This document shows positions 1 to 55,593 of a DNA stretch of 55,593 bases, in pieces (positions within the stretch are counted from its first letter, which is position 1; the number at the start of each line of letters is the position of its first letter). Source of the stretch: Candidatus Beckwithbacteria bacterium (GTDB lineage Bacteria; Patescibacteriota; Microgenomatia; UBA1400; CG1-02-47-37). The notes under the pieces were generated by a model. It was not told the DNA's origin. It did no database searches and saw nothing but the letters and a program-made list of their open reading frames with translations. Where the stretch lies: assembly GCA_043803225.1 (NCBI GenBank), contig JAZDKF010000047.1:1-55593 (forward strand), written 5' to 3'. The position numbers were made by a program, and so were the translations under genes.

Positions 1-99
1 CCTTGGCAAGACTGTCGGCGCCGGTCGTCCGGCGGCCGCGATGTCGCCCGAACTGTCGCAACTTCCTGTATCTGTAAGCTCTATGGTAGAATTAGCATA

Positions 100-135
100 G
101 CGTTCTTTGAAGTAAGTCCGAGCTTCGTTGTAAAC
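100..135 (-). pseudogene. Start-less fragment resembling the C-terminal tail of a Patescibacteria serine recombinase (VYNEARTYFKER)
   Basis: Minus-strand frame reads VYNEARTYFKER, preceded by an in-frame stop at 154-156 with no start codon, and stays open to the window edge. It has the same xRTYFK motif as 14344-14394. Family link is from recall. Confidence 0.4.
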
Positions 136-139
136 TCGC

Positions 140-757
140 TCACTTACTGATCGTTATTCTGGCTCCAGAAAGATTGGCAAGTTCACTACTGGATGATTTT
201 ATTTCAACCACATAAACATTATTACCGGAGTGAAGTTTAAAACTGGGCGAAGTTTTCCAAACAATAGAATTAGTATTATTATAAATTTCCGTTATCGACA
301 TAATCGCGCCAGTAGTTTTATTTTTTAATCTGGCCCAGGCTTCGCCGTTAACTATGGATAATCCGGCTTCAAAATAAGCAATAACATCGGCAGGATAGTC
401 ATTACTGTTAAGCCGGACTTCAACATTAGTGACAGTCCAGTCTGTCTGAGTCGTACTAGCCGAGCCTAAATAAACTATCTGCGGCTGGAAAGGGATTGAT
501 GGGGCTGGGGCAGGATTGACATAGGGTATTAATGAGGGTGATGACTGAAGGGTTGGATTTAATGACGGAGAAGGTTCAAGAGATAAAGAAGGTGTGGGAG
601 AAGGTAAATTTAAGTTGGTGACAATTTTTGATTCTTGCAGTGTTTTTAAAGCGGTAATTTTTTGATTGAGATTTTTCTGCCCTATTCCCAAACCAATTAT
701 TAGTAAAAAGTTAATAGCAAGAACTATTGAAATTATAATTTTAAATCGTTCCATCAA
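140..757 (-). CDS. Hypothetical membrane-anchored surface protein with Pro/Ser-rich linker
   Basis: N-terminal hydrophobic helix (IIISIVLAINFLLIIGLGIG), PSPTPS/PSPS linker and beta-rich C-terminal domain. TATACT -10 box just upstream on the minus strand. Confidence 0.75.
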   Translation of the reverse strand: MMERFKIIISIVLAINFLLIIGLGIGQKNLNQKITALKTLQESKIVTNLNLPSPTPSLSLEPSPSLNPTLQSSPSLIPYVNPAPAPSIPFQPQIVYLGSASTTQTDWTVTNVEVRLNSNDYPADVIAYFEAGLSIVNGEAWARLKNKTTGAIMSITEIYNNTNSIVWKTSPSFKLHSGNNVYVVEIKSSSSELANLSGARITISK

Positions 758-787
758 ATATTAGTATACATGATAGAATTAGCGTAA

Positions 788-860
788 GCGCCAGTAGCTC
801 AGCGGATAGAGCATCCGCCTTCTAAGCGGAGGGCCGCAGGTTCGATTCCTGCCTGGCGCA
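788..860 (+). tRNA. tRNA-Arg(UCU)
   Basis: GCGCCAG/CTGGCGC acceptor stem, anticodon loop CTTCTAA, T-arm GCAGG-TTCGATT-CCTGC; no encoded CCA. Confidence 0.95.
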
Positions 861-906
861 CTTCGCTTCGCTCAGTGCAAGCCCTTCGGAAATACCTCAG
901 GGCAAG
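861..906 (+). repeat. Two tandem REP-like units (CTTCG..CTCAG-KGCAAG) directly after tRNA-Arg
   Basis: CTTCGCTTCGCTCAGTGCAAG (861-881) and CCCTTCGGAAATACCTCAGGGCAAG (882-906). Confidence 0.6.
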
Positions 907-933
907 CATAAAAGTGGTAAAATATATTTAGAT

Positions 934-1008
934 GGTGGCTGTAGCTCAGTTGGTTAGAGCGCCTGCCTGTGGAGCAGGAGGCCGGCGGTTCAAGTCCGCT
1001 CAGCCACC
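934..1008 (+). tRNA. tRNA-His(GUG) with encoded G-1
   Basis: G-GTGGCTG/CAGCCAC-C acceptor, anticodon arm CCTGC-CTGTGGA-GCAGG, TTCAAGT T-loop. Confidence 0.95.
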
Positions 1009-1031
1009 CTTCGACTTCGCTCAGTGTAAAC
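1007..1031 (+). repeat. Third REP-like unit directly after tRNA-His
   Basis: CCCTTCGACTTCGCTCAGTGTAAAC, similar to the units at 861-906. Confidence 0.6.
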
Positions 1032-1047
1032 GATCGCTAGTTCACCC
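1023..1047 (+). repeat. Cassette-boundary repeat R0 (degenerate)
   Basis: AGTGTAAAC-GATC-GCTAGTTCACCC; right half matches GCTAGATCACCC of R2. Confidence 0.5.
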
Positions 1048-1077
1048 AAAGTGTATAAAATTAGATCAAAGTATATC

Positions 1078-1106
1078 TTGACACGCTTTTAAAAGTAGTG
1101 TTTAAT
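1078..1106 (+). promoter_or_regulatory. Putative sigma70 promoter upstream of the hairpin/NYN gene
   Basis: TTGACA (1078-1083), 17 nt, TTTAAT (1101-1106). Confidence 0.5.
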
Positions 1107-1119
1107 ATAATTATTCTCG

Positions 1120-1153
1120 CCTCGTCCATGCCTTACGGCCCGACGAGGTTTTT
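1120..1153 (+). terminator. Intrinsic terminator-like hairpin in front of the NYN gene
   Basis: CCTCGTC / GACGAGG stem with inner GCC-TTAC-GGC, followed by TTTTT. Confidence 0.55.
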
Positions 1154-1161
1154 GTTATAAT
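1153..1161 (+). promoter_or_regulatory. Extended -10 promoter (leaderless NYN start)
   Basis: TG-T-TATAAT, 5 nt before ATG 1167. Confidence 0.6.
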
Positions 1162-1166
1162 GAGTT

Positions 1167-1769
1167 ATGCCGAGACAAAAGAAGAAAATACTTTATATCG
1201 ATGGAGAGAACTTAAAGTTTTATATTAAAAGTGTTTTGGCTTCAAAATCAATCCAGAAGCCCTATTTATTAGAAACTATTGATTACGCAAGGTTGTTTTC
1301 TTTTGCATTAAAAGATTTTGATTTATCTGAAAAAAGATTTTATTCAGCGAGACTGAGGGAACAAGAAGGATTTTTAACAAAATCTAGAGAGTTGATTCAA
1401 AAACAACGGGCATTAAAATCGAGGCTAGAACAACAAGGATTTATTTTTATTATCTCTGGTAATGTCAGAAAACAAACCGTGAGCCTTAATGGAAAAAAGA
1501 AAATAATATTTAAAGAAAAGGGCGTGGATGTAAGAATTGCAGTTGATTTGGTAACTGAATCTTGTGACGGTAAAGTAGACACAGTGATTTTATGCAGTTC
1601 AGATTCAGATTTACAGCCAGCAGTTTCAGAAGTGAAAAAGAGAGGCGTTGAGGTTGTGTATTTAGGTTTTGAAATTTTCCACAATAAGGGGTTATCCTAC
1701 ACATCTAGCAGGACGATTCTTTTGAGGAATTCGGAAGTACTGGAGTCGTATAATCAAAATTCTGAATAG
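1167..1769 (+). CDS. NYN domain (LabA/DUF88, PIN-like) putative ribonuclease
   Basis: YIDGENL, EKGVDVRIAVD and SSDSDLQP acidic motifs typical of NYN/LabA. Confidence 0.9.
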   Translation: MPRQKKKILYIDGENLKFYIKSVLASKSIQKPYLLETIDYARLFSFALKDFDLSEKRFYSARLREQEGFLTKSRELIQKQRALKSRLEQQGFIFIISGNVRKQTVSLNGKKKIIFKEKGVDVRIAVDLVTESCDGKVDTVILCSSDSDLQPAVSEVKKRGVEVVYLGFEIFHNKGLSYTSSRTILLRNSEVLESYNQNSE

Positions 1770-1815
1770 TTTCCAACGTCCCGCCAGGGGCGGGCAAGCG
1801 TTAGCTAGAGCACCC
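1768..1815 (+). repeat. Cassette-boundary repeat R1 interrupted by a GC hairpin
   Basis: AGTTTCCAAC-GTC-[CCGCCAGGGGCGGGCAAGCGTTA]-GCTAGAGCACCC; overlaps NYN stop codon. Confidence 0.55.
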
Positions 1816-1861
1816 ATCGAAAATTACCTCAAGAGAATCCCCTATTGTATAATATTCACCT

Positions 1862-2212
1862 ATGAGAATTGTTGAAGGTCAACCACCAAATTGCAGAGGA
1901 TATGCACTACATCAATTAGGTCTTTTAGATAAAGAGGCCTTTATTGATGAAAGTCCTTTAGATCAATACCCTTTAATTGAAGCTTCAAAGGAAGAAGCAA
2001 CTGCAATCGGCGTATTGGCCTTTGATAGTCAGGGAGTTCTCGGATTGAGGCATTTAATGGTAATTGACACTGAGAATAAAAACTATGTTTGGCACAGGCC
2101 TAGCACAGGCCAAGATCCTGTTAGAGAAGGTTTATGGACTGCTTTAAATTTGTATGATGAGGGAATTAGTCGCATGGATTCTCTCGTTTACCTAAAGCCA
2201 ATTAATGGATAG
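1862..2212 (+). CDS. Hypothetical protein, possible minimal papain-like (Cys/His) fold
   Basis: 116 aa ORF with TATAAT 8 nt upstream; NCRGYAL...RHLMVI...WHRP pattern. Confidence 0.65.
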   Translation: MRIVEGQPPNCRGYALHQLGLLDKEAFIDESPLDQYPLIEASKEEATAIGVLAFDSQGVLGLRHLMVIDTENKNYVWHRPSTGQDPVREGLWTALNLYDEGISRMDSLVYLKPING

Positions 2213-2239
2213 GTTCTAACGTCATTCGCTAGATCACCC
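2211..2239 (+). repeat. Cassette-boundary repeat R2
   Basis: AGGTTCTAAC-GTCATTC-GCTAGATCACCC; overlaps the stop codon of the preceding gene. Confidence 0.7.
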
Positions 2240-2289
2240 ACTAGGCCTATAATATTGTTAATTGTCTATTGAAGTGGTAAAATTGTTTG

Positions 2290-2745
2290 ATGCCAGAGAT
2301 TCAAAATAGATTTCATCCTGAATTTTCTCAGAGAGAAACTGTATTAAGCACAGGCATACATGTTCTGGAAATAGTTTCAGAAGAACGGAGGCCTTTAGAG
2401 GCAATTGTTTTTGGTGGTTCGTACGCCCAAGGTAAATATAAGCATAGCGAAGATTTGGATGTCGATTTTTATTGGGGTGAGTGTGATTTAATAAATGTGG
2501 TTACTTTTGCTCAAGTTGTAGCAACTTAAGCGTTTTTAGAAGCAAATTTTAGTTTACACATCAGAATAAATATAAGCCGATCAGGGCAAGTGGTAACAAA
2601 ATCAAAATATAACATTTTTGCACCCCCTACATTAGTAGAACAGTTATCTTTAGATCGGGTTAAAGCTTTGCCTCTTGTTCATAGGAATTCACCTTTTATT
2701 GCCAAAAATCAAGAAGTTGTTGACTTTTGGAGGTTAATAGCTTGA
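2290..2745 (+). pseudogene. Minimal nucleotidyltransferase (pol-beta superfamily) interrupted by in-frame TAA at 2527-2529
   Basis: FGGSYAQG...DLDVD motif; the same frame stays open for 71 more codons after the TAA (AFLEANF...FWRLIA, TGA 2743-2745); TGGTAAAAT 6 nt upstream of ATG. Confidence 0.65.
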
Positions 2746-2809
2746 ATGGTGGCACAAGGTTTTAATTTAAGATAGCTTGAGAATAACGTTTAAAGAAAAA
2801 GCGGAAAAG

Positions 2810-2837
2810 AGGTTCTAACATCATTTGTTAGTCACCC
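2810..2837 (+). repeat. Cassette-boundary repeat R3
   Basis: AGGTTCTAAC-ATCATTT-GTTAGTCACCC; perfect CTAAC/GTTAG inverted core around a 7-nt spacer. Confidence 0.7.
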
Positions 2838-2925
2838 TTAGTTTTTTCTTCGAAAGAATCCCCTAACCATTTCATTTGATTCGAACCTATTTACCCAAGA
2901 AACTAATTAATGGTAGAATTAATTT

Positions 2926-3090
2926 ATGACATTTCAAAAGAATCCAAAACAGAAAAACAATTATCCGGATATGCTGGCAGGTTATGAAAAACAAAGAGCC
3001 GGAAACTGGAATCGATTAAAGCAAAAAATTAAACCAAATTTCAGTTTACGGCAGGGTTTTGTTCCAAGTGCCAGGAAAGTACCGACTTAG
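2926..3090 (+). CDS. Small basic hypothetical protein (54 aa), not in the ORF track
   Basis: MTFQKNPKQKNNYPDMLAGYEKQRAGNWNRLKQKIKPNFSLRQGFVPSARKVPT; TG-G-TAGAAT 6 nt before ATG. Confidence 0.55.
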   Translation: MTFQKNPKQKNNYPDMLAGYEKQRAGNWNRLKQKIKPNFSLRQGFVPSARKVPT

Positions 3091-4226
3091 GGCATTAAAG
3101 AGATGGCGATACCTTTTTTGTCGGCCCTGGCAGTTCGGCCGATTCGGTGAATATAATCTTCCTGGGTTTCGGGCAAATCAAAATTAATGACATGAGTAAC
3201 GTTGTCAATATCCAATCCCCTTTGGGCGACATCGGTGGCCAGAAGAATTTTTACTTCACCTTTTTTAAATTGGGCTAAAGCCCGTTGTCTTTGACCTTGG
3301 GTTTTGTTGCCATGAATCGAGGTCGCTTTGAACCCTCTCTTTAGCAAATTTAAGCTAAGTTTTTCCATCTCCCATTTGGTCCGGCCAAACACCAGAACTT
3401 TATTAAAGCCCGGTTGGATTAACAGATCATGAAGAACATCAATTTTATTTTTTCCGGCAAGACGGACAATTTTTTGAACCACGTTTTCAGCAATATCTTT
3501 AGTTTTAACGGAAATTATAACCGGATTTCTTAAAAAACGAGCCATCACTTCTTTAACCTTGCCTTCAATGGTGGCAGAGAAAAATAATGACTGTCTTGGT
3601 TGAGGTAATAACGAAATTAAATGCTGAACATCGTAGATAAAACCCATATCTAACATTCTGTCGACTTCGTCTAAAACAATAGTAGTAAAGTTTCTTAAGT
3701 TTAGAACCCGTCTTTGCTCTAAATCTTTTAATCGGCCGGGAGTACCGATGACAAATTGAGGATTTTGCCTTAGCCGGCTGATTTGGTTACCCATACCGAC
3801 TCCACCAATGCAAAGGACTGAGCCTAATCTTAAGTTTTGACTAAGAGCCCGAAATTCTTCTTCAATTTGGGCGGCTAGTTCCCTAGTGGGAGTAATAATT
3901 AAGACTTTTTTTCCCCTGTTTTTAAAAGTTTTATCGATTAAAGGAATTAAAAAGGCCGCGGTTTTACCCGTACCGGTGTTGGCGATACCAACCACATCTT
4001 TTCCATTAATAATTAAAGGGATAACTTTATCTTGAATTGGAGTCGGGATTAAATAGCCTCGATTGATTATATTTGTCTGGATTTGATACTCAACCGGGAA
4101 ACTTTGAAACTCATTCTCGATAGCAACTACATCCAAGGGTGACTGATTTTGGACCCGATTAATAAAATTAGACGGATCAAATGATCGCGTTTGCCTGCGG
4201 GGACGGAAAGATCTTCGGCGAAACAT
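3087..4226 (-). CDS. DEAD-box RNA helicase
   Basis: Q motif PTPIQ, GTGKT, PTRELA, DEVD, SAT, HRIGRTAR. Confidence 0.95.
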   Translation of the reverse strand: MFRRRSFRPRRQTRSFDPSNFINRVQNQSPLDVVAIENEFQSFPVEYQIQTNIINRGYLIPTPIQDKVIPLIINGKDVVGIANTGTGKTAAFLIPLIDKTFKNRGKKVLIITPTRELAAQIEEEFRALSQNLRLGSVLCIGGVGMGNQISRLRQNPQFVIGTPGRLKDLEQRRVLNLRNFTTIVLDEVDRMLDMGFIYDVQHLISLLPQPRQSLFFSATIEGKVKEVMARFLRNPVIISVKTKDIAENVVQKIVRLAGKNKIDVLHDLLIQPGFNKVLVFGRTKWEMEKLSLNLLKRGFKATSIHGNKTQGQRQRALAQFKKGEVKILLATDVAQRGLDIDNVTHVINFDLPETQEDYIHRIGRTARADKKGIAISLMP

Positions 4227-4234
4227 AAATTTTT

Positions 4235-4726
4235 TTAGGTTTTTAGACTAGATTTTAAACCGGACAGAAGTAATATTTTCGCCTGTTGGGGAGAGATATG
4301 ATTTACGGCGGCAATTTCTTCAGTGATTTGAATTAAAGCCTGTTGAAAAATGGTTAACTTGCCTCCGGGAAGCGTATTTGATTTTTCTTGTTTTTCCAAC
4401 CAGAGAGTTTTAATTACCCAAAGAGTATCAGCAAATTTATTTTGTCTTAAAGCCGTGTCAGCATTATAAACTGGACAGCGATCTTTAGTAAGCGGTTTTT
4501 TAATAATCAGATCAAGCAATTGTTTTAATTTAGCTTTGGAAACCAAGGGACGGATATGTCCTTCATGAGCTTGGCCGCGTTTAAGGGTAAAAGTTAAGCT
4601 GTTTTTAGTTTTTAAGGTTGAAAACGGCTGTAAACTAACAGTATCTTGATTAATTTGAAAAACTTTCATGACTTTTCCATAGCGAACAACCAAATCGCCG
4701 ACAGTTAAATTGGTTGTATTGGCCAT
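4235..4726 (-). CDS. CarD/TRCF-like transcription factor (divergent)
   Basis: GDLVV at the N-terminus, HIRPLVS, LPGGKLTIFQQALIQITEEIAAV resemble the CarD layout; AAGGA SD upstream. Confidence 0.55.
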   Translation of the reverse strand: MANTTNLTVGDLVVRYGKVMKVFQINQDTVSLQPFSTLKTKNSLTFTLKRGQAHEGHIRPLVSKAKLKQLLDLIIKKPLTKDRCPVYNADTALRQNKFADTLWVIKTLWLEKQEKSNTLPGGKLTIFQQALIQITEEIAAVNHISPQQAKILLLSGLKSSLKT

Positions 4727-4770
4727 AACCTATCCTTTGACTGATCCTTACTGATGAAGTACAGATGTTA

Positions 4771-5364
4771 TTATAACATATCTTGGGAGCTAATAGTGAC
4801 CGTTTTAACAATGATAGGAGTAATTGGTTTTGATTTTTCTCCAGTTGAATTAGCGGTGACTGCGGCGGTGGCGATTTTATCAACTGTGTCCAAACCGGCA
4901 ATTACCTGACCGAAGATAACGTAATTTTTAGGCAGGGGGTTGGCCTGGTGCATAATAAAAAACTGAGAACCATTAGTATTAGGACCAGAATTGGCCATAG
5001 CCACAGCCCCGCGGATATAGTCACCGGAAAACGGTTCATCGTCAAACTTATAACCAGGCCCGCCAGTACCGTCACCCTGAGGATCGCCGCCTTGAATCAT
5101 AAAGCCATTAATAATCCGATGAAAGATAGTTTGGTCATAAAAACCTTTTTCAGCCAAAGAAATAAAGTTTTTGGCAGTAATTGGAGTATCTTTAGTATTT
5201 AAGCGGATCACAATATCTCCGAGATCGGTTTGCAGAGTAGCACTATATATTTTTAGTGAAGCTGTGGGAATTGAGGTTTGAGAATTGTTAGTTATTTGTT
5301 TAATTAAAAATAACCCGACGGCAATCGCGGCTAATAAAACTATTAGAATTTTAGTATTATTCAT
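4771..5364 (-). CDS. ppiA: Cyclophilin-type peptidyl-prolyl cis-trans isomerase with N-terminal membrane anchor
   Basis: FHRIINGFMIQGGDP, AMANSGPNTNGSQFFI. Confidence 0.9.
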   Translation of the reverse strand: MNNTKILIVLLAAIAVGLFLIKQITNNSQTSIPTASLKIYSATLQTDLGDIVIRLNTKDTPITAKNFISLAEKGFYDQTIFHRIINGFMIQGGDPQGDGTGGPGYKFDDEPFSGDYIRGAVAMANSGPNTNGSQFFIMHQANPLPKNYVIFGQVIAGLDTVDKIATAAVTANSTGEKSKPITPIIVKTVTISSQDML

Positions 5365-5383
5365 CTTTAGCTATAATACCAGT

Positions 5384-6460
5384 ATGAATAAGAGGTTTAA
5401 ATATAGCAAGGGAGAGTTAAACTGTCCAGTATTTTTTCCTGATGCGACCAGAGCAGTGATTAAGTCTTTGGATTCGGTGGATATTGCTAAGACCAAAACC
5501 GAAGGCATTTTAGTGAACACTTTTCATTTGTTAACGGATATGGGTAAGAAGATAAAAAACGTCAAACAATTCATGAATTGGTCGGGGGCAGTCATTTCTG
5601 ATTCAGGCGGATTTCAGGTGATGAGTTTGGCAAAAACCCAAGGGGGGAAAGTAAGCGATTTGGGAGTGAAGTTTAATTTAAGCAAAAAGAAATCGATCCT
5701 GCTGACTCCAGAAAAATCAATTGAGTTTCAAATGAGGCTGAACCCGGACATGCTGGTGGTTTTAGATGATTTTACTTTAGCTAAAGCCAGTTATAAAGAA
5801 GCTAAAGAAACTGTCGACAGAACGGTGTTATGGGCGAAAAGATCAAAGATCGAGTTTGAAAAAATCTGCAAGAGAAAAAAAATATCCAAAGCTAGCCGGC
5901 CGTATTTACTGGCAGTAGTGCAAGGCGGAGATTATTTAGATTTAAGAAAAGTGTGTGCGGAAAAACTGATAGAAATCGGTTTTGACGGTTATGGGTATGG
6001 CGGTTGGCCATTAACTGACGAGAATAAATTTAATTATGCCGTCGCTGAAACAATTGCCAAGATAATTCCGAAGCAGTTCTTTTTATATGGTTTAGGAATC
6101 GGCAAACCTGACGAAGTAGTTAATCTGGTTAAACTGGGCTATGATATTTTTGACTGTGTGTTGCCAACCAGAGATGCCAGACACGGCCGGTTATATATTT
6201 ATACAGCTAAGGATATTAAATCAATAGATTTAACTCAACCAGAATTTTATCAATACTTTTCTCCGGATAAAGACAGAAATTACGCAGACGTCCGGCCGGT
6301 TAGTACGGCTTGTGACTGTTTACTTTGTACAAATTATTCTAGGGCATACTTAAGGCATTTGTTTAAAATTAACGATTCCACGGCGATGAGACTGGCAACG
6401 ATTCATAACTTAAGGTTTTACTCAATTTTAATGGAAAAGTTAAAGGGTAAAGTTTTTTAG
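5384..6460 (+). CDS. tgt: tRNA-guanine transglycosylase
   Basis: NTFHL, DSGGFQ, FDCVLPTR, CDCLLC zinc site; start moved to ATG 5384 (TATAAT 6 nt upstream). Confidence 0.9.
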   Translation: MNKRFKYSKGELNCPVFFPDATRAVIKSLDSVDIAKTKTEGILVNTFHLLTDMGKKIKNVKQFMNWSGAVISDSGGFQVMSLAKTQGGKVSDLGVKFNLSKKKSILLTPEKSIEFQMRLNPDMLVVLDDFTLAKASYKEAKETVDRTVLWAKRSKIEFEKICKRKKISKASRPYLLAVVQGGDYLDLRKVCAEKLIEIGFDGYGYGGWPLTDENKFNYAVAETIAKIIPKQFFLYGLGIGKPDEVVNLVKLGYDIFDCVLPTRDARHGRLYIYTAKDIKSIDLTQPEFYQYFSPDKDRNYADVRPVSTACDCLLCTNYSRAYLRHLFKINDSTAMRLATIHNLRFYSILMEKLKGKVF

Positions 6461-7669
6461 TCGAAGCCGGCGGTGGAGTTTTTGGGCAAAACGGTGAGAC
6501 TCGTTTCTTAAATGCTGGAGCAGATGGGTGGCGGGTGACTTGGGCAAAAGGTTTAAGGACTTTTCCGGCAGACAAAGATGGTCAGGATGTTTAGCTAAAC
6601 CGATAATAGGAATGTTCCAGGGAATTGTTTTGGCGGCAATTTTAACCTGATTTTTACCGCCGTCGATTAAAATAAGATTGGGAATCCCCCACTCTTGATG
6701 TTTAACTCTCCGGCTTAAAACTTCCTCAAGCATTTTTAGATCATTCGGGGTGGAAAGGGAACGGATTTTAAAGTAGCGGTACTGATCCGGAGCCGGCCGG
6801 CCGTTTTGAAATACAACCATAGAACCGGTCGGATCTTTGCCCTGAAGATTACTAATATCATAGGCCTCGATTCTGGTTAAGGGATAGTTTGAGGACAGCT
6901 TAAAGAACGGTTTAATTAGACGTCTTAATTGCAGGAGCTGCTCGTTAAGCCGATCGGCGGTCAATTGGGGCAAAGGCGAGTCTGGCTGAAGCTTAAGTTG
7001 ATTTAGAACCGCCAAGTGATTTAATTGATTTCTAAAAATAATAGCCTGTTCATAGTTTTTTGCTTTAACCGCCAGTTTAAGCTTGGCTTTAATTTGGCGG
7101 ATTAGAAGAGATTTTTTACCTTTGAACAGAAGTTTCAACTGCTTAATAGTTTCTTGATATTGAGTAGGAGAAATTTGATTCAAACAAGCTCCGGAACAAA
7201 GATTCAAATGAAAATAAAAGCAGGGATAGCCTTGATTAGGCCGATCACAGTAGAGAAAAATCGACCGGAGAATTTTAAGTATGGCTGATAATTGACGATG
7301 AGATGGAAACGGGCCAAAATCACCTTTTTGACGGGTAAAGACTAGACGAGGATAGACTTCTTGGGTAAAAGACAGATAAAGCCGGGAACGATCATCCTTC
7401 AGGAGTAAGTTGTATTTTGGCTGGTAAGTTTTAATCAATTCAGCTTCAAGCAAAAGAGCTTCAAATTCACTGTCAGTGGAGCGGGTTTTAAATTTAACCG
7501 CCTGATTTAACATTACGGTTGTTTTTGGATTTTGGGCAGTAATTAACCGATAGCTTTTTAGCCGATTTATTAAATTTTTAGCCTTACCAACATAAATAAC
7601 TTGATTGGTTTGATTTAAAAACCAATAAACACCGGGTCGGGTGGAAACTTGGCTTAGTTTTTTAAACAT
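6440..7669 (-). CDS. uvrC: Excinuclease ABC subunit C (short form)
   Basis: PGVYWF..YVGKAKNL GIY-YIG domain, UVR coil, IEAYDISN and LILIDGG RNase H-like domain. Confidence 0.9.
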   Translation of the reverse strand: MFKKLSQVSTRPGVYWFLNQTNQVIYVGKAKNLINRLKSYRLITAQNPKTTVMLNQAVKFKTRSTDSEFEALLLEAELIKTYQPKYNLLLKDDRSRLYLSFTQEVYPRLVFTRQKGDFGPFPSHRQLSAILKILRSIFLYCDRPNQGYPCFYFHLNLCSGACLNQISPTQYQETIKQLKLLFKGKKSLLIRQIKAKLKLAVKAKNYEQAIIFRNQLNHLAVLNQLKLQPDSPLPQLTADRLNEQLLQLRRLIKPFFKLSSNYPLTRIEAYDISNLQGKDPTGSMVVFQNGRPAPDQYRYFKIRSLSTPNDLKMLEEVLSRRVKHQEWGIPNLILIDGGKNQVKIAAKTIPWNIPIIGLAKHPDHLCLPEKSLNLLPKSPATHLLQHLRNESHRFAQKLHRRLRLKNFTL

Positions 7670-10503
7670 TTTTTTAAATACTTGCCAGTATAAGAATGCA
7701 GATTCAGGCTGACTGTTTGAGGCGTGCCAAAGGCAACCAGTTGACCGCCTTGATCACCGCCTTCAGGACCCAGATCAATAATCCAATCAGCGTTTTTAAT
7801 TACATCTAAATTATGTTCAATGACAATAACGGTATTGCCTTGATTAACCAGTTGTTTTAAGACGGTTAAGAGTTTATTAAGATCTTCAAAGTGCAGGCCA
7901 GTAGTTGGCTCGTCTAATAAATAAAGCGTGTGGCCCCGATTTTTTATTGCCAGTTCTTTGGCAAGTTTAACCCGTTGAGCCTCACCGCCGGAAAGAGTCG
8001 GAGCCGGTTGACCTAAGGCAATATAACCTAAACCGACTTGCTGTAAAGTCAGGAGTTTAGGGTAAACCGGCGAGTGGTGAGGAAAAAAATCCAAGGCTTC
8101 ACTAACCGTTAAATCCAGGACTTGAGAAATGTTTTTATCCTGGTATTTAACTTCTAAAGTTTGCTGATTATATCTTTTACCCTGACAGACTTCGCAAGTG
8201 ATATAGACATCAGGCATAAACTGCATCTCGATTTTGACCTGGCCTTCGCCTTGGCAGGATTCACAGCGGCCGCCTTTAACATTAAAACTAAACCGGCCAG
8301 CGGTGTAACCTTTAACTTTAGCATCTTTGGTCAGGGTAAATAAATTGCGGATAAAATCAAAGGCTTTGGTGTAAGTAGCCGGATTGCTTCTGGGTGTCCG
8401 TCCGATCGGACTTTGATCAATTAAACTGACTTTGGTTAGGGTTTCCCAACCAGTTATAGCTTGATAATTATTTTTAATTTCTATATCCTGATAGTTTAAC
8501 TGAAACCGGATAGCATGATAAAGAGTGTCGTGAATTAAAGTCGATTTACCGGAACCAGATACACCGGTAATAACAATTAATTGATTTAAAGGGAAGTTAA
8601 CAGTAAGGTTTTTTAAATTATGCTGAGTACAACCGGTTAAAGTTAAGTTTAAATTTTCATCTCTTAAACAAGATGGTTGAACGGTAACTTTCTTTTTATG
8701 ATTTAGATACTGAGATGTTAAAGAATTTGTGGCCATTACCTGTTTTAGGGTGCCAGCAGCAACGATTTGGCCGCCTTGTTTACCGGCTAAAGGCCCAAAA
8801 TCAATTAAATAGTCGCTTTGAAGCATAATATCGCGATCGTGTTCAACAACAATAATCGTATTACCCAGATCCCGAAGACCTTTTAAGGTATTGATCAGAC
8901 GTTGATTATCCCGTTGGTGCAGACCAATAGAAGGTTCATCCAGGATATATAAGACTCCGGTTAAGCCAGTTCCGATCTGAGAGGCTAACCTGATTCTTTG
9001 AGCTTCCCCACCGGCTAAAGTAGAGGCTTCACGGGATAAACTCAGGTATTCCAGGCCAACAGAAAGCAGAAAGTTTAATCTTAGGGAGATTTCTTTTAAG
9101 ATTTGTTGGCCAATAGTTTTTTCTTTTTGGTTAAGCGGTGAGCAATCCAGAATTAACTGATTAATAAAAGCGTAAATATCTTTGATCGAAAGGCTGGTTA
9201 GTTCATAAATATTTAGTTTGTCGATAGTGACAGACAAGGCTTCTGATTTTAGCCTGGCTCCCAGACAACCAGGGCAGATTTCCTGGCTCATATAGCGATT
9301 AAATTCTTGGCGAATATAGTCAGAATCGGTAGTTTTATAACGACGCTCTAAGTTATTAACTAAACCTTCAAAGCCAGGAAAGCCGTATAAAACTTTTTTC
9401 TGGATTGACAAGGGAAGCTGATTCCAAGGAATAGACAGATCAATAACCTGACTTAATTTTTCCCGGAGCCAAGTACCGCTGGATAACTGAGAAGCATAGG
9501 GAATAATCGCCCCTTCAGCTAAAGTTAATCCAGGAGCAATCAGTTTATTTAAATCAATATTTTGAATTGAACCTAAACCAGTACAGGTTGGACAGGCGCC
9601 TTGAGGCGAATTAAAGGAAAATAAACGGGGTTCAAGTTCTTCCAGGCTTAAATTACAGCGTTCACAGGCGTAGTGTTCAGAATAGAGGGTATCTTGCAGG
9701 TTTTTGGGTTTTTCCGGAAAAGACAAAGAAGAATCGTTAATTTTGGCTAGGATTACCAGGCCTGCAGACAGTTTTAAACTGGTTTCAATACTTGATGATA
9801 ACCGGGTTTTTAATAGCTTTAATTCGCCCTTATCTTTAGCTTGAACTTTAGAAAACGAAAAACGTTCAATGACCGCATCAACGCTATGACGGTTGGTTTT
9901 AATTAAGGTAATATCCTCGTCAAGAGAATAGATTTGATTATCCAGCCGGAGACGCTGGATTGATTGAGCTTTTAAGTTTTTAAATAAATCTAAAAATTCG
10001 CCTTTTTTATCCCGAATAATTGGGCTTAGAAGCATAAACCGGCTAACTGCTTGATGTTTGACTGAATCAATGATTTGCTGAAAAATATGATCGGTAATCT
10101 GATCTAAGGATTGCTGACTAATCTCTTGGTGGCAATTGGGACAATGCGGCCGGCCGATTCTGGCATACAACAGCCTTAAGTAGTCGTAAATTTCTGTGAT
10201 TGTGCCGACCGTAGAGCGAGGATTATGAGAAGTAGTTTTTTGATCAATAGCAATCGCCGGAGATAAGCCTTCAATTGAATCAACATCAGGCTTATCCATT
10301 AGACCTAAAAACTGGCGGGCATAAGAACTTAAAGATTCAACATAACGACGCTGGCCTTCAGCATAGAGAGTATCAAATGCCAAAGAACTTTTACCAGAGC
10401 CAGAAAGTCCGGTAAAGACTACCAGTTGATTCTTAGGAAAGCTTAAATTAAGATTTTTCAAGTTATGCTGGCGAGCGCCTTTAATCACTATTTCTTGGTT
10501 CAT
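7654..10503 (-). CDS. uvrA: Excinuclease ABC subunit A
   Basis: Two Walker A motifs (GLSGSGKS, GVSGSGKS), zinc fingers, LSGGEAQR. Confidence 0.97.
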   Translation of the reverse strand: MNQEIVIKGARQHNLKNLNLSFPKNQLVVFTGLSGSGKSSLAFDTLYAEGQRRYVESLSSYARQFLGLMDKPDVDSIEGLSPAIAIDQKTTSHNPRSTVGTITEIYDYLRLLYARIGRPHCPNCHQEISQQSLDQITDHIFQQIIDSVKHQAVSRFMLLSPIIRDKKGEFLDLFKNLKAQSIQRLRLDNQIYSLDEDITLIKTNRHSVDAVIERFSFSKVQAKDKGELKLLKTRLSSSIETSLKLSAGLVILAKINDSSLSFPEKPKNLQDTLYSEHYACERCNLSLEELEPRLFSFNSPQGACPTCTGLGSIQNIDLNKLIAPGLTLAEGAIIPYASQLSSGTWLREKLSQVIDLSIPWNQLPLSIQKKVLYGFPGFEGLVNNLERRYKTTDSDYIRQEFNRYMSQEICPGCLGARLKSEALSVTIDKLNIYELTSLSIKDIYAFINQLILDCSPLNQKEKTIGQQILKEISLRLNFLLSVGLEYLSLSREASTLAGGEAQRIRLASQIGTGLTGVLYILDEPSIGLHQRDNQRLINTLKGLRDLGNTIIVVEHDRDIMLQSDYLIDFGPLAGKQGGQIVAAGTLKQVMATNSLTSQYLNHKKKVTVQPSCLRDENLNLTLTGCTQHNLKNLTVNFPLNQLIVITGVSGSGKSTLIHDTLYHAIRFQLNYQDIEIKNNYQAITGWETLTKVSLIDQSPIGRTPRSNPATYTKAFDFIRNLFTLTKDAKVKGYTAGRFSFNVKGGRCESCQGEGQVKIEMQFMPDVYITCEVCQGKRYNQQTLEVKYQDKNISQVLDLTVSEALDFFPHHSPVYPKLLTLQQVGLGYIALGQPAPTLSGGEAQRVKLAKELAIKNRGHTLYLLDEPTTGLHFEDLNKLLTVLKQLVNQGNTVIVIEHNLDVIKNADWIIDLGPEGGDQGGQLVAFGTPQTVSLNLHSYTGKYLKKCLKN

Positions 10504-10505
10504 AG

Positions 10506-12503
10506 TTATTTGGCTTTCATTTGGCTAATTTTATCGCGAATGACTATCGCCAGTTCAAAGTCCATTTGTTTAGCAGCTAAATTCATTCTTCTGGTTAAAC
10601 CATGAATTAAGCGAATTCTATCTGAAGGCGGATAATTTTGTGGTTTTAAGTTTGAAAGTTGTAAAACTAAAGTTAATGGAATGGTGGTTTTAGGGCGTTG
10701 GATTAATTCTTCTCGGATAGGTTTACTAATTGATTTCGGTATCAGATGATTTCTTTGATTGTATTTTTCCTGATATTTCCGGCGGCGACTAACTTCTTTA
10801 ATAGCATTTTTCATTGAATCAGTGATTTTATCTGCATACATTAAAACCAGACCATTAAGATGTCGAGCGGCCCGACCCATAGTTTGAATTAAGGCGTTAG
10901 TACTTCTTAAAAACCCTTCTTTATCAGCATCAAGAATGGCAACCAGACTGACTTCGGGTAAGTCCAAGCCTTCCCGAAGCAAGTTAATGCCAACGACAAC
11001 ATCAGCTTTACCCTGGCGCAGATCGGCTAAGATATCTGATCGATCCAAAGTGTTAACATCAGCATGGAGATATTGAACCTTAAGTTGCTGTTTTTTAGCT
11101 GTTTGATTAAGATAGTCAGTTAAAGCCTCAGCGGTTTTCTTAGTCAAAGTGGTAACCAGAGTACGTTGGTGCAAAACTTTTCGTTTTAAAATTTCTAAAG
11201 TTAAATCAGCAATTTGATTGGTTGAAGGCCGAATAATAATTTGCGGATCGGTTAAGCCGGTAGGCCGGACAAGCTGTTCAACAACTTTTGGCTGGGAGAG
11301 TGACAGTTCGTATTGATTGGGGGTGGCAGAGGTATAGATAACTAAAGGAGTCCGGCGTTGAAACTCGGTGTAAGTTAAAGGACGATTGTCTAAAGCACTG
11401 GGGAGACGGAAACCATAATCAATTAAAGTTTGTTTTCTCGACTGATCGCCGGCGTACATTCCCCTGATTTGAGGAAGAGTCATATGGGATTCATCAATCA
11501 CGGCGAGAAAATTAGGTGACTTAAATTTTTTAACATTGGCTTTAAAGTAGTCGATTAAAGTAAATGGCGGTTCCCCAGGCTTTCTTCCATCAAAATAACG
11601 GGAGTAGTTCTCAATGCCATTGGTATAACCTAAGGTGGCGATCATTTCCATATCGTTACTAACTTTTTGTTCTAAGCGATAGGCTTCAACTATTTGGCCC
11701 TTTGATTTAAAAATCTTAATTTGATTGATTAGGTCATGTTTGATTTCCTTAAGAGCTTGAGTTTGAGTAACCGGATTAGTCAGATAATGTTTAGCCGGAA
11801 ATATAACGATTCGTTTAACCGGATTACCTTTGATTTTAATTAATTCCAGAGTGTTATCTAAAAAATTCAAGTTAATAATGTCATCTTTTTCAGCCGGCCA
11901 GATGGAAACGGTTTCGCCTTTAACGCTGAAACAGCCGCGTTTCAACTCAAAGTCATTGCGGCGGTACTGGAGATCAGTTAAGCGGCTTAAAATTGCCTGA
12001 CGGTCAATTATTTGACCGCTAATCAGTTCTAAAATGGATTGACCGTATTCAACCGGTGAACCTAAGTTATAAATACAGGATACGGAAGCCACCACAATCA
12101 CATCAGGGCGGGTTAAAAGCTGAGTCGTGGCGGAAAGCCTGAGTTTGTCTATTTCATCATTAATATTGGTTTCTTTTTCGATATAGGTATCGGTTGCTGG
12201 CAGATAGGCTTCAGGCTGATAGTAATCATAATAAGAAACAAAGTAGGAAACAGCGTTATGAGGGAAAAAGTCGCGAAACTCCTGATAGAGCTGAGCGGCT
12301 AAGGTTTTGTTATGAGAAATAACCAGAGTCGGCAGTTGAGTCTGGCTGATCACATTGGCGACAGTAAAAGTTTTGCCGCTGCCAGTAACCCCAAGCAAAG
12401 TTTGATGCGGGGATCTGGCTTGAACTCCGGAAACCAAGTGTTTAATCGCCTGAGGTTGATCTCCGGTAGGAGAAAAACTGCTTTTCAGCCTGAATTTTGG
12501 CAT
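10506..12503 (-). CDS. uvrB: Excinuclease ABC subunit B
   Basis: GVTGSGKT, YYDYYQPEAY, DESH, NLLREGLD, C-terminal UVR coil. Confidence 0.97.
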   Translation of the reverse strand: MPKFRLKSSFSPTGDQPQAIKHLVSGVQARSPHQTLLGVTGSGKTFTVANVISQTQLPTLVISHNKTLAAQLYQEFRDFFPHNAVSYFVSYYDYYQPEAYLPATDTYIEKETNINDEIDKLRLSATTQLLTRPDVIVVASVSCIYNLGSPVEYGQSILELISGQIIDRQAILSRLTDLQYRRNDFELKRGCFSVKGETVSIWPAEKDDIINLNFLDNTLELIKIKGNPVKRIVIFPAKHYLTNPVTQTQALKEIKHDLINQIKIFKSKGQIVEAYRLEQKVSNDMEMIATLGYTNGIENYSRYFDGRKPGEPPFTLIDYFKANVKKFKSPNFLAVIDESHMTLPQIRGMYAGDQSRKQTLIDYGFRLPSALDNRPLTYTEFQRRTPLVIYTSATPNQYELSLSQPKVVEQLVRPTGLTDPQIIIRPSTNQIADLTLEILKRKVLHQRTLVTTLTKKTAEALTDYLNQTAKKQQLKVQYLHADVNTLDRSDILADLRQGKADVVVGINLLREGLDLPEVSLVAILDADKEGFLRSTNALIQTMGRAARHLNGLVLMYADKITDSMKNAIKEVSRRRKYQEKYNQRNHLIPKSISKPIREELIQRPKTTIPLTLVLQLSNLKPQNYPPSDRIRLIHGLTRRMNLAAKQMDFELAIVIRDKISQMKAK

Positions 12504-12532
12504 AACCTTTGATTATAAACTATAATAGGTTA

Positions 12533-13147
12533 ATGAAGCGAGCGGTGGTGTTATTAAACGGCGAATTGGCAGATACCCGATTAGTTACAAAAATAATTAA
12601 AAAATCTGATTTAATCGTTGGGGTTGACGGCGGCACTAAACAGATTTTAAATCTAAAATTAGTACCTGATTTAATTATCGGCGATCTTGATTCATTAAAA
12701 GTATTGCCTAAAGATGTTCCGTTAATCAGGTTTCCTAAAGATAAAGATAAAACAGATTCAGAATTAGCAATAGAGTTTTTAATTAAACAAGGATATCAAC
12801 AGGTTGTAATAGGTGGTTTTTTAGGCAAAAGACTAGACCATTTTGTCAGCAATATTTTAAATTTAGCCAAGTCAAAAATTCAAGTTCAAATAATTGAAGG
12901 CAGACAGATAATCTATTTTGTTAAAAATTCTTTAACAATCAAGGGAGAAAAAGGCGATTTAGTGTCATTGATTCCCCTATTAGTTGATTGTTCGGGAGTT
13001 ATTACGACCGGTTTAAAATGGCCTTTAAAGCAGGAAATTCTGAAAATAGGTTCCAGCTTGGGCATAAGCAATGAAATGACTGGAACAAAGGCAACAATTA
13101 AGTTAAAATCAGGATTGCTAATGTTAGTTCACACCAAGCGCCAGTAG
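12533..13147 (+). CDS. thiN: Thiamine pyrophosphokinase
   Basis: VGVDGG, GDLDS, KDKTDSELA, GKRLDH, GLKWPL, GISNE; TATAAT 6 nt before ATG 12533. Confidence 0.9.
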   Translation: MKRAVVLLNGELADTRLVTKIIKKSDLIVGVDGGTKQILNLKLVPDLIIGDLDSLKVLPKDVPLIRFPKDKDKTDSELAIEFLIKQGYQQVVIGGFLGKRLDHFVSNILNLAKSKIQVQIIEGRQIIYFVKNSLTIKGEKGDLVSLIPLLVDCSGVITTGLKWPLKQEILKIGSSLGISNEMTGTKATIKLKSGLLMLVHTKRQ

Positions 13148-13214
13148 CTCAGCGGATTAGAGCGAATGTCTTCGGAACATTAGGCCGTAGGTTCAAGTCC
13201 TACCTGGCGCACCA
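13138..13214 (+). tRNA. tRNA-Arg(UCG) with encoded CCA
   Basis: GCGCCAG/CTGGCGC-A-CCA; anticodon arm AATGT-CTTCGGA-ACATT. Confidence 0.93.
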
Positions 13215-13290
13215 GGGCCGTTAGCTCAGTTGGTAGAGCGGATGCCTCTTAAGCATCATGTCACAGGTTCGAGTCCTGTACGGCTCACCA
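13215..13290 (+). tRNA. tRNA-Lys(CUU) with encoded CCA
   Basis: GGGCCGT/ACGGCTC-A-CCA; anticodon arm GATGC-CTCTTAA-GCATC. Confidence 0.95.
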
Positions 13291-13302
13291 TTTTGGAAAT
13301 CG
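13289..13302 (+). repeat. att-like core, copy 1
   Basis: CATTTTGGAAATCG, includes the last two bases of the tRNA CCA. Confidence 0.7.
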
Positions 13303-13420
13303 CAGAAAAGGTTGGGGCAGCGCTGGCTGCGCCCGCCTCCGCAGACAGCGCTGCAAAGGGTAAATCGAGGGTCGCCGACAGGCGACGCAAAGAAAAAGAA
13401 AGAAGAAAAACGCAAAAATT

Positions 13421-14230
13421 TTAATGTGCTTCTATATATTTTAACATTGGTGAAATCAAACTATTACAAACAACCTGTGTTTGTTTTTCCCCAGACTGTC
13501 TGAGCAATAACTGTCCCGCTAAAAGATCTGGCTTAGTAGATGCTAAACTTTGATGAAACCAATCGGCTATTCCTGTATTTTCCCTAACATCTTCAAGGGA
13601 AGAATGTGAAGATAAACCCACTGACGAAATAACCTCTTTGGGTACGTTAATAATTCCTCTTCTCCAATCTACTTCAAAATCTCTGACTGAATATACCCTG
13701 CCTTGGCCGAAAGAGAGAACTGGAATATCACCACTTCTCAAATTAGAATCAATTGCAAGCAGAGTAATATTCATCACCGGATCGAATGCATTATGATAAT
13801 ACTGTTCAATTTCTTCAGCCGGTAAAGCCCTTCTCTGGGAAGCCCGTTCACGATCAAAAATAATTGCGTCTATAGCTTTTACGAAATCTCTTCGTGGGTT
13901 GTCTTTTGGTTTCGCTTTTGACTCAAGAACGTCCAAAGAATAACGAAGCTGTCTGTCGATTCGCGAATTCGTTAATGAATTTGTTGCAATACGATGGATT
14001 AAATCTTGCGCATATGCGAGAGGGTCAACAATTCCTTGTGCATCTCCATCTAATAAATCATCCACAAACCTAACAGGATTGTAAGCTGTACGTAATACAC
14101 GGCTACGTTCAAATCCAAAGAATGATAAAAGATATTGCCCCGTAACCATTTTAATCGCACTTGGTCTTCTTTTAACAAAATCGATCGCTTCTTTTGCGGT
14201 AAGTATTTCTATTTCAATTTCTCTCTTCAT
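13421..14230 (-). CDS. Squalene/phytoene synthase family (head-to-head isoprenoid synthase-like) protein
   Basis: AY..VRFVDDLLDG first Asp-rich motif and RDFEVDWRRGIINVPKE second motif; TG-A-TAGAAT 8 nt before ATG 14230. Confidence 0.75.
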   Translation of the reverse strand: MKREIEIEILTAKEAIDFVKRRPSAIKMVTGQYLLSFFGFERSRVLRTAYNPVRFVDDLLDGDAQGIVDPLAYAQDLIHRIATNSLTNSRIDRQLRYSLDVLESKAKPKDNPRRDFVKAIDAIIFDRERASQRRALPAEEIEQYYHNAFDPVMNITLLAIDSNLRSGDIPVLSFGQGRVYSVRDFEVDWRRGIINVPKEVISSVGLSSHSSLEDVRENTGIADWFHQSLASTKPDLLAGQLLLRQSGEKQTQVVCNSLISPMLKYIEAH

Positions 14231-14394
14231 AATGTACAATTCTATCAATTAATTGCTGGCGTAGCCAGCAAATAAAGTCGCGCGCGTTGAAAATAAGCGT
14301 GGCCGCAGGCCGAGCTTTCAGATAATGCGGCGGCTGGGTGCGGTCAGCCGCCGCTACCTTTGAAATACGTTCGAATTTGTTTGAAAACGTTCAA

Positions 14395-14408
14395 CATTTT
14401 GGAAATCG
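14395..14408 (+). repeat. att-like core, copy 2
   Basis: CATTTTGGAAATCG, identical to 13289-13302, followed by similar AG-rich/GGGG sequence. Confidence 0.7.
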
Positions 14409-14479
14409 AAAGAGGATTGGGGGGAGTAAAGTTGTCTTAGGATATGCAAAAGTGGTATAGTGGGCCGGAAGGCGCATTT

Positions 14480-16324
14480 ATGCGAGCAGTTTTAAGCATA
14501 CTTATTGTTTTGTTCTCTATTTTTGTACCGGAATCCGTATCGGCTGTCACGTTGTTGCGGACAGTCGCCAGCCCGACTCCCACACCTGAGCCGGAGCCCG
14601 TCAGAACGATTACTGTGACATCTCCTTCGCCTACTCCCGAGAGTCGCATTATCACCATTCAGGCAACTCCGACCCCCACTCCCACCCCGCTTTTCATAAC
14701 GCCACGATCCACTCCGACTCCAACACCAGCACGTTTTACGTTTACCCAATCGTCTACCGACAGCGCTCAAACTGTCGGGAAGCTGATTATTCTTAATGTA
14801 AGCAGCTCAACGAGCTCTTCCTTTATTCCGATCACATTAGAGCGGAAAAAAGACACTGCCGAGTTGAAGTTTGACGTATTGGGGAGTGAGAGACGTGTTT
14901 CCGTCATGGCTGATTTTATTATTGAGAACGGAAGGTTTTTTCTTATCGGGAAAAACAATGAACGGCAGACTCTCAAAATGTCTCCGCCCAGTTTTTATGC
15001 TGCAGCGCTAGCGGCGCTAAAAAATGTAGGAACTCTAAGAGGATTGGAGCTTAGTCTTGAAGGCAGTAGTCCGTTCTATATCCTCGACACAACGCAAAGG
15101 GTGAAGCTCTTCGGTTTTATTCCAATTTCAGCGCGGGTGAAACTCAAAGTAGATGCCCGTACCAATATGCTTGATACCGTAAACAAAAGTCTACTCTCAA
15201 AACTGGCTCAAGTACCGGATTTCGACAATCTTCTTTCCCAAGGACCGAATTTGGAGTTCAAAAATGTTCGGTTTGAACCGTTGAGTTACCAGGCAGGAGA
15301 GAAGATTGTCATCCGGGCGGATCTCTATAATTCCGGCACCCAAACAGCATACGGTCTCGTGGGCTCGCATGTTAAAAATTGGCTGTTTCACAAGGATCAG
15401 CAGGTTTATGGAGACAATGAGCAAGTAGTCGATATTGCTCCTGGTGAATCCCAAACGATGACATATGTCTGGAATAGTGTTCTTTGCAGTGCGCCAATTT
15501 CTATTATATTTGATAGTGATAGAGTACTTGATGAAATTACCCCATCAACCGTTTGGTACGGCACGACTACATGTGCGCCAATTCATGGACCGGATCTGAC
15601 GGTTACACAGATCAATTTCGAGGGATTATCGTACGGCGGAAAGAATCCGGGAGTGTCCAATAAGGTCAACTATATCGTTAAAAACATCGGAGATGCCAAC
15701 AGCGAACCGGTCAAAGCACTTGCCAAAGCCGGTAATGGCCAATATCTATCTCTTATATCAGTTCCGTTTCTCGCACCAAACGGCTATTATTCGGGAACAT
15801 TTAATTACACTCCAGTAACCTGCGACCCGGTTGATATCAATATCGACACGCAGGGATTAATGGCAAGTACGGAAACCAATCGGGATAACAACGACATCTT
15901 TGAAGATCCACAAATAACCCAATGGTGCAATAATTTGCCTCAATTACAGTTTGATCGCGTTTATTGGAAGGTAAACGGATATTCATTTGGGAAATCCGCA
16001 TACCCCAACGGAAGTTTTATGGATTTTGAAGTAGATGTCGGTAATCTGTCTTGGGAGGCAACGGTTGGATGTGCGGCATTGGTAAAAATTCGTGTTGAAG
16101 TGAATGGCCAATTCTATACCGATATACCGGTCGGTACAGTGGGCAACTGCGCCAATGGTGGCTGGCACAGCGTAGGCGATAATGCACATATGGCAAAAAC
16201 CGTTAAGTTCAAAATCGGTCCTGCCTGTAACGCAGACGTCACGATGACCCTTGATCCTGACCATATCAATCAGGAACTTGATCGCACGAACAACGTGTGG
16301 TCTACCAAGATCCAATGTGAATAA
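14480..16324 (+). CDS. Secreted/surface protein with Pro-Thr linker and three CARDB-like (Ig-like) domains
   Basis: Signal peptide MRAVLSILIVLFSIFVPESVSA, PTPTP repeats, GPNLEF/GPDLTV/LPQLQF domain starts, DPDHINQELDRTNN; TATAGT and GGAAGG favour ATG 14480 over 14444. Confidence 0.8.
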   Translation: MRAVLSILIVLFSIFVPESVSAVTLLRTVASPTPTPEPEPVRTITVTSPSPTPESRIITIQATPTPTPTPLFITPRSTPTPTPARFTFTQSSTDSAQTVGKLIILNVSSSTSSSFIPITLERKKDTAELKFDVLGSERRVSVMADFIIENGRFFLIGKNNERQTLKMSPPSFYAAALAALKNVGTLRGLELSLEGSSPFYILDTTQRVKLFGFIPISARVKLKVDARTNMLDTVNKSLLSKLAQVPDFDNLLSQGPNLEFKNVRFEPLSYQAGEKIVIRADLYNSGTQTAYGLVGSHVKNWLFHKDQQVYGDNEQVVDIAPGESQTMTYVWNSVLCSAPISIIFDSDRVLDEITPSTVWYGTTTCAPIHGPDLTVTQINFEGLSYGGKNPGVSNKVNYIVKNIGDANSEPVKALAKAGNGQYLSLISVPFLAPNGYYSGTFNYTPVTCDPVDINIDTQGLMASTETNRDNNDIFEDPQITQWCNNLPQLQFDRVYWKVNGYSFGKSAYPNGSFMDFEVDVGNLSWEATVGCAALVKIRVEVNGQFYTDIPVGTVGNCANGGWHSVGDNAHMAKTVKFKIGPACNADVTMTLDPDHINQELDRTNNVWSTKIQCE

Positions 16325-16342
16325 GCTCTTAAAATCTTTACA

Positions 16343-17686
16343 TTATTTTCTAGAAATGGTGTAGGTGGTGGGGTAAGAGAGAAAAATTGCCGGCAAGTCT
16401 TCAAGTAAAAAGCGCTGGAAGTCCTGATAGATTTCTTTTCTTTGATCAATGTCAGAAATTTTCCGACCATCTTCCAGGAGTTTATCGATTTTCAAATTTG
16501 AATAATGAGTTATATTTGTATTTTGAGTTGAATGCCAGAGAGCATGTTGATCCGGATCTAAAGGTATTTCCTGGGCCACTAACAGTGCCTGAAAGTTTGA
16601 ATCAATACTGTTAACAACTTTGACATTGGTTTTGATATTCAAGACTTTTTCCCATGAGGCAGCGATTGATTCAGCCAAGCTTAAAAATGACTGGCTGGTA
16701 TCAAGATTAATTTCCAGCTGTCCAGAAAAGGTAGCTTCAGCAGCAAATTTATCAAATAATTCTTGTGCCTGAGACTGATTATAATTATAGGGTTTGACAT
16801 CAGGATTAAAAGCCCATGAATTTGGATTAATTGGAGTTAAGGCTCTAGACTCAGTGATTAATGATTTTTGTTCAAGGGCATAGGCTAAAGCTTGACGAAG
16901 TGATTTATTACTTAAATAATTGTCATTTAGATTAAAAATTAAACCAATATATTGATTCTGATTTATTTTTGTCTCCAAATTAACTTTTGCTTCCCAACCT
17001 GGGGTTAAAGGGTTAACCAATAAATTTTGAAGCATGTCAATTTCGCCTAATCGAAATCCAAGCCAAGCGGCTTCATTAGAGGGATAAAAACGATAAAAAA
17101 GATTTTCTTTAAAGCTAGCCATCTCGATTGATTTAAGATAAGACCCGGAATATTTAATGGCTTTCACCATAAATTGATTAGCGCCTAAATTATTTTTAGA
17201 AAAGACCGGCCGGCTGAGCAAAGTTAAAAAAGGTGAATACGATTCTTTGAGCTTAAAAATTAGCGTATAGTCATCAGGGACGCTAACACTGACATCAGGA
17301 ATAGAAAAGGACAGATCCCGGGCTTTAATAATGGAATTGTCTGACCAGCGGTTATTTTTGTTTAAATGAACTTGATAGAGTGTTTCTGCTTCTAAAATTT
17401 CCCAGGATTCAGCTAAATCCGGCAAGATCTCACCTGTTTCATTAATTTTGGTTAGTCCCCGGCTAATTTGCTGGCTAATAAAAGGCGGTAATGAATTTAA
17501 GGTATACTGGCCAACTAAGCCAACTTTTGTTTTATTTTTTATTTGCGGTAATAAAGGCAGTAAATTTTTAATGGCCATAAACAGGATGACACCGATTAGA
17601 AAACCAAAAATAATTAAACGTTGATGTTTTCCAAAAAATGACTTTAAAATCCAAAAAGGTTTACGAAATGGCCGAGCAAAAATCAT
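16343..17686 (-). CDS. ABC transporter family 5 (OppA/DppA-like) substrate-binding protein, membrane anchored
   Basis: GLTK....PDLAESW, W.D...I.A.D, LRQALAYA, YSNLKIDKLLEDGR, Y..FQ..L.EDLPAIFL. Confidence 0.85.
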   Translation of the reverse strand: MIFARPFRKPFWILKSFFGKHQRLIIFGFLIGVILFMAIKNLLPLLPQIKNKTKVGLVGQYTLNSLPPFISQQISRGLTKINETGEILPDLAESWEILEAETLYQVHLNKNNRWSDNSIIKARDLSFSIPDVSVSVPDDYTLIFKLKESYSPFLTLLSRPVFSKNNLGANQFMVKAIKYSGSYLKSIEMASFKENLFYRFYPSNEAAWLGFRLGEIDMLQNLLVNPLTPGWEAKVNLETKINQNQYIGLIFNLNDNYLSNKSLRQALAYALEQKSLITESRALTPINPNSWAFNPDVKPYNYNQSQAQELFDKFAAEATFSGQLEINLDTSQSFLSLAESIAASWEKVLNIKTNVKVVNSIDSNFQALLVAQEIPLDPDQHALWHSTQNTNITHYSNLKIDKLLEDGRKISDIDQRKEIYQDFQRFLLEDLPAIFLSYPTTYTISRK

Positions 17687-17892
17687 AGCCTAAAGTTTAA
17701 GATAGAAACAAGAACGAACAAGACTGAAAAGATGATAGTGGAAGTAAAAACAACCCGTTCGACGCCTCTTTTAGAATGATAAGCTTGCGATTGCCCACCA
17801 AAAGTTGTTCCTAAACCAGTGCCTTTTGCCTGAAGTAAGATCAAGCTAATTAAAATTATTCCAATCAAGATCTGAACAAAAGTCAAAATCAT
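17683..17892 (-). CDS. secG: Preprotein translocase subunit SecG
   Basis: ILLQAKGTGLGTTFGG motif between two TM helices. Confidence 0.9.
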   Translation of the reverse strand: MILTFVQILIGIILISLILLQAKGTGLGTTFGGQSQAYHSKRGVERVVFTSTIIFSVLFVLVSILNFRL

Positions 17893-17906
17893 AGGTTAAT
17901 TATACC

Positions 17907-18317
17907 TTAATCTGAATCAACTAAAAAATTATTTAGAAAATTAAAACTTAAACTTAAGAGAAAAGAGGTAATAATCAGAGCTACAATAGTAGAGAAAGAT
18001 AAACTAGGTATAGAAAAACCTGAGTAATTAAAAGACTTAGAAGTAAATGCGGTAATGGATAAATTATCAACAATCTTAGTAGCGATTAGAAGCACAAAAA
18101 CATTAGCTACCCAACCAAACAAACCTAAAGTAACCAAGTTTACCGGTAAAAGGAATAATTTAATAATAGGCTTAATTAAGCGATTAATTAAAGTAAAGAT
18201 AGCTCCTGCCCAAAGCAGAGAGAGCAGAGACTGAGGTATAATTAAACCGGGAAAAATCGAAGCAACAATAAAAAGAGAAAAACTATTTAGAAGACTTTGA
18301 CGAATGAAATCTTTCAT
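17907..18317 (-). CDS. 4-TM phage-holin-like membrane protein (YvlD / superfamily IV)
   Basis: NRLIKPIIKLFLLPVNLVTLGLFGWVAN motif. Confidence 0.8.
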   Translation of the reverse strand: MKDFIRQSLLNSFSLFIVASIFPGLIIPQSLLSLLWAGAIFTLINRLIKPIIKLFLLPVNLVTLGLFGWVANVFVLLIATKIVDNLSITAFTSKSFNYSGFSIPSLSFSTIVALIITSFLLSLSFNFLNNFLVDSD

Positions 18318-20139
18318 AGATTAATTTTAGCACAGGTAAGAAGAGCAACAAACCAATAAGACTAATATACAATTTGAATTTAGGATGAGAAATAATTAGT
18401 CGATAAGCCGGATCAACGCTAAGGCTATGGGTGGCGATGGCATAGTCTGATTCTGCCGTCAAGGTTTCACTAAAGCGTTGGTTCCAGCCAGTAGCCGGTA
18501 TTTCAAGGGGAATTTCAAATTGACTAAAGGGGGGTAAAACCGGGATCTCCCAGCTGGTCTGAACTAGACCTAGAAAGTTAGCGGTTAAAGTGATAGTTTG
18601 ATGATAAAGAGCGATATTACCGCTATTTAATAAGATTAGTTTACCTTTTATAGCAATTCCGGCTAACCCTTTTTTAGGTAAATCGAATTTTAAACTGGTT
18701 TGAGGTTGGTGATTTTGAGGTTTACCGAATTCGATGACAACGTCTTTAAGTTGCAAATTATTAGTTTTATAAGCTCCGGCTGGAATGGGATACTGGCTAT
18801 CTTGTCCCTGGAAGACAAAAGCAAAATGATTAAGATCATTTTGATTAAAAAAATCAACTCCACCAGTAGTATTACCCCAAGTCGGATCAATCGGGATCCA
18901 AAGATTTTTAGTCTGATCATAGTACTCCGGCCAAGCGTGAAGAACGTCTTTTTTTAAACTTAATGGCCGAAGACTAGAATTAGTAGTATAGGCAAAACCA
19001 TTAACTGCACGAGCAGGAATTTGTTTGATTCGGGCTAAGGTAATAAATAAATCAGTAAATTCCATACAGACTGCTGAGGTCGGATTATCTAAAGCATTAG
19101 CCGCTCCAAACCGGGTACTAGTATCAGTTAAACGACCGTAGTCATAAATTAAATTATTAACCACATATTGATAAATCGCTTGAGCACTGGGTAGAGTTTC
19201 GGCTAGTTTTATTAAGCGAGGATTGGAGGTTTCCCAATACTTTTGTGAGATTAAATAATCAACAGCTGAATTAATTATTTCTGGAATAAAGTCGGATTTT
19301 GGTCGAAGTAAAATCTCGGCAGAACCAGTAGCAGTAACTTCTAAATTTTGTTTTGAAGAGAGCTGATATTGAGCCAGCCAGTTACCGTCTGCATCCTGAA
19401 TAATATTTATAGGTTTGGGATAGAGAGTTTGATAAACAAGAGTTTGGAATGGAGAGTCTGGCGGTAAAGCAATTTCAGTTTTAATCGGAAAGACATTAGG
19501 ATTTTGTAAATGATAAACCAGATTAAAATCAAAGTACTGAATTTGACCGAAAGTAGCGGCTATACCCTTTTCAAACAAGTCTTCTGACCGAAATCTATAG
19601 GTGACTAAACCATCAGCCGTACTCGTATTAAGCGGTTTTGGAGTAATAGTTGCCGGAAAGCCAAAAGCCGCAGGTATAGTTAAACTAAGCTGGTAGTTTC
19701 TTAAGTTGTCAGTTTTGGAAAGGCGAGGAATAGAAATTTCCCAGACTGAGCCCAGGCGATGACAAAAATCAGTGGAGTTAAATTCAAGCGTAAACTCCTG
19801 GGCTTTATCTTTGCCTAAAACTTTATCATTAAAAGGGACGGTTATATTAGTGGTTTTATTGCCTTGAATTACAGTTGGTTCAATGGAACCTTGATTATTG
19901 TAGACTTTGATATCACTTAACTCGGTCGAACCAATGGAAAAAGTAAATTCTTTAGCATAAATATTTGAGAGTTGGTTAATAAGAGATATTTTTAGCTGGG
20001 CGTGAGTTTGACCATTGGATCTAACCGTATAATCAACGTTGTAATCTGTTAAAAAGTCAGTTTGGGCTAAAATAGGTGTTTTAAAAAACAAAAGAAAGCT
20101 AAAAAAGAAAATGATCAAATTAATCTTACGTTTAAGCAT
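18283..20139 (-). CDS. Transglutaminase-like domain surface/membrane protein
   Basis: AVCMEFTDLF (Cys), HAWPEYY (His), WIPIDPTW; signal and C-terminal TM segments; TG-T-TACAAT 6 nt before ATG 20139. Confidence 0.85.
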   Translation of the reverse strand: MLKRKINLIIFFFSFLLFFKTPILAQTDFLTDYNVDYTVRSNGQTHAQLKISLINQLSNIYAKEFTFSIGSTELSDIKVYNNQGSIEPTVIQGNKTTNITVPFNDKVLGKDKAQEFTLEFNSTDFCHRLGSVWEISIPRLSKTDNLRNYQLSLTIPAAFGFPATITPKPLNTSTADGLVTYRFRSEDLFEKGIAATFGQIQYFDFNLVYHLQNPNVFPIKTEIALPPDSPFQTLVYQTLYPKPINIIQDADGNWLAQYQLSSKQNLEVTATGSAEILLRPKSDFIPEIINSAVDYLISQKYWETSNPRLIKLAETLPSAQAIYQYVVNNLIYDYGRLTDTSTRFGAANALDNPTSAVCMEFTDLFITLARIKQIPARAVNGFAYTTNSSLRPLSLKKDVLHAWPEYYDQTKNLWIPIDPTWGNTTGGVDFFNQNDLNHFAFVFQGQDSQYPIPAGAYKTNNLQLKDVVIEFGKPQNHQPQTSLKFDLPKKGLAGIAIKGKLILLNSGNIALYHQTITLTANFLGLVQTSWEIPVLPPFSQFEIPLEIPATGWNQRFSETLTAESDYAIATHSLSVDPAYRLIISHPKFKLYISLIGLLLFLPVLKLIYERFHSSKSSK

Positions 20140-20159
20140 GAGATTATTGTAACACGGGC

Positions 20160-20189
20160 TTGACATTAGGTTTTTATTCGGGCTAAGAT
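20160..20189 (+). promoter_or_regulatory. Putative lexA promoter
   Basis: TTGACA (20160-20165), 18 nt, TAAGAT (20184-20189). Confidence 0.55.
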
Positions 20190-20205
20190 AAACCAAAGAA
20201 GATAT

Positions 20206-20829
20206 ATGCCAGTTACTTTGTATAAACGTCAAAAACAGATGATTGATTTTATTTCCCAATATATTCAATCACACGGACACTCCCCCACTTTACAAGAAAT
20301 TGCCACCTCAATGGGTTTATCATCATTGGCTACAGTTCATGAACACATTGCCACTTTAGTCAGAAAAGGTGTATTAAAAAAGTACGAAGGCTCAGTTCGA
20401 GGTTTAGAAATTGCTGATCCAAGATTTAGCAGTGACAGTGCCGGCTTAAATTTACCGGTGTTGGGTTATATTGCCGCAGGCAAACCCATCGAACCATATA
20501 CTGATCCAAACGCCACCTATAGCGTTTCACCCCACATGGTTTCAGGGAAAAAACGATCTTTTGTGTTGCAGGTTAAAGGCGACTCCATGATTGATGAAGG
20601 AATATTAGACGGCGACTATGTAATTGTTGAAGAAGACCACGAAGCTTTAAACGGAGAGATTGTTGTAGCCTTGCTGGAAAACGGGTTAGCAACTTTAAAA
20701 AGATTTTTTAAAGAAGCCACCAGAATCAGGTTAGAGCCGGCTAATTCCAACATGTCACCAATTTATGCGACTAATGTTAAAGTTCAGGGTAAAGTAGTCG
20801 GAGTGATTAGAAAATTTCAGCTAAGCTAA
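20206..20829 (+). CDS. lexA: SOS repressor LexA
   Basis: N-terminal wHTH (PTLQEIA), IAAG cleavage site, GDSM Ser, TLKRF Lys. Confidence 0.95.
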   Translation: MPVTLYKRQKQMIDFISQYIQSHGHSPTLQEIATSMGLSSLATVHEHIATLVRKGVLKKYEGSVRGLEIADPRFSSDSAGLNLPVLGYIAAGKPIEPYTDPNATYSVSPHMVSGKKRSFVLQVKGDSMIDEGILDGDYVIVEEDHEALNGEIVVALLENGLATLKRFFKEATRIRLEPANSNMSPIYATNVKVQGKVVGVIRKFQLS

Positions 20830-21652
20830 TTGTAGAGATATCAGCTTGAGCGAGAATGGTATTTTTTGCAGGTAAGAGTTGAGAGTGGTAGGTGGGTTTT
20901 TCTTGTTTGTAAAAGATACCAATTGGAAGCTTGTCAGTTTCTAAAGCTTTAGTTAAAGCTGCCTGAAAATCAGCTGGATTATGGTTGACTGATTTTAGAT
21001 CATAGCTGTTTTTTCGATACCAGTCATAAGGCAGGTTTTGATTATAAGTAACGCAGGGTTGAAGAAGATCAACGAAAGCAAAGCCTGGGTGAGTTATAGC
21101 GGCTTTAATAATTTGAGCCAGCTCGGGAATGTTGCCAGCAAAGCCGCGGCTAACAAAAGACGCATGATTAACTAAAGCAGTAGCTAAAGGGTTAAAAGCT
21201 TCTTCCAAAGAACCGTTAGGAGTACTGGGAGTAACAGTTCCCTTTTTACTAGTCGGTGACATTTGGCCAGTAGTCAAGCTATAGAGATAGTTGTTATAGC
21301 TGAGAACCACAATGTCATGGTTACCGCGAGCGGCAGCAATAAAGTGAGATATGCCTTCGCCAAAGCAACCACCATCACCAATAATGGCAATGACCGGTAA
21401 TTTTGAATTGGCTAATTTAATGCCAGCGGCAACCGGCAAAGCCCGGCCATGCAAACCATGAAAGCCATAGCTATAAAAAAAGTCAGCCAAGTTACTGGAA
21501 CAGCCAATATCATAAACAAGGGCAAGTTCATGAGATTGAATATTCAGTTGATCTAAAGCCAACTTAATGGCACCAAAAATACCGAAATTGCCGCACCCCG
21601 GACACCAGGTTGGATTAACAGTTGTGGTTCGTTTTATTGATTGTCTAGTCAT
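20807..21652 (-). CDS. 2-oxoacid:ferredoxin oxidoreductase beta subunit (TPP-binding)
   Basis: WCPGCG, DIGCS, HGRALP, GDGG..EG, YSLTTGQMSPTS, QPCVTYN. Confidence 0.93.
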   Translation of the reverse strand: MTRQSIKRTTTVNPTWCPGCGNFGIFGAIKLALDQLNIQSHELALVYDIGCSSNLADFFYSYGFHGLHGRALPVAAGIKLANSKLPVIAIIGDGGCFGEGISHFIAAARGNHDIVVLSYNNYLYSLTTGQMSPTSKKGTVTPSTPNGSLEEAFNPLATALVNHASFVSRGFAGNIPELAQIIKAAITHPGFAFVDLLQPCVTYNQNLPYDWYRKNSYDLKSVNHNPADFQAALTKALETDKLPIGIFYKQEKPTYHSQLLPAKNTILAQADISTISLAEIF

Positions 21653-23250
21653 ATCGATTTTACTTTTGCAATAATTTCTTCGGGAAAAAAGGGACGGCCA
21701 TCATATTTTAGGATTTGGGATTCTATCTTAATTCCAGTTTCTTTTTGAATTAATTGATTTAATTGGCCAGTGGAGTTAGCTTCTAAAGTAATTAATTTTT
21801 TTGATGATTTTATAAGGCGTAAAAATTCTGATTGAGGGAAGGGAAAAACCCACGAAAAGTGAATAAAGTTGGTATCAGGAAGCGAGTCAAGGGCAGTTAA
21901 GCAACTACCTTTGTTTGAGCCCCAGGAAATAACGGTTTTAACAGCGTTTTGAGGTCCGTAAAGAGTGGGTTTGACCATATCTGAATCAGAGAGCAAGGTA
22001 ATTAGTTTTTTAGCTCGCTTGTTAACCTGCTTGATTCTTGTCTCTGATACTTCGGTAGCATAACCTAAAGTATCATGCTCATAACTATTAGCCAAATGAA
22101 TTCCACCTGATTGACCGGGCAAGGAACGAAGAGAAACGCCTGTATCAGTAACCGCGTAACGATGAAAAGGAGTTTGGTTGTCTATAGCCGTAGTATTGGC
22201 GATCCCAAAACGTTGATTATTATGGTTCGTTTCAGGCTGAGTAAAAGTAAAGTAGGATTCGGCTAAATATTTGTCAGTTAAAATAATTACCGGCAGTTGA
22301 TATTTTTCTGCCAGATTTTGAGCTAACTTTGCCAATATAAAAGCTTCCTGAGGATCGCCAGGCGCCAGAACGATTCGAGGAAATTCATCCTGAGATGCAT
22401 GAATGCAAAATAAAAGATCACCTTGACCTGTCCAGGTAGGCATACCTGAGGCCGGACCAGGCCGCATAGCATCAACAATGACAAGCGGAGTTTCGGAAAC
22501 TCCAGCTAAACCTAGACATTCAGTCATTAAAGAAAATCCACCGCCTGATGTAGCCACCATGGTTCTCGCTCCAGCAAAACTAGCTCCAAGTGCCATATTA
22601 ACTACACCAATTTCATCTTCTCCCTGCCGGACGGCTAAGTTAGCTTTTAGAGCCTTTGAAGCTAAAAAGTGAAGGATAGAAGTAGCTGGAGTCATTGGAT
22701 AAGCGCTAAAAAACTTCATGCCGCCGGCAATAGCGCCTAAACTTAAAGCCTCATTACCGGTTAAAAATATTTGGTTAGATAAGCTGACTGATGGTAATGG
22801 TTTTAAAATTTTATTAAAACGTTTGGAGTTGGTTTTATACCCAAATTCAGCCGCCTTTTGGTTTTCTTTAATGACAACTTTTGATTTTTTTGAAAAGGTT
22901 TTAGCAATAGTTGAAGTTAAAATTGAAAGATCTAGGTTAAAAAATGCAGCGGAAAAGCCAAGAGCGACCATATTTTTTGACTTTGAATTAAGATGATTTT
23001 CCTGGCAGATTTTTAAAAAAAGAGGATCAGATGTGGACACTTCAAGATCAGTCAGATTTGAGGCGGAAAGAACAGGTTTTAAATCAGCCGTCAGCTGAAA
23101 AGTATTAGTGCCACCCCGAATTAATGAAGGGTATTCAGTATAACCATGAACATAAAGACCGTGCTGAAAACAGGTAGAAGCCATGATCAGACCACTAATT
23201 TTAATACCTTCCCCGGCCGAGCCAATCATTTTCCAATTAAACTTTGGCAT
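21649..23250 (-). CDS. 2-oxoacid:ferredoxin oxidoreductase alpha subunit (gamma-alpha fusion)
   Basis: GSAGEG, YPSLIRGG, YPMTPAT, EDEIG, TSGGGFSLM, RPGPASG; TG-G-TATGCT 7 nt before ATG 23250. Confidence 0.93.
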   Translation of the reverse strand: MPKFNWKMIGSAGEGIKISGLIMASTCFQHGLYVHGYTEYPSLIRGGTNTFQLTADLKPVLSASNLTDLEVSTSDPLFLKICQENHLNSKSKNMVALGFSAAFFNLDLSILTSTIAKTFSKKSKVVIKENQKAAEFGYKTNSKRFNKILKPLPSVSLSNQIFLTGNEALSLGAIAGGMKFFSAYPMTPATSILHFLASKALKANLAVRQGEDEIGVVNMALGASFAGARTMVATSGGGFSLMTECLGLAGVSETPLVIVDAMRPGPASGMPTWTGQGDLLFCIHASQDEFPRIVLAPGDPQEAFILAKLAQNLAEKYQLPVIILTDKYLAESYFTFTQPETNHNNQRFGIANTTAIDNQTPFHRYAVTDTGVSLRSLPGQSGGIHLANSYEHDTLGYATEVSETRIKQVNKRAKKLITLLSDSDMVKPTLYGPQNAVKTVISWGSNKGSCLTALDSLPDTNFIHFSWVFPFPQSEFLRLIKSSKKLITLEANSTGQLNQLIQKETGIKIESQILKYDGRPFFPEEIIAKVKSI

Positions 23251-23287
23251 AAATAACAGCATACCATAATTGATAATTTTCGTTAAT

Positions 23288-23310
23288 CCTACAAGGAGAC
23301 TCCTTGTAGG
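23288..23310. repeat. REP-1 copy upstream of RAYT1
   Basis: CCTACAAGGAGACTCCTTGTAGG, perfect 11-1-11 palindrome. Confidence 0.9.
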
Positions 23311-23327
23311 TGTATAATTAACAAATA

Positions 23328-23966
23328 ATGCCTTCGAAAAACACGTTAAAACAATATATAGAGGATAGCTATTATCATATATATAATCGTGGAGTTAATA
23401 AGGAGCGGATTTTTTTAGATGATCAAGATTATAAAACCTTTCTTAGATACCTTAAAATGTATTTATCGTTATCTGACCTACAAGGAGACTCCTTGAAGGT
23501 AAAAGTAGCGCCCTCAAGACAGTTAAAAAATTACACTGATCAAATTAAGTTAATTGCTTATTGTTTGCTTCCTAATCACTTTCATTTATTAATCTGGCAG
23601 AATGAATTTGATAAAATTAATTTTTTTATGCGATCGTTAGCGACCAAATACGCAAGATATTTTAATCGTAAATATCATCGAGTTGGACCTGTTTTCCAAA
23701 GCGTTTATAAAGCTGTTCTTGTAGAAAGTGAGGATCAATTACTTTATTTAACCAAGTATATTCATCGCAATCCAATTGAATTATTACCTACGAGGAGTCT
23801 CCTTGTAGGTTACAAATACTCAAGCTATGGTAATTATTTGAATTTATTTAATCAAGTTTGGGTTAAACCATTAGATTTTATAAACAAATCTTATAAAACA
23901 TTTGTTGAAGAAACAGATGAACGTGACTTATTAACAATAAAGTCGGTGTTAATTGAAGAAATTTAG
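23328..23966 (+). CDS. REP-associated tyrosine transposase (RAYT, Y1/IS200-like)
   Basis: YYHIYNRG, AYCLLPNHFHLL (HUH), YIHRNP (catalytic Tyr), YSSY. Confidence 0.92.
   Translation: MPSKNTLKQYIEDSYYHIYNRGVNKERIFLDDQDYKTFLRYLKMYLSLSDLQGDSLKVKVAPSRQLKNYTDQIKLIAYCLLPNHFHLLIWQNEFDKINFFMRSLATKYARYFNRKYHRVGPVFQSVYKAVLVESEDQLLYLTKYIHRNPIELLPTRSLLVGYKYSSYGNYLNLFNQVWVKPLDFINKSYKTFVEETDERDLLTIKSVLIEEI
23477..23499. repeat. REP-1 copy inside RAYT1 CDS
   Basis: CCTACAAGGAGACTCCTTGAAGG. Confidence 0.85.
23787..23809. repeat. REP-1 copy inside RAYT1 CDS (reverse orientation)
   Basis: CCTACGAGGAGTCTCCTTGTAGG. Confidence 0.85.
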
Positions 23967-23989
23967 CCTGCAAGGAGACTCCTTGTAGG
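23967..23989. repeat. REP-1 copy abutting the RAYT1 stop codon
   Basis: CCTGCAAGGAGACTCCTTGTAGG. Confidence 0.85.
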
Positions 23990-23996
23990 CTGTTAT

Positions 23997-24677
23997 ATGG
24001 GTGAACTTTATTTAGTATCAACGCCGATCGGTAATCGTCAGGACATTACTCTTCGAGCCTTGTCAGTTTTAACAAATCTTGATTATCTGCTTTGTGAAGA
24101 TACTAGAAAAACTAAGCAGCTGCTGAATTTCTACAATTTGTCTCACTTACCGGAACTGATTAGTTTTTATGAAGAAAATGAACAGATACGGCAAACTCAA
24201 GTAGTAGGTTGGTTAAAAGAAGGCAAAAAAATCGGCTTGGTTTCTAATGCCGGTACGCCATTAATTTCTGATCCGGGATATAAATTAGTAAGAGAGTGCA
24301 TTAAAGAAAAAATTCCAGTAAACAATCTCCCTGGAGCCAATGCCATACTGGCAAGTTTAGTCGTTTCAGGACTACCTCCTGACAAGTTTATGTTTTTAGG
24401 ATTTTTACCGAAAAAAGAAAGAAAAAAAAGCCAGCTGTTGGAAAATGTTAAAGTAATTTTAGAGCGTTTACCTCAAACAGTAATTATTTATGAATCTCCT
24501 TACCGAGTAGTTAAAACTTTGTTGTTAATTAAGACTATAATGCATAAAGCTCAAATAGTGGTTTGCCGGGAGTTGACTAAAAAGTTTGAAACCATATACC
24601 GCGGCGAAGCTGAAAAAGTTTTAAAACAGTTGGGAGACAAAAAACTTAAAGGTGAAGTGGTGATTTTATTTCACTAA
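23997..24677 (+). CDS. rsmI: 16S rRNA (cytidine-2'-O)-methyltransferase
   Basis: LYLVSTPIGN..DIT.RA, CEDTR, SNAGTPLISDPG, YESPYR, CRELTKKFE. Confidence 0.93.
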   Translation: MGELYLVSTPIGNRQDITLRALSVLTNLDYLLCEDTRKTKQLLNFYNLSHLPELISFYEENEQIRQTQVVGWLKEGKKIGLVSNAGTPLISDPGYKLVRECIKEKIPVNNLPGANAILASLVVSGLPPDKFMFLGFLPKKERKKSQLLENVKVILERLPQTVIIYESPYRVVKTLLLIKTIMHKAQIVVCRELTKKFETIYRGEAEKVLKQLGDKKLKGEVVILFH

Positions 24678-26718
24678 CTTTTATTTTAAGATCAACAATA
24701 TTGATTGAATCTGGGGTAATAATGGCGGGGTTACAATTAATTTCATCGATTTGAGGCAGATCTTCAACTAATTGGCAAAGATTTAGAATCATTTTATAGA
24801 CTTCAGTCAGATTAACCGGAGGCAGTCCCCGAGCGCCTTGCAGAATTAAACCGATTTTAATCTGAGAGAATAATTTTTTGATTAACTTTTGATTAATTGG
24901 TAAAAAGGCATGGATGATATCCTGATAAATTTCTGTATAAATTCCACCCGAGCCTAAGGTTAAAAGAGGCGGAAAGCCAGCATAACGTTTTAAACCAATA
25001 AACAGTTCGTGACCGGCATGAAGCTGAGGTTGAAGCAAAATAGTTTTAAAGTTAGTTTTAAGTTTATTAAAAGCCGATTTGACTGATGAAAGCGAGTTTA
25101 AGTTTAAGTAGAGACCTTGTTTTTCAGTTCGGTGTAAAGCTTCGGCTGGATCGGCTTTTAAAACAGCCGGAAAACCAATGTTTTTAAGTTGATGCGGAAG
25201 TTGATTTATTTCAACTATTTTAGTTGAGACTAATGGCAAATGATAAGTTGAGGCCAGTTTAGTAATTTGATGCCAAGTACATTGGCCTGAAGGCAGCGAA
25301 TCAAATAAAGCTAGGGTTTCCCGGGAAGATTTTAGCCGAATCGATTTTTTAACCGGGTAGTGAAGATTTTTCCGGCGTAAATGCCAATAATGGTAAAGCG
25401 TACTTAAGTAATTAACAGCTTTTTGTGGAAAGTCAATAGTAGCAATATGGCGTTTTTGAAGAATATCCTTGGCTTGATCATTAACATCTCCGCCTAAAAA
25501 GGAAACAACCACAGGTTTATTAAGGTGTTTAAATTGTTTAACAATAATTTCGGCAGTTAATTCAAGCTGAGTATTAGTTTGTGGAGTAAGAATAATTAAA
25601 AAGGCGTCTTTGAGCTGATCCTGAACAATAACGCTTAGAGCTTTTTGAAATCGATCGGCCATGGCATCTCCAATCAGATCAATGGGATTGTTTATTTGAG
25701 CTTGAGGTACGGCAGTTTTTAATTTCTCGGCGGTGCTTAAGGACAGCGGGGTGATTTCCAACTGAGATTGAAAAGCCTGATCACTGGCTAAAATTCCCGG
25801 ACCGCCGGCATTAGTAATAATTACCAAATCATGATCAATTAGTTTTGGCTCTAAACTGAAAATTTCCAGCAAGTCGGTAAAGTTTTCTAAATTTTCAGCC
25901 TGAATACAGCCAGATTGATCCAGAGCGGTTTTAATAATTTCAATTTGCGGGCTTAAAGCGGCAGTATGGCTCAAAGCAGCTTTTTTACCAACTTGAGTTT
26001 GGCCGCCAAAAATAACAATAAGCGGTTTTTTCAGAGTGACTTGGCTCGCTGTCTTCATGAATTTTTTGCCGTCAGCAAATGACTCAAGATAAAGACCAAT
26101 GACTTTAGTATTCGGATCTTGACTTAGATAGGTTAAAAAATCAGTTTCAGTCAATCCAGCCCGGTTACCCAAAGAAACAAAAAGAGAAAAACCTAAATTT
26201 TCCGATTTAGCCCAGTCAAACAGAAAAGAACCAATCGCCCCTGACTGGGAGATTAGACCGATATTTCCTGAAGGCGGAGCAGTTTTAGCAAAAGTAATAT
26301 CTAATTGTTTTCGGGGATTAGCAAAACCTAAAACATTCGGGCCAAGCAAATTTATACCGGCTTTTTGACAGGTTTTTTGCAAAGTCAATTCCAATTCGTG
26401 TCCGATTTTCCCGGTTTCAGAAAATCCGGCAGAGATGATCACCAGAGATTTAACTTTTTTAGCTACGGCTTGAGTAGCGATTTGATTAACAATCTGAGCT
26501 GGGACAGCAACAATGACTAAGTCAACAGCACCGGGAATGTCTAAAAGAGTCGGATAGGCTTTCAAACCTTGAATTAAATACTCATGAGGATTAACCGGAA
26601 ATAATTTTAAATTAGAAGTTTTCAGCTTGCTCAGTAATTGATAACCGAGTTTTTTCGGATTGGCTGAAGCACCGACAAGTGCGATAGTTTTTGGTGCAAA
26701 GAGCGAGGTCAAGTCCAT
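24646..26718 (-). CDS. ADP-forming acetate/acyl-CoA ligase (CoA-binding, ligase and ATP-grasp domains fused)
   Basis: ALVGAS, ISAGFSE, LGPN, SQSGA, GN.AG, SHTAAL (phospho-His), TNAGGPG, NPIDLIGDA, EINCNP. Confidence 0.9.
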   Translation of the reverse strand: MDLTSLFAPKTIALVGASANPKKLGYQLLSKLKTSNLKLFPVNPHEYLIQGLKAYPTLLDIPGAVDLVIVAVPAQIVNQIATQAVAKKVKSLVIISAGFSETGKIGHELELTLQKTCQKAGINLLGPNVLGFANPRKQLDITFAKTAPPSGNIGLISQSGAIGSFLFDWAKSENLGFSLFVSLGNRAGLTETDFLTYLSQDPNTKVIGLYLESFADGKKFMKTASQVTLKKPLIVIFGGQTQVGKKAALSHTAALSPQIEIIKTALDQSGCIQAENLENFTDLLEIFSLEPKLIDHDLVIITNAGGPGILASDQAFQSQLEITPLSLSTAEKLKTAVPQAQINNPIDLIGDAMADRFQKALSVIVQDQLKDAFLIILTPQTNTQLELTAEIIVKQFKHLNKPVVVSFLGGDVNDQAKDILQKRHIATIDFPQKAVNYLSTLYHYWHLRRKNLHYPVKKSIRLKSSRETLALFDSLPSGQCTWHQITKLASTYHLPLVSTKIVEINQLPHQLKNIGFPAVLKADPAEALHRTEKQGLYLNLNSLSSVKSAFNKLKTNFKTILLQPQLHAGHELFIGLKRYAGFPPLLTLGSGGIYTEIYQDIIHAFLPINQKLIKKLFSQIKIGLILQGARGLPPVNLTEVYKMILNLCQLVEDLPQIDEINCNPAIITPDSINIVDLKIKVSEIKSPLHL

Positions 26719-26721
26719 GAT

Positions 26722-28344
26722 TTAAATTAAACTTTTTCCGATCATTTGGCTAGGTTTAGGAATTTCCAGTAATTTTAATATAGTCGGAGCAATATCAGCC
26801 AAAATTCCCTGATTAAGATTGATTGACTGATTTTGGAACTTGGAGTTGATAATAATACAGGGAACCGGATTGGCGGAGTGTTCGGTATCAATTTCACCGG
26901 ACTGAAGATTGATAACTTCTTCAACATTGCCATGATCGGCAGTTATAATGGCGATCCCGTCTAAAGCGAGAATCACCGGAATCACTTGAGATAAAAAGAT
27001 ATCCACTGCTTCGCATGCCTTAATACTGGCAGTTAAATTACCGGTATGTCCTACCATATCCGGACAAGCCAAATTAATTAAAATAAATTGATAGATTCGA
27101 TCTTTCAATTTGGCGATTAAACTTTTCGACAACTGAGGAGTTGACATTTCCGGTTTTAGGTCATAAGTAGAAATGTTAGGTGAAGGAATTATCTGCCAGT
27201 CTTCTTCAGCAAAAGGTTGTTCTCGAAGACCGTTGAAATAGTAAGTCACAAATCGTTCTTTTTCACTTTCAGCCATTTTTAATTGTCTTAAATTGGCTTC
27301 ACTGATGATTCGGGACAAAGGCAGGTCAACATGAACCGGAGGCATCATGACTAAACAAGGTAAATTTGCCTGATATTCAGTCATAGTAACAAAACATAAG
27401 TTTTTCAAGACTTTTTGACGTTTAAAAACTGGATTTGTGGTGGCTTTGGTGGGAAGGTGGCTGTGAAGATAACGATCGGCAAACGGATCAAAAGCCAATT
27501 GATTAGCATTGGTTTCAAAGTCCGGCATAACAAAAGCCTTGGTTAATTGACGCGGCCGGTCAACCCTGAAGTTAAAAAAAATGACGGCATCATTATCTTG
27601 GATTAAGGCAAGCGGAGTATTGCTTTCATCAGTGATATTAGTCGGTTCAATAAACTCATCGGATTTTTGCCGGATATAGGATTTTTGAATTGCCTGGTTT
27701 AGGGAGGTAGTTTTTAAACCTGTGCCTAAGGTTAAACAATCATAAGCTTTTTGAGTTCTTTCCCACCGAAAATCCCGATCCAAGGCGTAATACCGACCTA
27801 TAACTGAAGCAATTACGCCTAAATTAATAGTCTCTAATAGTGACTGAATTTGGCTTAAATAGATTTGGGAAGTAGTCGGCGGTGAATCACGGCCGTCAGT
27901 AAAAAGGTGAAGAGCCAATCTTTGAATATTTTTTTGCTTGGCGAATTTAATCAGAGCAAACAAATGTTCATTATTGGCATGAACTCCGCCGGAACCAATT
28001 AAACCAATTAAATGCAAGGTCGAATGGTTAGTCAGTGAATGATTTATAGCCTGATTCAGGCTGGGATTTAGAAAAAAACTACCGTCAGCAATAGCCATAT
28101 TGATCCGAGGTAAATCCTGAAAGACTATTTGACCAGCGCCTAAGTTTATATGACCGACTTCAGTATTTCCGTCTTCTCCGTGAGGCAAACCAACTGCCTC
28201 GCCTGAAGCAGAGAGTTTTGTTGAGGGATAGGCGGATAAAAGTTGGCGGTAGAATGGCAAGCGTGCCTGAGTAATGGCATTACCAGGTCCGGGCGGAGCA
28301 ATTCCCCAACCATCCAAAATAATTAAAACTACTGGCTGGGTCAT
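26722..28344 (-). CDS. gpmI: 2,3-bisphosphoglycerate-independent phosphoglycerate mutase
   Basis: ILDGWG, GNTEVGH, DGRDSPP, GRYYALDRD, NFRVDR, PDMVGHTG, TADHGN. Confidence 0.95.
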   Translation of the reverse strand: MTQPVVLIILDGWGIAPPGPGNAITQARLPFYRQLLSAYPSTKLSASGEAVGLPHGEDGNTEVGHINLGAGQIVFQDLPRINMAIADGSFFLNPSLNQAINHSLTNHSTLHLIGLIGSGGVHANNEHLFALIKFAKQKNIQRLALHLFTDGRDSPPTTSQIYLSQIQSLLETINLGVIASVIGRYYALDRDFRWERTQKAYDCLTLGTGLKTTSLNQAIQKSYIRQKSDEFIEPTNITDESNTPLALIQDNDAVIFFNFRVDRPRQLTKAFVMPDFETNANQLAFDPFADRYLHSHLPTKATTNPVFKRQKVLKNLCFVTMTEYQANLPCLVMMPPVHVDLPLSRIISEANLRQLKMAESEKERFVTYYFNGLREQPFAEEDWQIIPSPNISTYDLKPEMSTPQLSKSLIAKLKDRIYQFILINLACPDMVGHTGNLTASIKACEAVDIFLSQVIPVILALDGIAIITADHGNVEEVINLQSGEIDTEHSANPVPCIIINSKFQNQSINLNQGILADIAPTILKLLEIPKPSQMIGKSLI

Positions 28345-29600
28345 ACTAATTTTAGCTCCTGTTCGATTTCCAGAAGCCGATTATATTTAACAATTCTTTC
28401 CCCTCTGGCTGGAGCACCAAACTTAGTAAAATCGGCGCCAATACCCACGGCTAAATCAGCAATAAAAGTATCGTTTGTCTCACCTGATCGATGAGAAACA
28501 ATAATTTTAAATTGATGTTCTCGGCAATACTTTATTACCTCAATTGTTTCTGAGAGCGTGCCGATTTGATTAGGCTTGATTAAAATTGCATTACAAGCTT
28601 TGGTTTCGATTGCTTTTTTAACCCGTTCCTGGTTAGTAGAAAGAAGATCATCGCCGACGATTAAAGTATTAGCACCTAAAACTTCAGTCAGTTTGGTCCA
28701 GCCTAGCCAAGCATCCTGATCTAAGCCGTCTTCCAAAGAAAAAAGATGATACTCCTGGTTTAGCTGTTGATAGTAAGTAATCAGTTCATCCTGGCTAAAA
28801 GGTTGAGCCCGATCTTTAATTTGATACTGTCCGTGTTGAAAAAAATGATCGGCAGAAACATCTAAGCCTAAAAAGACATCAGTAGTAAATTTATACTGGG
28901 TGGCTTGGATTGCTTCTAAGATGACTTCTAAGGCATCTAAGTTGGTAAATAAATCAGGAGCAAAGCCGCCTTCATCGCCAACTGAGTGAATTGCCTTCCG
29001 GTGGATAAGAACGTTTTTCAAATGGTTGTAAACTTCGATGCCAATTTGTAAGGATTGATGGTAGGGAAATCGAGTTGAAGGAATTAAATGGAATTCCTGA
29101 AAGTCCAGATTGCCGGCGCCATGGGCACCGCCATTAATAATATTAAAAGTCGGGCTGGGCATTTTAGATAAATTTTTGATCAAAGAATATTTCTGATGCA
29201 GATATTGGTAAACAGGCAGTTGAAAGTAGGCAGCAGCAGCCTTAAGGTTGGCGATCGAAATTGAAAGAATGGAATTAGCCCCATATTTACTTTTATTCGA
29301 AGTAGCATCAAGATCAATTAAGAGTTGATCCAGTTTCGTCTGTTGAGCCGGATCCAAACCAATTAGTCTTGGGCCGAGAACTTGATTAACCAGGTTAACT
29401 GCTTTTAAAACGCCTAGACCATTGAAACGGGAAGGATCATTATCACGGAGCTCTACCGCTTCGTATTTACTGCTTGAAGCACCGGAAGGAATGCTGGTTT
29501 GGCCAAAATGACCGGAATCAAGCCAAAGAGTAGTTTCAATCGTCGGATTGCCTCGAGAATCTAAAATTTCCCGGGCATTAATTTTCGTGATTTTAGCCAT
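28341..29600 (-). CDS. eno: Enolase
   Basis: DSRGNPT, GDEGGF, VGDDL, IKPNQIG, SHRSGET, KYNRLL. Confidence 0.97.
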   Translation of the reverse strand: MAKITKINAREILDSRGNPTIETTLWLDSGHFGQTSIPSGASSSKYEAVELRDNDPSRFNGLGVLKAVNLVNQVLGPRLIGLDPAQQTKLDQLLIDLDATSNKSKYGANSILSISIANLKAAAAYFQLPVYQYLHQKYSLIKNLSKMPSPTFNIINGGAHGAGNLDFQEFHLIPSTRFPYHQSLQIGIEVYNHLKNVLIHRKAIHSVGDEGGFAPDLFTNLDALEVILEAIQATQYKFTTDVFLGLDVSADHFFQHGQYQIKDRAQPFSQDELITYYQQLNQEYHLFSLEDGLDQDAWLGWTKLTEVLGANTLIVGDDLLSTNQERVKKAIETKACNAILIKPNQIGTLSETIEVIKYCREHQFKIIVSHRSGETNDTFIADLAVGIGADFTKFGAPARGERIVKYNRLLEIEQELKLV

Positions 29601-31899
29601 TTATAAGTTTTTTCTCAGCCTGGTAAATTATGTTTCTGGTTTGGTCAATCATATCGGGAGTAACGGATATACTGGTAATACCCCACTTAACTAGTTTTTC
29701 AGTTAAATCAGGATAAAGTGAAGGCGCCTGACCGCAGATAGAACAAGTAACTTTTTTCTTTAGACAGATTTTTACCGTAGATTCGATTAAGGATAAAACC
29801 GCCGGATTAAGTTCGTCATACTCACTGGCAACTTCGCTATTATCCCGGTCGACCCCTAAAGTTAACATGGTTAAATCATTGGAGCCGATAGAAACACCAT
29901 CAATCCCCTGGTCAATAAAATCTTCAAGTAAGATCACATTGGCCGGAATCTCCACCATGAGCCAAAGTTTAAAGTTAGCTGATCTGATTAAACCATTAGA
30001 GGAAATAATTTTTTTAACCTTTTGCAGTTCAGCAATATTCCTGACAAAAGGCAGCATTAACCAGAGATTTTTTAGCCCAAGTTTATCCCGGGAATATTTT
30101 AGAGCCTGAAGTTCCAGATTAAAAACTGGTTCATCAACTAAGTAACGATAAGCGCCTCTAAATCCGAGCATAGGGTTTGGTTCAATTGGCTCATAGGCTT
30201 TGCCGCCAATTAAGTTGGCATATTCATTAGTTTTAAAATCAGTTGCCCGATAGACCACCGGACGAGGATAAAAGGCCTTGGCGAATTGAGTTAAACCGGA
30301 AGTGAGCTGATCGATAAATTGTTGTTGTTTTTTATCAACAATCATTTTTTTAGGATGGGTACCGATTTGGGCAATCATAAACTCGGCTCGGAGCAAGCCA
30401 ACGCCATCAACGTTTTTTTGGCTGATAATTGAAGCCAGATCAGGTTCACCCAAATTAACATAAAGCTTAGTAGCAGTGATTAAAGTATCAGGCTGAAGCT
30501 TTGAAGGAGAAATTTTTGAGATTTTGGCTGAAGCTTTTGATTCAGGTTTAATTATTTTTTCTCTTAAAATAATCCCGCCGCTAAAAACTTCTCCGGTTTG
30601 ACCGTTAATAGTGATCACCGAGCCAGTTTTTAGTACTTTGGTAGCGTTACCGGTGCCGACAATACAGGGAATACCTAGTTCCCGGGAGACGATAGCCGCA
30701 TGAGAAGTTTGTCCGCCTTTATTAGTGACTATGGCTGAAGCTTTTTTCATCGCCGGAACAAAGTCTGGAGTTGTCATGTCCGTTACTAAAATCTCTCCGC
30801 TTATTAACTTATTAATTTCTTTAGCTGATGAAAGCTGTTTTACGTGGCCGGCAATAATCCCCGGACTGGCTGGTTCACCTTTAAGAATGAGTTTAAGTTT
30901 GGATAAGTTAACCGGAGCTTCTTTTAGAGGATTTAAATTAAGCGTGGTTATCGGCCTGGACTGAACAATATAAATTTTATTATTGGCAATTGCCCACTCT
31001 ATATCTTGAGGGAAAAAATAATGCTGTTGAATTTTTTGGCCTAGTTTGGCTAAATCAAGAATTTGTTCGTCAATTAATTTAGCTTGCTGTTTTTTGTTTT
31101 TTGGAAGTTTAATTTCTTTGTTTTTATCTTTTACCCAAGTTAACTGCTTATTTTGCTGATTGACTTGTTTTTGTAAGATTTTCCAAGAAAGCTTTTGGAT
31201 AAGATAGTGATCAGGAGTATAAGCGCCTTGAACTATTTTTTCACCCAAGCCCCAAATGGCTTCAATCACAATTTGATTTTTATTGTTAGTTACCGGGTTG
31301 ACAGTAAACATAATGCCGGAAATTTCACTCTGAACCATTTTTTGAACCGGTACAGCAATACCTACTTGAAAGTGATCAAAACCTTTTTCCTGACGGTAAA
31401 AAATTGCTCGAGGTTCAAAAAGAGACGCCCAACAAGCACGAATGCTTTGAATCAGATTAGCTTCACCTTGAATATTTAAAAAAGTTTCCTGCTGACCAGC
31501 AAAGGAGGCATCAGGCAGATCTTCAGCAGTAGCTGAGGATCGGGCGGCGACTAAACAGTGGCGATTATTTAAACCGAGTTGAAGATAGTTTTTGATAATT
31601 TCAGTTGCTAGTTCTTGAGGAATATCAGCCTGGAGAATAAGTTTCTTAATTTTAGATGAGGCTTGATTCAAAGATTGAATATCTTTGGGATCAATTTGAT
31701 TAAGAATAGCTTTAATTATCGGTTTAAGATGGTTGGTTTCGATAACCTGATAGTAAGCCTGAGAAGTGACGATAAAACCAGGTGGAATCGGAAAACCGGC
31801 ATTGATCATCTCACCTAAGTTAGCGCCTTTACCACCAACCAGAGCAATGTCCGATTTACCGACCTGATTAAAATTAACCAATAAACTATGCTGATTCAT
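29593..31899 (-). CDS. ppsA: Phosphoenolpyruvate synthase
   Basis: VGGKGANLGEM, RSSATAEDL, QDIEW, TSHAAIVSRE (phospho-His), ENPMLG-like EPNPMLGFRG, SIGSNDL. Confidence 0.95.
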   Translation of the reverse strand: MNQHSLLVNFNQVGKSDIALVGGKGANLGEMINAGFPIPPGFIVTSQAYYQVIETNHLKPIIKAILNQIDPKDIQSLNQASSKIKKLILQADIPQELATEIIKNYLQLGLNNRHCLVAARSSATAEDLPDASFAGQQETFLNIQGEANLIQSIRACWASLFEPRAIFYRQEKGFDHFQVGIAVPVQKMVQSEISGIMFTVNPVTNNKNQIVIEAIWGLGEKIVQGAYTPDHYLIQKLSWKILQKQVNQQNKQLTWVKDKNKEIKLPKNKKQQAKLIDEQILDLAKLGQKIQQHYFFPQDIEWAIANNKIYIVQSRPITTLNLNPLKEAPVNLSKLKLILKGEPASPGIIAGHVKQLSSAKEINKLISGEILVTDMTTPDFVPAMKKASAIVTNKGGQTSHAAIVSRELGIPCIVGTGNATKVLKTGSVITINGQTGEVFSGGIILREKIIKPESKASAKISKISPSKLQPDTLITATKLYVNLGEPDLASIISQKNVDGVGLLRAEFMIAQIGTHPKKMIVDKKQQQFIDQLTSGLTQFAKAFYPRPVVYRATDFKTNEYANLIGGKAYEPIEPNPMLGFRGAYRYLVDEPVFNLELQALKYSRDKLGLKNLWLMLPFVRNIAELQKVKKIISSNGLIRSANFKLWLMVEIPANVILLEDFIDQGIDGVSIGSNDLTMLTLGVDRDNSEVASEYDELNPAVLSLIESTVKICLKKKVTCSICGQAPSLYPDLTEKLVKWGITSISVTPDMIDQTRNIIYQAEKKLING

Positions 31900-32968
31900 G
31901 GCAAGCCTTTATAAGTTTAGCCTTGAAATAATCTACCCAAGGAATTGGAGTCGGATTAAGTTTATTTAAGACTGAAAGATAGTAGTTAACGAATGCCCCA
32001 AATTGAATCACTTCAAAAACTTGGGCTAACTTAGTTTTAGCCTGAGGCACAAATTCAACGGCGTTAAGGCCGTTTTTATTTATTACGTCTAAAGTTAAAT
32101 CCACCCGAGTTTGCATTCTTTTTGAATAAAGTAACGAATTAAGCATCCAAAACACTACGTGTTTTTTATTAGTTTCGGGAAATTTTAAACCTTCCATTAA
32201 GTGATGATTTAATTCAGGCAAGTCGTGACGATGAGACAGTTGTTTAGCATTTTCATTCATTTGATTTTTAATGACATGAAAAGCCCCGGTTAGATGTTCA
32301 GCGGCGACCATGATAATTTGTTTCGAATGCATCGCTGTTGCCAGTTTTTTTGCCGGATTTTGGGATTGAGGCAATTCTCTTTTATTATGATCTACTATTT
32401 GGGCCATTATTGGTTTTAAGGAAGCAATGGCTGTTGATGTTAGCTTGAGTAATCCAGCCTGGCTGAGTAAGGCCAGCTGACCAATTAAGGAATAGCCAAT
32501 CGCCATTCGAGGCTGTTTCGAAAGATTATATTTTGGATTGATTTTATAAATCGGTAAATAATATTTTTGGGCTAATTTGGCCAATTCCCCACCGGCACAG
32601 ATAACGATAATCTGACATTTTTTTACCAGAGCTTCTTTTAAAGTTTGAACAGTTTCTTCAGTGGTACCGGAATAGCTGGAACAAATGATTAAAGTTTTAG
32701 AATTGGCCCATATAGGCAGATGATAATCATTAATTATATAAAGAGGGACGGGCAATTGATCAGCGTACAAAGATTGGACTATTCTGGCAGCTAAGCCTGA
32801 ACCGCCCATGCCGGACATGATTAAATTTTGAATAGGTTTGCTTGGCACTTTAATTAATTGAACTTCTCTAAAAGCATGCTGGCATTGCAGGTATAAATTA
32901 GTGATTGAACTATATAAGTTTTCTTTATCTAATTTTTGTTGGAAGGAAAGATTGTCAAGCAAATTCAT
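31886..32968 (-). CDS. Bifunctional phosphoglucose/phosphomannose isomerase (archaeal-type SIS)
   Basis: GMGGSG, SSYSGTTEET, QPRMA, QMNENAK, PELNHH; start taken at ATG 32968. Confidence 0.88.
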   Translation of the reverse strand: MNLLDNLSFQQKLDKENLYSSITNLYLQCQHAFREVQLIKVPSKPIQNLIMSGMGGSGLAARIVQSLYADQLPVPLYIINDYHLPIWANSKTLIICSSYSGTTEETVQTLKEALVKKCQIIVICAGGELAKLAQKYYLPIYKINPKYNLSKQPRMAIGYSLIGQLALLSQAGLLKLTSTAIASLKPIMAQIVDHNKRELPQSQNPAKKLATAMHSKQIIMVAAEHLTGAFHVIKNQMNENAKQLSHRHDLPELNHHLMEGLKFPETNKKHVVFWMLNSLLYSKRMQTRVDLTLDVINKNGLNAVEFVPQAKTKLAQVFEVIQFGAFVNYYLSVLNKLNPTPIPWVDYFKAKLIKACHESA

Positions 32969-32969
32969 A

Positions 32970-34391
32970 TTAATTATTAATTGCGTCGACATTGACGCCA
33001 TAAGTAAAATCTATTTCGGGATGAGATTTAAATATTGTTTTTAGTTGACTTTTTAATCGATTATATTGTTTTTGAGTTTTACCTTCAAATTTAATAGTAA
33101 TATAAGGACCATTTTGGCTGGCACGGACTATCGCCATAGTTTCCTTTGTATCCATTCTGACACCGTCGATTTCTACATAATTTGCTTGAGGATAAAGTTT
33201 TTTCAAATCTTTTCCGATAATATTTTTTACAAAATCAAATTTAATTATATCAGGGAGCCCGAGTTTGATTTCAGGACTAGAATAGTAGTGGGGCAGTTTA
33301 GCGACCGCAGTTTTAAGTGATTGTTTCGTCCGGTCAAGATAAGCCAAAAGCCTTAAAGTAGCAAAAGCACCGTCATCATGGCCATAAAAATTATCCATAA
33401 AGAAAAAATGGCCCGAAAGCTCACCGCCAAAAGGCGCTCGGGTTTCTTTGACCTTAGCTTTAATAAAGGAATGGCCGGTTAACCAAATAATCGGTTGACC
33501 TCCGGCTTGAGTAATCGTATCAGATACAATCTTCGAGCAAAGAGTATTAAAAACAATCGGCGCTCCGGGAAGTGAATCAATCACATCTTTAGCAAATAAA
33601 GCCACTAAAACATCGTTCCAGATTTTAGAACCGTTTTCATCCACTACCCCCAAACGATCACCATCAGGATCGTAGCAGATTCCTAAATCAGCCTTTTGTT
33701 TGATTACGCCTTTGCCAAGACGGTCAAGATAGTCAGATTCAGTTGGATCAGGAGTACCGAGAGGAAAATTGCCATCAAGTGAAGTATTTTGAGTAATTAC
33801 CTGGCAGCCGAAACTTCTTAAGAGCCGAGGAATAAAAAGTGACGGGGTGCAATTACCACCATCAAGAACAATTTTAAAATTAAGTTTTTGCGTGATTCTT
33901 TTATGAAGATCTTTTAAGTAAGCAGAAAAAATATTTTGTTTAGTAATTTTGCCTGGGCTTTTGGCTTTAATAAACTTTCCCAATTTAACCAGTTTTTTAA
34001 ATTCATTTATTTCTTCGGTAATCATGGTATCGGAAAAACCAACCGCCAATTTGAAACCATTGTATTCTTTGGGATTATGCGAAGCAGAAACAGAAACGCC
34101 GCCCTTAGACTGATTATAGTACTGAGAGAAGTACATAAAGTAAACCAGGCCTAAACCATGATCAATCACATTAACACCTGTAGAAACAAGCCCTTTAACA
34201 AAAGCGTTTTTAATCATTTCTCCGTGAACCCGGTTATCCCGAACGACAACAGCTTGATTAATCCGGCGTTGAAACAAATAGGTGCCATAAGTTTGACCTA
34301 AAACATAGGCACCGGCTGAGTTTAATTCATTAGGCACTTGGCCTCTTATGTCATAACCCCGGAAAATATTATCGGAAAATACAGCTTTCAT
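32970..34391 (-). CDS. Phosphomannomutase/phosphoglucomutase
   Basis: FRGYDIRG, SASHNP, DPDGDR, GELSGH, VRASQNGP. Confidence 0.93.
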   Translation of the reverse strand: MKAVFSDNIFRGYDIRGQVPNELNSAGAYVLGQTYGTYLFQRRINQAVVVRDNRVHGEMIKNAFVKGLVSTGVNVIDHGLGLVYFMYFSQYYNQSKGGVSVSASHNPKEYNGFKLAVGFSDTMITEEINEFKKLVKLGKFIKAKSPGKITKQNIFSAYLKDLHKRITQKLNFKIVLDGGNCTPSLFIPRLLRSFGCQVITQNTSLDGNFPLGTPDPTESDYLDRLGKGVIKQKADLGICYDPDGDRLGVVDENGSKIWNDVLVALFAKDVIDSLPGAPIVFNTLCSKIVSDTITQAGGQPIIWLTGHSFIKAKVKETRAPFGGELSGHFFFMDNFYGHDDGAFATLRLLAYLDRTKQSLKTAVAKLPHYYSSPEIKLGLPDIIKFDFVKNIIGKDLKKLYPQANYVEIDGVRMDTKETMAIVRASQNGPYITIKFEGKTQKQYNRLKSQLKTIFKSHPEIDFTYGVNVDAINN

Positions 34392-34412
34392 TTTGTCTCC
34401 TAGATAAATATT

Positions 34413-35057
34413 CTAAAGAGTAGTTAGCAATAGATCAAGCTGAGTTGATAAGGGAACATCAGTTTGGCCAGTTTTAATTTGTTCATCAATTTCTAATAAC
34501 TGTTTATGAAGCTCCAGCAATTTAGTTAAAGATACAGATTTTGCCTGAGATTTAAGCTTCCCCAGCTGCCAGGAAACGGCTTTGACTGATTGCGGATCAG
34601 TCTGAACCTGAATTAACTGGGATACACGGCGATGGAACAGGTAAAAAACCAGTTCAGCGGGGCTGTGGATTAGACTCAAGCGAAAGTCAGCTACTTTTAA
34701 ACTATCTAAAAAATTAAATAAGGAAGGAGGCAGTTTAAACTCCTGAACTTGGGCTTTACTAAACTGCTTTTTAACTGCCGGAGTGAGGATTTTTTTCTCC
34801 CAAAGATAAATTTGTTTGTCTTGGTTTGAGAGAACAAGTTTAATTAAACTTTCTTTAAGTTTAGACCGAGGTAAGGTAAGTAAGTTTTCAATTAGGATTG
34901 GCTGATTTTCCTGAAACAGCGGATTAGATTCTAAAGCCTGAGTTAAAGATTCGGATGATAAATTCAGACCATCAAAACGTTTCGGTTTAATAGATAAAGC
35001 CTGATTTAAGCTTTGACGGCTAACAACAAAATTATCGCCGTGGAAAATATAAATCAT
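34413..35057 (-). CDS. holA: Probable DNA polymerase III delta subunit (short CPR form)
   Basis: MIYIFHGDN start, LFNFLDSL, LLELHKQLLEIDEQIKTG C-terminal pattern. Confidence 0.6.
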   Translation of the reverse strand: MIYIFHGDNFVVSRQSLNQALSIKPKRFDGLNLSSESLTQALESNPLFQENQPILIENLLTLPRSKLKESLIKLVLSNQDKQIYLWEKKILTPAVKKQFSKAQVQEFKLPPSLFNFLDSLKVADFRLSLIHSPAELVFYLFHRRVSQLIQVQTDPQSVKAVSWQLGKLKSQAKSVSLTKLLELHKQLLEIDEQIKTGQTDVPLSTQLDLLLTTL

Positions 35058-35431
35058 TTTTTAAAATAGGTTTTATAAATGTTTTCTATAGTTTTTGTGT
35101 CAATTTTTACTTTACCCCGTCCATGATGAGGCAACAACGCCCCGGAAAAATTTTTAGGAATATGCATCAGTTCATGAATAATTATCCTAATTTTATCTTC
35201 CAAACTAAGATAGTCAAATTTTTCTGAAATTATTTCTAGACAATAGTAAGCTGGAAGTTTTAAGGCCATTTGCCAAATATTAGGAAATCCCCAAATTCTG
35301 GCTCTGGCTCTGGCGGTAGCCCCATGGCTTCTAAAACAGATAATCCGCTTAGTATCAATATAAGGTATTTTCAGTTTAGCTTGGACTTGATTGACTATTT
35401 TTTTTATATCAGGGGCGAGAGAAAGTTTCAT
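35054..35431 (-). CDS. Putative HEXXH metallopeptidase (SprT/phage metallopeptidase-like)
   Basis: ARARIWG, IIIHELMHIP, GALLPH. Confidence 0.7.
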   Translation of the reverse strand: MKLSLAPDIKKIVNQVQAKLKIPYIDTKRIICFRSHGATARARARIWGFPNIWQMALKLPAYYCLEIISEKFDYLSLEDKIRIIIHELMHIPKNFSGALLPHHGRGKVKIDTKTIENIYKTYFKK

Positions 35432-35859
35432 TCCGGGAATTGGGTTTGATGGCGATAACGTTTTTTAGCGACTTTTAACTCCAAAACCGCTTTACGAAGA
35501 TCAGCCTCGGCGATAATAAACTCTTTGTCAGACAGTTTTTCTCTTAAAGCTTCTTCAGCTTTTTGCTTAGCAACTTCAACTTTGGCAATGTCAATTTCGT
35601 CAGCCCGGGTAGCGCTGTCGGCCATAACACTGACTGAGTCGTTATGAATATCCAATAGGCCTCCGGAAACAGCTAAAACCATCATTGAGGGACCTTTAAT
35701 AATATATAATTCACCTGGTTCTAATTTGGTTAATAAACCAATATGTCCTGGGAGTAAACCGATCTGACCGGCAAAGCCAGGAGCTAAGACTATATCAACG
35801 TCATCTTCTAAAACCTTTTTTTCCTGGGTAATAACCGTCAGGTGAAGTTTATTGGGCAT
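35428..35859 (-). CDS. atpC: F1 ATP synthase epsilon
   Basis: GQIGLLPGH, operon position. Confidence 0.93.
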   Translation of the reverse strand: MPNKLHLTVITQEKKVLEDDVDIVLAPGFAGQIGLLPGHIGLLTKLEPGELYIIKGPSMMVLAVSGGLLDIHNDSVSVMADSATRADEIDIAKVEVAKQKAEEALREKLSDKEFIIAEADLRKAVLELKVAKKRYRHQTQFPE

Positions 35860-35862
35860 AGC

Positions 35863-38164
<2,302 letters not shown>

Positions 38165-38167
38165 AGT

Positions 38168-39691
38168 TTAGGTTTCAGCCTCCTTAGGAATGCTAAGATC
38201 TTTATGAGCTTGATTAAATTTTATAACAGTTTTCGTTAATAATTTAAGAGTTTTATCAGAGAGAATCTTTTCTTTCGAAACAGTTTCCAACAAATCCGGC
38301 AGAGTAGAATAAATAAACTTGATAAATTCTGTTTGCCAAGTTTTAACTTTATCTAAAGGCGTTTGGTCCAGATAACCGTTGGTTACCGACCAAATGATTA
38401 AAACCTGATCTTCAACCGGCATCGGCACATCCCAGCCTTGTTTTAATATTTCCGTAATCTTAGCGCCTCGGTCAAGCTGGGCTTTAGTAACCGGATCAAG
38501 ATCAGAAGAAAATTGAGCAAAGGCAGCCATTTCCCGATATTGAGCCAGGTCCATTCTTAATTTACTGGCAACTTGGCGCATAGCTTTAACTTGGGCATTG
38601 CCGCCAACCCGAGAAACAGACAGACCGGCATTTATAGCTGGTCTAATGCCCGCGTTAAACAAATCTGACTCTAAATATATTTGGCCGTCAGTAATGGAAA
38701 TTATATTAGTAGGGATATAAGCCGAGACATCACCAGCTTGGGTTTCAATAATTGGAAGAGCAGTAATTGAGCCACCGCCATGAGTTTTATTTAACTTAAC
38801 AGCCCGTTCCAGTAAACGGGAATGAAGATAAAAAATATCACCGGGGTAGGCTTCACGGCCGGAAGGACGACGCAGCAGTAAAGATAACTCCCGATAAGCC
38901 CAGGCATGTTTGGATAGATCGTCGTAAATAACCAGAGCGTCTTTGCCCTGAGCAGCAAAGTATTCGCCGATAGCCGCACCAGCATAGGGAGCCAGATACT
39001 GTAAAGCCGGAGCGTCAGCCGCGTTAGCAGCCACTATAATCGTATGATCCATGGCTTTAAATCGTTTTAAGGTTTCTTGAAGTTGAGCAGTAAAAGCGGC
39101 TTTTTGGCCGATAACCACATAAATACAGATAAGATTTTTCTTTTTTTGATTAATCACCGTAGTTAAGGCAATCGAAGACTTACCGGTGCAACGATCGCCG
39201 ATAATTAACTCTCTTTGTCCCCGACCAATCGGAATCATGCTATCGACTGCAATTACTCCGGTTTGAACCGGCTGGTTGACCATTTCACGGGTAATAACGC
39301 CAGGAGCGATTTTTTCTAATGGATTAGAAGACAACACTTTAGGAACCGGTAATCCATCTAAGGGATTACCCAAGGAACCAATGACCCGGCCGATTAAATT
39401 CTCACCAACAGGGATTTGAAGAATTTTTCCCGTAGTAGCGACTTCATCGCCTTCTTTTAAGTGTTTAGCATCGCCCAAAATAATCGCACCGACAGAATGT
39501 TTTTCAAGGTTCAAAACTAAACCGTAAGTTTTTTGGGGAAATTCTAGAATTTCAGACATCATCGCATCATTTAAACCACTGATAGTTGCCACACCATCAC
39601 CCAGAGTGATAATCCGACCGACACTTTTAGCAGTCAAGTCAGGAGTAAACTGTTCAATACGATCAAGGATAAGTTTTTGCAAGTCAATCAT
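38168..39691 (-). CDS. atpA: F1 ATP synthase alpha
   Basis: GQRELIIGDR.TGKS, PSGREAYPGD. Confidence 0.98.
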   Translation of the reverse strand: MIDLQKLILDRIEQFTPDLTAKSVGRIITLGDGVATISGLNDAMMSEILEFPQKTYGLVLNLEKHSVGAIILGDAKHLKEGDEVATTGKILQIPVGENLIGRVIGSLGNPLDGLPVPKVLSSNPLEKIAPGVITREMVNQPVQTGVIAVDSMIPIGRGQRELIIGDRCTGKSSIALTTVINQKKKNLICIYVVIGQKAAFTAQLQETLKRFKAMDHTIIVAANAADAPALQYLAPYAGAAIGEYFAAQGKDALVIYDDLSKHAWAYRELSLLLRRPSGREAYPGDIFYLHSRLLERAVKLNKTHGGGSITALPIIETQAGDVSAYIPTNIISITDGQIYLESDLFNAGIRPAINAGLSVSRVGGNAQVKAMRQVASKLRMDLAQYREMAAFAQFSSDLDPVTKAQLDRGAKITEILKQGWDVPMPVEDQVLIIWSVTNGYLDQTPLDKVKTWQTEFIKFIYSTLPDLLETVSKEKILSDKTLKLLTKTVIKFNQAHKDLSIPKEAET

Positions 39692-40034
39692 AGATTACTG
39701 TTTCTTTTAAGGATTTGAGACGGCGATTAACAGTCACATCAATAATTTTTCCGGCAATATTGATCTTAAAACCAGCAATAATTGAAGGATCGACTTTAGC
39801 TTTAACCCTAATTTGCCGTTTAAGCTGTGAAGATAGAGTCGATTGTACCAATTTAAGCTGAGAAGCCGATAACTTGATTGGGGCAGAGACTAGAGCTAAG
39901 TTGGGATCGATTTTAACCCAACTTTTTTCAGTTAACTTTTGGGCAATTTGGGGTAATAGATCCAAGGCCCGATTCAGCTCAAGATAATTGATAATGGCTT
40001 CAGTAATGGCTTCGATTTGTTGAGAGTCCTTCAT
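39684..40034 (-). CDS. atpH: F1 ATP synthase delta (short)
   Basis: VSAPIKLS...VDPSIIAG; position between atpF and atpA. Confidence 0.8.
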   Translation of the reverse strand: MKDSQQIEAITEAIINYLELNRALDLLPQIAQKLTEKSWVKIDPNLALVSAPIKLSASQLKLVQSTLSSQLKRQIRVKAKVDPSIIAGFKINIAGKIIDVTVNRRLKSLKETVIYD

Positions 40035-40045
40035 GATGATTAATA

Positions 40046-40528
40046 TTAGGTTATTTTCAATTTTTTAATTTCCTGGTCAATAATGTTTCTTTGCTGGTTA
40101 ACAGATAAATTGCCTTGCAGAACCTGAGTGGTAGCTTTAATGACTAAATCGGTGATCCGGCCGGTAATTTGTTTTTCTTCTTCTGACAGTTTTTCTGACA
40201 TGGCTTTAAGTTTTTTATCAACTTCGCCAGAGGCCTCAATCCTGGCTGTATCCAGAATTTGTTTAGCAGTTTTATCAGATTCCTGACGAGCGGCTTCAAC
40301 AATTTTCACGGCTTCCTTTTCTGCTTCAGCCACGACCTGTTTTTTAATTTCTTCAATTTTAGCTTTTTCTTTCAAAGTAGCCTCTGCCGCTTTGATCGAG
40401 TCTTCAATTTTTTTATTCCGTTGATTAATAACAGTAATAATCGGCTGGTATAAAAACTTTTTCAACACCAGAATTAAAATACCAAAGTTAATAATCTGAA
40501 ACAAAAGTTGATACCATTGTATCGACAT
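40046..40528 (-). CDS. atpF: Fo subunit b
   Basis: QIINFGILILVLKKFLYQPI, coiled coil; AGGAG SD. Confidence 0.93.
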   Translation of the reverse strand: MSIQWYQLLFQIINFGILILVLKKFLYQPIITVINQRNKKIEDSIKAAEATLKEKAKIEEIKKQVVAEAEKEAVKIVEAARQESDKTAKQILDTARIEASGEVDKKLKAMSEKLSEEEKQITGRITDLVIKATTQVLQGNLSVNQQRNIIDQEIKKLKIT

Positions 40529-40550
40529 GGCTTTCTCCTAAAGGTTAATG

Positions 40551-40778
<228 letters not shown>

Positions 40779-40791
40779 CTAATAAATAATA

Positions 40792-41529
40792 TTAATGATG
40801 ATCGCTGGTAGCGATATTAATAAAGACTAAAGTTAATGTAGCAAAAACTAAAGCTTGAATAAAGCCGACAAATATTTCCAGTCCCATAAACGGCAGAGAG
40901 GCAAAAACCGGTATTAAAAAAGCAATCACCGCTAATAAAACCTCACCGGCAAAAATATTACCAAACAACCGGAAGGCAAAAGAGATAATTTTGGCAAATT
41001 CGCTAATAAGTTCCAGAAACCCGACAAAGAAGTTAATCGGACTGCTAAAATCAAAAAACTTTTTAAAATACTTGATGCCTTTTGACTTGTAACCGTAAAC
41101 TTGAATGCTGACAACAGCGAAGATAGCCAAGCCTAAAGTAATATTAAGGTCTGCAGTCCCGCCACGAAAAAATGGAACATAATGAGCGGCTCCGTTAACA
41201 ATTTTGTTGAAGCCGATGGTTTCACTTCCCGGCAGTAAACCAGCCCAACTACCCAGCATGACGAATAAGAAAATAGTAGCGATAAGCGGAAAAAAACGAC
41301 TGGCCTGCTGAGGAGTGATTGATTGAACAAATTCGTAGAATGATTCAAGGATAGTTTGGACCATTAAATAAAAATCTGACTTTTTTTTATTTTTTAAAAA
41401 AAGGGAGAATTTAATAGCGATTATCGACAGAACAAGCGTAACTAATAAACTTACCAGCATTGAGTTGGTAAATTCAAAAAAACCCAAACTAAAAATCGGC
41501 TGGGCCGATATTGATATATGCAAAGCCAT
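40792..41529 (-). CDS. atpB: Fo subunit a
   Basis: SFAFRLFGNIFAGE, IQALVF. Confidence 0.95.
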   Translation of the reverse strand: MALHISISAQPIFSLGFFEFTNSMLVSLLVTLVLSIIAIKFSLFLKNKKKSDFYLMVQTILESFYEFVQSITPQQASRFFPLIATIFLFVMLGSWAGLLPGSETIGFNKIVNGAAHYVPFFRGGTADLNITLGLAIFAVVSIQVYGYKSKGIKYFKKFFDFSSPINFFVGFLELISEFAKIISFAFRLFGNIFAGEVLLAVIAFLIPVFASLPFMGLEIFVGFIQALVFATLTLVFINIATSDHH

Positions 41530-41550
41530 AGTTAGTATTTTTATTATATA

Positions 41551-42414
41551 TCATGATTTTAGGTGGGTAAATAGCTCTTGGGGCGAAAAACCTAATTTTT
41601 TTTGAAAACTGGCTATCAGCGAGTTGGCTTTTTCTCGTGATTCCGGCCAGGCAGAGAATTGATAGTGGGTTATGATTTTCCAGAGCAATTTAGCCTGATA
41701 ATTCGGTAAAGGATATTTATTTTTAAAGTCATCATCCTGACGGGCTTCTCCGGAAAATGCCAATGAACCGGTTTGGCCTTTAGCTTTATGAATTTCCTTT
41801 ATTAGTTTTACTTTAGTATATTTATCAAGTTTTTCATCACGGCGACGAACGATTTCATCAAGGTGGGAAGTTAAAATGACCGCGGTTCCGGAAAGAATAA
41901 CATCATGAACTATTGGAGAAATTTCTCCTTTAGCCCCAAGATAAGTTACCCGGGAAAAAACAATCTTCTTTAAACTAGCCAGAATTAGATTCACTTCACT
42001 GATTAAACCATTATGAAACATTTGATTGAGCAGACAATTAACTATGGCATAACGAGTTCGATAACTGTCGATATTTGACCGGTTAATTTCCGGATCCAGA
42101 GCCCAAAAAGTTAATTGATTAATAATTGCCAGCCTTTGTTCCCGGCCGGATTTTGTTTCCGGATTTGTAGTCAAAAATATGGCGGCCTTTTTTTCTACTT
42201 GAGAGTAATGGATCAGCGGCGGTAAAACTTTATTTCTGGCTTTAACCAGTTTGACCCGGTATTTTAAGAACTTTTCCGCATCTTCTTCGCCAAATATTGT
42301 CGCTAAAAATTCATAACGGGGAGTCCAGTCATTTTTAAAAGCGATCCATAAAATAAGATCAAATCTCAGCCAGATATAGGTAACGAAAATAAAACAGTAT
42401 TTTAACGGATTCAT
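41551..42414 (-). CDS. Hypothetical protein
   Basis: Long ORF; the track start (42447) lies inside tRNA-Glu, so the first usable ATG is 42414. Confidence 0.7.
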   Translation of the reverse strand: MNPLKYCFIFVTYIWLRFDLILWIAFKNDWTPRYEFLATIFGEEDAEKFLKYRVKLVKARNKVLPPLIHYSQVEKKAAIFLTTNPETKSGREQRLAIINQLTFWALDPEINRSNIDSYRTRYAIVNCLLNQMFHNGLISEVNLILASLKKIVFSRVTYLGAKGEISPIVHDVILSGTAVILTSHLDEIVRRRDEKLDKYTKVKLIKEIHKAKGQTGSLAFSGEARQDDDFKNKYPLPNYQAKLLWKIITHYQFSAWPESREKANSLIASFQKKLGFSPQELFTHLKS

Positions 42415-42422
42415 AAATGAAG

Positions 42423-42494
<72 letters not shown>

Positions 42495-42504
42495 TGAAGA
42501 AATG

Positions 42505-42577
42505 TGAGCCGTACAGGACTTGAACCTGTGACCAATTGCTTAAAAGGCAACTGCTCTACCAACTGAGCTAACGGCCC
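42505..42577 (-). tRNA. tRNA-Lys(UUU)
   Basis: GGGCCGT/ACGGCTC acceptor, anticodon loop CTTTTAA. Confidence 0.95.
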
Positions 42578-42584
42578 TGTGAGA

Positions 42585-42926
42585 TTATTTTACCACTTTA
42601 GTCTTATCTGATTTAACTTTAAGAGCGGTTTTCCCAATCCGGTTTTTTAAGAAGTAGAGTTTAGCTCTTCGGGTATTGCCTGATTTTATCAGGGTAACTT
42701 TTATAATTGACGGGCTGTCAACCGGCCAAATTTTTTCAACACCAATACTATCAGCGGAAATTTTTCTAACCGTAAAAGTTGTTCCCGGTTTTCTGCCTTT
42801 GATACTAATAACTATGCCTTGGAATGATTGAGTTTGAGGTTTGTTCTCGACTACAAACCCCTGTTTAACTTTAACCGTATCACCGATAGAAATTTGAGTA
42901 TTTTTAACAATAATTGAGATTGCCAT
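42585..42926 (-). CDS. rplS: 50S ribosomal protein L19
   Basis: GDTVKV, FQGIVI, TFTVRKIS..IGVEKIWP, RRAKLYFL. Confidence 0.95.
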   Translation of the reverse strand: MAISIIVKNTQISIGDTVKVKQGFVVENKPQTQSFQGIVISIKGRKPGTTFTVRKISADSIGVEKIWPVDSPSIIKVTLIKSGNTRRAKLYFLKNRIGKTALKVKSDKTKVVK

Positions 42927-42957
42927 AATAGAGTGAATTTTACCTTTGGATCAAGTT

Positions 42958-44592
42958 TTATGCAAGAGAGAGTTTGGCCGCCTGAATAAAATCAATAAAA
43001 ATCGGGTGCGGAGATAAGGGTCTGGATTTGTACTCGGGATGACCTTGGGTTCCGATAAAGAAAGGGTGTTTAGATGTCGGCAGTTCAATAATTTCGACCA
43101 AGTTCTCTTTAATTGACCGTCCGGAAATAATTAACCCAGCTGATTCTAATTGAGAGACGTAGTTCTGATTAAATTCATAACGGTGACGGTGACGTTCGGA
43201 AATTAAATTGGTTTTATAAGCTTTATAGGCAAGCGTGGCTGATTTAACCTTACAATCCCAGGCACCCAAACGCATAGTCCCGCCATAAGCCCGTAATTTA
43301 AGGTTTCGTTTTTGTTCCGGAATTATATGAATCACCGGATAGGGAGTATGAGGATCGGCTTCAGTAGTGTTGGCGCGGGCTAAACCAGCTACATGACGGC
43401 TAAATTCAACAACAGCTAACTGCATGCCGAAACAAAGGCCTAAAAAGGGAATTTTGTTTTCCCGGCTATATTGAATTGCTTGAATCATGCCTTCCACGCC
43501 TCTGGGCCCCCAACCGATAGGTACAATAATTCCCTGGCAGTCCGACAATAGTTGACTTGGATTTGAACCAAGCGTTTCCGCATTAATTTGCTTTAATTTT
43601 AATTTAACCTGATTGTGCCAGCCAGCATGATTCAGGGCTTCAATCAAGGCCGCATAAGAGTCACTGAGATGATAATCACCAGTAGCAAAATATTTTCCAA
43701 CAATAGCAATGGTGACAGTTTGTTTTTTGGGCTGTTTAATTAATTGAACTAAATGATGCCAGGCTTTCAATTTCGGCTGAGTTACCGGTAATTTAAACAA
43801 AGATAAAACTTTTTGAGAAAATTTTTGTTTGGCAAAAATTAACGGCAGTTCAAGAATGTTTTCAACATCCGGGGCCGAGATAATATGGTCTGGTTCAACA
43901 TTACAAAACAAGGCAAATCTATCTAAACGCCGATTATCAATAAACCGATCAGCCCGAGCCACGATAAAGTCAGGTTGAATTCCCATCGAGTTTAGAAGTT
44001 TAACTGATAGTTGAGTCGGTTTGGTTTTTGGTTCGCCTAAATGAGGCGGAGTGGGCAGGTAAGAAACATGAACATTTAACACCGGATCCTTGTATTTAAG
44101 CTTCATAATCCGGGAAGCCTCGTAATAAAGCGCGTTTTGATACTCACCGACTGTCCCGCCCAGTTCAACCAAGACGAAGTCAGCTTTAAATTTTTTAGTG
44201 ACAGCTTTAATGCGGGAAATAATTTCGTCAGTCACATGAGGGATGGCTTCAACGTCTTCTCCATGGTAAAAAAAGTTCCGTTCTTTATCGATAACTGATT
44301 TATATATCTGACCCATGGTAATAAAGTTTTGCCGGGAAAGATTTTGATCTAAAAACCGTTCATAAGTACCCAAATCCATATCAGTTTCCGCACCATCTTC
44401 ACACAAGAAAGGATCACCATGTTCAATCGGGTTAATTAAGCCGGAATCAAGATTTAAATAATTTTCGCATTTAACCGGAACGACCTGATAACCATGAGAT
44501 TTTAACAGAAGAGCTAAGGAAGCAGTCACTGCCCCTTTTCCGAGACCTGATAATACCCCACCTGAAACAAAAATGTATTTAGTTTGCAGCAT
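42958..44592 (-). CDS. pyrG: CTP synthase
   Basis: GGVLSGLGKG, ELGGTVG, KTKPTQ, GLCFGMQ, ERHRHRYE, GHPEY. Confidence 0.97.
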   Translation of the reverse strand: MLQTKYIFVSGGVLSGLGKGAVTASLALLLKSHGYQVVPVKCENYLNLDSGLINPIEHGDPFLCEDGAETDMDLGTYERFLDQNLSRQNFITMGQIYKSVIDKERNFFYHGEDVEAIPHVTDEIISRIKAVTKKFKADFVLVELGGTVGEYQNALYYEASRIMKLKYKDPVLNVHVSYLPTPPHLGEPKTKPTQLSVKLLNSMGIQPDFIVARADRFIDNRRLDRFALFCNVEPDHIISAPDVENILELPLIFAKQKFSQKVLSLFKLPVTQPKLKAWHHLVQLIKQPKKQTVTIAIVGKYFATGDYHLSDSYAALIEALNHAGWHNQVKLKLKQINAETLGSNPSQLLSDCQGIIVPIGWGPRGVEGMIQAIQYSRENKIPFLGLCFGMQLAVVEFSRHVAGLARANTTEADPHTPYPVIHIIPEQKRNLKLRAYGGTMRLGAWDCKVKSATLAYKAYKTNLISERHRHRYEFNQNYVSQLESAGLIISGRSIKENLVEIIELPTSKHPFFIGTQGHPEYKSRPLSPHPIFIDFIQAAKLSLA

Positions 44593-44598
44593 AGAACA

Positions 44599-47500
44599 TT
44601 ATACCTTAAAAGGCTTCAAAATGCTAGTAATTTCTTTTTTTATTACGTTAAAATTAATCGGATAAGGAAGGGTGATTGTTCTAGTTTCGCCGCCGTTAAT
44701 TAATTTTAAAGTGATTATGTCATTGCCGGGATTGGATTGGAAAAGCTGATTTAAACTGACTAAAATATCTTTAGGAGTCGATTGTTTGATTTCCAAAGTA
44801 ATTTCTTGAGACTTTTCGGTTGTCTTTTCATTAATAGATTCCAGTTTAGACGAAGGGTTAACCGCCGAATCTACAATCAGAGTTAAACGGTCTTTAATAT
44901 CAACTTTACCAGTGACTAAAATCGGTTGATCATTAATCCAGGAAGATTTAGTTGAAGCATAAAGCTTGGGGAAAATTACAAGTTCAATCGACCCGGTATC
45001 ATCTTCCAGATTAGCAAAGGCCATCTCCTGATTAGATTTTTTAGTAACAATTATCTTTAAGCCTTTAATAATGCCGCCAATTGTAACAGTCTTGTGAACG
45101 TGAAGCTTTGGATCCAGTTCACCGATTTGATGAGAAACTAAAGATTTTAATTGTTCCAAAGATTTAGCTAAGGGATGTTCGGTTAAGTAAAAACCCAGCA
45201 GTTGTTTTTCAAAGCTTAATAAATCAATTTTGCTAAATTCTTCAGCTTCGGCCAGCTTATCAATGGCTTCAGTTTTCTGAGTGTCTGAACCGGAAAACAT
45301 GGAGACCTGCGGGCTGTTTTGAATTTTTTGCGCTTCAGCGGCTTTTTGCCTAATGTCTTCAAGAGATAATAATAATTGGCTTCTTTTGGCAAAAGCATCA
45401 AAAGCACCAACCTGAATTAAACTTTCTAAAACTTTTTTATTCACCTTTTGTTGGTCAATCCGTTGGCAAAAATCAGTAAAAGAAGAAAAAAACTTTTTAG
45501 TCCTGGCTTTAATAATCGCCTCAATCGCGGCTTCACCGACATTTTTTATCGCTGACAAACCAAAAACAATTGCCTGATCATTTAAGGAAGTTTTATCTTT
45601 AATAATAGTAAAGCCAATACAGGAACGGTTAATATCCGGTGGATAAACTTTAATCTTCATTCGTTTAGCTTCGGCAATTGCCAGGGGAATTTTGTCCTTG
45701 TCGTTTGATTCAGCTGATAGAAGAGCAGCCATAAATTCAACTGGATAATGAGCTTTCATATAGGCAGTTTGGTAAGAGATCATGGCATAAGCCGTGGCGT
45801 GCGCTTTGTTAAAACCATAACCAACAAATTTTTCGATATAACCCCAAACCCGTTCAGCCACTTCCCGGTTATACCCTTTTTCTCGGGATTGTTGAATAAA
45901 CTTGGTTCTTTCTTTGGTCATTAAAACCCGCTTTTTTTTACCGATTGCCCGGCGTAAAATATCCGCCTCACCCAGAGTGTAACCGGCCATAACATTAGCA
46001 ATTTGCAGAGCTTGTTCCTGGTACACCGCAATCCCGTAAGTTTCAGCCAAGACCGGTTTTAAGTCCTCATGAGGATATTTAATTGAGGATGGATTTTTTT
46101 TACCAGAAATAAAATCGTCGATTAAGTCCATTGGCCCTGGCCGATAAAGAGCCACCATAGCGGTAATATCAGAAAATCGATTAGGAAGAAGTTTTTTGGC
46201 AACTGAACGCATACCGCCTGATTCGAGCTGGAATATCCCAATGGTATGACCTAAACTTAATAATTTATAGACAGCCGGATCGTCAAGAGGAATTTCTGAC
46301 ATATCGACTTTAGGTTTGCCTTGTTCAGTGACAAAATTTATGGCATTCTGAAGCGTAGTTAGATTTCGCAGTCCCAGAAAGTCGATTTTCAGCAAACCAA
46401 TCGCATCAGCATCAATATTACAATCAAGCGAATACATGTCGTATTGGGTCATGATCCGTTCATTTTTTGATTCAAGCTGAAGCGGAGTATACTCAGTCAA
46501 GGGCTTGTCACCGATAACGACACCGGCGGCGTGGGTTGAAGCGTGCCTGGCAGTTCCTTCAACTTTTTTAGCTAAATTAATCAGTTCTTTAAATTCAGGC
46601 TGACTATAGTATTCCTGAAGTTCCTGGCTGTTAATCAAGGCTTCTTCAATACTAAAGCCATAAGGAATCAATTTTGAAATCTTGTCAGGTTCAGAGTAAG
46701 GCATGCCTAAAACCCGGCCAATATCCCGAATGGCACCTTTAGCTTCCATACTGCCGAAAGTAATAATTTGGGCAACCCGGTCTTTGCCATATTTTTCGGC
46801 CACATAGTGAATGACTTCATCCCGGCGGTCATCAGCAAAATCCAGATCAATATCTGGCGGGCTGGGACGTTCAGGATTCATAAACCGTTCAAAAGGGATG
46901 TTGTGCTCGATCGGATCGATGGTGGTAATTCTTAAAGAAAATGCCACCAAAGAACCGGCAACACTACCCCGGCCGGGACCAACCCGAATCTTATGTTGTT
47001 TAGCCCAGTTAACAAAGTCCTGAACAATTAAAAAATAGGTGGCAAAACCTTTGTCACAAATAATTTTAAGTTCATACTTCAGCCTTTTTTCCAGTTCAGG
47101 AGTAATTTTGGCAAAACGTTTTTTCAAGCCTTGAATAGCTAAAAATTCCAGATAGTTTTCAGATTTTTTAAAACCTTTAGGCAAAGTAAAATTCGGGAGA
47201 ATCCATTTCCCGGTCGGAATAGTGACATTGCATTTATCGGCAATTTTAACTGAATTATTTAAAGCATCAGGCAAGTCAGGAAAAAGTTGTTTCATTTCTT
47301 CAGCGGACTTTAAGTAATAATCTGGCGAGTTAATCATTGAGAGTCGATTAGCATCAGAAAGAACGGTCTTGGTTTGAATTGCCAATAAAGCATCCTGAGC
47401 TTTGGCATCAGCTTTAGTCACATAGTGCAGATCATTAGTAGCGACAAGCGGAATTCCCAGCTGACGGGAAAACTCAATTAGTTTTTGATTGACTTTTTTC

Positions 47501-48048
47501 AATTCAGGGATACCCTGGTGAATCTGAAGTTCCAAGTAAAAGTCGTCTTGAAACAGTTTTTGAAAATATTGACAGTACTTTATGGCTTCTTTGTCATTGT
47601 TGTCCAGGATCATTTGAGGAATTAAACCCTGAATACAGGAAGAGGTGGCGATTAAACCTTCTGAATATTTTTCTAAAGCTTTAAAATCAAATCGGGGACG
47701 ATAGTAGTAGCCTTCCAAATTAGCTAAGGTAGTTAAGCGCATTAGATTTTGGTAACCAATAAAGTTTTTAGCCAGGAACAGCTGATGATAGGTTTGTTTC
47801 TGAGCACCAGGAGATTTGTCATGGCAGTCAAGAGTTGTCAGATAACCTTCGATACCGATAATCGGTTTGATACCGGCTTTTTTAGCCGCATTATGAAATT
47901 TAACGGCGCCATACATCACCCCGTGATCGGTAATAGCGATGGCTTTCATCTTCAACTCAATTACCCGTTTAATCAGCTCGTCAAGTTTACATAAACCATC
48001 CAAAAGTGAGTATTGAGTATGAACATGAAGATGAACAAAATCAGTCAT
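44599..48048 (-). CDS. dnaE: DNA polymerase III alpha subunit
   Basis: PHP HLHVH, GRGS, PDIDLDF, KIDFLGL, YGFNKAH, OB-fold. Confidence 0.98.
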   Translation of the reverse strand: MTDFVHLHVHTQYSLLDGLCKLDELIKRVIELKMKAIAITDHGVMYGAVKFHNAAKKAGIKPIIGIEGYLTTLDCHDKSPGAQKQTYHQLFLAKNFIGYQNLMRLTTLANLEGYYYRPRFDFKALEKYSEGLIATSSCIQGLIPQMILDNNDKEAIKYCQYFQKLFQDDFYLELQIHQGIPELKKVNQKLIEFSRQLGIPLVATNDLHYVTKADAKAQDALLAIQTKTVLSDANRLSMINSPDYYLKSAEEMKQLFPDLPDALNNSVKIADKCNVTIPTGKWILPNFTLPKGFKKSENYLEFLAIQGLKKRFAKITPELEKRLKYELKIICDKGFATYFLIVQDFVNWAKQHKIRVGPGRGSVAGSLVAFSLRITTIDPIEHNIPFERFMNPERPSPPDIDLDFADDRRDEVIHYVAEKYGKDRVAQIITFGSMEAKGAIRDIGRVLGMPYSEPDKISKLIPYGFSIEEALINSQELQEYYSQPEFKELINLAKKVEGTARHASTHAAGVVIGDKPLTEYTPLQLESKNERIMTQYDMYSLDCNIDADAIGLLKIDFLGLRNLTTLQNAINFVTEQGKPKVDMSEIPLDDPAVYKLLSLGHTIGIFQLESGGMRSVAKKLLPNRFSDITAMVALYRPGPMDLIDDFISGKKNPSSIKYPHEDLKPVLAETYGIAVYQEQALQIANVMAGYTLGEADILRRAIGKKKRVLMTKERTKFIQQSREKGYNREVAERVWGYIEKFVGYGFNKAHATAYAMISYQTAYMKAHYPVEFMAALLSAESNDKDKIPLAIAEAKRMKIKVYPPDINRSCIGFTIIKDKTSLNDQAIVFGLSAIKNVGEAAIEAIIKARTKKFFSSFTDFCQRIDQQKVNKKVLESLIQVGAFDAFAKRSQLLLSLEDIRQKAAEAQKIQNSPQVSMFSGSDTQKTEAIDKLAEAEEFSKIDLLSFEKQLLGFYLTEHPLAKSLEQLKSLVSHQIGELDPKLHVHKTVTIGGIIKGLKIIVTKKSNQEMAFANLEDDTGSIELVIFPKLYASTKSSWINDQPILVTGKVDIKDRLTLIVDSAVNPSSKLESINEKTTEKSQEITLEIKQSTPKDILVSLNQLFQSNPGNDIITLKLINGGETRTITLPYPINFNVIKKEITSILKPFKV

Positions 48049-48090
48049 TACCTCATCTTATTTTTTTTACCTTTATTTTTCAACTCTAAA

Positions 48091-48113
48091 CCTACAGGGT
48101 CGGACCTTGTAGG
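48091..48113. repeat. REP-2 copy upstream of RAYT2
   Basis: CCTACAGGGTCGGACCTTGTAGG. Confidence 0.9.
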
Positions 48114-48128
48114 TATATAATAAGATTT

Positions 48129-48779
48129 ATGCCGGCGAAGAACGTAGTTAAAGAATTTTATCCTGACGCATATTATCATATTTATAATCGAGGCGTAGCT
48201 AAACAGACTATTTTTATTGATGAACAAGATTATAAATCCTTTCTTTCTTATCTTAAAATTTATCTTTCCTCAATCGATAAATCCATAAAAGTCTCCCCTT
48301 CCAGAAAATTAAAAAATTATTTTCAGAAACTACGCTTGTTGGCTTATTGTCTTATGCCAAACCATTTTCATTTGTTTATTTGGCAAGAGAATAAAAATTC
48401 AATTAGTGAATTTATGCAATCGATTTTAACCAAGTATTCCATGTATTTTAATAAAAAATACAAACGAATCGGCCCTGTTTTCCAAGGTAAATATAAAGCA
48501 GTAAGAATCGTGTCTGAAAATCAGTTTACTTATTTATCAAAGTATCTTCATCGCAACCCTTTTCAAATTCTGCCTACAGGGTCGGACCTTGAAGGTTACA
48601 AATACTCAAGTTATCAAAATTATCTGAGAAAATTTAGCCAATCTTGGTTAGATATAAATGAGATTTTAAATTATTTTTCTAAAACTAAAACGTTTAATTC
48701 TTATAAAAACTTTGTTGAAGAAATTGATGAGACTGATTTACTAAGAATAAAAAACTTGGTCCTTGATTTAGATTTCTAA
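48129..48779 (+). CDS. REP-associated tyrosine transposase (RAYT) 2
   Basis: YYHIYNRG, AYCLMPNHFHLF, YLHRNP, YSSY. Confidence 0.92.
   Translation: MPAKNVVKEFYPDAYYHIYNRGVAKQTIFIDEQDYKSFLSYLKIYLSSIDKSIKVSPSRKLKNYFQKLRLLAYCLMPNHFHLFIWQENKNSISEFMQSILTKYSMYFNKKYKRIGPVFQGKYKAVRIVSENQFTYLSKYLHRNPFQILPTGSDLEGYKYSSYQNYLRKFSQSWLDINEILNYFSKTKTFNSYKNFVEEIDETDLLRIKNLVLDLDF
48573..48595. repeat. REP-2 copy inside RAYT2 CDS
   Basis: CCTACAGGGTCGGACCTTGAAGG. Confidence 0.85.
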
Positions 48780-49342
48780 CCTACAGGGTCGGACCCTGTA
48801 GGTTGGTGTAGGTTGTAAAGCAGAAAATTATAAACATCTTTTAAAACTTTTAATTCCTGCTGTTTTTGGTTTAGCCAGGCCTCTTTACCTCCACGTTTAT
48901 CAGGACTAAAAACTAATGCCTGCAATCCTTCCCTAGCAGCAGTAACTTGCCCTTGTGAAGCAAAGCAGCCGACTTCAACCCAAGGCTCGATATTGTCTTC
49001 ATTGACAATCGCATGAGCTATTATAAATGACCAAGGAAAATTGTTTCTTTCTAATCTCAAGGTAATTGTTCTGGCAACATCATCTTCAGATATGGGCGAG
49101 CAGGCAAAATAAAATCTGGTTATTTCTTCTGGCTGAAAGGTAAATTCAGGTTGAAAAACCCGTTTAAGATTTTCCGGCATTCTGTTCCAATCTATCAGAT
49201 CTTCGTTTGTACTTAATTCCACTAGCCCATCTGTTATTTTACCGAGTCCAGAAAAAACTTGCTTGACTTCTTGGACAATAGACTCCCTACCAGCGCTTAT
49301 CTCTTGATCCGACAATTGTTTTTCTACGAAAACAGACCCCAT
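48776..49342 (-). CDS. Hypothetical protein
   Basis: 188 aa ORF with AAGGA SD; last codons encoded by REP-2. Confidence 0.7.
   Translation of the reverse strand: MGSVFVEKQLSDQEISAGRESIVQEVKQVFSGLGKITDGLVELSTNEDLIDWNRMPENLKRVFQPEFTFQPEEITRFYFACSPISEDDVARTITLRLERNNFPWSFIIAHAIVNEDNIEPWVEVGCFASQGQVTAAREGLQALVFSPDKRGGKEAWLNQKQQELKVLKDVYNFLLYNLHQPTGSDPVG
48780..48802. repeat. REP-2 copy abutting the RAYT2 stop codon
   Basis: CCTACAGGGTCGGACCCTGTAGG, perfect 11-1-11 palindrome. Confidence 0.9.
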
Positions 49343-49371
49343 AGTTCTGTCCTTTGGATAGTGATTACAGC

Positions 49372-50661
49372 TTAGCTCTTGAGGTTAAGTTTGTCAAGAA
49401 GGATTTTTTGGGTTTGTTTCGGATCAGCCTGACCATGGGTAAGTTTCATTACCTGGCCAACTAAAAAACCTAAAACTGAAGTTTTGCCTGCCTTGTATTT
49501 AGCCACAACTTCAGAATTTTCAGTGATAACCTGATCAAGAAGATTCAGATCTATCTTAGCCGTAAGCCCTGCTCTTAATTGAGTATTTAGAGGTTTAGAA
49601 ATATCGATTTTTTTATTAACAATCAAGTTAGCTAGTTTGATTGGTTCAAGGTTTTTTAAATTAGCTTTAAAATATTGAAGTTTTTTTGGATCAGCAACGA
49701 TAATTTTTGCAGTATTAGCTGACAAATGATATTGATCAATAAGAGCTTTGATTCGACTGGCCGGTAACTGTGGCAGTTTAGATCTTAAAGCTTTAATATA
49801 TTCTGGGGTTAGAATAATCGGCGGAATATCCGGCTCAGGAAAGTAACGATAATCTTCGGCGGTTTCTTTAATTCTTTGAGTAAATGTTTGTTTTAATTTT
49901 GGATTATAGCCACGAGTTTCCTGCACTGGTTTCTTCTTGGATTTAAGAAATTCAGATTGACGGCTAATTTCATAGTTAATCGCCTGTTCGACAAACCGGA
50001 AAGAATTTAGGTTTTTAACTTCAACTTTGTAATCAGCCAGTTGGTTCGGATCCGGACTTAAGGAAATATTCGCTTCCAAGCGCATCGAGCCCTTTTCCAT
50101 ATCACAGTTAGAAACATTTAAGCTTCTGACGATCGCCTGAAGTTTTTTTAAAAACTCTTTAGCATCAGCAGCGTGATGCAAGTCCGGCTCGGTGACAATT
50201 TCCACCAAAGGCACGCCGGAACGATTAAAATCAATCAGCGTCACAGGCTGGTTATTAACTTTTTTATGAATCAGTTTGGCAGTGTCTTCTTCCAAATGAA
50301 CCCGGTTGATGCGCACAATTTTACCGGAATCAAGTTCAAGCTTACCGGAAAAACAAAATGGATCGTCCAGCTGGGAAATCTGGTAACCTTTGGGCAGATC
50401 CGGATAAAAGTAATGCTTGCGATCAAAAGTAGTTTCCAAGTTAATTTGACAGTCTAAAGCCAAACCAACCATAATCGCCCAGTCAATCGCTTTTTGGTTC
50501 GGCACCGGCAATGCTCCGGGCAGGCCCAAACACACTGGACAAGTATGGGTATTAGGTTTAACCTGAAAATGAACAGCCGGACAAGTACAAAACATCTTGG
50601 ATAATGTTTTCAATTCTACGTGAATTTCCAAACCGATAGTCGGATATAGTTTAGGGGTCAT
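49372..50661 (-). CDS. gatB: Asp/Glu-tRNA amidotransferase subunit B
   Basis: IGLEIHVEL, YFYPDLPKGYQISQ, HLEEDTAK, DYRYFPEPD. Confidence 0.96.
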   Translation of the reverse strand: MTPKLYPTIGLEIHVELKTLSKMFCTCPAVHFQVKPNTHTCPVCLGLPGALPVPNQKAIDWAIMVGLALDCQINLETTFDRKHYFYPDLPKGYQISQLDDPFCFSGKLELDSGKIVRINRVHLEEDTAKLIHKKVNNQPVTLIDFNRSGVPLVEIVTEPDLHHAADAKEFLKKLQAIVRSLNVSNCDMEKGSMRLEANISLSPDPNQLADYKVEVKNLNSFRFVEQAINYEISRQSEFLKSKKKPVQETRGYNPKLKQTFTQRIKETAEDYRYFPEPDIPPIILTPEYIKALRSKLPQLPASRIKALIDQYHLSANTAKIIVADPKKLQYFKANLKNLEPIKLANLIVNKKIDISKPLNTQLRAGLTAKIDLNLLDQVITENSEVVAKYKAGKTSVLGFLVGQVMKLTHGQADPKQTQKILLDKLNLKS

Positions 50662-52061
50662 AAATCAGGTTTTTGTAAATGATAATCAGTTGCTTGCTGA
50701 TAGGCCTGAGCCACCTGGAAAACTTTAGTTTCGTTAAATTGATTAGCCGTCAGCTGCAAACCAATTGGTAAGCCATTGATAAAACCGCAAGGCAAGCTAA
50801 TACCGGTTAAGCCGGCAATGGAACTGGCTTCAACCAAACGGTCTTCAAGTTCGCCAAACATCGGATTGTTTTTAGATCCGCCCAGCTTTAAGGCCGGACC
50901 CGGAGAAGTCGGCCCCAGATACAGATCAAAGTTTTTAAATAACCGGTTAAAATCATTAATAATCAAAGCTCTGACTTTTTGCGCCTGAATATAAAGTTCG
51001 CCTTCCTGATGATAACGTGAAGATAAAATATAAGTTCCCAGCATCATCCGGTTTTTCGCTTCGCTACTAAAACTTGACCGGTCATGGCCAAAACGGACAC
51101 CGTCGTAACGAGCAAGATTAGAAGACACTTCAGCCCGTTGGACAAGAGTATAAACACCAATGGCATATTTCGGATCCAGCAAAGAAACCGGTTCAATTAC
51201 AGCACCCAAAGCTTTAAATTTTTCAATTGCCTGATTGATCAATTTAATTACCCGAGGATCTAAATCTTTAGATAAATATTCTTTGGGGACAGCGATTTTG
51301 AACCCTTTAATAGACTGGTTTAAGTTGGATAAATAATCCCCGACCGGCAGAGAACTGGTGGTGGCATCATAAGGATCCTGGCCAGCAATAATTTGGGTAA
51401 TTAAAGCCGTATCGGCAGCAGTTTTAGCCAAAGGTCCGGGCGAATCAGTCGAAGAAGCCATCGCAATCACGCCATAGCGGGAAACCCGGCCATAACTGGG
51501 TTTAAAACCGGTAACGCCGCACCAAGCCGCTGGCTGACGGATAGAGCCGGCAGTTTCGGTACCAATTGCAAAAGTACACATGTCAGCACTAACCGCAGCC
51601 GCAGAACCGCCGGAAGAACCGCCGGGCAAATAAGCCAAATTCCAGGGATTATGAGTCGGACCAAAATCAGAACTTTCAGTCGATGAACCATGCGCCCAGG
51701 CATCCATATTTGTCTTACCTAAAATAATTGCTCCGGCTGCTGCCAAACGTTTAACCACAGTGGCTGAATAAGTGGGAATAAAATCTTCCAGAAGTTTAGC
51801 CGAGGCCGTGGTTTTCAAACCTTTAGTTAAAAAATTATCTTTAACCGCTACCGGAATGCCTTTCAGTGGTTTAACAGCCGAGTCTTTATCAGCTAGTTTT
51901 GCCTGATCTAATGCTTTTTCGTTTAAAGTTAAAAAGGCCTTAACTAAAGAATCTTTAGTTTTAATTTGTTCCAAACACGACTGAACCAATTCCTGAGAGG
52001 AAAAGCGTTTTTGTTTTAAGCCATCAAGGGCTTCAGTCAAAGATAATTGGTTAGGTTTCAT
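50658..52061 (-). CDS. gatA: Asp/Glu-tRNA amidotransferase subunit A
   Basis: VKDN, GKTNMD, PGGSSGGS, GSIRQPA, SNLARYDG. Confidence 0.96.
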   Translation of the reverse strand: MKPNQLSLTEALDGLKQKRFSSQELVQSCLEQIKTKDSLVKAFLTLNEKALDQAKLADKDSAVKPLKGIPVAVKDNFLTKGLKTTASAKLLEDFIPTYSATVVKRLAAAGAIILGKTNMDAWAHGSSTESSDFGPTHNPWNLAYLPGGSSGGSAAAVSADMCTFAIGTETAGSIRQPAAWCGVTGFKPSYGRVSRYGVIAMASSTDSPGPLAKTAADTALITQIIAGQDPYDATTSSLPVGDYLSNLNQSIKGFKIAVPKEYLSKDLDPRVIKLINQAIEKFKALGAVIEPVSLLDPKYAIGVYTLVQRAEVSSNLARYDGVRFGHDRSSFSSEAKNRMMLGTYILSSRYHQEGELYIQAQKVRALIINDFNRLFKNFDLYLGPTSPGPALKLGGSKNNPMFGELEDRLVEASSIAGLTGISLPCGFINGLPIGLQLTANQFNETKVFQVAQAYQQATDYHLQKPDL

Positions 52062-52341
52062 GCAAGATAGCTTTCACCACAAAGTAACCTTGATAAGTGG
52101 AAGGGGTATTCTTTAAGGCCTCTGCCTGGGTAAAAGTTCGTTTTAAATCAATCTTGTCTTTCCGGGTAATATTGGATAATCCAGTAACCTGAAAATTAGG
52201 ACTGATCCCTGGGGTATCCAACTGGTTTAAAAGCGAAACCGTGGTTAAAGTTTGGTTAAAGCCGTTTTGAAGCTTTTTAGCTTCAGCAGGTTTAACCGTA
52301 AGATTAATTTTTTTTGCTAAATAATTAACATCAACTTTCAT
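52051..52341 (-). CDS. gatC: Asp/Glu-tRNA amidotransferase subunit C
   Basis: Size, LNQLDT, TRKD, GYFVVKAIL; directly upstream of gatA. Confidence 0.85.
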   Translation of the reverse strand: MKVDVNYLAKKINLTVKPAEAKKLQNGFNQTLTTVSLLNQLDTPGISPNFQVTGLSNITRKDKIDLKRTFTQAEALKNTPSTYQGYFVVKAILHET

Positions 52342-52350
52342 GAACCTAGT

Positions 52351-53259
52351 TTAACTCATTTGGGCTAAAGCTTCTACCCTGTCTTTAATACTCGGGTGGG
52401 TGTTAAATAAGCCGGAAAACCAGCCGATAGAATCGTGGCGGTTCTTTAATGGATTAGTAATATACAGATGCGCCGTGGCTTTGTTGGCTACTTCCAAAGG
52501 TTCTTTATCAGAATCAATTTTTTTTAACGCCCGGATTAAGCCGTCAGGAAAACGAGTCAGTTTCACGGCTGAAGCATCAGCCAAGAATTCACGGCGGCGG
52601 GAAATCGCCAGCTTAATCAAGTTAGCAATCAAAGGTGACAGCAAAGCCAGAACCAAGCCGGCGCAAAACATAACCAATTGCAGTTGGTTATTGTCTTTAT
52701 TATCAGAATGGTTCCGGCCGAAAAAAGTTGAGCGTAAAAACCAATCGGCCAGCAAAGTGACCGTGCCGACCATCACAGTCACTATCGACATCAAACGCAT
52801 GTCGAAGTTACCCACATGAGACAGTTCATGGGCAATGACGCCTTCCAGTTCAGTCCGATCCAGCTTGGCCAGCAAACCAGAAGTAGCGCAAATAACCGCG
52901 TGCTGGGGATCACGGCCGGTGGCAAAAGCATTTGTGGCAGTGTCCTCAATCACATACAATTTCGGCTTAGGCAAACCGGCGGCTAAGCATAAATTCTCCG
53001 CGACCGTGTAAAAAAGAAAGTCTTTCTGGCGATTAGCTTCCCTGGCTCCGGCCAAGCCTAGAATAATTTTGTCAGAGAAATAATAGGAAATATAGGACAT
53101 TAAGCCGGAAAAAATTAAAGCCAAACCAACCCAAGATAAGCCATAACCCGAGGCTTCGCCCAGAATGTAGGCAAAGCCAGCTACAAACACAGTGAAAACA
53201 ATCATTACTAACAGGCTTTTACGCTTATTGCTGTCTACCTGTTCATAAACATTCAGCAT
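52351..53259 (-). CDS. htpX: M48 zinc metalloprotease HtpX
   Basis: NAFATG, GVIAHELSH, SRRREFLADA, THP. Confidence 0.93.
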   Translation of the reverse strand: MLNVYEQVDSNKRKSLLVMIVFTVFVAGFAYILGEASGYGLSWVGLALIFSGLMSYISYYFSDKIILGLAGAREANRQKDFLFYTVAENLCLAAGLPKPKLYVIEDTATNAFATGRDPQHAVICATSGLLAKLDRTELEGVIAHELSHVGNFDMRLMSIVTVMVGTVTLLADWFLRSTFFGRNHSDNKDNNQLQLVMFCAGLVLALLSPLIANLIKLAISRRREFLADASAVKLTRFPDGLIRALKKIDSDKEPLEVANKATAHLYITNPLKNRHDSIGWFSGLFNTHPSIKDRVEALAQMS

Positions 53260-53262
53260 AGG

Positions 53263-53850
53263 TTACAAATCAACCTTGGGCGTTTTCATCTCCTCGGCAG
53301 AAACTTCGACATGAGTGCCGGTTGCCGCTGTTTTTAAACCCGGTTTTTGGCTGAATTTAAACAGCGAAGCGACTAAACTGCTGGGAACAGTGACGATCAT
53401 GACATTGAAGTCAGCGGTTAAATCAATTAAAGTCCGACGGGAATACATGACTTTGTCAGCGGTGTCTCGCAGCTCATCCATGAGTTTCTGGGTCGGTCCG
53501 GCTGCCTGAAGTTCCGGAGTTGATTCAAAAACCGCTCTTATCGGTGCCATAGCCTGGGAAACAACCGAAGCCGCATCAACCAGTTTTTGAGAGTCGTTAG
53601 ACTTAACTGCCTCTAAAATAGTTTTCCGAGCAGCAGTAATCTTATCCAGAGCTTTTTGTTCATGCTTCATGTAGCCTTTAACTGAAGCGACTAAATTCGG
53701 GATCATTTCGGCTTGGCGTTTCAGCTGGTTACCAATCTCCTGGATTGAAGCAGTCAATCTGGTTTCCAGAGTTTTAAACTTGTTATAAACAGACAGAACA
53801 TAGAAGCCAATGGCTAGGCCTAGGGCTAAAAGAATCATGGGTAAAGACAT
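53263..53850 (-). CDS. lemA: LemA family protein
   Basis: N-terminal TM, YN.F, QLKRQAEMIPNLVASVKGY, FN..I...P; AGGAGG SD. Confidence 0.9.
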   Translation of the reverse strand: MSLPMILLALGLAIGFYVLSVYNKFKTLETRLTASIQEIGNQLKRQAEMIPNLVASVKGYMKHEQKALDKITAARKTILEAVKSNDSQKLVDAASVVSQAMAPIRAVFESTPELQAAGPTQKLMDELRDTADKVMYSRRTLIDLTADFNVMIVTVPSSLVASLFKFSQKPGLKTAATGTHVEVSAEEMKTPKVDL

Positions 53851-53925
53851 AAAGCCTCCTACTTATTATTTCAATTGCAGGCTTAGTATAAAACCTTAAC
53901 TATTATAAAATCAAGTTTAGTTCCC

Positions 53926-53954
53926 TTGACGGTGAAGAGATTACTTGAGATAAT
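53926..53954 (+). promoter_or_regulatory. Putative tRNA-Asp promoter
   Basis: TTGACG, 17 nt, GATAAT. Confidence 0.5.
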
Positions 53955-53964
53955 GTCAGTGTTT

Positions 53965-54038
53965 GGACTCGTAGTGTAGTTGGTTAACACGCGTCCCTGT
54001 CAAGGACGAAATCGCCGGTTCGAGTCCGGTCGGGTCCG
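53965..54038 (+). tRNA. tRNA-Asp(GUC)
   Basis: GGACTCG/CGGGTCC acceptor, anticodon arm CGTCC-CTGTCAA-GGACG. Confidence 0.95.
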
Positions 54039-54153
54039 CAACGTACAAAATCAAAGATTTTTACGTTGCTGAAACTTTTAAATTTTGAAATAATTTATTA
54101 CGTTTCGCCAGCGTTTGCCTGTCAACGACTCATCTGCCCGGAAAGGAGGAAAA

Positions 54154-54657
54154 ATGCTAAAAGAATTTTTAAAGACATTGCGGCTTAACGAACAAAAAAT
54201 CAGCATGCTTTTAGGGGCAGTGGTTGTGGTAATTGTGGGAGTGTTAATTTATAACTACTTTACCGGCATTAACCGTCAACCGGAAGTGGCTCAATCCACA
54301 GAAGAGCAACCATTGGTTAAAATCCACAAGGTAGCCAAAGGTGAGTCTTTATGGCAAATCAGCCTGAAGTACTACAACAATGGTTATAAATGGGCGGAAA
54401 TCGCCAAGGATAATAATTTGGTTAATCCTGACCTGATCGAAGTCGGCCAGGAGTTAATTGTTCCTGAATTAGAAGAAACACCGATGACCATCTCGACCTC
54501 TGAATATCTGGTAGTTAAAGGCGATAACCTTTGGAAGATCGCGGTCCGTGCTTATGCAGACGGCTATCAATGGGTGAAAATCTGGGAAGCCAACAAGGCA
54601 AATATTCCCAACCCGGACCTGATCGAAGTCGGAACAAAATTGGTATTGCCAAGATAA
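54154..54657 (+). CDS. Membrane-anchored protein with two LysM domains
   Basis: TM helix, HKVAKGESLWQIS..YY..G.KW..IA..N...NPDLIEVGQ.L twice; AAAGGAGG SD before ATG 54154. Confidence 0.92.
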   Translation: MLKEFLKTLRLNEQKISMLLGAVVVVIVGVLIYNYFTGINRQPEVAQSTEEQPLVKIHKVAKGESLWQISLKYYNNGYKWAEIAKDNNLVNPDLIEVGQELIVPELEETPMTISTSEYLVVKGDNLWKIAVRAYADGYQWVKIWEANKANIPNPDLIEVGTKLVLPR

Positions 54658-54713
54658 TCTCTGGCAAATTTAAGTTGGAAAAACCTGTTAATTCAGGGTA
54701 GAATTAGTGGCGC

Positions 54714-54786
54714 GCGGGAGTAGCTCAATTGGTAGAGCGTCTGCTTCCCAAGCAGAAGGCAGCGAGATCATAGCTCGTCTCCCGCT
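54714..54786 (+). tRNA. tRNA-Gly(CCC) with atypical T-loop
   Basis: GCGGGAG/CTCCCGC-U73, anticodon arm TCTGC-TTCCCAA-GCAGA, T-arm GCGAG-ATCATAG-CTCGT. Confidence 0.88.
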
Positions 54787-55241
54787 CAAAAAATTTTCAA
54801 AATCTTGTATTCCACCGGGCCGTTAGGAGTAGAAAATTTAACAATCTCGTTGGTTTTTTTACCAATAATGGCTTTTCCTAAAGGTGACAGTTGGGAGATC
54901 AAGTTTTTAGCCGGGTCAGATTCATAGCCGCCGACGATAGAATACTGAAGGTCTTTTTTCCCGTCATTTAAAATCACCTGATTGCCGATCTGGACCGTAT
55001 CGTGTCCGCTGGATTTAACAATTTCAGCGGATTTAATTAATCTTTCCAAGTACCGGATCCGGGAATCCAGGAAAGACAGCCGGGCTTTAGATTCTTTGTA
55101 ATAACCGTTTTCCGATAAATCCCCCATTTCCCGGGCTTTTTGCAAGTTCTCCACCACTTCCGGCCGTTCGGCTAAATACTTGTCTTTTTGCTTTAACAAA
55201 TCATCATAGCCGGCTTGAGTAAAGGGAATTTGAGCTGTCAT
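54786..55241 (-). CDS. greA: Transcription elongation factor GreA
   Basis: GDLSENGYY, VQIGNQV, IS..SPLGKAIIG; start at ATG 55241. Confidence 0.95.
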   Translation of the reverse strand: MTAQIPFTQAGYDDLLKQKDKYLAERPEVVENLQKAREMGDLSENGYYKESKARLSFLDSRIRYLERLIKSAEIVKSSGHDTVQIGNQVILNDGKKDLQYSIVGGYESDPAKNLISQLSPLGKAIIGKKTNEIVKFSTPNGPVEYKILKIF

Positions 55242-55593
55242 AGAAAATTCAGTTGAAAAATTGAGAAGTTTAAGTAAGCAGCAAAACCGACCCAGAGTAA
55301 ATAGGGTACTAACAGCCAAGCGGACAATTTACTATAGCGACTGAATTGGAGAATTACAGCCAAGATCAGACCCCACAAAATTATTATTTCCACCAAGGCC
55401 AGACCCGGGTTTTTTAATCCGAAAAACAAGACTGACCAGAGACTATTAAAAGCTAAGTGGATTAAAAATAAACCTTTAGGCGCGTTTTTTTGCCAGGCAA
55501 GATACCAGGATAAACCCATCAATAAATAGAGTGTGGTCCAGACAGGGGCAAACAGCCAATCAGGCGGGGAAAAGGCCGGTTTGGCTAGATACT
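55238..55593 (-). CDS. tspO: TspO/MBR tryptophan-rich sensory protein (5'-partial, runs off the window)
   Basis: Frame open to the window end: KPAFSPPDWLFAPVWTTLY; LNSLWS-like FNSLWSVLFFG, LLVPYLLWVGFAAYLN. Confidence 0.92.
   Translation of the reverse strand, partial: YLAKPAFSPPDWLFAPVWTTLYLLMGLSWYLAWQKNAPKGLFLIHLAFNSLWSVLFFGLKNPGLALVEIIILWGLILAVILQFSRYSKLSAWLLVPYLLWVGFAAYLNFSIFQLNFL

What the first reader, a model, noticed from the sequence alone, without database searches (positions are those of the whole stretch)
1023..3090. Integron-like array: four accessory genes each preceded by a ~29-bp quasi-palindromic direct repeat behind tRNA-His
Seen directly: R2 AGGTTCTAAC-GTCATTC-GCTAGATCACCC (2211-2239) and R3 AGGTTCTAAC-ATCATTT-GTTAGTCACCC (2810-2837) are near-identical. 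R1 (1768-1815) is the same site with an inserted hairpin, and R0 (1023-1047) is a degenerate copy just after tRNA-His. The core is inverted CTAAC/GYTAG arms around an asymmetric 7-nt spacer (RTCATTY), which is the architecture of tyrosine-recombinase sites (Xer/dif, lox, integron R boxes AAC..GTT). The repeats delimit single-gene units: NYN nuclease, Cys/His hypothetical, nucleotidyltransferase and a small ORF. Two stop codons overlap the left arm, and each gene has its own -10 box. AGAATCCCCTA also recurs behind R1 and R3 (1834-1844, 2855-2865). The sites are far shorter than canonical attC, and no integrase is in the window. This may be an undescribed gene-cassette capture system in CPR bacteria, acting in trans.
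Basis: partly seen in the sequence, partly recalled or inferred. Interest (0 to 1): 0.82.

Follow-up and report, generated by a model that had tools for sequence, protein, structure and literature searches.

The report
Short repeat bounding gene units in CPR
A conserved ~28-base DNA site separates single genes in a highly variable stretch next to tRNA-His in a Beckwithbacteria-like (CPR) genome and its relatives, and it most likely marks where short gene units are exchanged, although no enzyme acting on it has been found.

Summary
The repeats are real and belong to a family that extends beyond this window. The consensus is (TAG)GTTCKAAC-RTCRTYC-RNTAGNYCACCC. A profile built from 13 copies finds 14 sites in related CPR contigs (E 3e-9 to 2e-5) and none in 957 kb of control DNA. 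Copies cluster in same-orientation arrays, with 4 in the window and 5 in a 4.5-kb contig, and nearly always have one gene per interval. Site orientation is independent of gene orientation. Sites occur in tandem, convergent and divergent intergenic spaces. The tRNA-His-to-helicase interval ranges from empty (L003) to several different gene sets. Two gene units recur with different neighbours, and homology breaks inside the repeat. The site shows no hairpin covariation, so it is not attC-like, REP-like or a terminator. It is not the cognate repeat of the window's two RAYT-like genes, and no R-like site lies upstream of lexA. No tyrosine or serine recombinase is encoded in the window. NYN and the small basic ORF are conserved residents, not cassettes. 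The best reading (about 0.45) is a duplex recombination-type site that bounds exchangeable gene units and is acted on in trans. The integron analogy holds in logic only, not in membership.

The parts
788..861 (+). tRNA-Arg(TCT). It is followed by the trailer CTTCGCTCAGTG (866-877), which recurs after tRNA-His (1015-1026).
   Evidence: (D16)
935..1009 (+). tRNA-His(GTG), the left anchor of the variable interval. Its 3' end (GGTTC...CAGCCACCC) weakly resembles R.
1023..1047 (+). R0, a marginal copy. The right half, TCGCTAGTTCACCC (1034-1047), matches the R profile. The left part is tRNA-trailer-like.
   Evidence: D2, D16; E=0.44
1073..1166 (+). Conserved NYN leader. It comprises TTGACA (1078-1083), an invariant GC hairpin (about 1117-1148), a T-run, then TTATAAT and the ATG.
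   Evidence: 5 relatives, hairpin invariant
1167..1769 (+). NYN/LabA-family gene. It is a resident neighbour of tRNA-His in relatives, not an ORFan cassette.
   Evidence: (1682 homologues)
1767..1815 (+). R1. Left arm TAGTTTCCAACGTC (1767-1780), a 23-nt GC-rich insertion (1781-1803), and right arm GCTAGAGCACCC (1804-1815).
   Evidence: an intact R at the orthologous position in L098; left arm follows the NYN stop in 4 contexts
1824..1846 (+). E2 element, copy 1 (CCTCAAGAGAATCCCCTAT).
   Evidence: (D9)
1862..2212 (+). 116-aa ORFan with no Pfam or PADLOC match. It has a single homologue among 5.8 billion proteins, and that homologue is also flanked by R on both sides.
2210..2239 (+). R2, an intact site: TAGGTTCTAACGTCATTCGCTAGATCACCC. 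It is identical over 30/30 bases to the site abutting the helicase in L081.
   Evidence: E=7.5e-10
2287..2745 (+). Nucleotidyltransferase-like ORF interrupted by an in-frame TAA (2527-2529). It is a probable pseudogene, and its Pfam hits are below cut-off.
2810..2837 (+). R3, an intact site that lacks one base in the right arm: AGGTTCTAACATCATTTGTTAGTCACCC.
   Evidence: E=1.3e-6
2838..2869 (+). E2 element, copy 2 (TTAGTTTTTTCTTCGAAAGAATCCCCTAACCA), directly abutting R3.
   Evidence: (D9)
2878..2896 (+). Degenerate R-like remnant (GATTCGAACCTATTTACCC), 17 nt upstream of the small ORF's -10 hexamer. It is the positional equivalent of the intact R upstream of the small ORF in L094.
   Evidence: (A6); read
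2926..3090 (+). Small basic ORF (54 aa), conserved next to the helicase in L002, L094 and the P0020 population. It is a resident gene.
3087..4226 (-). DEAD-box helicase, the conserved right anchor of the variable interval.

Best explanation
R is a double-stranded, sequence-specific DNA site of about 28 nt. It has GTTCKAAC and its imperfect inverted copy GNTAGNYC around a 7-nt centre RTCRTYC, plus an asymmetric ACCC tail.

It marks the boundaries of short, mostly single-gene units in hypervariable loci of Beckwithbacteria-like Patescibacteria. In this window the array is seeded beside tRNA-His/NYN and ends before a conserved small ORF and the helicase.

The most likely mechanism is site-specific (or at least site-focused) recombination between directly oriented R copies, with exchange in or near the central spacer. 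Units would then be excised, inserted or deleted, and hybrid, half or damaged sites would be left behind. The enzyme is encoded elsewhere in the genome.

Shown here: the family, its arrays, its polarity, the variable gene content and the breakpoints within R. Inferred: that a recombinase acts on R, which enzyme it is, and where the crossover falls.
For: 1. A real, selected family. The profile finds 14 sites at E 3e-9 to 2e-5 in CPR loci and 0 in 957 kb of controls. There were 0 hits at <=3 mismatches in 1.06 Mb of control DNA. The flanks are unconserved. R2 is 30/30 identical to the L081 site, although the adjacent helicases are only about 78% identical at protein level and the neighbouring genes differ.

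2. Arrays. The window has 4 copies within 1.8 kb and none in the other 53 kb. L082 has 5 copies in 4.5 kb with exactly one gene per interval. In L098 R flanks one gene on both sides. Eight of nine R-to-R intervals hold a single gene.

3. Polarity. All sites within an array share one strand (4/4, 5/5, 2/2, 2/2; chance about 1/512), whatever the gene orientation. In L082 four of the five complete ORFs are antisense to the sites.

4. Position. Sites occur in tandem, convergent (L081, L096a, L082 at 2884) and divergent (L096b, L082 at 3720) intergenic spaces. That fits a role independent of gene expression.

5. Variable interval. L003 is empty, with tRNA-His about 6 nt from the helicase stop. L081, L099, L094, L093 and the window all hold different gene sets.

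6. Portable units. The 116-aa unit recurs in L098, and homology ends at R. The 130-aa unit with its hairpin and R abuts the helicase in L081 but abuts NYN in L099.

7. Breakpoints inside R. After NYN, window/L099 homology runs through TAGKTTCCAACGTCCC and then stops. L099 carries TAGGTTCCAAC|CACCC. Left arms stay with the upstream gene, and right halves stay with the downstream unit.

8. Assembly behaviour. In the P0020 population all 8 places shown end 0.1-1.1 kb past the helicase, and the index counts no contig longer than 20 kb among 29 blocks. L098 begins at base 2 of an R.

9. Contents. The units hold mostly ORFans or genes of unknown function, and one pseudogene.
Against: - No recombinase was found in the window or within about 7 kb of arrays in more than 10 relatives' loci.
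- There is no read-level evidence of excised circles or alternative junctions.
- The spacer centre varies (A/G) among copies of one array. For a classical tyrosine recombinase that would hinder exchange.
- NYN+R and R+small ORF are positionally conserved over long evolutionary distances, which a cis-acting function would also explain.
- One R-to-R interval (L096) holds five genes, including Tmk and GreA.
- In the P0020 population the haplotype switch lies inside the small ORF, not in R.
- A 30-bp repeat can also mediate RecA-dependent deletions without any dedicated enzyme.
- The data set is small: about 17 good copies from about 8 lineages.
Confidence: 0.45

Rival explanations
1. R is a cis-regulatory duplex site, either an operator or a boundary (insulator) element, for a DNA-binding protein that controls a set of small, independently transcribed genes. 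Arrays arise because such genes cluster together.
For: - R lies 6-17 nt upstream of the -10 hexamer in several units: R0, R2, L094, both P0020 haplotypes and the degenerate copy at 2878-2896.
- R-like elements are positionally conserved upstream of the small ORF and downstream of NYN across distant relatives.
- R contains GTTC-N7-RTTC direct half-sites and partial dyad symmetry.
- The window encodes a LexA.
Against: - Sites occur between convergent 3' ends, where no promoter exists (L081, L096a, L082 at 2884).
- Orientation follows the array, not the gene. In L082 the sites are antisense to four of the five complete ORFs.
- Nothing R-like lies upstream of lexA or of the uvr genes anywhere in the window.
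- The distance from R to the -10 element is not fixed, ranging from 6 to more than 60 nt.
- Half sites and an insertion-disrupted site are tolerated next to intact genes.
Confidence: 0.2
2. R copies are classical attachment-site scars. They would be partial tRNA-His 3' ends left by successive integrations of integrase-bearing elements into tRNA-His, as in tRNA-seeded genomic islands or tycheposons, followed by decay of the elements.
For: - The array sits beside tRNA-His in the window and in L094.
- In L081 the site occupies, to within 2-3 nt, the position relative to the helicase stop that the tRNA-His 3' end occupies in L003.
- All four tRNA-His tails are the best four matches to R among 20 tRNAs.
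- The resemblance beyond GGTTC gives p about 0.014-0.085 per copy.
- Tandem integrations and scattered partial tRNAs are documented for tycheposons (10.1101/2020.12.28.424599).
Against: - R is not a copy of the tRNA 3' end. It is 5 nt longer, needs 4 gaps to align, and its non-tRNA positions (AACRTCRTYC) are the best conserved across lineages.
- Units are 0.45-1 kb single genes with no integrase remnants.
- The L082 and L096 sites have no tRNA-His nearby.
- The tRNA-His is intact and is separated from R0 by its own trailer.
Confidence: 0.12
3. R is a selfish short dispersed repeat (REP- or MITE-like) mobilised by the genome's Y1/HUH transposases.
For: - The window encodes two paralogous IS200/RAYT-like Y1 proteins (23328-23966 and 48129-48779).
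- R is intergenic and often sits immediately after stop codons.
Against: - The Y1 genes have their own, unrelated, perfect GTAG-containing palindromes (7 sites, all at the two genes). None lies near the array or in other loci.
- R has no conserved hairpin.
- R is absent from about 53 kb and about 50 intergenic spaces of the window.
- There are no target-site duplications or terminal inverted repeats.
Confidence: 0.07
4. R acts at the RNA level, as an intrinsic terminator, a processing site or a 3'-UTR stability element.
For: - R begins at or within 5 nt of the stop codon of a co-oriented gene in the window (R1, R2), L094, L096a, L098, L099, L101 and L115.
- R3 folds better than shuffles (z=-3.8) and is followed by a T-run.
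Against: - There is no covariation: 72 of 500 shuffles are as good.
- Most copies do not fold.
- Only the E2-linked copies have a T-run.
- In L081 and L099 a canonical terminator hairpin already precedes R.
- In L082 R is antisense to four of the five complete ORFs, and R also sits in divergent promoter regions.
- There is no Rfam match, even at relaxed thresholds.
Confidence: 0.05

Closest known systems
Integron cassette arrays and CALINs (attC clusters lacking an integrase)
   Same: - Arrays of directly oriented recombination-type sites, one per short and mostly single-gene unit.
- ORFan-rich contents.
- Stop codons embedded in the site.
- AAC...G(T)T-type inverted boxes.
- No integrase adjacent, as in CALINs.
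   Different: - The site is about 28 nt, against a shortest attC of about 57 nt, with a single pair of boxes.
- There is no conserved folded hairpin or extrahelical-base logic.
- The G-N-T position that would correspond to the invariant GTT varies.
- Units carry their own promoters and can be antisense to the site.
- No IntI, attI or Pc is present.
Xer-dependent dif modules (pdif modules) of Acinetobacter plasmids, and IMEX elements
   Same: - Short (28-bp) duplex sites with two arms around a central region bound discrete one- or few-gene modules.
- The same modules recur in different contexts.
- The recombinase is a housekeeping enzyme acting in trans (PMC6449649).
   Different: - R has about 8-nt arms, a 7-nt centre and an ACCC tail, not the 11-6-11 layout.
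- R has no similarity to the dif consensus (from memory).
- R sites are in direct rather than alternating orientation.
- The setting is chromosomal.
- The locus shows no GC-skew switch, so it is not at a terminus.
tRNA-seeded genomic islands and tycheposons
   Same: - A hypervariable island beside a tRNA gene.
- Repeated att-like motifs that resemble the tRNA 3' end.
- Degenerate remnants.
- Strain-level heterogeneity (10.1101/2020.12.28.424599).
   Different: - Units are single genes of 0.45-1 kb without integrase or replication modules.
- The repeats are not true partial tRNAs.
- Arrays also occur away from tRNA-His.
REP/RAYT systems
   Same: - Short intergenic repeats in a genome that encodes Y1/HUH proteins.
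   Different: - The RAYT-like genes here have their own, distinct palindromes.
- R is not a palindrome or hairpin, and it is clustered rather than dispersed.

Membership tests
Integron attC / CALIN | Site length of about 57-141 nt with R''-L''...L'-R' boxes | tested here: not met
   R is 27-30 nt with one box pair. The attC length range is from my knowledge of the integron literature.
Integron attC / CALIN | Conserved single-strand hairpin, where structure rather than sequence is conserved | tested here: not met
   No covariation: 72/500 shuffles are as good, and variation mostly breaks pairs. Five of six copies do not fold as ssDNA. The sequence itself is highly conserved.
Integron attC / CALIN | Adjacent intI with attI and Pc (for a complete integron) | tested here: not met
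   No Phage_integrase domain in any window ORF of >=150 aa that was scanned, nor in the gene tables of relatives' loci.
Integron attC / CALIN | Directly oriented sites, each following one co-oriented promoterless ORF | tested here: inconclusive
   Direct orientation and one gene per interval are met. However, the genes have their own -10 boxes, and in L082 they are mostly antisense to the sites.
Xer dif / pdif modules | A 28-bp site made of an 11-bp XerC arm, a 6-bp centre and an 11-bp XerD arm, with conserved inner palindrome | tested here: not met
   R has about 8-nt arms, a 7-nt centre and an asymmetric ACCC tail. The dif architecture is as described in PMC6449649.
Xer dif / pdif modules | Similarity of the sites to the host's chromosomal dif, and action of XerC/D | not testable with these tools
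   No whole genome of this lineage was accessible to locate dif or the xer genes. GC skew shows no terminus at the locus.
tRNA-targeting integrative element att repeats | Direct repeats identical or nearly identical to the 3' part of the adjacent tRNA gene | tested here: not met
   The best alignment of R2 to the tRNA-His tail needs 4 gaps, and p is 0.014-0.085 per copy.
tRNA-targeting integrative element att repeats | Integrase gene or integrase remnants within the repeat-bounded segments | tested here: not met
   The units encode NYN, an ORFan, an NTase-like pseudogene, NUDIX and unknowns.
REP/RAYT | An imperfect palindrome with a GTAG motif that flanks or matches the repeats at the RAYT gene | tested here: not met
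   The RAYT-like genes are flanked by CCTACARGG-N5-CCYTGTAGG palindromes unrelated to R. R has no conserved hairpin.
Intrinsic terminator | A GC-rich stem-loop followed by a T-run, co-oriented with the upstream gene | tested here: not met
   The terminator scan finds none at R. Folding z-scores are about 0 for R0, R2 and most copies. The L082 copies are antisense.
LexA (SOS) box | The motif is present upstream of lexA itself and of the core SOS genes | tested here: not met
   LexA is encoded at 20206-20829. A filter-free profile search finds nothing R-like outside the array, including upstream of lexA and of uvrA, uvrB and uvrC.
CRISPR array | Repeats of 28-37 nt separated by non-coding spacers of about 30-40 nt | tested here: not met
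   Spacing is 443-1493 bp, and each interval holds a protein-coding gene.

The most novel reading that the evidence does not exclude
Beckwithbacteria-like CPR bacteria possess a previously undescribed gene-cassette system. Short gene units, each with its own promoter, are bounded by a ~28-bp duplex recombination site and accumulate in directly oriented arrays at a few chromosomal hotspots, here beside tRNA-His/NYN. A recombinase encoded elsewhere inserts, excises and shuffles them. The system would be integron-like in logic but mechanistically closer to simple-site (Xer/dif-module-type) recombination.
Probability: 0.35. Interest if true: 0.85.

Novelty: new variant of a known kind. Interest (0 to 1): 0.62.

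Why it matters
CPR/Patescibacteria have tiny genomes, are largely uncultured, and have few recognised mobile elements. How they acquire and turn over strain-specific genes is poorly understood.

A compact, site-bounded cassette array acted on in trans would be a new route of gene flux in this radiation. It would give a concrete sequence handle, the R profile, for locating hypervariable loci and ORFan reservoirs in metagenomes.

It would also explain the recurrent assembly breaks at this locus. Finally, it would extend the short list of cassette systems (integrons, dif modules) to a minimal ~28-bp duplex site.

If R turns out instead to be a regulatory or boundary element, it would still be an unusually conserved cis-element tied to accessory genes in CPR.

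Tried and rejected
- **Genome-wide dispersed repeat.** Rejected. There are no copies in the other 53 kb of the window.
- **Rfam family.** No match at gathering or relaxed thresholds.
- **Phage or episome attP donor.** Three viral-contig scans gave only chance matches lacking the CACCC tail, or nothing at all. The E2 hits in viral contigs were also chance.
- **Hairpin (attC, REP or terminator).** No covariation and no stable folds.
- **dif or terminus locus.** No GC-skew switch.
- **LexA box.** The GTTC-N7-GTTC format prompted the idea. LexA is encoded in the window, but nothing R-like sits at its promoter or elsewhere.
- **RAYT/REP link.** The Y1 genes have their own palindromes.
- **Defence-island content.** PADLOC matched only NYN.
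- **Exact-sequence look-ups** of the window's helicase and NYN found nothing on record.
- **Homology between the L082 flanking gene and the window's left-flank gene.** None.
- **Literature.** Searches for CPR integron-like or short-site cassette systems found nothing relevant.
- **A slow fuzzy-regex scan** timed out and was replaced by an IUPAC-Hamming scan.


Full report
**Observation**

tRNA-Arg(TCT) lies at 788-861 and tRNA-His(GTG) at 935-1009. They are followed on the + strand by:

- a NYN/LabA-family gene, 1167-1769 (Pfam NYN, E=9.5e-17);
- a 116-aa ORF with no family, 1862-2212;
- a weak nucleotidyltransferase-like ORF, 2287-2745;
- a 54-aa basic ORF, 2926-3090.

A DEAD-box helicase converges on these on the - strand at 3087-4226. 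The nucleotidyltransferase-like ORF is one reading frame interrupted by an in-frame TAA at 2527-2529. It stays below the Pfam cut-offs even when read through.

R2 (2210-2239) and R3 (2810-2837) share a 21-mer with 2 matches at <=3 mismatches, against 0 expected in 55.6 kb. GCTAGNNCACCC occurs exactly three times, all within 1036-2239. The NYN and 116-aa stop codons are the TAG that opens R1 and R2. AGAATCCCCTA recurs behind R1 and R3 (D9).

**The repeat is a family that exists elsewhere**

One metagenome scan with a strict pattern returned three contigs.

- L081 carries a 30/30 identical copy of R2, 3 nt from the stop codon of an orthologous helicase and downstream of a different gene.
- L083 carries one copy.
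- L082 carries five copies on one strand within 4.5 kb.

Contexts of helicase and NYN homologues added more copies in L094/L095, L096/L097 and L098.

The consensus is (TAG)GTTCKAAC-RTCRTYC-RNTAGNYCACCC, with unconserved flanks. An IUPAC scan gave no hit at <=3 mismatches in 1.06 Mb of unrelated loci. A sequence profile built from 13 copies found 14 sites (E 3e-9 to 2e-5) in the CPR loci and none in 957 kb of controls. Viral-contig hits lacked the CACCC tail or were absent.

Within the window only R2 and R3 are full-strength. R0 matches only in its right half (E=0.44), and R1 matches only as split halves.

R1 is nevertheless validated independently. The only homologue of the 116-aa protein among 5.8 billion sequences (82% identity) lies on a 520-bp contig, L098. 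There it is flanked on both sides by R, and the upstream copy is intact (TAAGTTCCAACGTCATCCGCTAGATTACCC). At that position the window has a 23-nt GC-rich insertion.

**Anatomy and distribution**

Eight of nine R-to-R intervals hold exactly one gene: the window's three intervals, L082's four and L098's one. The exception is L096, where two sites 3.9 kb apart enclose five genes, including thymidylate kinase and GreA.

All sites in an array share one strand (4/4, 5/5, 2/2, 2/2), whatever the gene orientation. In the window the genes are co-oriented with R. In L082 four of the five complete ORFs are antisense to it.

Sites occur in three kinds of intergenic space:

- tandem;
- between convergent 3' ends (L081, L096a, L082 at 2884);
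- in divergent promoter regions (L096b, L082 at 3720).

That spread is hard to reconcile with a terminator, an RNA element or a promoter operator.

The quasi-palindrome is not a selected hairpin. Covariation is no better than in shuffles (72/500), variation mostly breaks the putative pairs, and five of six copies do not fold as single-stranded DNA. R2 and R0 fold no better than shuffles as RNA. R therefore behaves as a sequence-conserved duplex site with partial dyad symmetry and an asymmetric tail.

A second element, E2 (GGTTTTTTCCTCAAGAGAATCCCCTAYCCA), directly follows R in three units. In L099 it follows the tRNA-His trailer instead. In L082 the copies share about 55 nt of extra homology on one side and a different shared flank on the other, in unlinked combinations.

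**Comparative maps of the interval (window orientation)**

| Locus | Order of features |
|---|---|
| L003 (Beckwithbacteria; helicase 74% identical) | tRNA-His, about 6 nt, helicase stop (interval empty) |
| L081 | 130-aa gene, terminator hairpin, intact R, helicase |
| L099 (NYN 85% identical) | tRNA-His, E2, the same 130-aa gene and hairpin, truncated R (TAGGTTCCAAC\|CACCC), NYN, half R (TAGGTTCCAACGTCCC...), 523-aa membrane protein, helicase |
| L094 | tRNA-His, EamA, 35-aa ORF ending in R's TAG, R, small ORF, helicase; a DUF4411/HTH-M78 pair lies between tRNA-Arg and tRNA-His |
| L093 | tRNA-His, four unrelated genes including GreA and a CarD-like gene, helicase; no R |
| L115 (NYN 61% identical) | tRNA-Arg, tRNA-His, NYN, R-like site |
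| L101 | NYN plus an R-like site at another locus |
| L112 | NYN followed directly by core genes; no R |

NYN has 1,682 homologues, so it is a resident gene. The small ORF is conserved beside the helicase in L002, L094 and the P0020 population, so it is resident too. The accessory genes lie between these two.

**Breakpoints**

- Homology between the window and L098 (about 83-85% nucleotide identity across the unit) decays across the downstream R and is gone after it.
- Homology between L081 and L099 runs through the 130-aa gene, the hairpin and R's left arm. The two loci then diverge, to the helicase in one and to the NYN leader in the other.
- After NYN, the window and L099 share TAGKTTCCAACGTCCC and diverge within the central spacer.
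- R's left arm follows the NYN stop in all four NYN contexts, while the right part is drifted, truncated or displaced.
- Right-half remnants (...TAG..CACCC) precede the NYN leader in the window (R0), and the small ORF promoter in several relatives.

This segregation of halves is what crossovers, or deletions with one end point, inside R would produce.

**Population signal**

All 8 places shown for the P0020 helicase, from independent samples, end 0.1-1.1 kb past the gene. The index records no contig longer than 20 kb carrying it among 29 blocks. L098 starts at base 2 of an R.

In the P0020 population, however, the two haplotypes diverge inside the 5' part of the conserved small ORF, and L107 ends exactly at that branch point. 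Ordinary homologous recombination in flanking conserved sequence therefore also swaps this locus.

**Rivals tested**

- **Recombinase in the window.** All ORFs of >=150 aa that were scanned show no tyrosine or serine recombinase domain.
- **REP/RAYT.** The window encodes two paralogous Y1/HUH proteins (56% identical). Each is flanked by its own perfect GTAG-containing palindrome, which also occurs inside the ORF. These palindromes make up 7 sites, found nowhere else in the window or in other loci, and they are unrelated to R. R is therefore not their REP.
- **LexA box.** LexA is encoded at 20206-20829, but nothing R-like sits at its promoter or near uvrA, uvrB or uvrC.
- **dif or terminus.** GC skew does not change sign at the array.
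- **tRNA-His resemblance.** The resemblance is real but modest. tRNA-His tails are the four best of 20 tRNA tails, and per-copy p is 0.014-0.085 beyond the universal GGTTC. R is 5 nt longer than the tRNA tail, and its non-tRNA positions are the most conserved. The positional equivalence of R in L081 with the tRNA-His 3' end in L003 remains suggestive of an ancient link.

**Interpretation**

The explanation that fits every observation is a DNA-level site whose role is independent of the expression of adjacent genes. The observations are sequence conservation without structure, array polarity independent of gene orientation, presence in all kinds of intergenic space, restriction to hypervariable and ORFan-rich clusters, portable units, and breakpoints and half-sites within R.

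The site most plausibly focuses recombination between directly oriented copies. Its 8-7-8 arm/spacer layout matches simple tyrosine-recombinase core sites in format. That is a resemblance, not a test.

I put this at about 0.45, because no enzyme, circle or junction has been seen. The rivals are:

- a cis-regulatory or boundary site, about 0.20;
- classical tRNA-His att scars, about 0.12;
- a REP- or MITE-like selfish repeat, about 0.07;
- an RNA element or terminator, about 0.05.

**Comparison and novelty**

In logic the system resembles integron/CALIN arrays and Acinetobacter dif modules (PMC6449649). In setting it resembles tRNA-seeded islands and tycheposons (10.1101/2020.12.28.424599). It fails the defining tests of each:

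- attC length and folded structure, and the presence of IntI;
- the dif 11-6-11 architecture and alternating orientation;
- true partial-tRNA repeats with integrase remnants.

Literature searches found no description of such arrays in CPR. I classify it as a new variant of a known kind, a site-bounded gene-unit array, with the mechanism unproven.

Noticed in passing
window 23288-23989 and 48091-48802: Two paralogous IS200/RAYT-like Y1 transposase genes (23328-23966 and 48129-48779; 56% identical) are each flanked by their own perfect 23-nt GTAG-containing palindrome: CCTACAAGGAGACTCCTTGTAGG for one and CCTACAGGGTCGGACCTTGTAGG for the other. Matching copies of the same palindrome lie inside each ORF, two in gene 1 and one in gene 2, so the internal copies co-vary with the flanking ones. 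No other copies occur in the window or in the fetched loci.
   Followed up: partly
window 1073-1166 (also L099 4620-4722, L101 7903-8005, L112 168-268, L115 6905-7005): The NYN leader is highly conserved. It comprises TTGACA, an invariant GC hairpin (CTCGCCTCGTCC...GACGAGG), a T-run and then TTATAAT-ATG. It is conserved across NYN homologues of 61-85% identity and has no Rfam match. It is a candidate attenuator or a small terminated transcript.
   Followed up: partly
window 866-912 and 1010-1030; L099 3810-3835; L103 and L109 tRNA trailers: The tRNA genes of this cluster are followed by a shared trailer motif (CTTCG..CTCAGTG/CTCAGGGCAAGC). A related GGGCAAGC string occurs in the insertion inside R1. 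The function is unknown; tRNA 3' processing or termination is possible.
   Followed up: no
window 20206-20829: A LexA homologue (LexA_DNA_bind plus Peptidase_S24) is encoded in this small CPR genome. Its operator was not identified, and nothing R-like lies upstream of it.
   Followed up: partly
window 2926-3090 (homologues in L002, L094 and L102-L109): A conserved 53-54-aa, very basic ORF (MTFQKxPKQKxxYPGML...) converges on the DEAD-box helicase and overlaps its 3' end by 4 nt. It has no family match. In the P0020 population its 5' part is the switch point between two haplotypes.
   Followed up: partly
L094 9679-11339: A DUF4411 (PIN-like) plus HTH_3/Peptidase_M78 gene pair is inserted between tRNA-Arg(TCT) and tRNA-His in one relative. 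This is a second insertion hotspot within the same tRNA cluster.
   Followed up: no
L101 2388-7299: A large serine recombinase (Resolvase plus Recombinase domains) abuts and overlaps tRNA-Glu. It is followed by HTH, Omega-repressor-like and OLD-family TOPRIM nuclease genes just upstream of a NYN+R unit. This is probably an integrated element carrying a defence gene.
   Followed up: no
window 2287-2745: The nucleotidyltransferase-like ORF is a single frame broken by one TAA (2527-2529). It is a pseudogene, a sequencing error or a read-through candidate.
   Followed up: partly
window 1-130 vs L109 and L102 upstream regions: The first ~130 nt of the window (GC-rich: ...gactgtcggcgccggtcgtccggcggccgcgatgtcgcccgaactgtcgca...) recur upstream of the tRNA cluster in L109. 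In the P0020 haplotype A they recur directly upstream of the small ORF, with no tRNAs in between. This suggests a rearrangement that relocates the tRNA cluster.
   Followed up: no
window 13123-13134: GTTAGTTCACAC, a one-mismatch match to R's right half, lies 3 nt upstream of tRNA-Arg(TCG) and inside the end of the thiamin pyrophosphokinase ORF. It is probably chance: 4 matches observed against 2.6 expected.
   Followed up: partly

What the first reader, a model, noticed from the sequence alone, without database searches (positions are those of the whole stretch)
13289..14430. tRNA-Lys-integrated element whose att site appears to split the recombinase C-terminus
Seen: identical 14-mer CATTTTGGAAATCG at 13289-13302 (overlapping the tRNA CCA) and at 14395-14408. 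On the minus strand the proximal end reads LDLPFAALSAEAGAASAAPTFSAISKM (13369-13289) and runs on into antisense tRNA (VSRTGLEPVT-stop). The distal end reads, from the same ISKM core, LNVFKQIRTYFKGSGG-stop (14394-14344). Joining the two repeats by excision would fuse them into one continuous peptide. From recall, that peptide resembles the C-terminus of large serine recombinases common in Patescibacteria (..PF..L...low-complexity...xRTYF). Inference: attP lies inside the recombinase gene, so integration swaps its C-terminal tail, a possible built-in directionality switch. Known analogues are the split SSV1-type archaeal integrases and attP-in-repressor mycobacteriophages. The recombinase body has been deleted here, leaving only cargo. 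A matching tail relic at 100-135 suggests a recurrent system.
Basis: partly seen in the sequence, partly recalled or inferred. Interest (0 to 1): 0.82.

Follow-up and report, generated by a model that had tools for sequence, protein, structure and literature searches.

The report
Recombinase-less cassette of tail-swapping integrase element
Next to a tRNA-Lys gene lies a one-gene, recombinase-less cassette of a widespread and apparently undescribed family of tiny mobile elements in Microgenomates (CPR) bacteria, whose serine recombinase carries its attachment site inside its own gene, so the protein's last ~15 residues change when the element integrates.

Summary
The 14-mer repeat and both bottom-strand peptides are real.

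About 90 related loci show that window 13285-14424 is a recombinase-less, one-gene cassette. It belongs to a family of small elements of Microgenomates-type CPR bacteria that are moved by a large serine recombinase (LSR). These elements insert at the TCAC at the 3' end of many different tRNA genes.

In complete relatives the LSR ORF runs through a conserved GC hairpin and across the crossover point. Integrated copies therefore end in antisense-tRNA read-through. Other copies end in a conserved tail (..NVFxxIRT[YH]FK..stop) encoded by the element's other end. The codons of that tail vary mostly at third positions, so it is a selected peptide.

Three corrections:
- The true shared core is only TCAC.
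- The 14-mer is the start of two copies of the element's P' arm. The right junction is an attP-type junction with a mutated core, like the internal junctions of tandem cassette arrays.
- The same LSR-less cassette occurs at another tRNA, so it is a mobile unit and not only a local deletion.

A regulatory role for the tail swap is untested. I found no description of this system in the searchable literature.

The parts
13215..13290 (+). tRNA-Lys(ctt). This is the host (B-type) half of attL. The last CA of its CCA comes from the element.
   Evidence: ARAGORN and Rfam. Unoccupied tRNAs of the same window end ..TCAC followed by host sequence, with no CCA encoded.
13285..13288 (.). TCAC, the only sequence shared by tRNA ends, B-arm ends, attL, attR and attP. 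The crossover must lie inside it.
   Evidence: Junction table of ~90 sites. In L110, attL is TCAC|TA.., attP is TCAC|TA.. and attR is TCAC|CAA+tRNA-Lys.
13289..13316 (+). Left copy of the element's P' arm (CATTTTGGAAATCGCAGAAAAGGTTGGG). It contains 14-mer copy 1. On the bottom strand it encodes ..APTFSAISKM.
   Evidence: The same arm family lies between every occupied tRNA and hairpin A, and in every contiguous B|core|A site.
13317..13359 (+). Hairpin A (GCAGCGCTGGCTGCG / CGCAGACAGCGCTGC, then AAAGG).
   Evidence: Inverted repeat I7. Exact 23-mer found in 48 genome loci. It sits a constant 26-29 nt from the tRNA end, and diverged subfamilies have different stems.
13360..13401 (+). Remainder of the inverted-repeat unit, including the small hairpin GTCGCCGACAGGCGAC (13371-13386). 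In recombinase-bearing copies its bottom strand encodes ..RRLSA..
   Evidence: Alignment to attP modules. Extent of the ~105-nt inverted repeats.
13402..13421 (+). U motif GAAGAAAAACGCAAAAATTT, the conserved leader that precedes the recombinase start codon in complete elements and flanks the attP module as an inverted pair.
13421..14230 (-). Cargo gene of 269 aa (ATG at 14230), a weak squalene/phytoene-synthase-like protein with an invariant VDDxLDGD motif.
   Evidence: Pfam SQS_PSY at E 4e-4, below the curated cut-off. 43 homologues, all CPR. Invariant residues. No hit in PADLOC or NCBIfam and none of note in PHROGs or PDB.
14231..14275 (-). Cargo upstream region with hairpin TTAATTGCTGGC/GCCAGCAAATAA and TGATAGAAT, which I read as an extended -10 box. 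It is conserved with the cargo in other elements.
   Evidence: Inverted repeat I18. The same sequence lies upstream of the cargo in L095, L098 and L110. The promoter reading is inference.
14270..14357 (+). GC-rich module of the right end, with hairpin GCGGCGGCTG/CAGCCGCCGC (within 14316-14365). It holds the stop codon of the tail (TCA at 14344-14346, read on the bottom strand).
   Evidence: nhmmer B profile hit 14270-14397, E 5e-31. Inverted repeat I3. Alignment.
14344..14394 (-). Relic coding sequence of the recombinase's native C-terminal tail, LNVFKQIRTYFKGSGG*.
   Evidence: The same tail is encoded by 60+ B copies. It terminates full-length recombinases P0134, P0137, P0187, P0196 and P0224. 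The RTYFK codons vary at third positions.
14358..14393 (+). B arm (CTTTGAAATACGTTCGAATTTGTTTGAAAACGTTCA), the element-side (P-type) half-site.
   Evidence: Exact 19-mer found in 41 genome loci. Map.
14391..14396 (.). Degenerate core TCAACA. Almost all other B copies have TCAC[C/A/T]A.
   Evidence: The only exceptions are the window, L045 and L098.
14397..14424 (+). Second P' arm (TTTTGGAAATCGAAAGAGGATTGGGGGG), a different lineage from the left copy, with no hairpin A after it. Together with the B arm it forms an attP-type junction like the internal junctions of cassette arrays.
   Evidence: same variant as L087 and L076. (only the P' part matches the A profile). Arrays in L029 and L095.
88..141 (+). 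Probable right end (a B-like arm ending ..CGCTCAC) of another element that lies left of the window. Its bottom strand reads ERVYNEARTYFKE.
   Evidence: Codon comparison with L099's diverged tail RLYNVTRTHF. Not detected by nhmmer, so this part is tentative.

Best explanation
Window 13285-14424 is a non-autonomous, single-gene cassette. It belongs to a family of very small integrative elements of Microgenomates-type CPR bacteria that are moved by a large serine recombinase (LSR).

How the family works:
- The element's attachment site (attP) has three parts: a B arm, the core TCAC, and a P' arm followed by a GC hairpin.
- The LSR recombines attP with the TCAC at the 3' end of a tRNA gene. Lys, Glu, Val, Leu and Gln tRNAs are used.
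- This gives attL (tRNA|TCAC|P'-hairpin) and attR (B|TCAC|host).
- attP lies inside the 3' end of the LSR ORF. With an intact attP the protein ends ..IS..V-NVFxxIRT[YH]FK..stop, a tail encoded by the B arm.
- After integration the ORF instead leaves through attL into antisense tRNA and ends in an arbitrary tail.
- In complete elements a second, inverted attP copy lies upstream of the LSR gene. The gene is therefore bracketed by ~105-bp inverted repeats and is found in both orientations.

The window:
- The left junction is attL plus the leader motif U.
- The cargo is a 269-aa SQS/PSY-like gene with its own upstream region.
- The right junction is the B arm joined, through a mutated core (TCAA), to a second and different P' arm.
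- That right junction is the kind seen between neighbouring cassettes of tandem arrays.
- The 14-mer repeat is the conserved start of the two P' arms.

Shown: the anatomy, the family, the two tail isoforms, and selection on the tail.
Inferred: the recombination chemistry, mobilisation of LSR-less cassettes in trans, how arrays grow, and any regulatory consequence of the tail swap.
For: - Both ends are conserved, multi-copy and lineage-wide: 41 and 48 genome loci hold exact matches.
- Recurrent layouts were mapped in ~90 loci.
- Junction sequences define the arms and the TCAC core.
- The window's virtual junction is collinear with contiguous attP modules.
- The recombinase in relatives is a true LSR (Pfam). 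Its nearest solved relative is SPbeta SprA.
- LSR ORFs end in antisense tRNA in nearly all integrated copies.
- RT[YHF]F-tailed full-length LSRs exist, in contexts L099-L102 and L126.
- The tail codons have entropy 0.90/0.74/3.50 at codon positions 1/2/3, and 631 synonymous against 305 nonsynonymous pairwise codon differences.
- The 104-107-nt inverted repeats are nearly identical in 7 of 9 composites.
- LSR-less cassettes with diverse cargo are common.
- The same cargo with the same end junctions occurs at tRNA-Glu in L095, in L098, and inside an LSR-bearing element in L110.
- Tandem arrays have B|core|P' internal junctions (L029, L095).
- The window has no LSR.
- The motifs are nearly absent from viral contigs.
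Against: - No reads were available, so no circular junction or empty site was seen for this locus. Both searches for relatives of the flanking genes failed to give one.
- The window's right core is mutated and is not a normal attR, so this copy may be immobile.
- Contigs carrying the RTYFK-tailed LSR could in principle be assembler joins across the 105-nt inverted repeat. Three points argue against this: L101's record name indicates k=127, longer than the repeat; in L099 either join gives a B-type tail; and the tail shows codon-level selection.
- Recombination of attP with a hybrid site, which array growth would need, is not a known LSR reaction.
- Only one RTYFK-form copy was found in GTDB representative genomes with a strict pattern.
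Confidence: 0.85

Rival explanations
1. The tail exchange is only a by-product of packing attP against the end of the recombinase gene in a minimal element. Both protein forms behave alike and nothing is regulated by it.
For: The integrated-form tails are arbitrary read-through of whichever tRNA is used, 10-90 aa long. Integrated LSR genes stay intact and highly conserved. The hairpin-encoded segment upstream of the tail changes freely in peptide sequence between subfamilies.
Against: R-T-[YHF]-F-K is kept at the protein level while third codon positions drift. A stop codon follows within 2-4 codons in nearly all B copies. That points to a selected function for the native tail, which the integrated form lacks.
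Confidence: 0.35
2. The system is mainly a DNA-inversion switch. The recombinase flips its own gene between the ~105-bp inverted repeats, and the 'elements' are fixed chromosomal loci rather than mobile DNA.
For: Near-identical inverted repeats flank the LSR. Both orientations occur relative to cargo and attR: L014-type versus L100, L102 and L126.
Against: The same unit sits at at least ten different tRNA genes with unrelated cargo. The same cargo cassette is at tRNA-Lys(ctt) here and at tRNA-Glu(ttc) in L095. attR junctions go straight into unrelated host DNA. LSR sequences are 80-91% identical across different candidate phyla. Inversion may well occur, but in addition to transposition between sites.
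Confidence: 0.1
3. The 269-aa gene is an ordinary host gene that happens to lie between relics of two unrelated insertion events, so there is no cassette.
For: The two P' arms belong to different sequence lineages. Homologues of the gene also occur with no recognisable element ends (L001, L111-L125).
Against: The end-to-cargo junctions on both sides are the same in the window, L095, L098 and L110, although the flanking tRNAs and host genes differ. These are B'GC'-hairpin-TGATAGAAT-ATG upstream and ..CACATTAAAATTTTTGCGTTTTTC downstream.
Confidence: 0.04
4. The repeat is a chance match and the peptides are meaningless translations of GC-rich terminator hairpins.
For: About one exact 14-mer repeat within 2 kb is expected per window by chance. 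The Ala-rich peptide is indeed dictated by a hairpin.
Against: Only 7 of 1000 simulations place such a repeat at a tRNA end. All the comparative evidence above argues against chance.
Confidence: 0.01

Closest known systems
Phage and mobile-element large serine integrases (phiC31, Bxb1, A118, SPbeta SprA)
   Same: The domain set is the same (Resolvase, Recombinase, zinc ribbon with coiled coil). The att sites are short and simple with a very short shared core. The hybrid attL/attR products are the same kind.
   Different: attP lies inside the recombinase's own ORF. The target is the 3' end of many tRNA genes. The elements hold only two or three genes and no conserved accessory (RDF-like) gene. 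A second inverted attP lies upstream of the gene. LSR-less cassettes and tandem arrays exist. The motifs are nearly absent from viral contigs.
Archaeal 'suicidal' SSV1/pTN3/pT26-2-type integrases (PMC8371274)
   Same: The recombination site lies inside the integrase gene, so integration changes the gene. tRNA genes are the targets.
   Different: Those are tyrosine recombinases, and the gene is split into two inactive halves. The review states they are found only in archaea. Here a bacterial serine recombinase exchanges only its last ~15 codons and keeps an intact ORF.
Integration-dependent immunity of BPs/Brujita-type mycobacteriophages (PMC3694055)
   Same: attP lies inside an ORF, so free and integrated genomes express proteins with different C-termini. 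There, integration removes a C-terminal degradation tag.
   Different: There the affected gene is the repressor and the integrase is a tyrosine recombinase. Here the affected gene is the recombinase itself, and no tag function has been shown.
Integrons
   Same: Single-gene cassettes of unrelated function each carry a recombination site, and they are stacked in arrays next to a fixed site (L029, L095).
   Different: There is no IntI tyrosine recombinase, no attI and no folded single-stranded attC. The anchor is a tRNA gene. Arrays seen so far are short (two or three cassettes). Cassettes bring their own upstream regions.
Integrase-RDF fusion proteins (engineered; PMC5737554)
   Same: Those fusions show that changing what is attached to the C-terminus of a serine integrase can reverse its preferred direction.
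   Different: That was an artificial fusion to a whole RDF. Here a natural exchange of a 15-residue tail occurs, and its effect is unknown.
Clostridial large-resolvase transposons (Tn4451 TnpX, Tn5397 TndX). Comparison from my own knowledge, not tested here.
   Same: They are small elements moved by a large serine recombinase through a circular intermediate.
   Different: Their ends are not inside the recombinase ORF and they do not target tRNA ends.

Membership tests
Large serine recombinase integrative element | The recombinase has a Resolvase catalytic domain, a Recombinase domain and a zinc ribbon | tested here: met
   Met in relatives: L014 ORF matches PF00239 (3e-20), PF07508 (2e-13) and PF13408 (3e-8), and P0137 aligns to SPbeta SprA residues 16-462. 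The window copy has no recombinase, so it is a non-autonomous derivative.
Large serine recombinase integrative element | Short attP/attB sites with a minimal shared core, giving hybrid attL and attR | tested here: met
   The four junction types share only TCAC. L110 shows attL, attP and attR of one element. The window's virtual junction matches attP.
Large serine recombinase integrative element | Excision depends on a separate recombination directionality factor | tested here: inconclusive
   No gene other than the LSR is conserved among the elements. A host-encoded or unrecognised factor cannot be excluded.
Large serine recombinase integrative element | Demonstrated recombination activity | not testable with these tools
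   This needs an in vivo or in vitro assay.
Suicidal (SSV-type) integrases | The recombination site lies inside the integrase gene | tested here: met
Suicidal (SSV-type) integrases | [quoted passage not shown] | tested here: not met
   This is a serine recombinase. Only the last ~15 codons are exchanged, and the integrated ORFs remain 500-540 aa.
Integration-dependent immunity systems | attP lies inside the repressor ORF, and integration removes a degradation tag | tested here: not met
   The affected gene is the recombinase and the elements carry no repressor. Whether the tail acts as a tag was not tested.
Integron | IntI tyrosine recombinase with attI and attC sites | tested here: not met
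   The only recombinase is an LSR. The sites are double-strand B|TCAC|P' sites.
Integron | Arrays of single-gene cassettes of unrelated function | tested here: met
   L029 has three cassettes and L095 has two. Cargo functions are diverse.
tRNA-targeting genomic island (classical) | A long direct repeat of the tRNA 3' part lies at the distal end | tested here: not met
   Only TCAC is shared with the tRNA. The window's 14-18-nt repeat is element P' arm, not tRNA.
Known RNA families | A match to an Rfam covariance model for the conserved ends | tested here: not met
   Only tRNAs reach the threshold.

The most novel reading that the evidence does not exclude
The recombinase rewrites its own C-terminus each time it acts. 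With attP intact it carries the selected RT[YH]FK tail, and after integration it carries tRNA-antisense read-through. The two forms differ in direction preference or stability. A two-gene element would then control integration versus excision (or self-inversion) without any directionality factor. The same enzyme builds integron-like arrays of single-gene cassettes at tRNA genes, which would be a serine-recombinase counterpart of the integron in CPR bacteria.
Probability: 0.3. Interest if true: 0.9.

Novelty: new variant of a known kind. Interest (0 to 1): 0.78.

Why it matters
- Large serine recombinases are leading tools for inserting large DNA. Their main practical limit is that direction is set by a separate factor. 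A natural enzyme whose own C-terminus is exchanged by the reaction it catalyses would offer a one-protein route to direction control, and the idea can be tested directly.
- A review states that recombinases with the att site inside their own gene occur only in archaea and only among tyrosine recombinases (PMC8371274). This family would be a bacterial, serine-recombinase case.
- The family gives a mechanism for gene gain in the small, reduced genomes of CPR bacteria: one-gene cassettes of metabolic, transport and surface functions docked at tRNA genes.
- It supplies dozens of natural attP/attB pairs with a four-base core.

Tried and rejected
- Rfam, at gathering threshold and at permissive E-value: only tRNAs matched, so the conserved ends are not a known RNA family.
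- PADLOC, NCBIfam, PHROGs and PDB sequence search for the cargo: nothing useful. The cargo stays 'weak SQS/PSY-like'.
- Single-protein search for the cargo in representative genomes: nothing found.
- Empty-site search through the flanking genes failed. The thiamin pyrophosphokinase found only L006, whose locus is itself occupied and rearranged. The CARDB protein found nothing in metagenomes.
- IS200/IS605-like element with subterminal hairpins: considered and dropped once the recombinase was seen.
- B arm as a degraded tRNA 3' half: considered and dropped, because the spacing and stems do not fit.
- Viral collection: 3 hits for one motif and 0 for the other, so a prophage origin is unlikely.
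- Structure prediction of the recombinase tail: not run. Only about six sequences cover the tail, and the tool reports no contacts.
- Seven literature searches found no description of this system (an eighth failed). Subscription journals are not covered.
Full report
OBSERVATION

The 14-mer CATTTTGGAAATCG occurs exactly twice in the window, at 13289-13302 and 14395-14408. The repeat extends to 17/18 (TCAcCATTTTGGAAATCG). tRNA-Lys(ctt) ends at 13290. Between the copies lies a single gene on the bottom strand, 13421-14230, 269 aa.

By itself such a repeat is weak evidence. About one exact 14-mer direct repeat within 2 kb is expected per shuffled window. A repeat with one copy at a tRNA 3' end arose in only 7 of 1000 simulations.

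WHAT THE ENDS ARE

A related contig (L006) gave the first clue. Downstream of its tRNA-Lys(ctt) it has a nearly identical GC hairpin, then a different gene, then the same right-end sequence.

Exact searches of one genome per species found the right-end motif (B: CTTTGAAATACGTTCGAAT) in 41 loci and the hairpin motif (A: CTCCGCAGACAGCGCTGCAAAGG) in 48 loci. The record titles name Gottesman-, Woese-, Ames-, Roizman-, Davies-, Beckwith-, Shapiro- and Collierbacteria and WWE3. Several loci come from the same assembly. Some titles read 'uncultured Gammaproteobacteria'; these are probably mislabelled bins, which I could not verify.

In many loci B and A are contiguous, with a start-to-start spacing of 85 nt. 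That is exactly what results from joining the window's two ends at the repeat (37+48). The window's virtual junction aligns with no gap at the join to such contiguous sites, at 81% identity to L099, 79% to L049 and 76% to L014. Rfam knows neither end.

THE RECOMBINASE

In L014 a 524-aa ORF lies between two inverted copies of the hairpin unit. It has Resolvase, Recombinase and Zn_ribbon_recom domains. A homologue aligns to SPbeta SprA over residues 5-416. Copies 80-91% identical occur in about 25 of the fetched loci. More than 7,900 homologues with E below 1e-30 exist in the protein collection.

The C-terminus is the reverse translation of hairpin A and of the 26 nt between it and the tRNA (..RRLSANLNFAFAALSAEGGAASAAPTDSSISLLV). 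The ORF then continues into antisense tRNA (..SPEGFEPST..). All but three of the ~35 LSR 3' ends that could be read in the genomic loci do this, across Lys, Glu, Val, Leu and Gln tRNAs. This includes relatives only ~50% identical.

THE SITES

Notation used below:
- c: the core TCAC.
- P': the ~26-nt element arm next to the core.
- A: the conserved GC hairpin unit.
- U: the leader motif GAAGAAAAACGCAAAAATTT.
- B: the element's other arm.
- GC: the GC-rich module beside B.
- A prime after a letter marks the reverse orientation.

Comparing about 90 junctions gives these rules:
- The 26 nt between tRNA and hairpin (xATTTTGGAAATCGAAAGnGGnTTGGGG and variants) belong to the element. This is the P' arm.
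- Contiguous sites read ..GAAAACGTTCAC|[C/A/T]A|P'-hairpin. This is attP.
- Distal ends normally read ..GAAAACGTTCAC|host. This is attR.
- tRNA-side junctions read tRNA..TCAC|P'-hairpin. This is attL.
- Only TCAC is common to all four, so the crossover lies within it.

L110 shows all three sites of one element. There the element is inserted between a tRNA-Glu(ttc), whose CCA is followed by one base, and a tRNA-Lys(ttt).

Unoccupied tRNAs in this window end ..TCAC followed by host sequence. The CA that completes the CCA at 13289-13290 is therefore element sequence.

TWO TAIL ISOFORMS

The bottom strand of the B arm encodes [VL]N[VA][FY]x[QK]IRT[YHF]FK, then 2-4 residues, then a stop, in 60+ copies.

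Of the 120 best homologues, 71 are full length (480 aa or more) and could be anchored by a simple pattern rule at the peptide encoded by the P' arm. Their tails fall into three groups:
- 53 end in antisense-tRNA-like tails.
- 6 end in the B-encoded tail: P0134, P0137, P0176, P0187, P0196 and P0224, each 512-515 aa.
- 12 end otherwise.

L126 adds one more B-tailed copy.

Across 32 distinct B sequences the five RTYFK codons have summed entropy 0.90/0.74/3.50 at codon positions 1/2/3. Pairwise codon differences there are 631 synonymous against 305 nonsynonymous. Diverged copies show the same pattern. The window's 100-135 relic reads CGG ACT TAC TTC, and L099 reads CGA ACA CAT TTT. The tail is therefore a selected peptide, and the form ending in it is the native protein.

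In contrast, the hairpin-encoded segment keeps its stem-loop while its stem sequence and peptide change between subfamilies. Examples are L088, L027, L026/L031 and L099's second recombinase. The constraint there is on nucleic-acid structure.

ARCHITECTURE OF COMPLETE ELEMENTS

The recurrent layout, written in tRNA orientation, is:

tRNA | c | P'A | <-LSR | U' | A'P' | c' | B'GC' | U | cargo | GC B | c | host

The LSR gene is thus flanked by an inverted duplication of core + P' + hairpin. The repeat is 104-107 nt long and nearly identical within 7 of 9 loci.

This layout is what integration would produce from a circle that holds two inverted attP modules, if the copy inside the LSR 3' end is the one used. 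L101 is consistent with such a circle of about 3.4 kb: both contig ends fall in the attP copies, and the record name indicates k=127, longer than the repeat. The circle itself is inferred, not observed.

The opposite orientation of the LSR segment, with the RTYFK tail, occurs on contigs that run on into host DNA. L102 and L126 show this, and L099 shows it within an array that holds two recombinases. Inversion therefore probably occurs as well, or else integration through the other attP copy.

No gene other than the LSR is conserved. Cargo includes an APH-type kinase, a methyltransferase/GT2 fusion, a Glycos_transf_3 enzyme, an MFS transporter, an aldo-keto reductase, a creatininase, a LamG protein and proteins of unknown function.

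RECOMBINASE-LESS CASSETTES AND ARRAYS

Many loci have the layout tRNA | c | P'A | U | cargo | GC B | c | host, with no LSR (L018, L089, L028, L006, L013 and others). The window belongs to this class.

The window's cargo family appears in the same cassette elsewhere:
- At tRNA-Glu(ttc) in L095, at 82% protein identity.
- Next to a B arm in L098.
- Inside an LSR-bearing element in L109/L110.

In all of these the B'GC'-to-cargo junction is the same as in the window, and the cargo-to-U' junction is shared by L095 and L110, and in diverged form by L098. The cassette is therefore a unit that has moved between tRNA genes.

L029 carries three cassettes in tandem and L095 carries two. Their internal junctions are B|c|P' with a decayed or missing hairpin.

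The window's right junction is of this kind: B | TCAACA | TTTTGGAAATCGAAAGAGGATTGGGG. Right after it comes the promoter-like site of the CARDB gene. Its P' arm is a different variant from the left one. Its core carries a C-to-A change seen in almost no other copy. The 14-mer repeat is therefore the conserved start of two P' arms of different origin. It is not a target duplication, and this copy may no longer be mobile.

MECHANISM AND ITS LIMITS

Shown by sequence:
- the site anatomy;
- the recombinase family;
- the overlap of ORF and attP;
- the two tail isoforms;
- selection on the native tail;
- the inverted repeats and both orientations;
- LSR-less cassettes and arrays.

Inferred:
- The LSR recombines B|TCAC|P' with tRNA..TCAC.
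- LSR-less cassettes are moved in trans.
- Arrays grow by recombination of an incoming attP with a resident hybrid site. This reaction is not known for LSRs.
- The tail matters for direction or stability.

Precedents make a tail effect plausible. Integrase-RDF C-terminal fusions reverse direction (PMC5737554). In BPs-type phages, integration removes a C-terminal degradation tag from the repressor (PMC3694055). Nothing here tests it. I put the chance that the tail swap has any regulatory consequence at roughly one half, and the chance that it controls direction at about 0.3.

NOVELTY

Seven full-text searches found no description of this system. A 2021 review states that recombinases carrying the site in their own gene occur only in archaea, and those are tyrosine recombinases that are split in two (PMC8371274). 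This is an LSR integrative element, a known kind, with four unusual features:
- attP inside the ORF, with tail exchange;
- tRNA-end targeting by a serine recombinase;
- a self-flanking inverted attP;
- cassette arrays.

VERDICT

The window copy itself is a recombinase-less and possibly immobilised cassette, but it led to a family that deserves experimental study.

Noticed in passing
window 13317-13354; L088, L027, L026, L031, L099 (2560-2610): The GC hairpin sits a constant ~26 nt from the tRNA end. It keeps its stem-loop (loop CCCGCCTC-like) while the stem sequence and the encoded peptide change between subfamilies. Its function is unknown; it could be a terminator, a tRNA 3' processing signal, or an accessory recombination structure.
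   Followed up: partly
P0136 (123 member sequences), P0193, P0171, P0057; L071 4586-4725: A third class of recombinase tails (..SQLSQNWNSLLTYFERVYY.., ..NRVSRVWNPFFESLIRVY..) is neither tRNA antisense nor RTYFK. It may mark another B-arm family or a non-tRNA target.
   Followed up: no
L099 2467-7545: One chromosomal array holds two different recombinases. The second (478 aa) has its own hairpin type but the same B arm. Restriction-modification genes follow the array.
   Followed up: partly
L110 3530-3815; L014 5133-5260; L099 5640-5940: The attP module is itself bracketed by inverted copies of the U motif (AAATTTTTGCGTTTTTCTT ... AAGAAAAACGCAAAAATTT). Cargo genes occur in either orientation, which suggests a second level of invertible segments.
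   Followed up: partly
window 42422-42577 and 13285-13290: tRNA genes of this genome do not encode CCA (they end ..TCAC followed by host sequence). The occupied tRNA-Lys(ctt) appears to have CCA only because the element supplies CA. In other loci integration leaves CAA or CTA instead.
   Followed up: partly
L053 4114-4215: tRNA-Val is followed directly by a short reversed P' piece, the core and a reversed B arm, then U, cargo and B. This looks like a composite that has lost its recombinase segment.
   Followed up: no
window 13421-14230 and alignment A1: The cargo family has an invariant VDDxLDGD motif and further invariant Asp/Arg/Asn residues, consistent with a class I isoprenoid-synthase fold. 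It has no solved or named relative. In L097 a homologue lies beside tRNA-Ile/tRNA-Ala and a LAGLIDADG gene.
   Followed up: partly
window 23287-23990, 26599-28515, 30524-30745, 48088-48795, 54429-54630: Nine other exact direct repeats of 14 nt or more within 2 kb were found in the window. They are probably repeated protein domains. None was examined.
   Followed up: no
L103-L105 (IMG/VR contigs): Three viral-collection contigs hold the B motif and none holds the hairpin motif. Their contexts were not read.
   Followed up: no
L006, L020, L026, L027 and other record titles: Several contigs that carry these CPR-type elements are titled 'uncultured Gammaproteobacteria' or 'Pseudomonadales'. This is likely a binning or labelling error in those assemblies.
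   Followed up: no

Follow-up and report, generated by a model that had tools for sequence, protein, structure and literature searches.

In E. coli, the REP hairpin is imperfect and bulged, its 5' GTAG is single-stranded, and hundreds of copies occur in intergenic regions, organized in BIMEs or REPINs. To our knowledge, the questions of how REPs are copied and how a REP family keeps matching its RAYT have remained unresolved for four decades, and we know of no direct demonstration of REP transposition. Regarding the Patescibacteria, they are commonly viewed as poor in mobile DNA.

Among the described systems closest to the one considered here is subclass 2.4 of the tnpA-REP genes, which is the same as group 4 of Bertels and is found in Cyanobacteria, Bacteroidetes, Caldilineae, and others (Quentin, Siguier, Chandler and Fichant 2018). 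In this subclass, REPs are present in-frame inside the tnpA-REP genes, generally between the HUH and Tyr motifs (Quentin et al. 2018), and in-frame REPs in other genes were described as early as 2013 (Di Nocera et al. 2013). Another group of repeats translated within genes, the RPEs of Rickettsia, are about 100-150 bp long and have no known cognate transposase.

The locus discussed below lies in a stretch of 55,593 nucleotides from a Candidatus Beckwithbacteria bacterium, analysed at its full length and referred to as the window (55.6 kb). Its central gene, RAYT1, is in our opinion probably part of a REPtron, with a vertically inherited, domesticated-type gene from a Patescibacteria-specific clade of class-2 TnpA-Y1 proteins and cognate in-frame REPs whose hairpins are replaced in place, and we hold this complete statement with some reserve. 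Its parts differ in strength: that the locus is a RAYT/REP system with in-frame cognate REPs is very likely, while the in-place replacement step is tentative and may well prove wrong. Read in this manner from the sequences, Patescibacteria would carry an active-looking RAYT/REP system that writes peptides of about 8 aa into housekeeping proteins.

The RAYT1 protein, its palindromes, and the promoter region

RAYT1 (23328-23966, forward strand) encodes a 212-aa homolog of Y1/HUH single-strand DNA nucleases and transposases. The HUH motif, H84-F-H86, is encoded at 23577-23585 (forward strand) within NHFH, residues 83-86, and the catalytic-type Tyr144 at 23757-23759 (forward strand), at the start of YIHRNP, residues 144-149. 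The key residues of both motifs are invariant in the alignment: H84, H86, and Y144 are unchanged in 22 homologs and also in distant relatives, and among the 22 homologs H146, R147, and N148 are invariant and P149 is conserved in at least 90%. The identification of this open reading frame as a RAYT, made at first from the letters alone, is supported. The Pfam family Y1_Tnp (PF01797) matches residues 71-148 only, at 31.8 bits with a cutoff of 23; NCBIfam REP_Tyr_transpos (NF047646) is the best-scoring model, with 41 and 42.8 bits for the two paralogs of the window, well below its equivalog cutoff of 80; and a fold search, based on a structural model of moderate quality (mean pLDDT 74), places TnpA-REP in complex with a REP hairpin (4ER8_A) first, with E = 8.9e-7 and a target-normalised TM-score of 0.65, above the TnpA proteins of IS608 and ISDra2. 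A sequence search of the PDB gave no match, and the link to TnpA-REP in that database comes from the fold search only.

At the level of motifs, YIHRNP fits the Y---NP form of class 2 (Quentin et al. 2018), and RAYT1 also has the NHFH and WQ motifs, although YIHRNP deviates from the YIxNNP of subclass 2.4 as printed. Relatives carry the annotation RayT, and a RAYT-like protein of Calothrix aligns with RAYT1 over its full length (35% identity, E = 1e-36); a member of the family from Chloroflexota links to a Calothrix protein with 51% identity. Assignment to subclass 2.4 by means of these named homologs was considered and set aside, because the motifs of that protein, NHYH and YIHLNP, do not clearly fit.

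A 23-nt palindrome, CCTACAAGGAGACTCCTTGTAGG, occurs in four copies around and inside this gene, starting at 23288, 23477, 23787, and 23967, exactly where the sequence-only reading had placed them, and all four are listed without strand. The upstream copy, U (23288-23310), is a perfect 11-1-11 palindrome, and most relatives have a U copy at the corresponding place. The first internal copy, I1 (23477-23499), has one mismatch to U, starts at codon position 3, and encodes (D)LQGDSLK(V); the second, I2 (23787-23809), has two mismatches, starts at codon position 1, encodes (L)PTRSLLVG, and is located between the helix of the Tyr motif and the conserved YKYSSY motif. Both internal copies are thus in-frame and translated, as had been claimed, and in RAYT1 they are read in different codon phases. 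The downstream copy, D (23967-23989), has one mismatch and begins right after the TAG stop (23964-23966), into which its extended stem, AGCCTGC.../...GTAGGCT, runs; its 3' end is 7 nt ahead of the rsmI ATG (23997), and in most relatives the center of the D hairpin is 12 nt beyond the stop codon. Allowing up to three mismatches, there are no further copies of CCTACAAGGAGACTCCTTGTAGG in the 55.6-kb window, where none is expected by chance.

Whichever strand is folded, all four copies give stable single-stranded DNA hairpins; their free energies, -6 to -10.8 kcal/mol, are similar between the strands, and the z-scores are -3.2 to -5.6. The types of mismatch (G-T versus A-C) do not point significantly to one functional strand (32 versus 47, p = 0.11), and the skew at I1 is probably a coding effect.

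The foot of these palindromes is G[TAC]AG on the 3' side, base-paired with 5' CTNC within the stem, and the 5' GT[AG]G foot ahead of the hairpin that is used as the published criterion for REPs is absent. The reversed foot (CTAC...GTAG) recognized in the sequence-only reading is confirmed: published REPs, the "double-foot" ones of subclass 2.4 among them, have the opposite polarity. Since the foot is both reversed and paired in the stem, recognition of a single-stranded 5' GTAG, as in E. coli, cannot simply be assumed. At I1, the 3' foot is GAAG instead of GTAG, a change that avoids an in-frame TAG. This interpretation, also proposed earlier, is upheld across loci: I1 sits in the sole frame where a GTAG foot would read TAG, and GTAG occurs there in 0 of 32 cases, compared with 30 of 111 for U, I2, and D together.

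Regarding the promoter region, a -10-like box, TATAAT (23313-23318, forward strand), can be read in the sequence 9 nt before the ATG, and a TATAMT-like box 8-12 nt upstream of the ATG is kept across relatives. The proposal that U lies just upstream of a -10 box holds as to position, with a perfect TATAAT 2 nt past the 3' end of U, but is not seconded by a generic promoter scan, which made no call at this junction because a -35 match is absent. TATAAT is therefore a candidate promoter of RAYT1, judged from its position; its distance from the ATG would imply a leaderless or near-leaderless mRNA in which the U hairpin is untranscribed. A generic scan for terminators found none, and an Rfam search returned nothing relevant.

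In the structural model, the peptides encoded by I1 (residues 50-59) and I2 (residues 149-161) are predicted as coil with pLDDT below 50, i.e., as putatively disordered loops. Compared with 190-aa relatives, the protein has a CPR-specific insertion of about 25 aa, within which I1 falls, and the I2 region corresponds to an equal-length linker in non-CPR relatives.

The window contains a second gene of this kind, RAYT2 (48129-48779, forward strand), a 216-aa paralog with 55-56% identity to RAYT1. The I1 site is absent from this gene, whose product is 4-5 aa shorter there, and its palindromes, again listed without strand, have another sequence. The U copy (48091-48113) is CCTACAGGGTCGGACCTTGTAGG, adjoining TATATAAT; the I2 copy (48573-48595) encodes PTGSDLEG and has the position and codon phase of I2 in RAYT1, yet bears the palindrome sequence of RAYT2 itself; and the D copy (48780-48802) is a perfect palindrome directly after the TAA stop. 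Dispersed palindrome copies away from the RAYT genes number 0 in the 55.6-kb window.

Co-variation within loci and copies in host genes

More than 2000 homologs place RAYT1 in a large clade of Patescibacteria RAYTs, with at least 582 RAYT loci in GTDB species genomes. Across relatives, the positions of U, I1, I2, and D recur, and the palindrome sequence differs among loci and matches within each locus at all its positions. The cognate REP can be described as a near-perfect palindrome of 23-27 nt, CTNC-stem-loop-stem-GNAG, and, as in a REPtron, each paralog has a REP family of its own, the hairpins of which flank the gene. In 28 loci, which have 28 distinct palindromes, the internal copies differ from their own flank copies at 0.99 of 21 nt and from the flanks of other loci at 7.53 of 21. 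A detection-free test, in which every internal site was compared with its own flank, gave a match with at most 2 mismatches at each internal site in 22 of 33 loci, whereas control coding regions were never below 8 mismatches to the flank palindrome. The apparently orphan copies of locus L001 were rejected as orphans, as they belong to a RAYT homolog on the opposite strand, at its U, I1, and I2 sites.

The same behavior is visible among syntenic orthologs, where all four copies of the window have CCTTG and nearly all copies of the orthologs have CCTCG; the change from CCTCG to CCTTG turns the I1 peptide from SSQ into SLK. For I2 there are two codon phases (19 and 9 loci), with other subclades translating the site in a different phase, and I1 is read in a third. 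Since the phases vary and the encoded peptides lack secondary structure, with pLDDT below 50, the constraint is on the DNA and not on the peptide. The earlier suggestion that the internal copies are actively kept is in this sense sustained, with co-variation and the multiple phases indicating DNA-level selection or copying instead of peptide conservation. The gene is still intact in the many family members from which I1, I2, or both are missing.

The palindromes are not private to the gene. The sequence-only reading saw no copies away from it, which stands for the 55.6-kb window and fails for related genomes, where dispersed copies make the palindrome widespread and unlinked to RAYT genes, one half of what that reading had itself named as evidence against it. 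In the complete genome CP011210 (1.05 Mb), 3 copies are at the RAYT gene and 7 elsewhere, and in metagenomes 77 of 112 palindrome sites are in loci that lack a RAYT gene. The flanks, 449 kb in all, have only 9 stray copies, a count that had favored hairpins confined to the gene until the dispersed copies overturned this view. In related genomes the palindrome variant tracks the cognate RAYT, which could be matched for a minority of the metagenome copies.

Many of these sites are themselves translated, with 62 of 102 evaluable metagenome sites inside long ORFs. MiaA, GatA, TruB, and Obg are confirmed host genes, in which the copies are in-frame; these and other hosts are seen in relatives, the only such genes of the window being the RAYT genes. 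At orthologous host-gene sites different genomes have their own specific variants, and the flanks and the frame are conserved. The GatA copy is a same-length replacement, and the SLKG arm is already present in orthologs, while other host proteins are 2-8 residues longer at the site, so that replacement and insertion patterns both occur. Simple insertion was for this reason discarded as a general explanation of the in-gene copies, on account of the same length in GatA, although other hosts show extra residues.

Explanations for the co-variation

The co-variation pattern suggests hairpin replacement driven by the RAYT. In the mechanism that we propose, by analogy with E. coli TnpA-REP, the RAYT would bind the hairpin form on single-stranded DNA and would cut and rejoin beside it. 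In gene-dense genomes, the surviving copies would be those that keep the frame in tolerant loops, two of which would be in the enzyme itself, and existing copies would repeatedly be swapped in place for the current version of the hairpin, either by exchange of hairpin units between sites or by reinsertion at hairpin-like targets. Such replacement would preserve length and frame and keep all copies matched to the enzyme. In addition, through the U copy beside the -10 box the protein may detect or repress the promoter of its own gene, the weakest step of the scheme.

A more specific form, in which the RAYT cuts on either flank of the double-footed palindrome and exchanges the 23-nt cassette between sites on single-stranded DNA, thereby rewriting copies in place, is speculative and on balance doubtful. 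If true, all genomic copies, those of housekeeping genes and of the enzyme included, would keep their length and frame and follow the current specificity of the enzyme; it would amount to homogenisation of very short repeats without homologous recombination, and would account for the co-evolution of REP families and RAYTs. The same pattern could also arise from ordinary gene conversion, or from hot spots that receive independent insertions again and again.

The alternative that survives best, although unlikely, is that U and the internal copies are mainly regulatory, with the protein binding hairpins of the promoter, the coding strand, or the mRNA, and autoregulation keeping the copies matched. 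It agrees with the position of U next to a conserved -10-like box, which the extended stem takes in at some loci (L010, L022), with the fixation of the I1 and I2 positions over a large clade, and with the concerted change of copies among orthologs. The same in-place co-variation is, however, seen at orthologous sites of unrelated host genes, which makes a mechanism peculiar to the RAYT gene unnecessary and speaks against the autoregulation or self-cleavage first suggested as a role of that gene in particular. Moreover, many members dispense with I1, I2, or both, U is anywhere from 0 to about 35 nt away from the -10 box and the ATG and sometimes lies past the promoter, and the scans gave no terminator-like or Rfam features.

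Distinctly unlikely is the view that the block of about 700 bp is an autonomous IS200-like mini-transposon with the outer hairpins as its ends and the internal copies as extra or accidental sites. The history of the locus speaks partly in its favor. The hairpins tightly flank the ORF in nearly all relatives, the 2-4 paralogs per genome are at different places, and rsmI is displaced or lost beside the gene in two loci (L090, L091). The check that had been proposed between the OFOR promoter and rsmI did reveal a filled/empty difference: a search anchored on the OFOR protein returned 4 loci, two of them empty, in which rsmI directly adjoins OFOR with no footprint, so that gains or losses involve the hairpin-bounded block as a unit. 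Against it, the gene order OFOR, RAYT, rsmI, ACS is kept among orthologs of 75-86% identity, and paralogs within one genome are 31-67% identical, whereas IS200 copies are ~99% identical (Quentin 2018, Table 1). Both ends are one palindrome and not a left-end and a right-end hairpin of different kinds; the Tyr motif follows the Y---NP of class 2 and not the Y---Q of IS200; and the dispersed items are solo hairpins instead of whole units. The compact element bounded by hairpins that was first proposed is hence supported by the empty sites of relatives as a unit, and its current mobility is not, given the synteny and the divergence of the paralogs. With syntenic orthologs and no recent duplicates, RAYT1 behaves as a domesticated RAYT and not as an active IS.

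The internal copies might instead be passive relics, i.e., one or a few REP insertions in tolerant loops that were inherited, their match to the flanks reflecting recent insertion. In-frame REPs in many genes, tnpA-REP among them, are documented and have been read as tolerated insertions, the peptides belong to loops predicted as disordered, and a shorter length at the sites in some relatives is what empty sites would give. We regard this explanation as very unlikely, since paralogs and genera only 50-60% identical have copies at identical residue positions, each with its own variant, which calls for either very many independent insertions at the same position or in-place updating; derived changes are common to all four copies among syntenic orthologs; and the GatA copy was replaced at the same length. 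Finally, the perfect 23-bp dyad symmetry is typical of operators, and DLQGxSLKV and LPxRxLLxG appear conserved in the protein alignment, but that the palindromes are operators of an unrelated dimeric dsDNA-binding protein, or a chance by-product of conserved peptides, is scarcely credible when they differ per paralog and track the adjacent RAYT gene, are translated in three phases, lie within many unrelated ORFs, and have no counterpart in control coding regions, which never resemble the flank palindrome.

For the question of how REPs are copied, this clade is an unusually clean natural experiment, with a tiny, near-perfect repeat, few copies per genome of about 1 Mb, and many copies at fixed, alignable positions in conserved proteins, the enzyme included. 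As the repeats are tiny, few, and alignable in conserved proteins, replacement, insertion, and decay are separable base by base across thousands of metagenomic genomes. For biochemistry, two paralogs with different hairpins in one genome are a built-in specificity control.

Comparison with known systems

The sequence-only reading had the locus differ from both classical RAYT/REPIN systems and IS200/IS605. The second part is correct, and the first needs revision, as RAYTs with in-frame REPs are published. RAYT1 shares with the TnpA proteins of IS200/IS605 (IS200, IS608, ISDra2) the fold and the catalytic motifs, and the locus resembles IS200 as a compact unit of about 700 bp, IS200-sized, with hairpins near both ends. 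It differs in the length of the protein (212 aa versus about 150 aa), in Y---NP versus Y---Q, in the identical end palindromes, in the absence of near-identical genomic copies, and in a stable chromosomal position; NCBIfam transpos_IS200 scores 16 bits for the paralog against a cutoff of 55, and the locus falls outside subclass 1.1 of IS200/IS605.

With the RPEs and the intragenic REPs (Di Nocera et al. 2013), the system has in common in-frame palindromic repeats that leave housekeeping genes intact, with truB as a recurrent host in both. In contrast to the RPEs, the unit here is 23 nt (~8 aa), a cognate RAYT is present, and orthologous sites follow the variant of each genome.

The E. coli TnpA-REP (YafM, PDB 4ER8) is the best structural match, albeit with only ~14% sequence identity; its gene is likewise bracketed by hairpins and is of the domesticated, vertically inherited, single-copy type. 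Compared with the E. coli REPs, the palindromes of this clade are short, near-perfect, few per genome, and mostly intragenic and solitary.

There is also a likeness to subclass 2.4, with which the comparison was made by motifs and REP features: a class-2 Y1/HUH protein in which NH[IFV]H and WQ occur, few gene copies in each genome, divergent paralogs, cognate REPs flanking the gene, and REPs within the tnpA-REP ORF that leave its frame unbroken. In addition, some REPs of that subclass are perfect palindromes with the foot in the stem and GTAG/GAAG variants, e.g., GTAGGGGCGAAAAATTTTTCGCCCCTAC of Caldilinea. The differences are that the internal copies here are located before the HUH motif, in the clade-specific insertion, and just after the Tyr motif, and are fixed in the clade; that the foot is 5'-CTNC...GNAG-3' here and 5'-GTAG...CTAC-3' there; that the Tyr motif is YIHRNP here and YIxNNP there; that the REP is very short, 23 nt; and that the hosts are Patescibacteria, essentially absent from the survey of Quentin et al. 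2018. What appears to be new, then, is the clade itself, the reversed CTNC...GNAG foot, and the in-place co-variation at fixed sites, including the orthologous sites of host genes.

The RAYT1 enzyme and its palindromes

The 212-aa product of RAYT1 (23328-23966) appears, from its sequence, to be a conserved RAYT-type enzyme with intact catalytic motifs. Its match to Pfam Y1_Tnp exceeds the cutoff, its best NCBIfam model, REP_Tyr_transpos, scores 41 bits, far under the 80-bit cutoff, and a sequence search of the PDB gave no match. The top fold match of its AlphaFold model (mean pLDDT 74) is 4ER8, the E. coli TnpA-REP/REP-hairpin complex, and the IS608 and ISDra2 TnpA structures rank below it. 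The HUH (NHFH, residues 83-86) and Tyr (YIHRNP, residues 144-149) motifs are both conserved, Y---NP being the class-2 (RAYT) signature (Quentin et al. 2018). The neighbors are a minus-strand gene for a 2-oxoacid:ferredoxin oxidoreductase (OFOR) subunit (21649-23262) and an rsmI-like methyltransferase gene (23997-24677).

A 23-nt palindrome, CCTACAAGGAGACTCCTTGTAGG, occurs four times within 23288-23989, and the sequence-only reading, which had placed four copies at RAYT1 with two of them translated, matches the sequence in coordinates and peptides. The upstream copy (U, 23288-23310), a perfect palindrome, ends 2 nt before a TATAAT located nine bases 5' of the ATG; the internal copies are translated as DLQGDSLKV (I1, 23477-23499) and, in another codon phase, as LPTRSLLVG (I2, 23787-23809); and the downstream copy (D, 23967-23989) begins one base past the stop codon. 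Fold computation gives each a stable ssDNA hairpin on both strands. No further copy was found in the 55.6-kb window at ≤3 mismatches, the chance expectation being none.

The window also contains a 216-aa paralog, RAYT2 (48129-48779), which shares 55-56% identity with RAYT1. Its palindrome is a different one, CCTACAGGGTCGGACCYTGTAGG, present at U, I2, and D; there is no I1 site. With the four RAYT1 copies this makes seven sites, the only palindromes of the RAYT-cognate class in the window. On one side of the RAYT2 block (48091-48802) is a dnaE-like gene (44599-48048, minus); on the other, overlapping the block, is a minus-strand ORF (48776-49342) that ends within the RAYT2 D hairpin and has a palindrome-encoded C-terminal PTGSDPVG.

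Fixed sites across the family and the constraint on DNA

RAYT1 has more than 2000 full-length homologs, nearly all in Patescibacteria and chiefly in Beckwithbacteria and other Microgenomates; GTDB species genomes hold at least 582 loci of the family, often as 2-4 divergent paralogs per genome. Many MAGs carrying a Patescibacteria-type RAYT and neighbors (e.g., L004, L013, L017, and L018) bear public labels of other taxa, such as "uncultured Pseudomonadales", "uncultured Gammaproteobacteria", and "uncultured Thermoproteales archaeon", which are probably taxonomic mislabels in TPA assemblies.

A palindrome scan of 80 loci found the four positions filled in most relatives sharing ∼50% identity or more, at roughly -27 to -60 relative to the ATG, at +160, at +470, and centered 12 nt past the stop codon, while distant members usually have the flanking copies alone. 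Across 28 loci there are 28 distinct 21-mers, and within one locus the palindrome is alike at all positions: the distance of internal copies is 0.99 of 21 nt from their own flanks and 7.53 of 21 from those of other loci. In a second test, with internal regions set by protein alignment alone, each internal region matched its own flank at ≤2 mismatches in 22 of 33 loci, whereas three control coding regions always had at least 8 mismatches from the flank palindrome.

Up to four divergent RAYT paralogs occur per MAG in CAYGFS01 (L020, L026, L027, L066) and CAZRUW01 (L041, L046, L047); they share 31-61% identity, every one has a palindrome of its own, and at L047 two paralogs are ∼2 kb apart. The clustered copies at some loci have a BIME- or REPIN-like layout: two in tandem past the RAYT stop codon at L004 (4651-4700), five of alternating orientation, two upstream and three downstream, in the Saccharibacteria locus L070, and an inverted dimer at L031 (4730-4765).

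The constraint on the internal copies acts on the DNA and not on the peptide. At I1, 31 of 32 loci have a palindrome that begins at codon position 3, and at I2 it starts at position 1 in 19 loci and at position 2 in 9, two phases that draw either a PTRSLLVG-type or an AYKESPRR-type peptide from one DNA element. The I1 and I2 peptides are exactly the two internal segments with pLDDT <50 (residues 50-59 and 149-161), which lack secondary structure; compared with relatives of 190-192 aa in Chloroflexota, Cyanobacteria, and Planctomycetota, I1 is within a ∼25-aa clade-specific insertion and I2 takes the place of an equally long linker. All four RAYT1 copies read CCTTG, versus CCTCG in nearly all copies of true orthologs, a difference that at I1 turns SSQ into SLK in the window. 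Since a GTAG foot would create an in-frame TAG in the I1 phase, its count there (0 of 32, versus 30 of 111 at other sites) bears out the TAG avoidance proposed for I1 and makes it general across loci.

Copies in other genes and their variation in place

Stray copies are rare near RAYT loci (9 in 449 kb of 8-kb flanks). The complete 1.05-Mb genome of a Beckwithbacteria relative, CP011210, has its RAYT-cognate palindrome three times at the gene and seven times elsewhere, a density of ∼1 copy per 150 kb, so the lack of a dispersed copy in the 55-kb window says little about the rest of the genome to which the window belongs. A metagenome scan for the window palindrome class gave at least 120 stretches; among the matches listed, 32 of 112 sites in 80 loci are in or beside a RAYT gene, 77 of the 112 are at loci without one, 62 of 102 evaluable sites are within long open frames, and 22 further sites are at contig ends, as expected for assembly-breaking repeats. 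The earlier claim that no copies occur away from the gene holds in the window and fails for CP011210, with its seven, and for the metagenomes, with at least 77.

The host frames checked with Pfam are real genes (MiaA, GatA, TruB, and Obg), and a GT39-like membrane protein and an aminopeptidase were identified by eye; their palindrome peptides include HLQGLSLKV, PARSLLAG, and ACEESPRR. The cognate palindrome is in-frame in proteins at CP011210.1 loci (L098, L102, L105, L106, L107, L109, and L110), the hosts being MiaA, an O-antigen-ligase-like membrane protein, GatA, TruB, and others; at L110 two copies give PSRINPEG twice in a 589-aa frame.

In CP011210 GatA, the palindrome peptide is not an insertion; it occupies a variable linker that is equally long in orthologs, and one of its arms is SLKG, already a conserved motif of GatA. 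In other hosts the site is occupied in orthologs of different genomes, each with the variant of its own genome: CP011210 has CCTTCAAGGTTTATCCTTGAAGG where an ortholog of 58% identity has CCTACGAGGAGACTCCTTGCAGG, with flanks and frame alike, and in a third ortholog 9 nt of an arm are duplicated. For some hosts, a 75%-identical ortholog is 2 aa shorter and without a copy. Such in-place variation means that the concerted behavior observed in RAYT genes belongs to the whole repeat family.

An in-gene palindrome at L134 (∼5150-5190) has a 9-nt repeat of one arm (CCTACGAGG-CCTACGAGGAG...) that adds three residues, LRG, possibly the footprint of a copying mechanism. Orthologous host sites at L102 (∼600-680) and L180 (∼5080-5125) have ∼1.8 tandem copies each, with their own variants; that of L102, AAGGAGAGTCCTT, is unlike the palindrome cognate to the known CP011210 RAYT, which implies that this genome has another REP family and probably another RAYT.

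Proposed mechanism and relation to known RAYT/REP systems

Orthologs of 75-86% identity share one locus (OFOR, RAYT, rsmI, and ADP-forming acetyl-CoA synthetase) and RAYT paralogs inside one genome are only 31-67% identical; by these sequence comparisons, the family behaves like domesticated RAYTs and unlike IS200. The empty sites that the sequence-only reading proposed to seek between OFOR and rsmI were found in more distant relatives, where the gap is ∼20 nt (L094) or ∼100 nt (L096) and contains neither gene nor hairpin, making the ∼700-bp hairpin-bounded block a unit once gained or lost. At the ortholog loci L090 and L091, the rsmI-like gene that adjoins RAYT1 in the window (23997-24677) is upstream in one and missing in the other, with OFOR and acetyl-CoA synthetase unmoved, a local rearrangement adjoining the block.

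Each copy of the RAYT gene is bracketed by cognate hairpins, and the in-frame copies occupy tolerant loops, both in the enzyme and in housekeeping proteins. The enzyme would bind the ssDNA hairpin at the replication fork and cut and rejoin beside it, by analogy with the biochemistry of E. coli TnpA-REP and IS608 TnpA. Gene-dense genomes may then retain mainly copies that preserve the frame; only one of the three phases of the palindrome contains a stop, and none does when the foot is GAAG or GCAG. The current hairpin version would replace existing copies in place, so that length, frame, and fit to the enzyme are kept; possible alternatives to such replacement are ordinary gene conversion and hot-spot reinsertion. 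Autoregulation of RAYT through U is possible, as a TATAMT box, conserved 8-12 nt ahead of the start codon in relatives, often abuts the hairpin, but of all the steps it has the least support, given that the spacing varies and that in-place behavior is not specific to RAYT genes. No Shine-Dalgarno-like sequence was seen at 23319-23330 or in relatives, most of which have a conserved -10-like box just 8-12 nt from the ATG, which suggests that RAYT-family mRNAs are leaderless or nearly so.

The feature is a real Patescibacteria RAYT/REP system, in which the 23-nt palindromes have a reversed foot and two of their fixed sites are in-frame within the enzyme gene, and in open-access text we found no report of such a system in these bacteria. 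Of most interest is the evidence, base by base, that REP copies evolve in concert and in place, by which the mechanism of REP copying becomes testable. The view that it differs categorically from RAYT systems has to be given up, since a RAYT with REPs inside its own reading frame was already known from the literature. For subclass 2.4, Quentin et al. (2018) describe tnpA-REP genes with in-frame REPs as well as "double-foot" palindromic REPs, and REPs inside genes of several species, truB included, were reported by Di Nocera et al. (2013, PMC3733652), who also recall the in-frame palindromic elements of Rickettsia.

Follow-up and report, generated by a model that had tools for sequence, protein, structure and literature searches.

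Domesticated-looking RAYT-like genes of an ultra-small (CPR) bacterium and the gene-specific hairpins placed around and inside their coding sequences

In Quentin et al. 2018 (PMC6006769), class 2 TnpAY1 proteins are marked by a Y-x-x-x-N-P motif and IS200 by Y-x-x-x-Q, the rule of one RAYT for one REP family is set out, including several such pairs in a single genome, and in-frame REP insertions within tnpAREP genes are described, which the authors explain, for subclass 2.4, as peripheral-loop insertions. Functional proteins can accommodate short in-frame palindromic repeats within their surface loops (PMC3733652), and the C-terminal extension of Escherichia coli TnpAREP contacts the GTAG bases (PMC3479197). 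Hairpin recognition by RAYTs and co-evolution of enzyme and hairpin are still being worked out on a handful of proteobacterial pairs (PMC8266576). Here, two genes, RAYT1 and RAYT2, in a 55.6-kb window (the whole stretch of DNA that was analysed) are compared with the known REPtrons, namely, E. coli YafM/TnpAREP (PDB 4ER8) and the Pseudomonas RAYTs, and with other families of HUH enzymes and palindromic repeats.

RAYT2 is an open reading frame of 216 aa on the plus strand (48129..48779) encoding a class-2 Y1 HUH protein, with the HUH motif (H79-F-H81, within NHFH) at 48363-48371 and the catalytic Tyr139 of YLHRNP at 48543-48545 of the same strand. Its upstream palindrome, CCTACAGGGTCGGACCTTGTAGG (48091..48113), contains one G-T mismatch and covers the -35/spacer zone of the promoter; the -10 hexamer TATAAT (48116..48121, plus strand) lies 2 nt past it, with the ATG 7 nt further on. 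The internal palindrome, CCTACAGGGTCGGACCTTGAAGG (48573..48595, plus strand), sits in frame between the Y motif and the YKYSS motif of the protein and encodes PTGSDLEG (residues 149-156), and the terminal palindrome (48780..48802) is perfect and begins at the base after the TAA stop. All three share the pattern CCTACAGGGTCGGACC(C/T)TG(T/A)AGG and differ from the perfect form CCTACAGGGTCGGACCCTGTAGG by 1 (upstream), 2 (internal), and 0 (terminal) mismatches, the module of hairpin, Y1 gene, and hairpin measuring 712 bp. On the minus strand, the terminal copy encodes the last 8 residues of a convergent ORF (48776-49342). A 10-bp unit of the 3' arm and flank is repeated in tandem (TGTAGGTTGG / TGTAGGTTGT; 48797..48816, plus strand), comparable to the LEG / LEGLEG expansions that homologues show at this arm.

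RAYT1 (23328..23966, plus strand) encodes 212 aa and carries four copies of its own variant, CCTACAAGGAGACTCCTTGTAGG, starting at 23288, 23477, 23787, and 23967. The upstream copy (23288..23310) is followed by TG and then TATAAT (23313-18). Internal copy 1 (23477..23499, plus strand) lies in the loop before HUH and encodes (D)LQGDSLK(V), with a TGAAGG mismatch by which an in-frame TAG is avoided; internal copy 2 (23787..23809, plus strand) lies in the Y-to-SS linker, encodes PTRSLLVG, and is flipped, as seen from its central T in place of A. The terminal copy (23967..23989) begins at the base after the TAG stop. A preliminary description of this DNA had proposed that the two proteins are homologous along their length, that RAYT2 repeats the RAYT1 layout with palindromes before the -10 box, inside the coding sequence, and at the stop codon, and that RAYT2 lacks the first internal copy of RAYT1, its loop being correspondingly shorter. 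All of this is borne out: the proteins are 56% identical over their full length, the RAYT2 loop is 5 aa shorter, and the alignment places the shared internal copy in both genes with HRNP on one side and YKYSSY on the other.

Both proteins are RAYT-like Y1 HUH proteins that score below the curated RAYT equivalog. They pass the Pfam Y1_Tnp model (31.8 and 39.4 bits; cut-off, 23) but do not reach NCBIfam NF047646 (REP_Tyr_transpos, equivalog), at 41.0 and 42.8 bits against a cut-off of 80, a difference from the known REPtrons, nor NCBIfam transpos_IS200 (16.3 bits; cut-off, 55). H79, H81, Y139, and N143 are invariant and P144 is nearly so among 28 aligned homologues, in which the Y motif reads Y[IL]HRNP; the clade has more than 7600 protein matches. 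An AF2 model of RAYT2 (pLDDT 74, pTM 0.73) finds 4er8_A, E. coli TnpAREP bound to REP, as its first Foldseek match (E = 8.6e-5, probability 1.00, target TM 0.65), followed by IS608 and ISDra2 TnpA structures, so that in fold as in the Y-x-x-x-N-P motif the window proteins resemble REPtron enzymes. When the PDB was searched by sequence, neither the single protein nor a profile built from 28 sequences matched a Y1 transposase, and hits of the C-terminal tail to Pfam PA28_C (E = 0.0047) and PDB 7yqd (E = 0.077) were weak and treated as spurious. Residues 144-154 of RAYT2 have pLDDT below 50 in the model, and the REP-encoded loop is accordingly predicted to be disordered. Measured against the subclasses of Quentin et al., the clade motifs (NHFH, WQ, YIHRNP, and the SS tail) combine traits of 2.1, 2.4, and 2.6.

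At neither gene did a sigma-70 scan report a promoter, since the palindrome takes up the -35 position; the -10 assignment thus rests on direct reading of the sequence and on spacing across the family, in which 53 of 166 genes have a -10-like hexamer ending 6-9 nt before the start codon. No Shine-Dalgarno sequence precedes RAYT2, so its mRNA is probably leaderless, and an SD-like motif occurs in just 10 of the 166 family genes. A putatively leaderless promoter abutting the hairpin is unlike the known REPtrons. Since the upstream hairpin lies over the -35/spacer region, autoregulation through it is probable. In IS200, too, transcription entering the element is influenced by its left-end hairpin. 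For the hairpin at the stop codon, no T-run supports a function as terminator. The strands of neighbouring genes (upstream, 70 same and 57 opposite; downstream, 49 same and 79 opposite) show no fixed orientation of the RAYT gene relative to its neighbours.

With up to two mismatches, CCTACA-N11-TGTAGG has 7 matches in the window, all at the two RAYT loci, compared to 1.0 in shuffled sequence, and the full RAYT1 and RAYT2 patterns, each of which occurs only at its own locus, have 0 matches in shuffles. A chance origin of the palindromes is therefore rejected, and each locus carries a private variant, as had been proposed. In being bracketed by GC-rich, gene-specific palindromes, in low copy number, and in syntenic inheritance, these genes resemble known REPtrons, as they do in the presence of several diverged RAYTs per genome, each with its own palindrome, a pattern reported in PMC6006769. 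The matched transposase/palindrome pairs of the preliminary description are therefore real, but as a principle they are not new, one RAYT for one REP family having been published there. Unlike the REPs of those systems, the window palindromes are near-perfect 23-mers without bulges. REP hairpins have an unpaired GT[AG]G tetranucleotide at their 5' foot; in the window, GTAG is present but paired within the 3' stem arm (TGTAGG), and the clade does not conserve it, since orthologues read TGACGG, TCGCAGG, or TGAAGT at that place. As DNA hairpins, the RAYT2 upstream and terminal copies are stable (-8.0 kcal/mol, z = -4.8, and -12.7 kcal/mol, z = -6.0), the RAYT2 internal copy is weak (-4.0 kcal/mol, z = -1.2; 21 of 200 shuffles as stable), and the RAYT1 internal copies fold well (z = -4.2 and -4.9).

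The palindromes form no dispersed high-copy family of the kind that accompanies known REPtrons. No further copy exists in the window outside the two loci, and 9 stray copies occur in 942 kb of flanks of homologous loci, or about 1 per 100 kb outside the gene, a scan of locus flanks that is compatible with a low-copy population of about 10 per Mb. Thus, the defining repetitive feature of REPs is not seen and "REP" is a loose label for palindromes barely repetitive outside the gene; of the two names given to the system in the preliminary description, RAYT stands in the sense of a RAYT-like Y1 HUH protein, and REP in the sense of a dispersed family does not. Some of the stray copies sit in long ORFs of other genes (L031 and L032). 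In-frame palindromic insertions are likewise known from the Rickettsia RPEs and intragenic REPs (Di Nocera et al. 2013); unlike in these, the gene that mainly receives the repeat here encodes the very enzyme that presumably acts on it, and insertion has taken place at recurring sites throughout the family.

The ownership of hairpins by genes extends to 159 non-redundant Patescibacteria homologues. An exact 14-mer is common to the upstream and downstream flanks in 96 of the 159 genes versus 112 of 25122 cross pairs (0.45%), and a flank 14-mer is repeated within the gene's own coding sequence in 80 of 159 (50%) versus 157 of 25122 cross pairs (0.6%), a comparison across CPR homologues that the preliminary description had called for and that upholds the match of internal to flanking palindromes. 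In a nearest-relative control, 59 genes have a flank core that fits their own coding sequence better, against 17 in which the fit is worse (p = 1.4e-6). Internal copies occur at two sites only, about aa 50-72 or aa 149-172; by landmark, where assignable, 36 lie before HUH, 40 between Y and SS, 5 after SS, and 0 between HUH and Y. The copies of a module are about 95% identical, loop bases included, about one third of them are flipped, and after orientation choice the differences per nucleotide amount to 1% in loop bases and 5% in stems. Among the 28 aligned homologues, the loop-1 copy is present or absent between close relatives as a 5-aa indel, and relatives without hairpins have a linker of 5-12 aa of the type xVAGLVxDLxx. 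One candidate for a truncated homologue ending at an internal hairpin, as deletion between hairpins would produce, was rejected: L078 is a frameshifted full-length gene with four palindromes.

The closest published counterpart is TnpAY1 subclass 2.4 (Bertels group 4), which according to PMC6006769 likewise combines in-frame cognate REPs in the gene with flank copies. In contrast to that subclass, the roughly 100 internal copies here lie before HUH or after the Y motif, with none at the subclass-2.4 location; its Y motif is YIxNNP, whereas this clade has YIHRNP followed by an SS tail motif; and its hosts are Cyanobacteria and Bacteroidetes, whereas the host here belongs to Patescibacteria. The present system is thus a variant of RAYT/REP with other insertion positions and with hairpins almost confined to the gene. 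The available text of Quentin et al. yielded no description of in situ concerted change at orthologous loci.

Such change can be followed where synteny is kept. A dnaE/RAYT/gatB arrangement is shared by five loci, the window and L081-L084, in which DnaE is 68-80% identical, and these five loci have four palindromes, beginning CCTACAGGGTCGG, CCGTCAGGGACGG, CCTGCGAGGTCGG, and ACTTCAGGTTCGG, each found upstream, inside the coding sequence, and at the stop of its locus. Syntenic RAYT orthologues share 63-70% identity, and a gyrB/RAYT/holB pair (L163 and L168) repeats the pattern of joint palindrome change. Because the palindrome differs between orthologous loci and has changed at all three positions, concerted evolution of the copies within a module is shown, and the concerted replacement of sites envisaged in the preliminary description holds in the 159 homologues and at the five loci. 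The internal copies read CTT (Leu) at a place taken by CCT (Pro) in the perfect terminal copy and in most flank copies of orthologous loci, although the RAYT2 upstream copy also has CTT, and they have TGAAGG where TGTAGG would make TAG in the loop-1 frame. They depart from the palindrome because the Leu and an ancestral D-L pair are kept, so that the protein constrains the DNA there. In L163, the coding-compatible TGAAGG / CCTTCA occurs in all four copies, flanks too, which suggests that sequence also flows from an internal copy to the flanks.

On balance, we favour the explanation that RAYT1 and RAYT2 belong to a large Patescibacteria clade of class-2 Y1 HUH proteins and form REPtron-like modules that pass vertically and have locally homogenised hairpins; we regard this as probable, though by no means assured. 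A module would consist of a cognate hairpin, a leaderless promoter with its gene, and a second cognate hairpin, and the proteins of the clade are predicted single-strand-DNA endonuclease/transferases that may bind and cleave these hairpins. The internal palindromes would be in-frame copies of the same hairpin DNA, restricted to the only two places that the protein tolerates, the pre-HUH loop and the linker from the catalytic-Tyr helix to YxYSS. Local copying would keep the copies of a module about 95% identical, likely through cutting and rejoining by the enzyme where several hairpins are exposed on one piece of ssDNA or, alternatively, through short-tract gene conversion, while protein-level selection would oppose homogenisation at a few bases, and the outcome would be a private enzyme/hairpin pair for each paralogue. 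The low rate of loop and stem differences, together with the flipped copies, points to copying rather than to selection for pairing alone. The sameness of the copies by itself is compatible both with homogenisation by copying and with strong selection for recognition by the enzyme.

The latter possibility leads to the strongest competing explanation, that the internal copies are functional cis sites bound by the enzyme, as ssDNA or in the transcript, so as to limit expression or rearrange the gene, with selection for recognition holding them matched to the flanks. Two fixed internal positions across homologues of 35-70% identity, near-identity of internal and flank copies, the stable folding of the RAYT1 internal copies, and the shared TGAAGG / CCTTCA of L163 speak for it, and positions kept over such deep divergence could mark functional sites rather than tolerated passengers. 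Against it, an internal copy is missing from 51 of the 111 genes whose flank hairpins match, the RAYT2 internal copy is no stabler than shuffled sequence, orientation is not conserved, and the loop-1 copy comes and goes among close homologues; we consider this explanation unlikely, if worth keeping in mind. A further step, that the in-gene hairpins are working parts and that the enzyme acts on sites in its own coding sequence, which would couple a change of target to a change of the active-site linker, is doubtful in our estimate. HUH initiators with a nick site inside their own gene are known from the phiX174 gene A origin and the pT181 RepC origin, where the in-gene sites are replication origins with shown function, and Rep/origin pairs of the pT181 family are plasmid-specific. 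The cognate site of an HUH enzyme is embedded in its own coding sequence in these replicons as it is here, but nothing here points to rolling-circle replication and half of the RAYT family lacks an internal site.

It is comparably doubtful that each module forms an autonomous insertion sequence of the IS200 type, about 710 bp long, with the flank palindromes as LE/RE hairpins and the internal ones as alternative ends. The fold and catalytic chemistry of TnpAIS200 in IS200/IS608 are the same, in both cases a single Y1 gene stands between two hairpins in a unit of about 700 bp, several genomes have two or three copies within 20 kb, and in the more distant L031 gatB adjoins dnaE with no RAYT between them, so that the module was inserted at some point. 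However, proteins of IS200/IS605 subclass 1.1 are core-only, about 150 aa, with Y-x-x-x-Q, the motif of IS200 in PMC6006769, whereas the window protein has the class 2 motif as YLHRNP, 216 aa, and a C-terminal extension and falls far short of the transpos_IS200 cut-off. There are no high-identity multicopy elements, the intragenomic copies found being 56% identical, and no tnpB; position is conserved across species at the five dnaE/RAYT/gatB and two gyrB/RAYT/holB loci. A search of viral contigs for the family and the palindrome gave one distant 28% match and no exact palindrome, the family being essentially absent from them.

Least probable of all, and very unlikely, is the proposal of the preliminary description that the palindrome-encoded peptide is part of the DNA-recognition surface, so that a palindrome swap resets specificity and encodes its own orthogonality: the peptide does change with the palindrome by construction, and its linker directly follows the catalytic-Tyr helix and opens the C-terminal extension that in E. 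coli TnpAREP touches GTAG (PMC3479197), but cognate flank hairpins persist in many homologues that lack an internal copy, two different reading frames of the same DNA yield the unrelated peptides LQGDSLK and PTRSLLVG, flipped copies alter the middle residues, the loop has low pLDDT, and internal copies deviate from the palindrome in ways that keep the Leu and the ancestral D-L pair.

The Patescibacteria clade offers a compact natural data set for enzyme/hairpin co-evolution, with thousands of homologues. Each gene has its two to four cognate copies packed into 700 bp, so that every metagenomic contig yields a matched enzyme/site pair, and the stepwise, compensated site changes at orthologous loci could reveal recognition rules and help in the design of orthogonal ssDNA-processing enzymes. 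If the in-gene hairpins were working parts after all, paralogues would re-key themselves and stay orthogonal, a self-encoded specificity switch in more than 7600 proteins. The same 23 bases are under homogenisation at the DNA level and selection at the protein level. RAYT-like systems are hereby extended to ultra-small genomes in which dispersed repeats are all but absent, and one may ask why these bacteria retain such a module.

The RAYT2 gene (48129-48779, plus strand, an ORF of 216 aa) carries a palindrome before its -10 box (CCTACAGGGTCGGACCTTGTAGG, 48091-48113), within its CDS (CCTACAGGGTCGGACCTTGAAGG, 48573-48595), and, in perfect form, from the base following its TAA stop (CCTACAGGGTCGGACCCTGTAGG, 48780-48802). 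RAYT1 (23328-23966, plus strand, 212 aa) has four copies of its own palindrome, CCTACAAGGAGACTCCTTGTAGG: upstream (23288), twice in the CDS (23477 and 23787), and directly after the stop (23967). The two proteins are 56% identical over their full length, share an internal copy in the HRNP-to-YKYSSY interval, and differ by 5 residues in the loop where RAYT1 alone has an extra copy, so the layout, homology, and shorter RAYT2 loop given in the preliminary description were all borne out. CCTACA-N11-TGTAGG (≤2 mismatches) matches seven times in the window, always at these genes (shuffles, 1.0), with 0 matches expected for either full palindrome pattern, and no palindrome was found elsewhere in the window. 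As single-stranded DNA, the flank copies have folding energies of -8 to -12.7 kcal/mol (z = -4.8 to -6.0); the internal copy of RAYT2, at only -4.0 kcal/mol (z = -1.2), retains the copied sequence, but its stem is weakened.

Several further features lie around these palindromes. Beyond RAYT2, the 3' arm is duplicated in tandem over 10 bp (48797-48816, TGTAGGTTGG / TGTAGGTTGT), and homologous proteins (P0014, P0025, P0031, and P0042) show in-CDS expansions of the same arm as tandem LEG, LEGLEG, or LEGLEGLEG; these may arise by slippage, or by the hairpin foot being cut and rejoined several times. A 188-aa ORF on the minus strand between RAYT2 and gatB (48776-49342), without a Pfam match, ends within the terminal palindrome, whose opposite-strand reading forms its last eight residues, PTGSDPVG. 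This ORF is missing from the orthologous loci L081 and L082, where the called gatB begins 3 nt past the RAYT stop codon, meaning that the gatB 3' end overlaps the terminal palindrome. The longest inverted repeat of the window (13213-13288 / 42504-42579; 76 nt, 89% complementary) is formed by two tRNA-Lys genes (CTT and TTT) that lie on opposite strands.

Both proteins pass the Pfam Y1_Tnp model, score 41 to 43 bits against the NCBIfam RAYT equivalog, below its cut-off of 80, and reach 16 bits against the IS200 equivalog. H79 and H81 of the HUH motif, Tyr139 and Asn143 of Y-L/I-H-R-N-P, and Y-S-S-Y are invariant in an alignment of 28 homologues; Y-x-x-x-N-P is the class 2 signature of the TnpAY1 family, and Y-x-x-x-Q that of IS200 (PMC6006769). 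PDB sequence searches returned no Y1 transposase. The best structural match of an AlphaFold2 model (pLDDT 74, pTM 0.73) is 4er8_A, E. coli TnpAREP with bound REP hairpin, followed by the IS608 and ISDra2 transposases. The RAYT2 tail (residues 160-214) weakly resembles the C-terminal domain of the proteasome activator PA28 (E = 0.0047 in Pfam, below cut-off; E = 0.077 for PDB 7yqd), probably a spurious helical similarity.

More than 7,600 proteins matched at E ≤ 1e-5, and the matches bearing a source name come from Patescibacteria, many of them Beckwithbacteria. Among the best 120 matches, the HRNP-to-YKYSS peptide is palindrome-like, with compensating residue pairs (PT..VG, PS..DG, PA..AG, TS..EV) and tandem LEG expansions. 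The loci examined numbered 80 in species-representative genomes and 80 in metagenomes, plus 8 retrieved through exact protein look-up; almost all have a private GC-rich palindrome, one copy 35 to 80 bp ahead of the start codon and another at the stop. For 159 nonredundant genes with both flanks available, an exact 14-mer is common to the two flanks in 96, versus 112 of 25,122 cross pairs; 80 of the genes repeat a flank 14-mer within their own CDS, versus 157 of 25,122 cross pairs. The proposed comparison of flanking and internal palindromes across homologues found them matched within half of the genes. Internal copies occur only at residues ~50 to 72, before HUH, or ~149 to 172, between the Y and SS motifs, and never between HUH and Y. 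As a control for relatedness, the fit of a gene's own flank core to its CDS was compared with that of its nearest relative's core: the own core was the better fit for 59 genes and the poorer one for 17 (sign test, P = 1.4e-6).

In more distant homologues, many in MAGs labelled Saccharibacteria, the flank element pairs two inverted palindromes, the doublet folding into a long, REPIN-like hairpin (L009, L019, L021, L023, L028, L043, L046, L048, L049, and L073); in L028 and L043 the doublet also occupies the Y-to-SS loop, then 21 to 22 aa long. A frameshifted homologue in L078 (9968-10701), which may be a pseudogene or reflect an assembly error, has four palindromes with the same 9-bp stems and the loop triplets CTC, TTC, TCC, and GAA.

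Orthologous loci reveal how the palindromes change. The order dnaE (divergent), RAYT, gatB (convergent) is kept in the window and in L081 to L084, with DnaE identities of 68 to 80%. Over these five loci there are four palindromes, CCTACAGGGTCGGACCCTGTAGG in the window, CCGTCAGGGACGGACCCTGACGG in L081 and L082, CCTGCGAGGTCGGACCTCGCAGG in L083, and ACTTCAGGTTCGGAACCTGAAGT in L084, and each locus has its own variant upstream, in the CDS, and at the stop, in agreement with the concerted replacement first proposed. Differences between loci come as paired changes built on one skeleton. The gyrB-RAYT-holB arrangement of L163 and L168 is a second syntenic pair and shows the same pattern at four positions. 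Copies of one locus, about one-third of them flipped, differ by ~5% per stem base and ~1% per loop base (orientation chosen); since they match even at unpaired bases, their identity points to copying beyond selection for pairing. Replication genes repeatedly adjoin the modules: dnaE in the window (region 44599-50661) and, in L163 and L168, gyrB and holB. In L031, gatB adjoins dnaE and RAYT lies beyond dnaE, so an ancestor of the window's lineage must have acquired the module between gatB and dnaE.

A perfect TGTAGG arm would place a TAG stop in the frame of the loop before HUH, and internal copies there have TGAAGG instead. In the Y-to-SS loop, internal copies have CTT (Leu), as does the upstream copy of RAYT2, and CCT (Pro) stands there in the perfect terminal copy and in the majority of flank copies at orthologous loci; CTT preserves a D-L pair conserved also in hairpin-less relatives (linker xVAGLVxDLxx). 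These deviations imply that protein selection and DNA homogenization act on the same bases. In L163, flank copies too have the coding-compatible TGAAGG together with CCTTCA, which compensates it, suggesting that the flanks can in turn receive sequence from the internal copy.

The preliminary description went further, proposing that the palindrome-encoded peptide might set DNA specificity. Its linker is the start of the C-terminal extension, which contacts GTAG bases in E. coli TnpAREP (PMC3479197). However, an internal copy is lacking in 51 of the 111 genes whose flank hairpins match, identical DNA encodes unrelated peptides at the two insertion sites, flipped copies exist, and disorder is predicted for the loop (residues 144-154, pLDDT below 50), making this role very unlikely; concerted change is supported, and a self-encoded specificity loop is not. 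An active IS was rejected, since same-genome copies are old paralogues and orthologues hold their position, and so was a classical high-copy REP system, palindromes being rare outside the genes in the window and in the flanks scanned. Viral contigs essentially lack the family. In 942 kb of DNA flanking homologous loci there are nine stray palindromes, mostly intergenic; two lie inside long ORFs, those of unrelated genes several kb from RAYT (L031, ~16223, 482 codons; L032, ~15489, 923 codons).

TATAAT follows the upstream palindrome by 2 nt and precedes ATG by 7 nt in RAYT2 (48116-48131) and 9 nt in RAYT1 (23311-23330). Of 166 genes, 53 have a -10-like hexamer that ends 6 to 9 nt ahead of the start codon, the control being flat, and only 10 have a Shine-Dalgarno-like motif, which makes it probable that the family is expressed from leaderless mRNAs. 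The upstream hairpin covers the -35/spacer region, a position that would suit autoregulation.

Parts of this have precedent. Each tnpAREP has its own REP family, even with several per genome, and in-frame REPs inside tnpAREP genes are published, both by Quentin et al. 2018 (PMC6006769); in-frame REPs occur in other genes (Di Nocera et al. 2013, PMC3733652), and TnpAREP groups coevolve with their REPs (Corneloup et al. 2021, PMC8266576). None of the papers listed in our literature search combined RAYT terms with Patescibacteria. This clade differs from published REP/RAYT systems in its host phylum (Patescibacteria), its YIHRNP motif and SS tail, its two insertion sites, a hairpin almost confined to the gene, a probably leaderless promoter, and concerted change demonstrable at orthologous loci. 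Its value is mainly as a large natural collection of matched enzyme/hairpin pairs.
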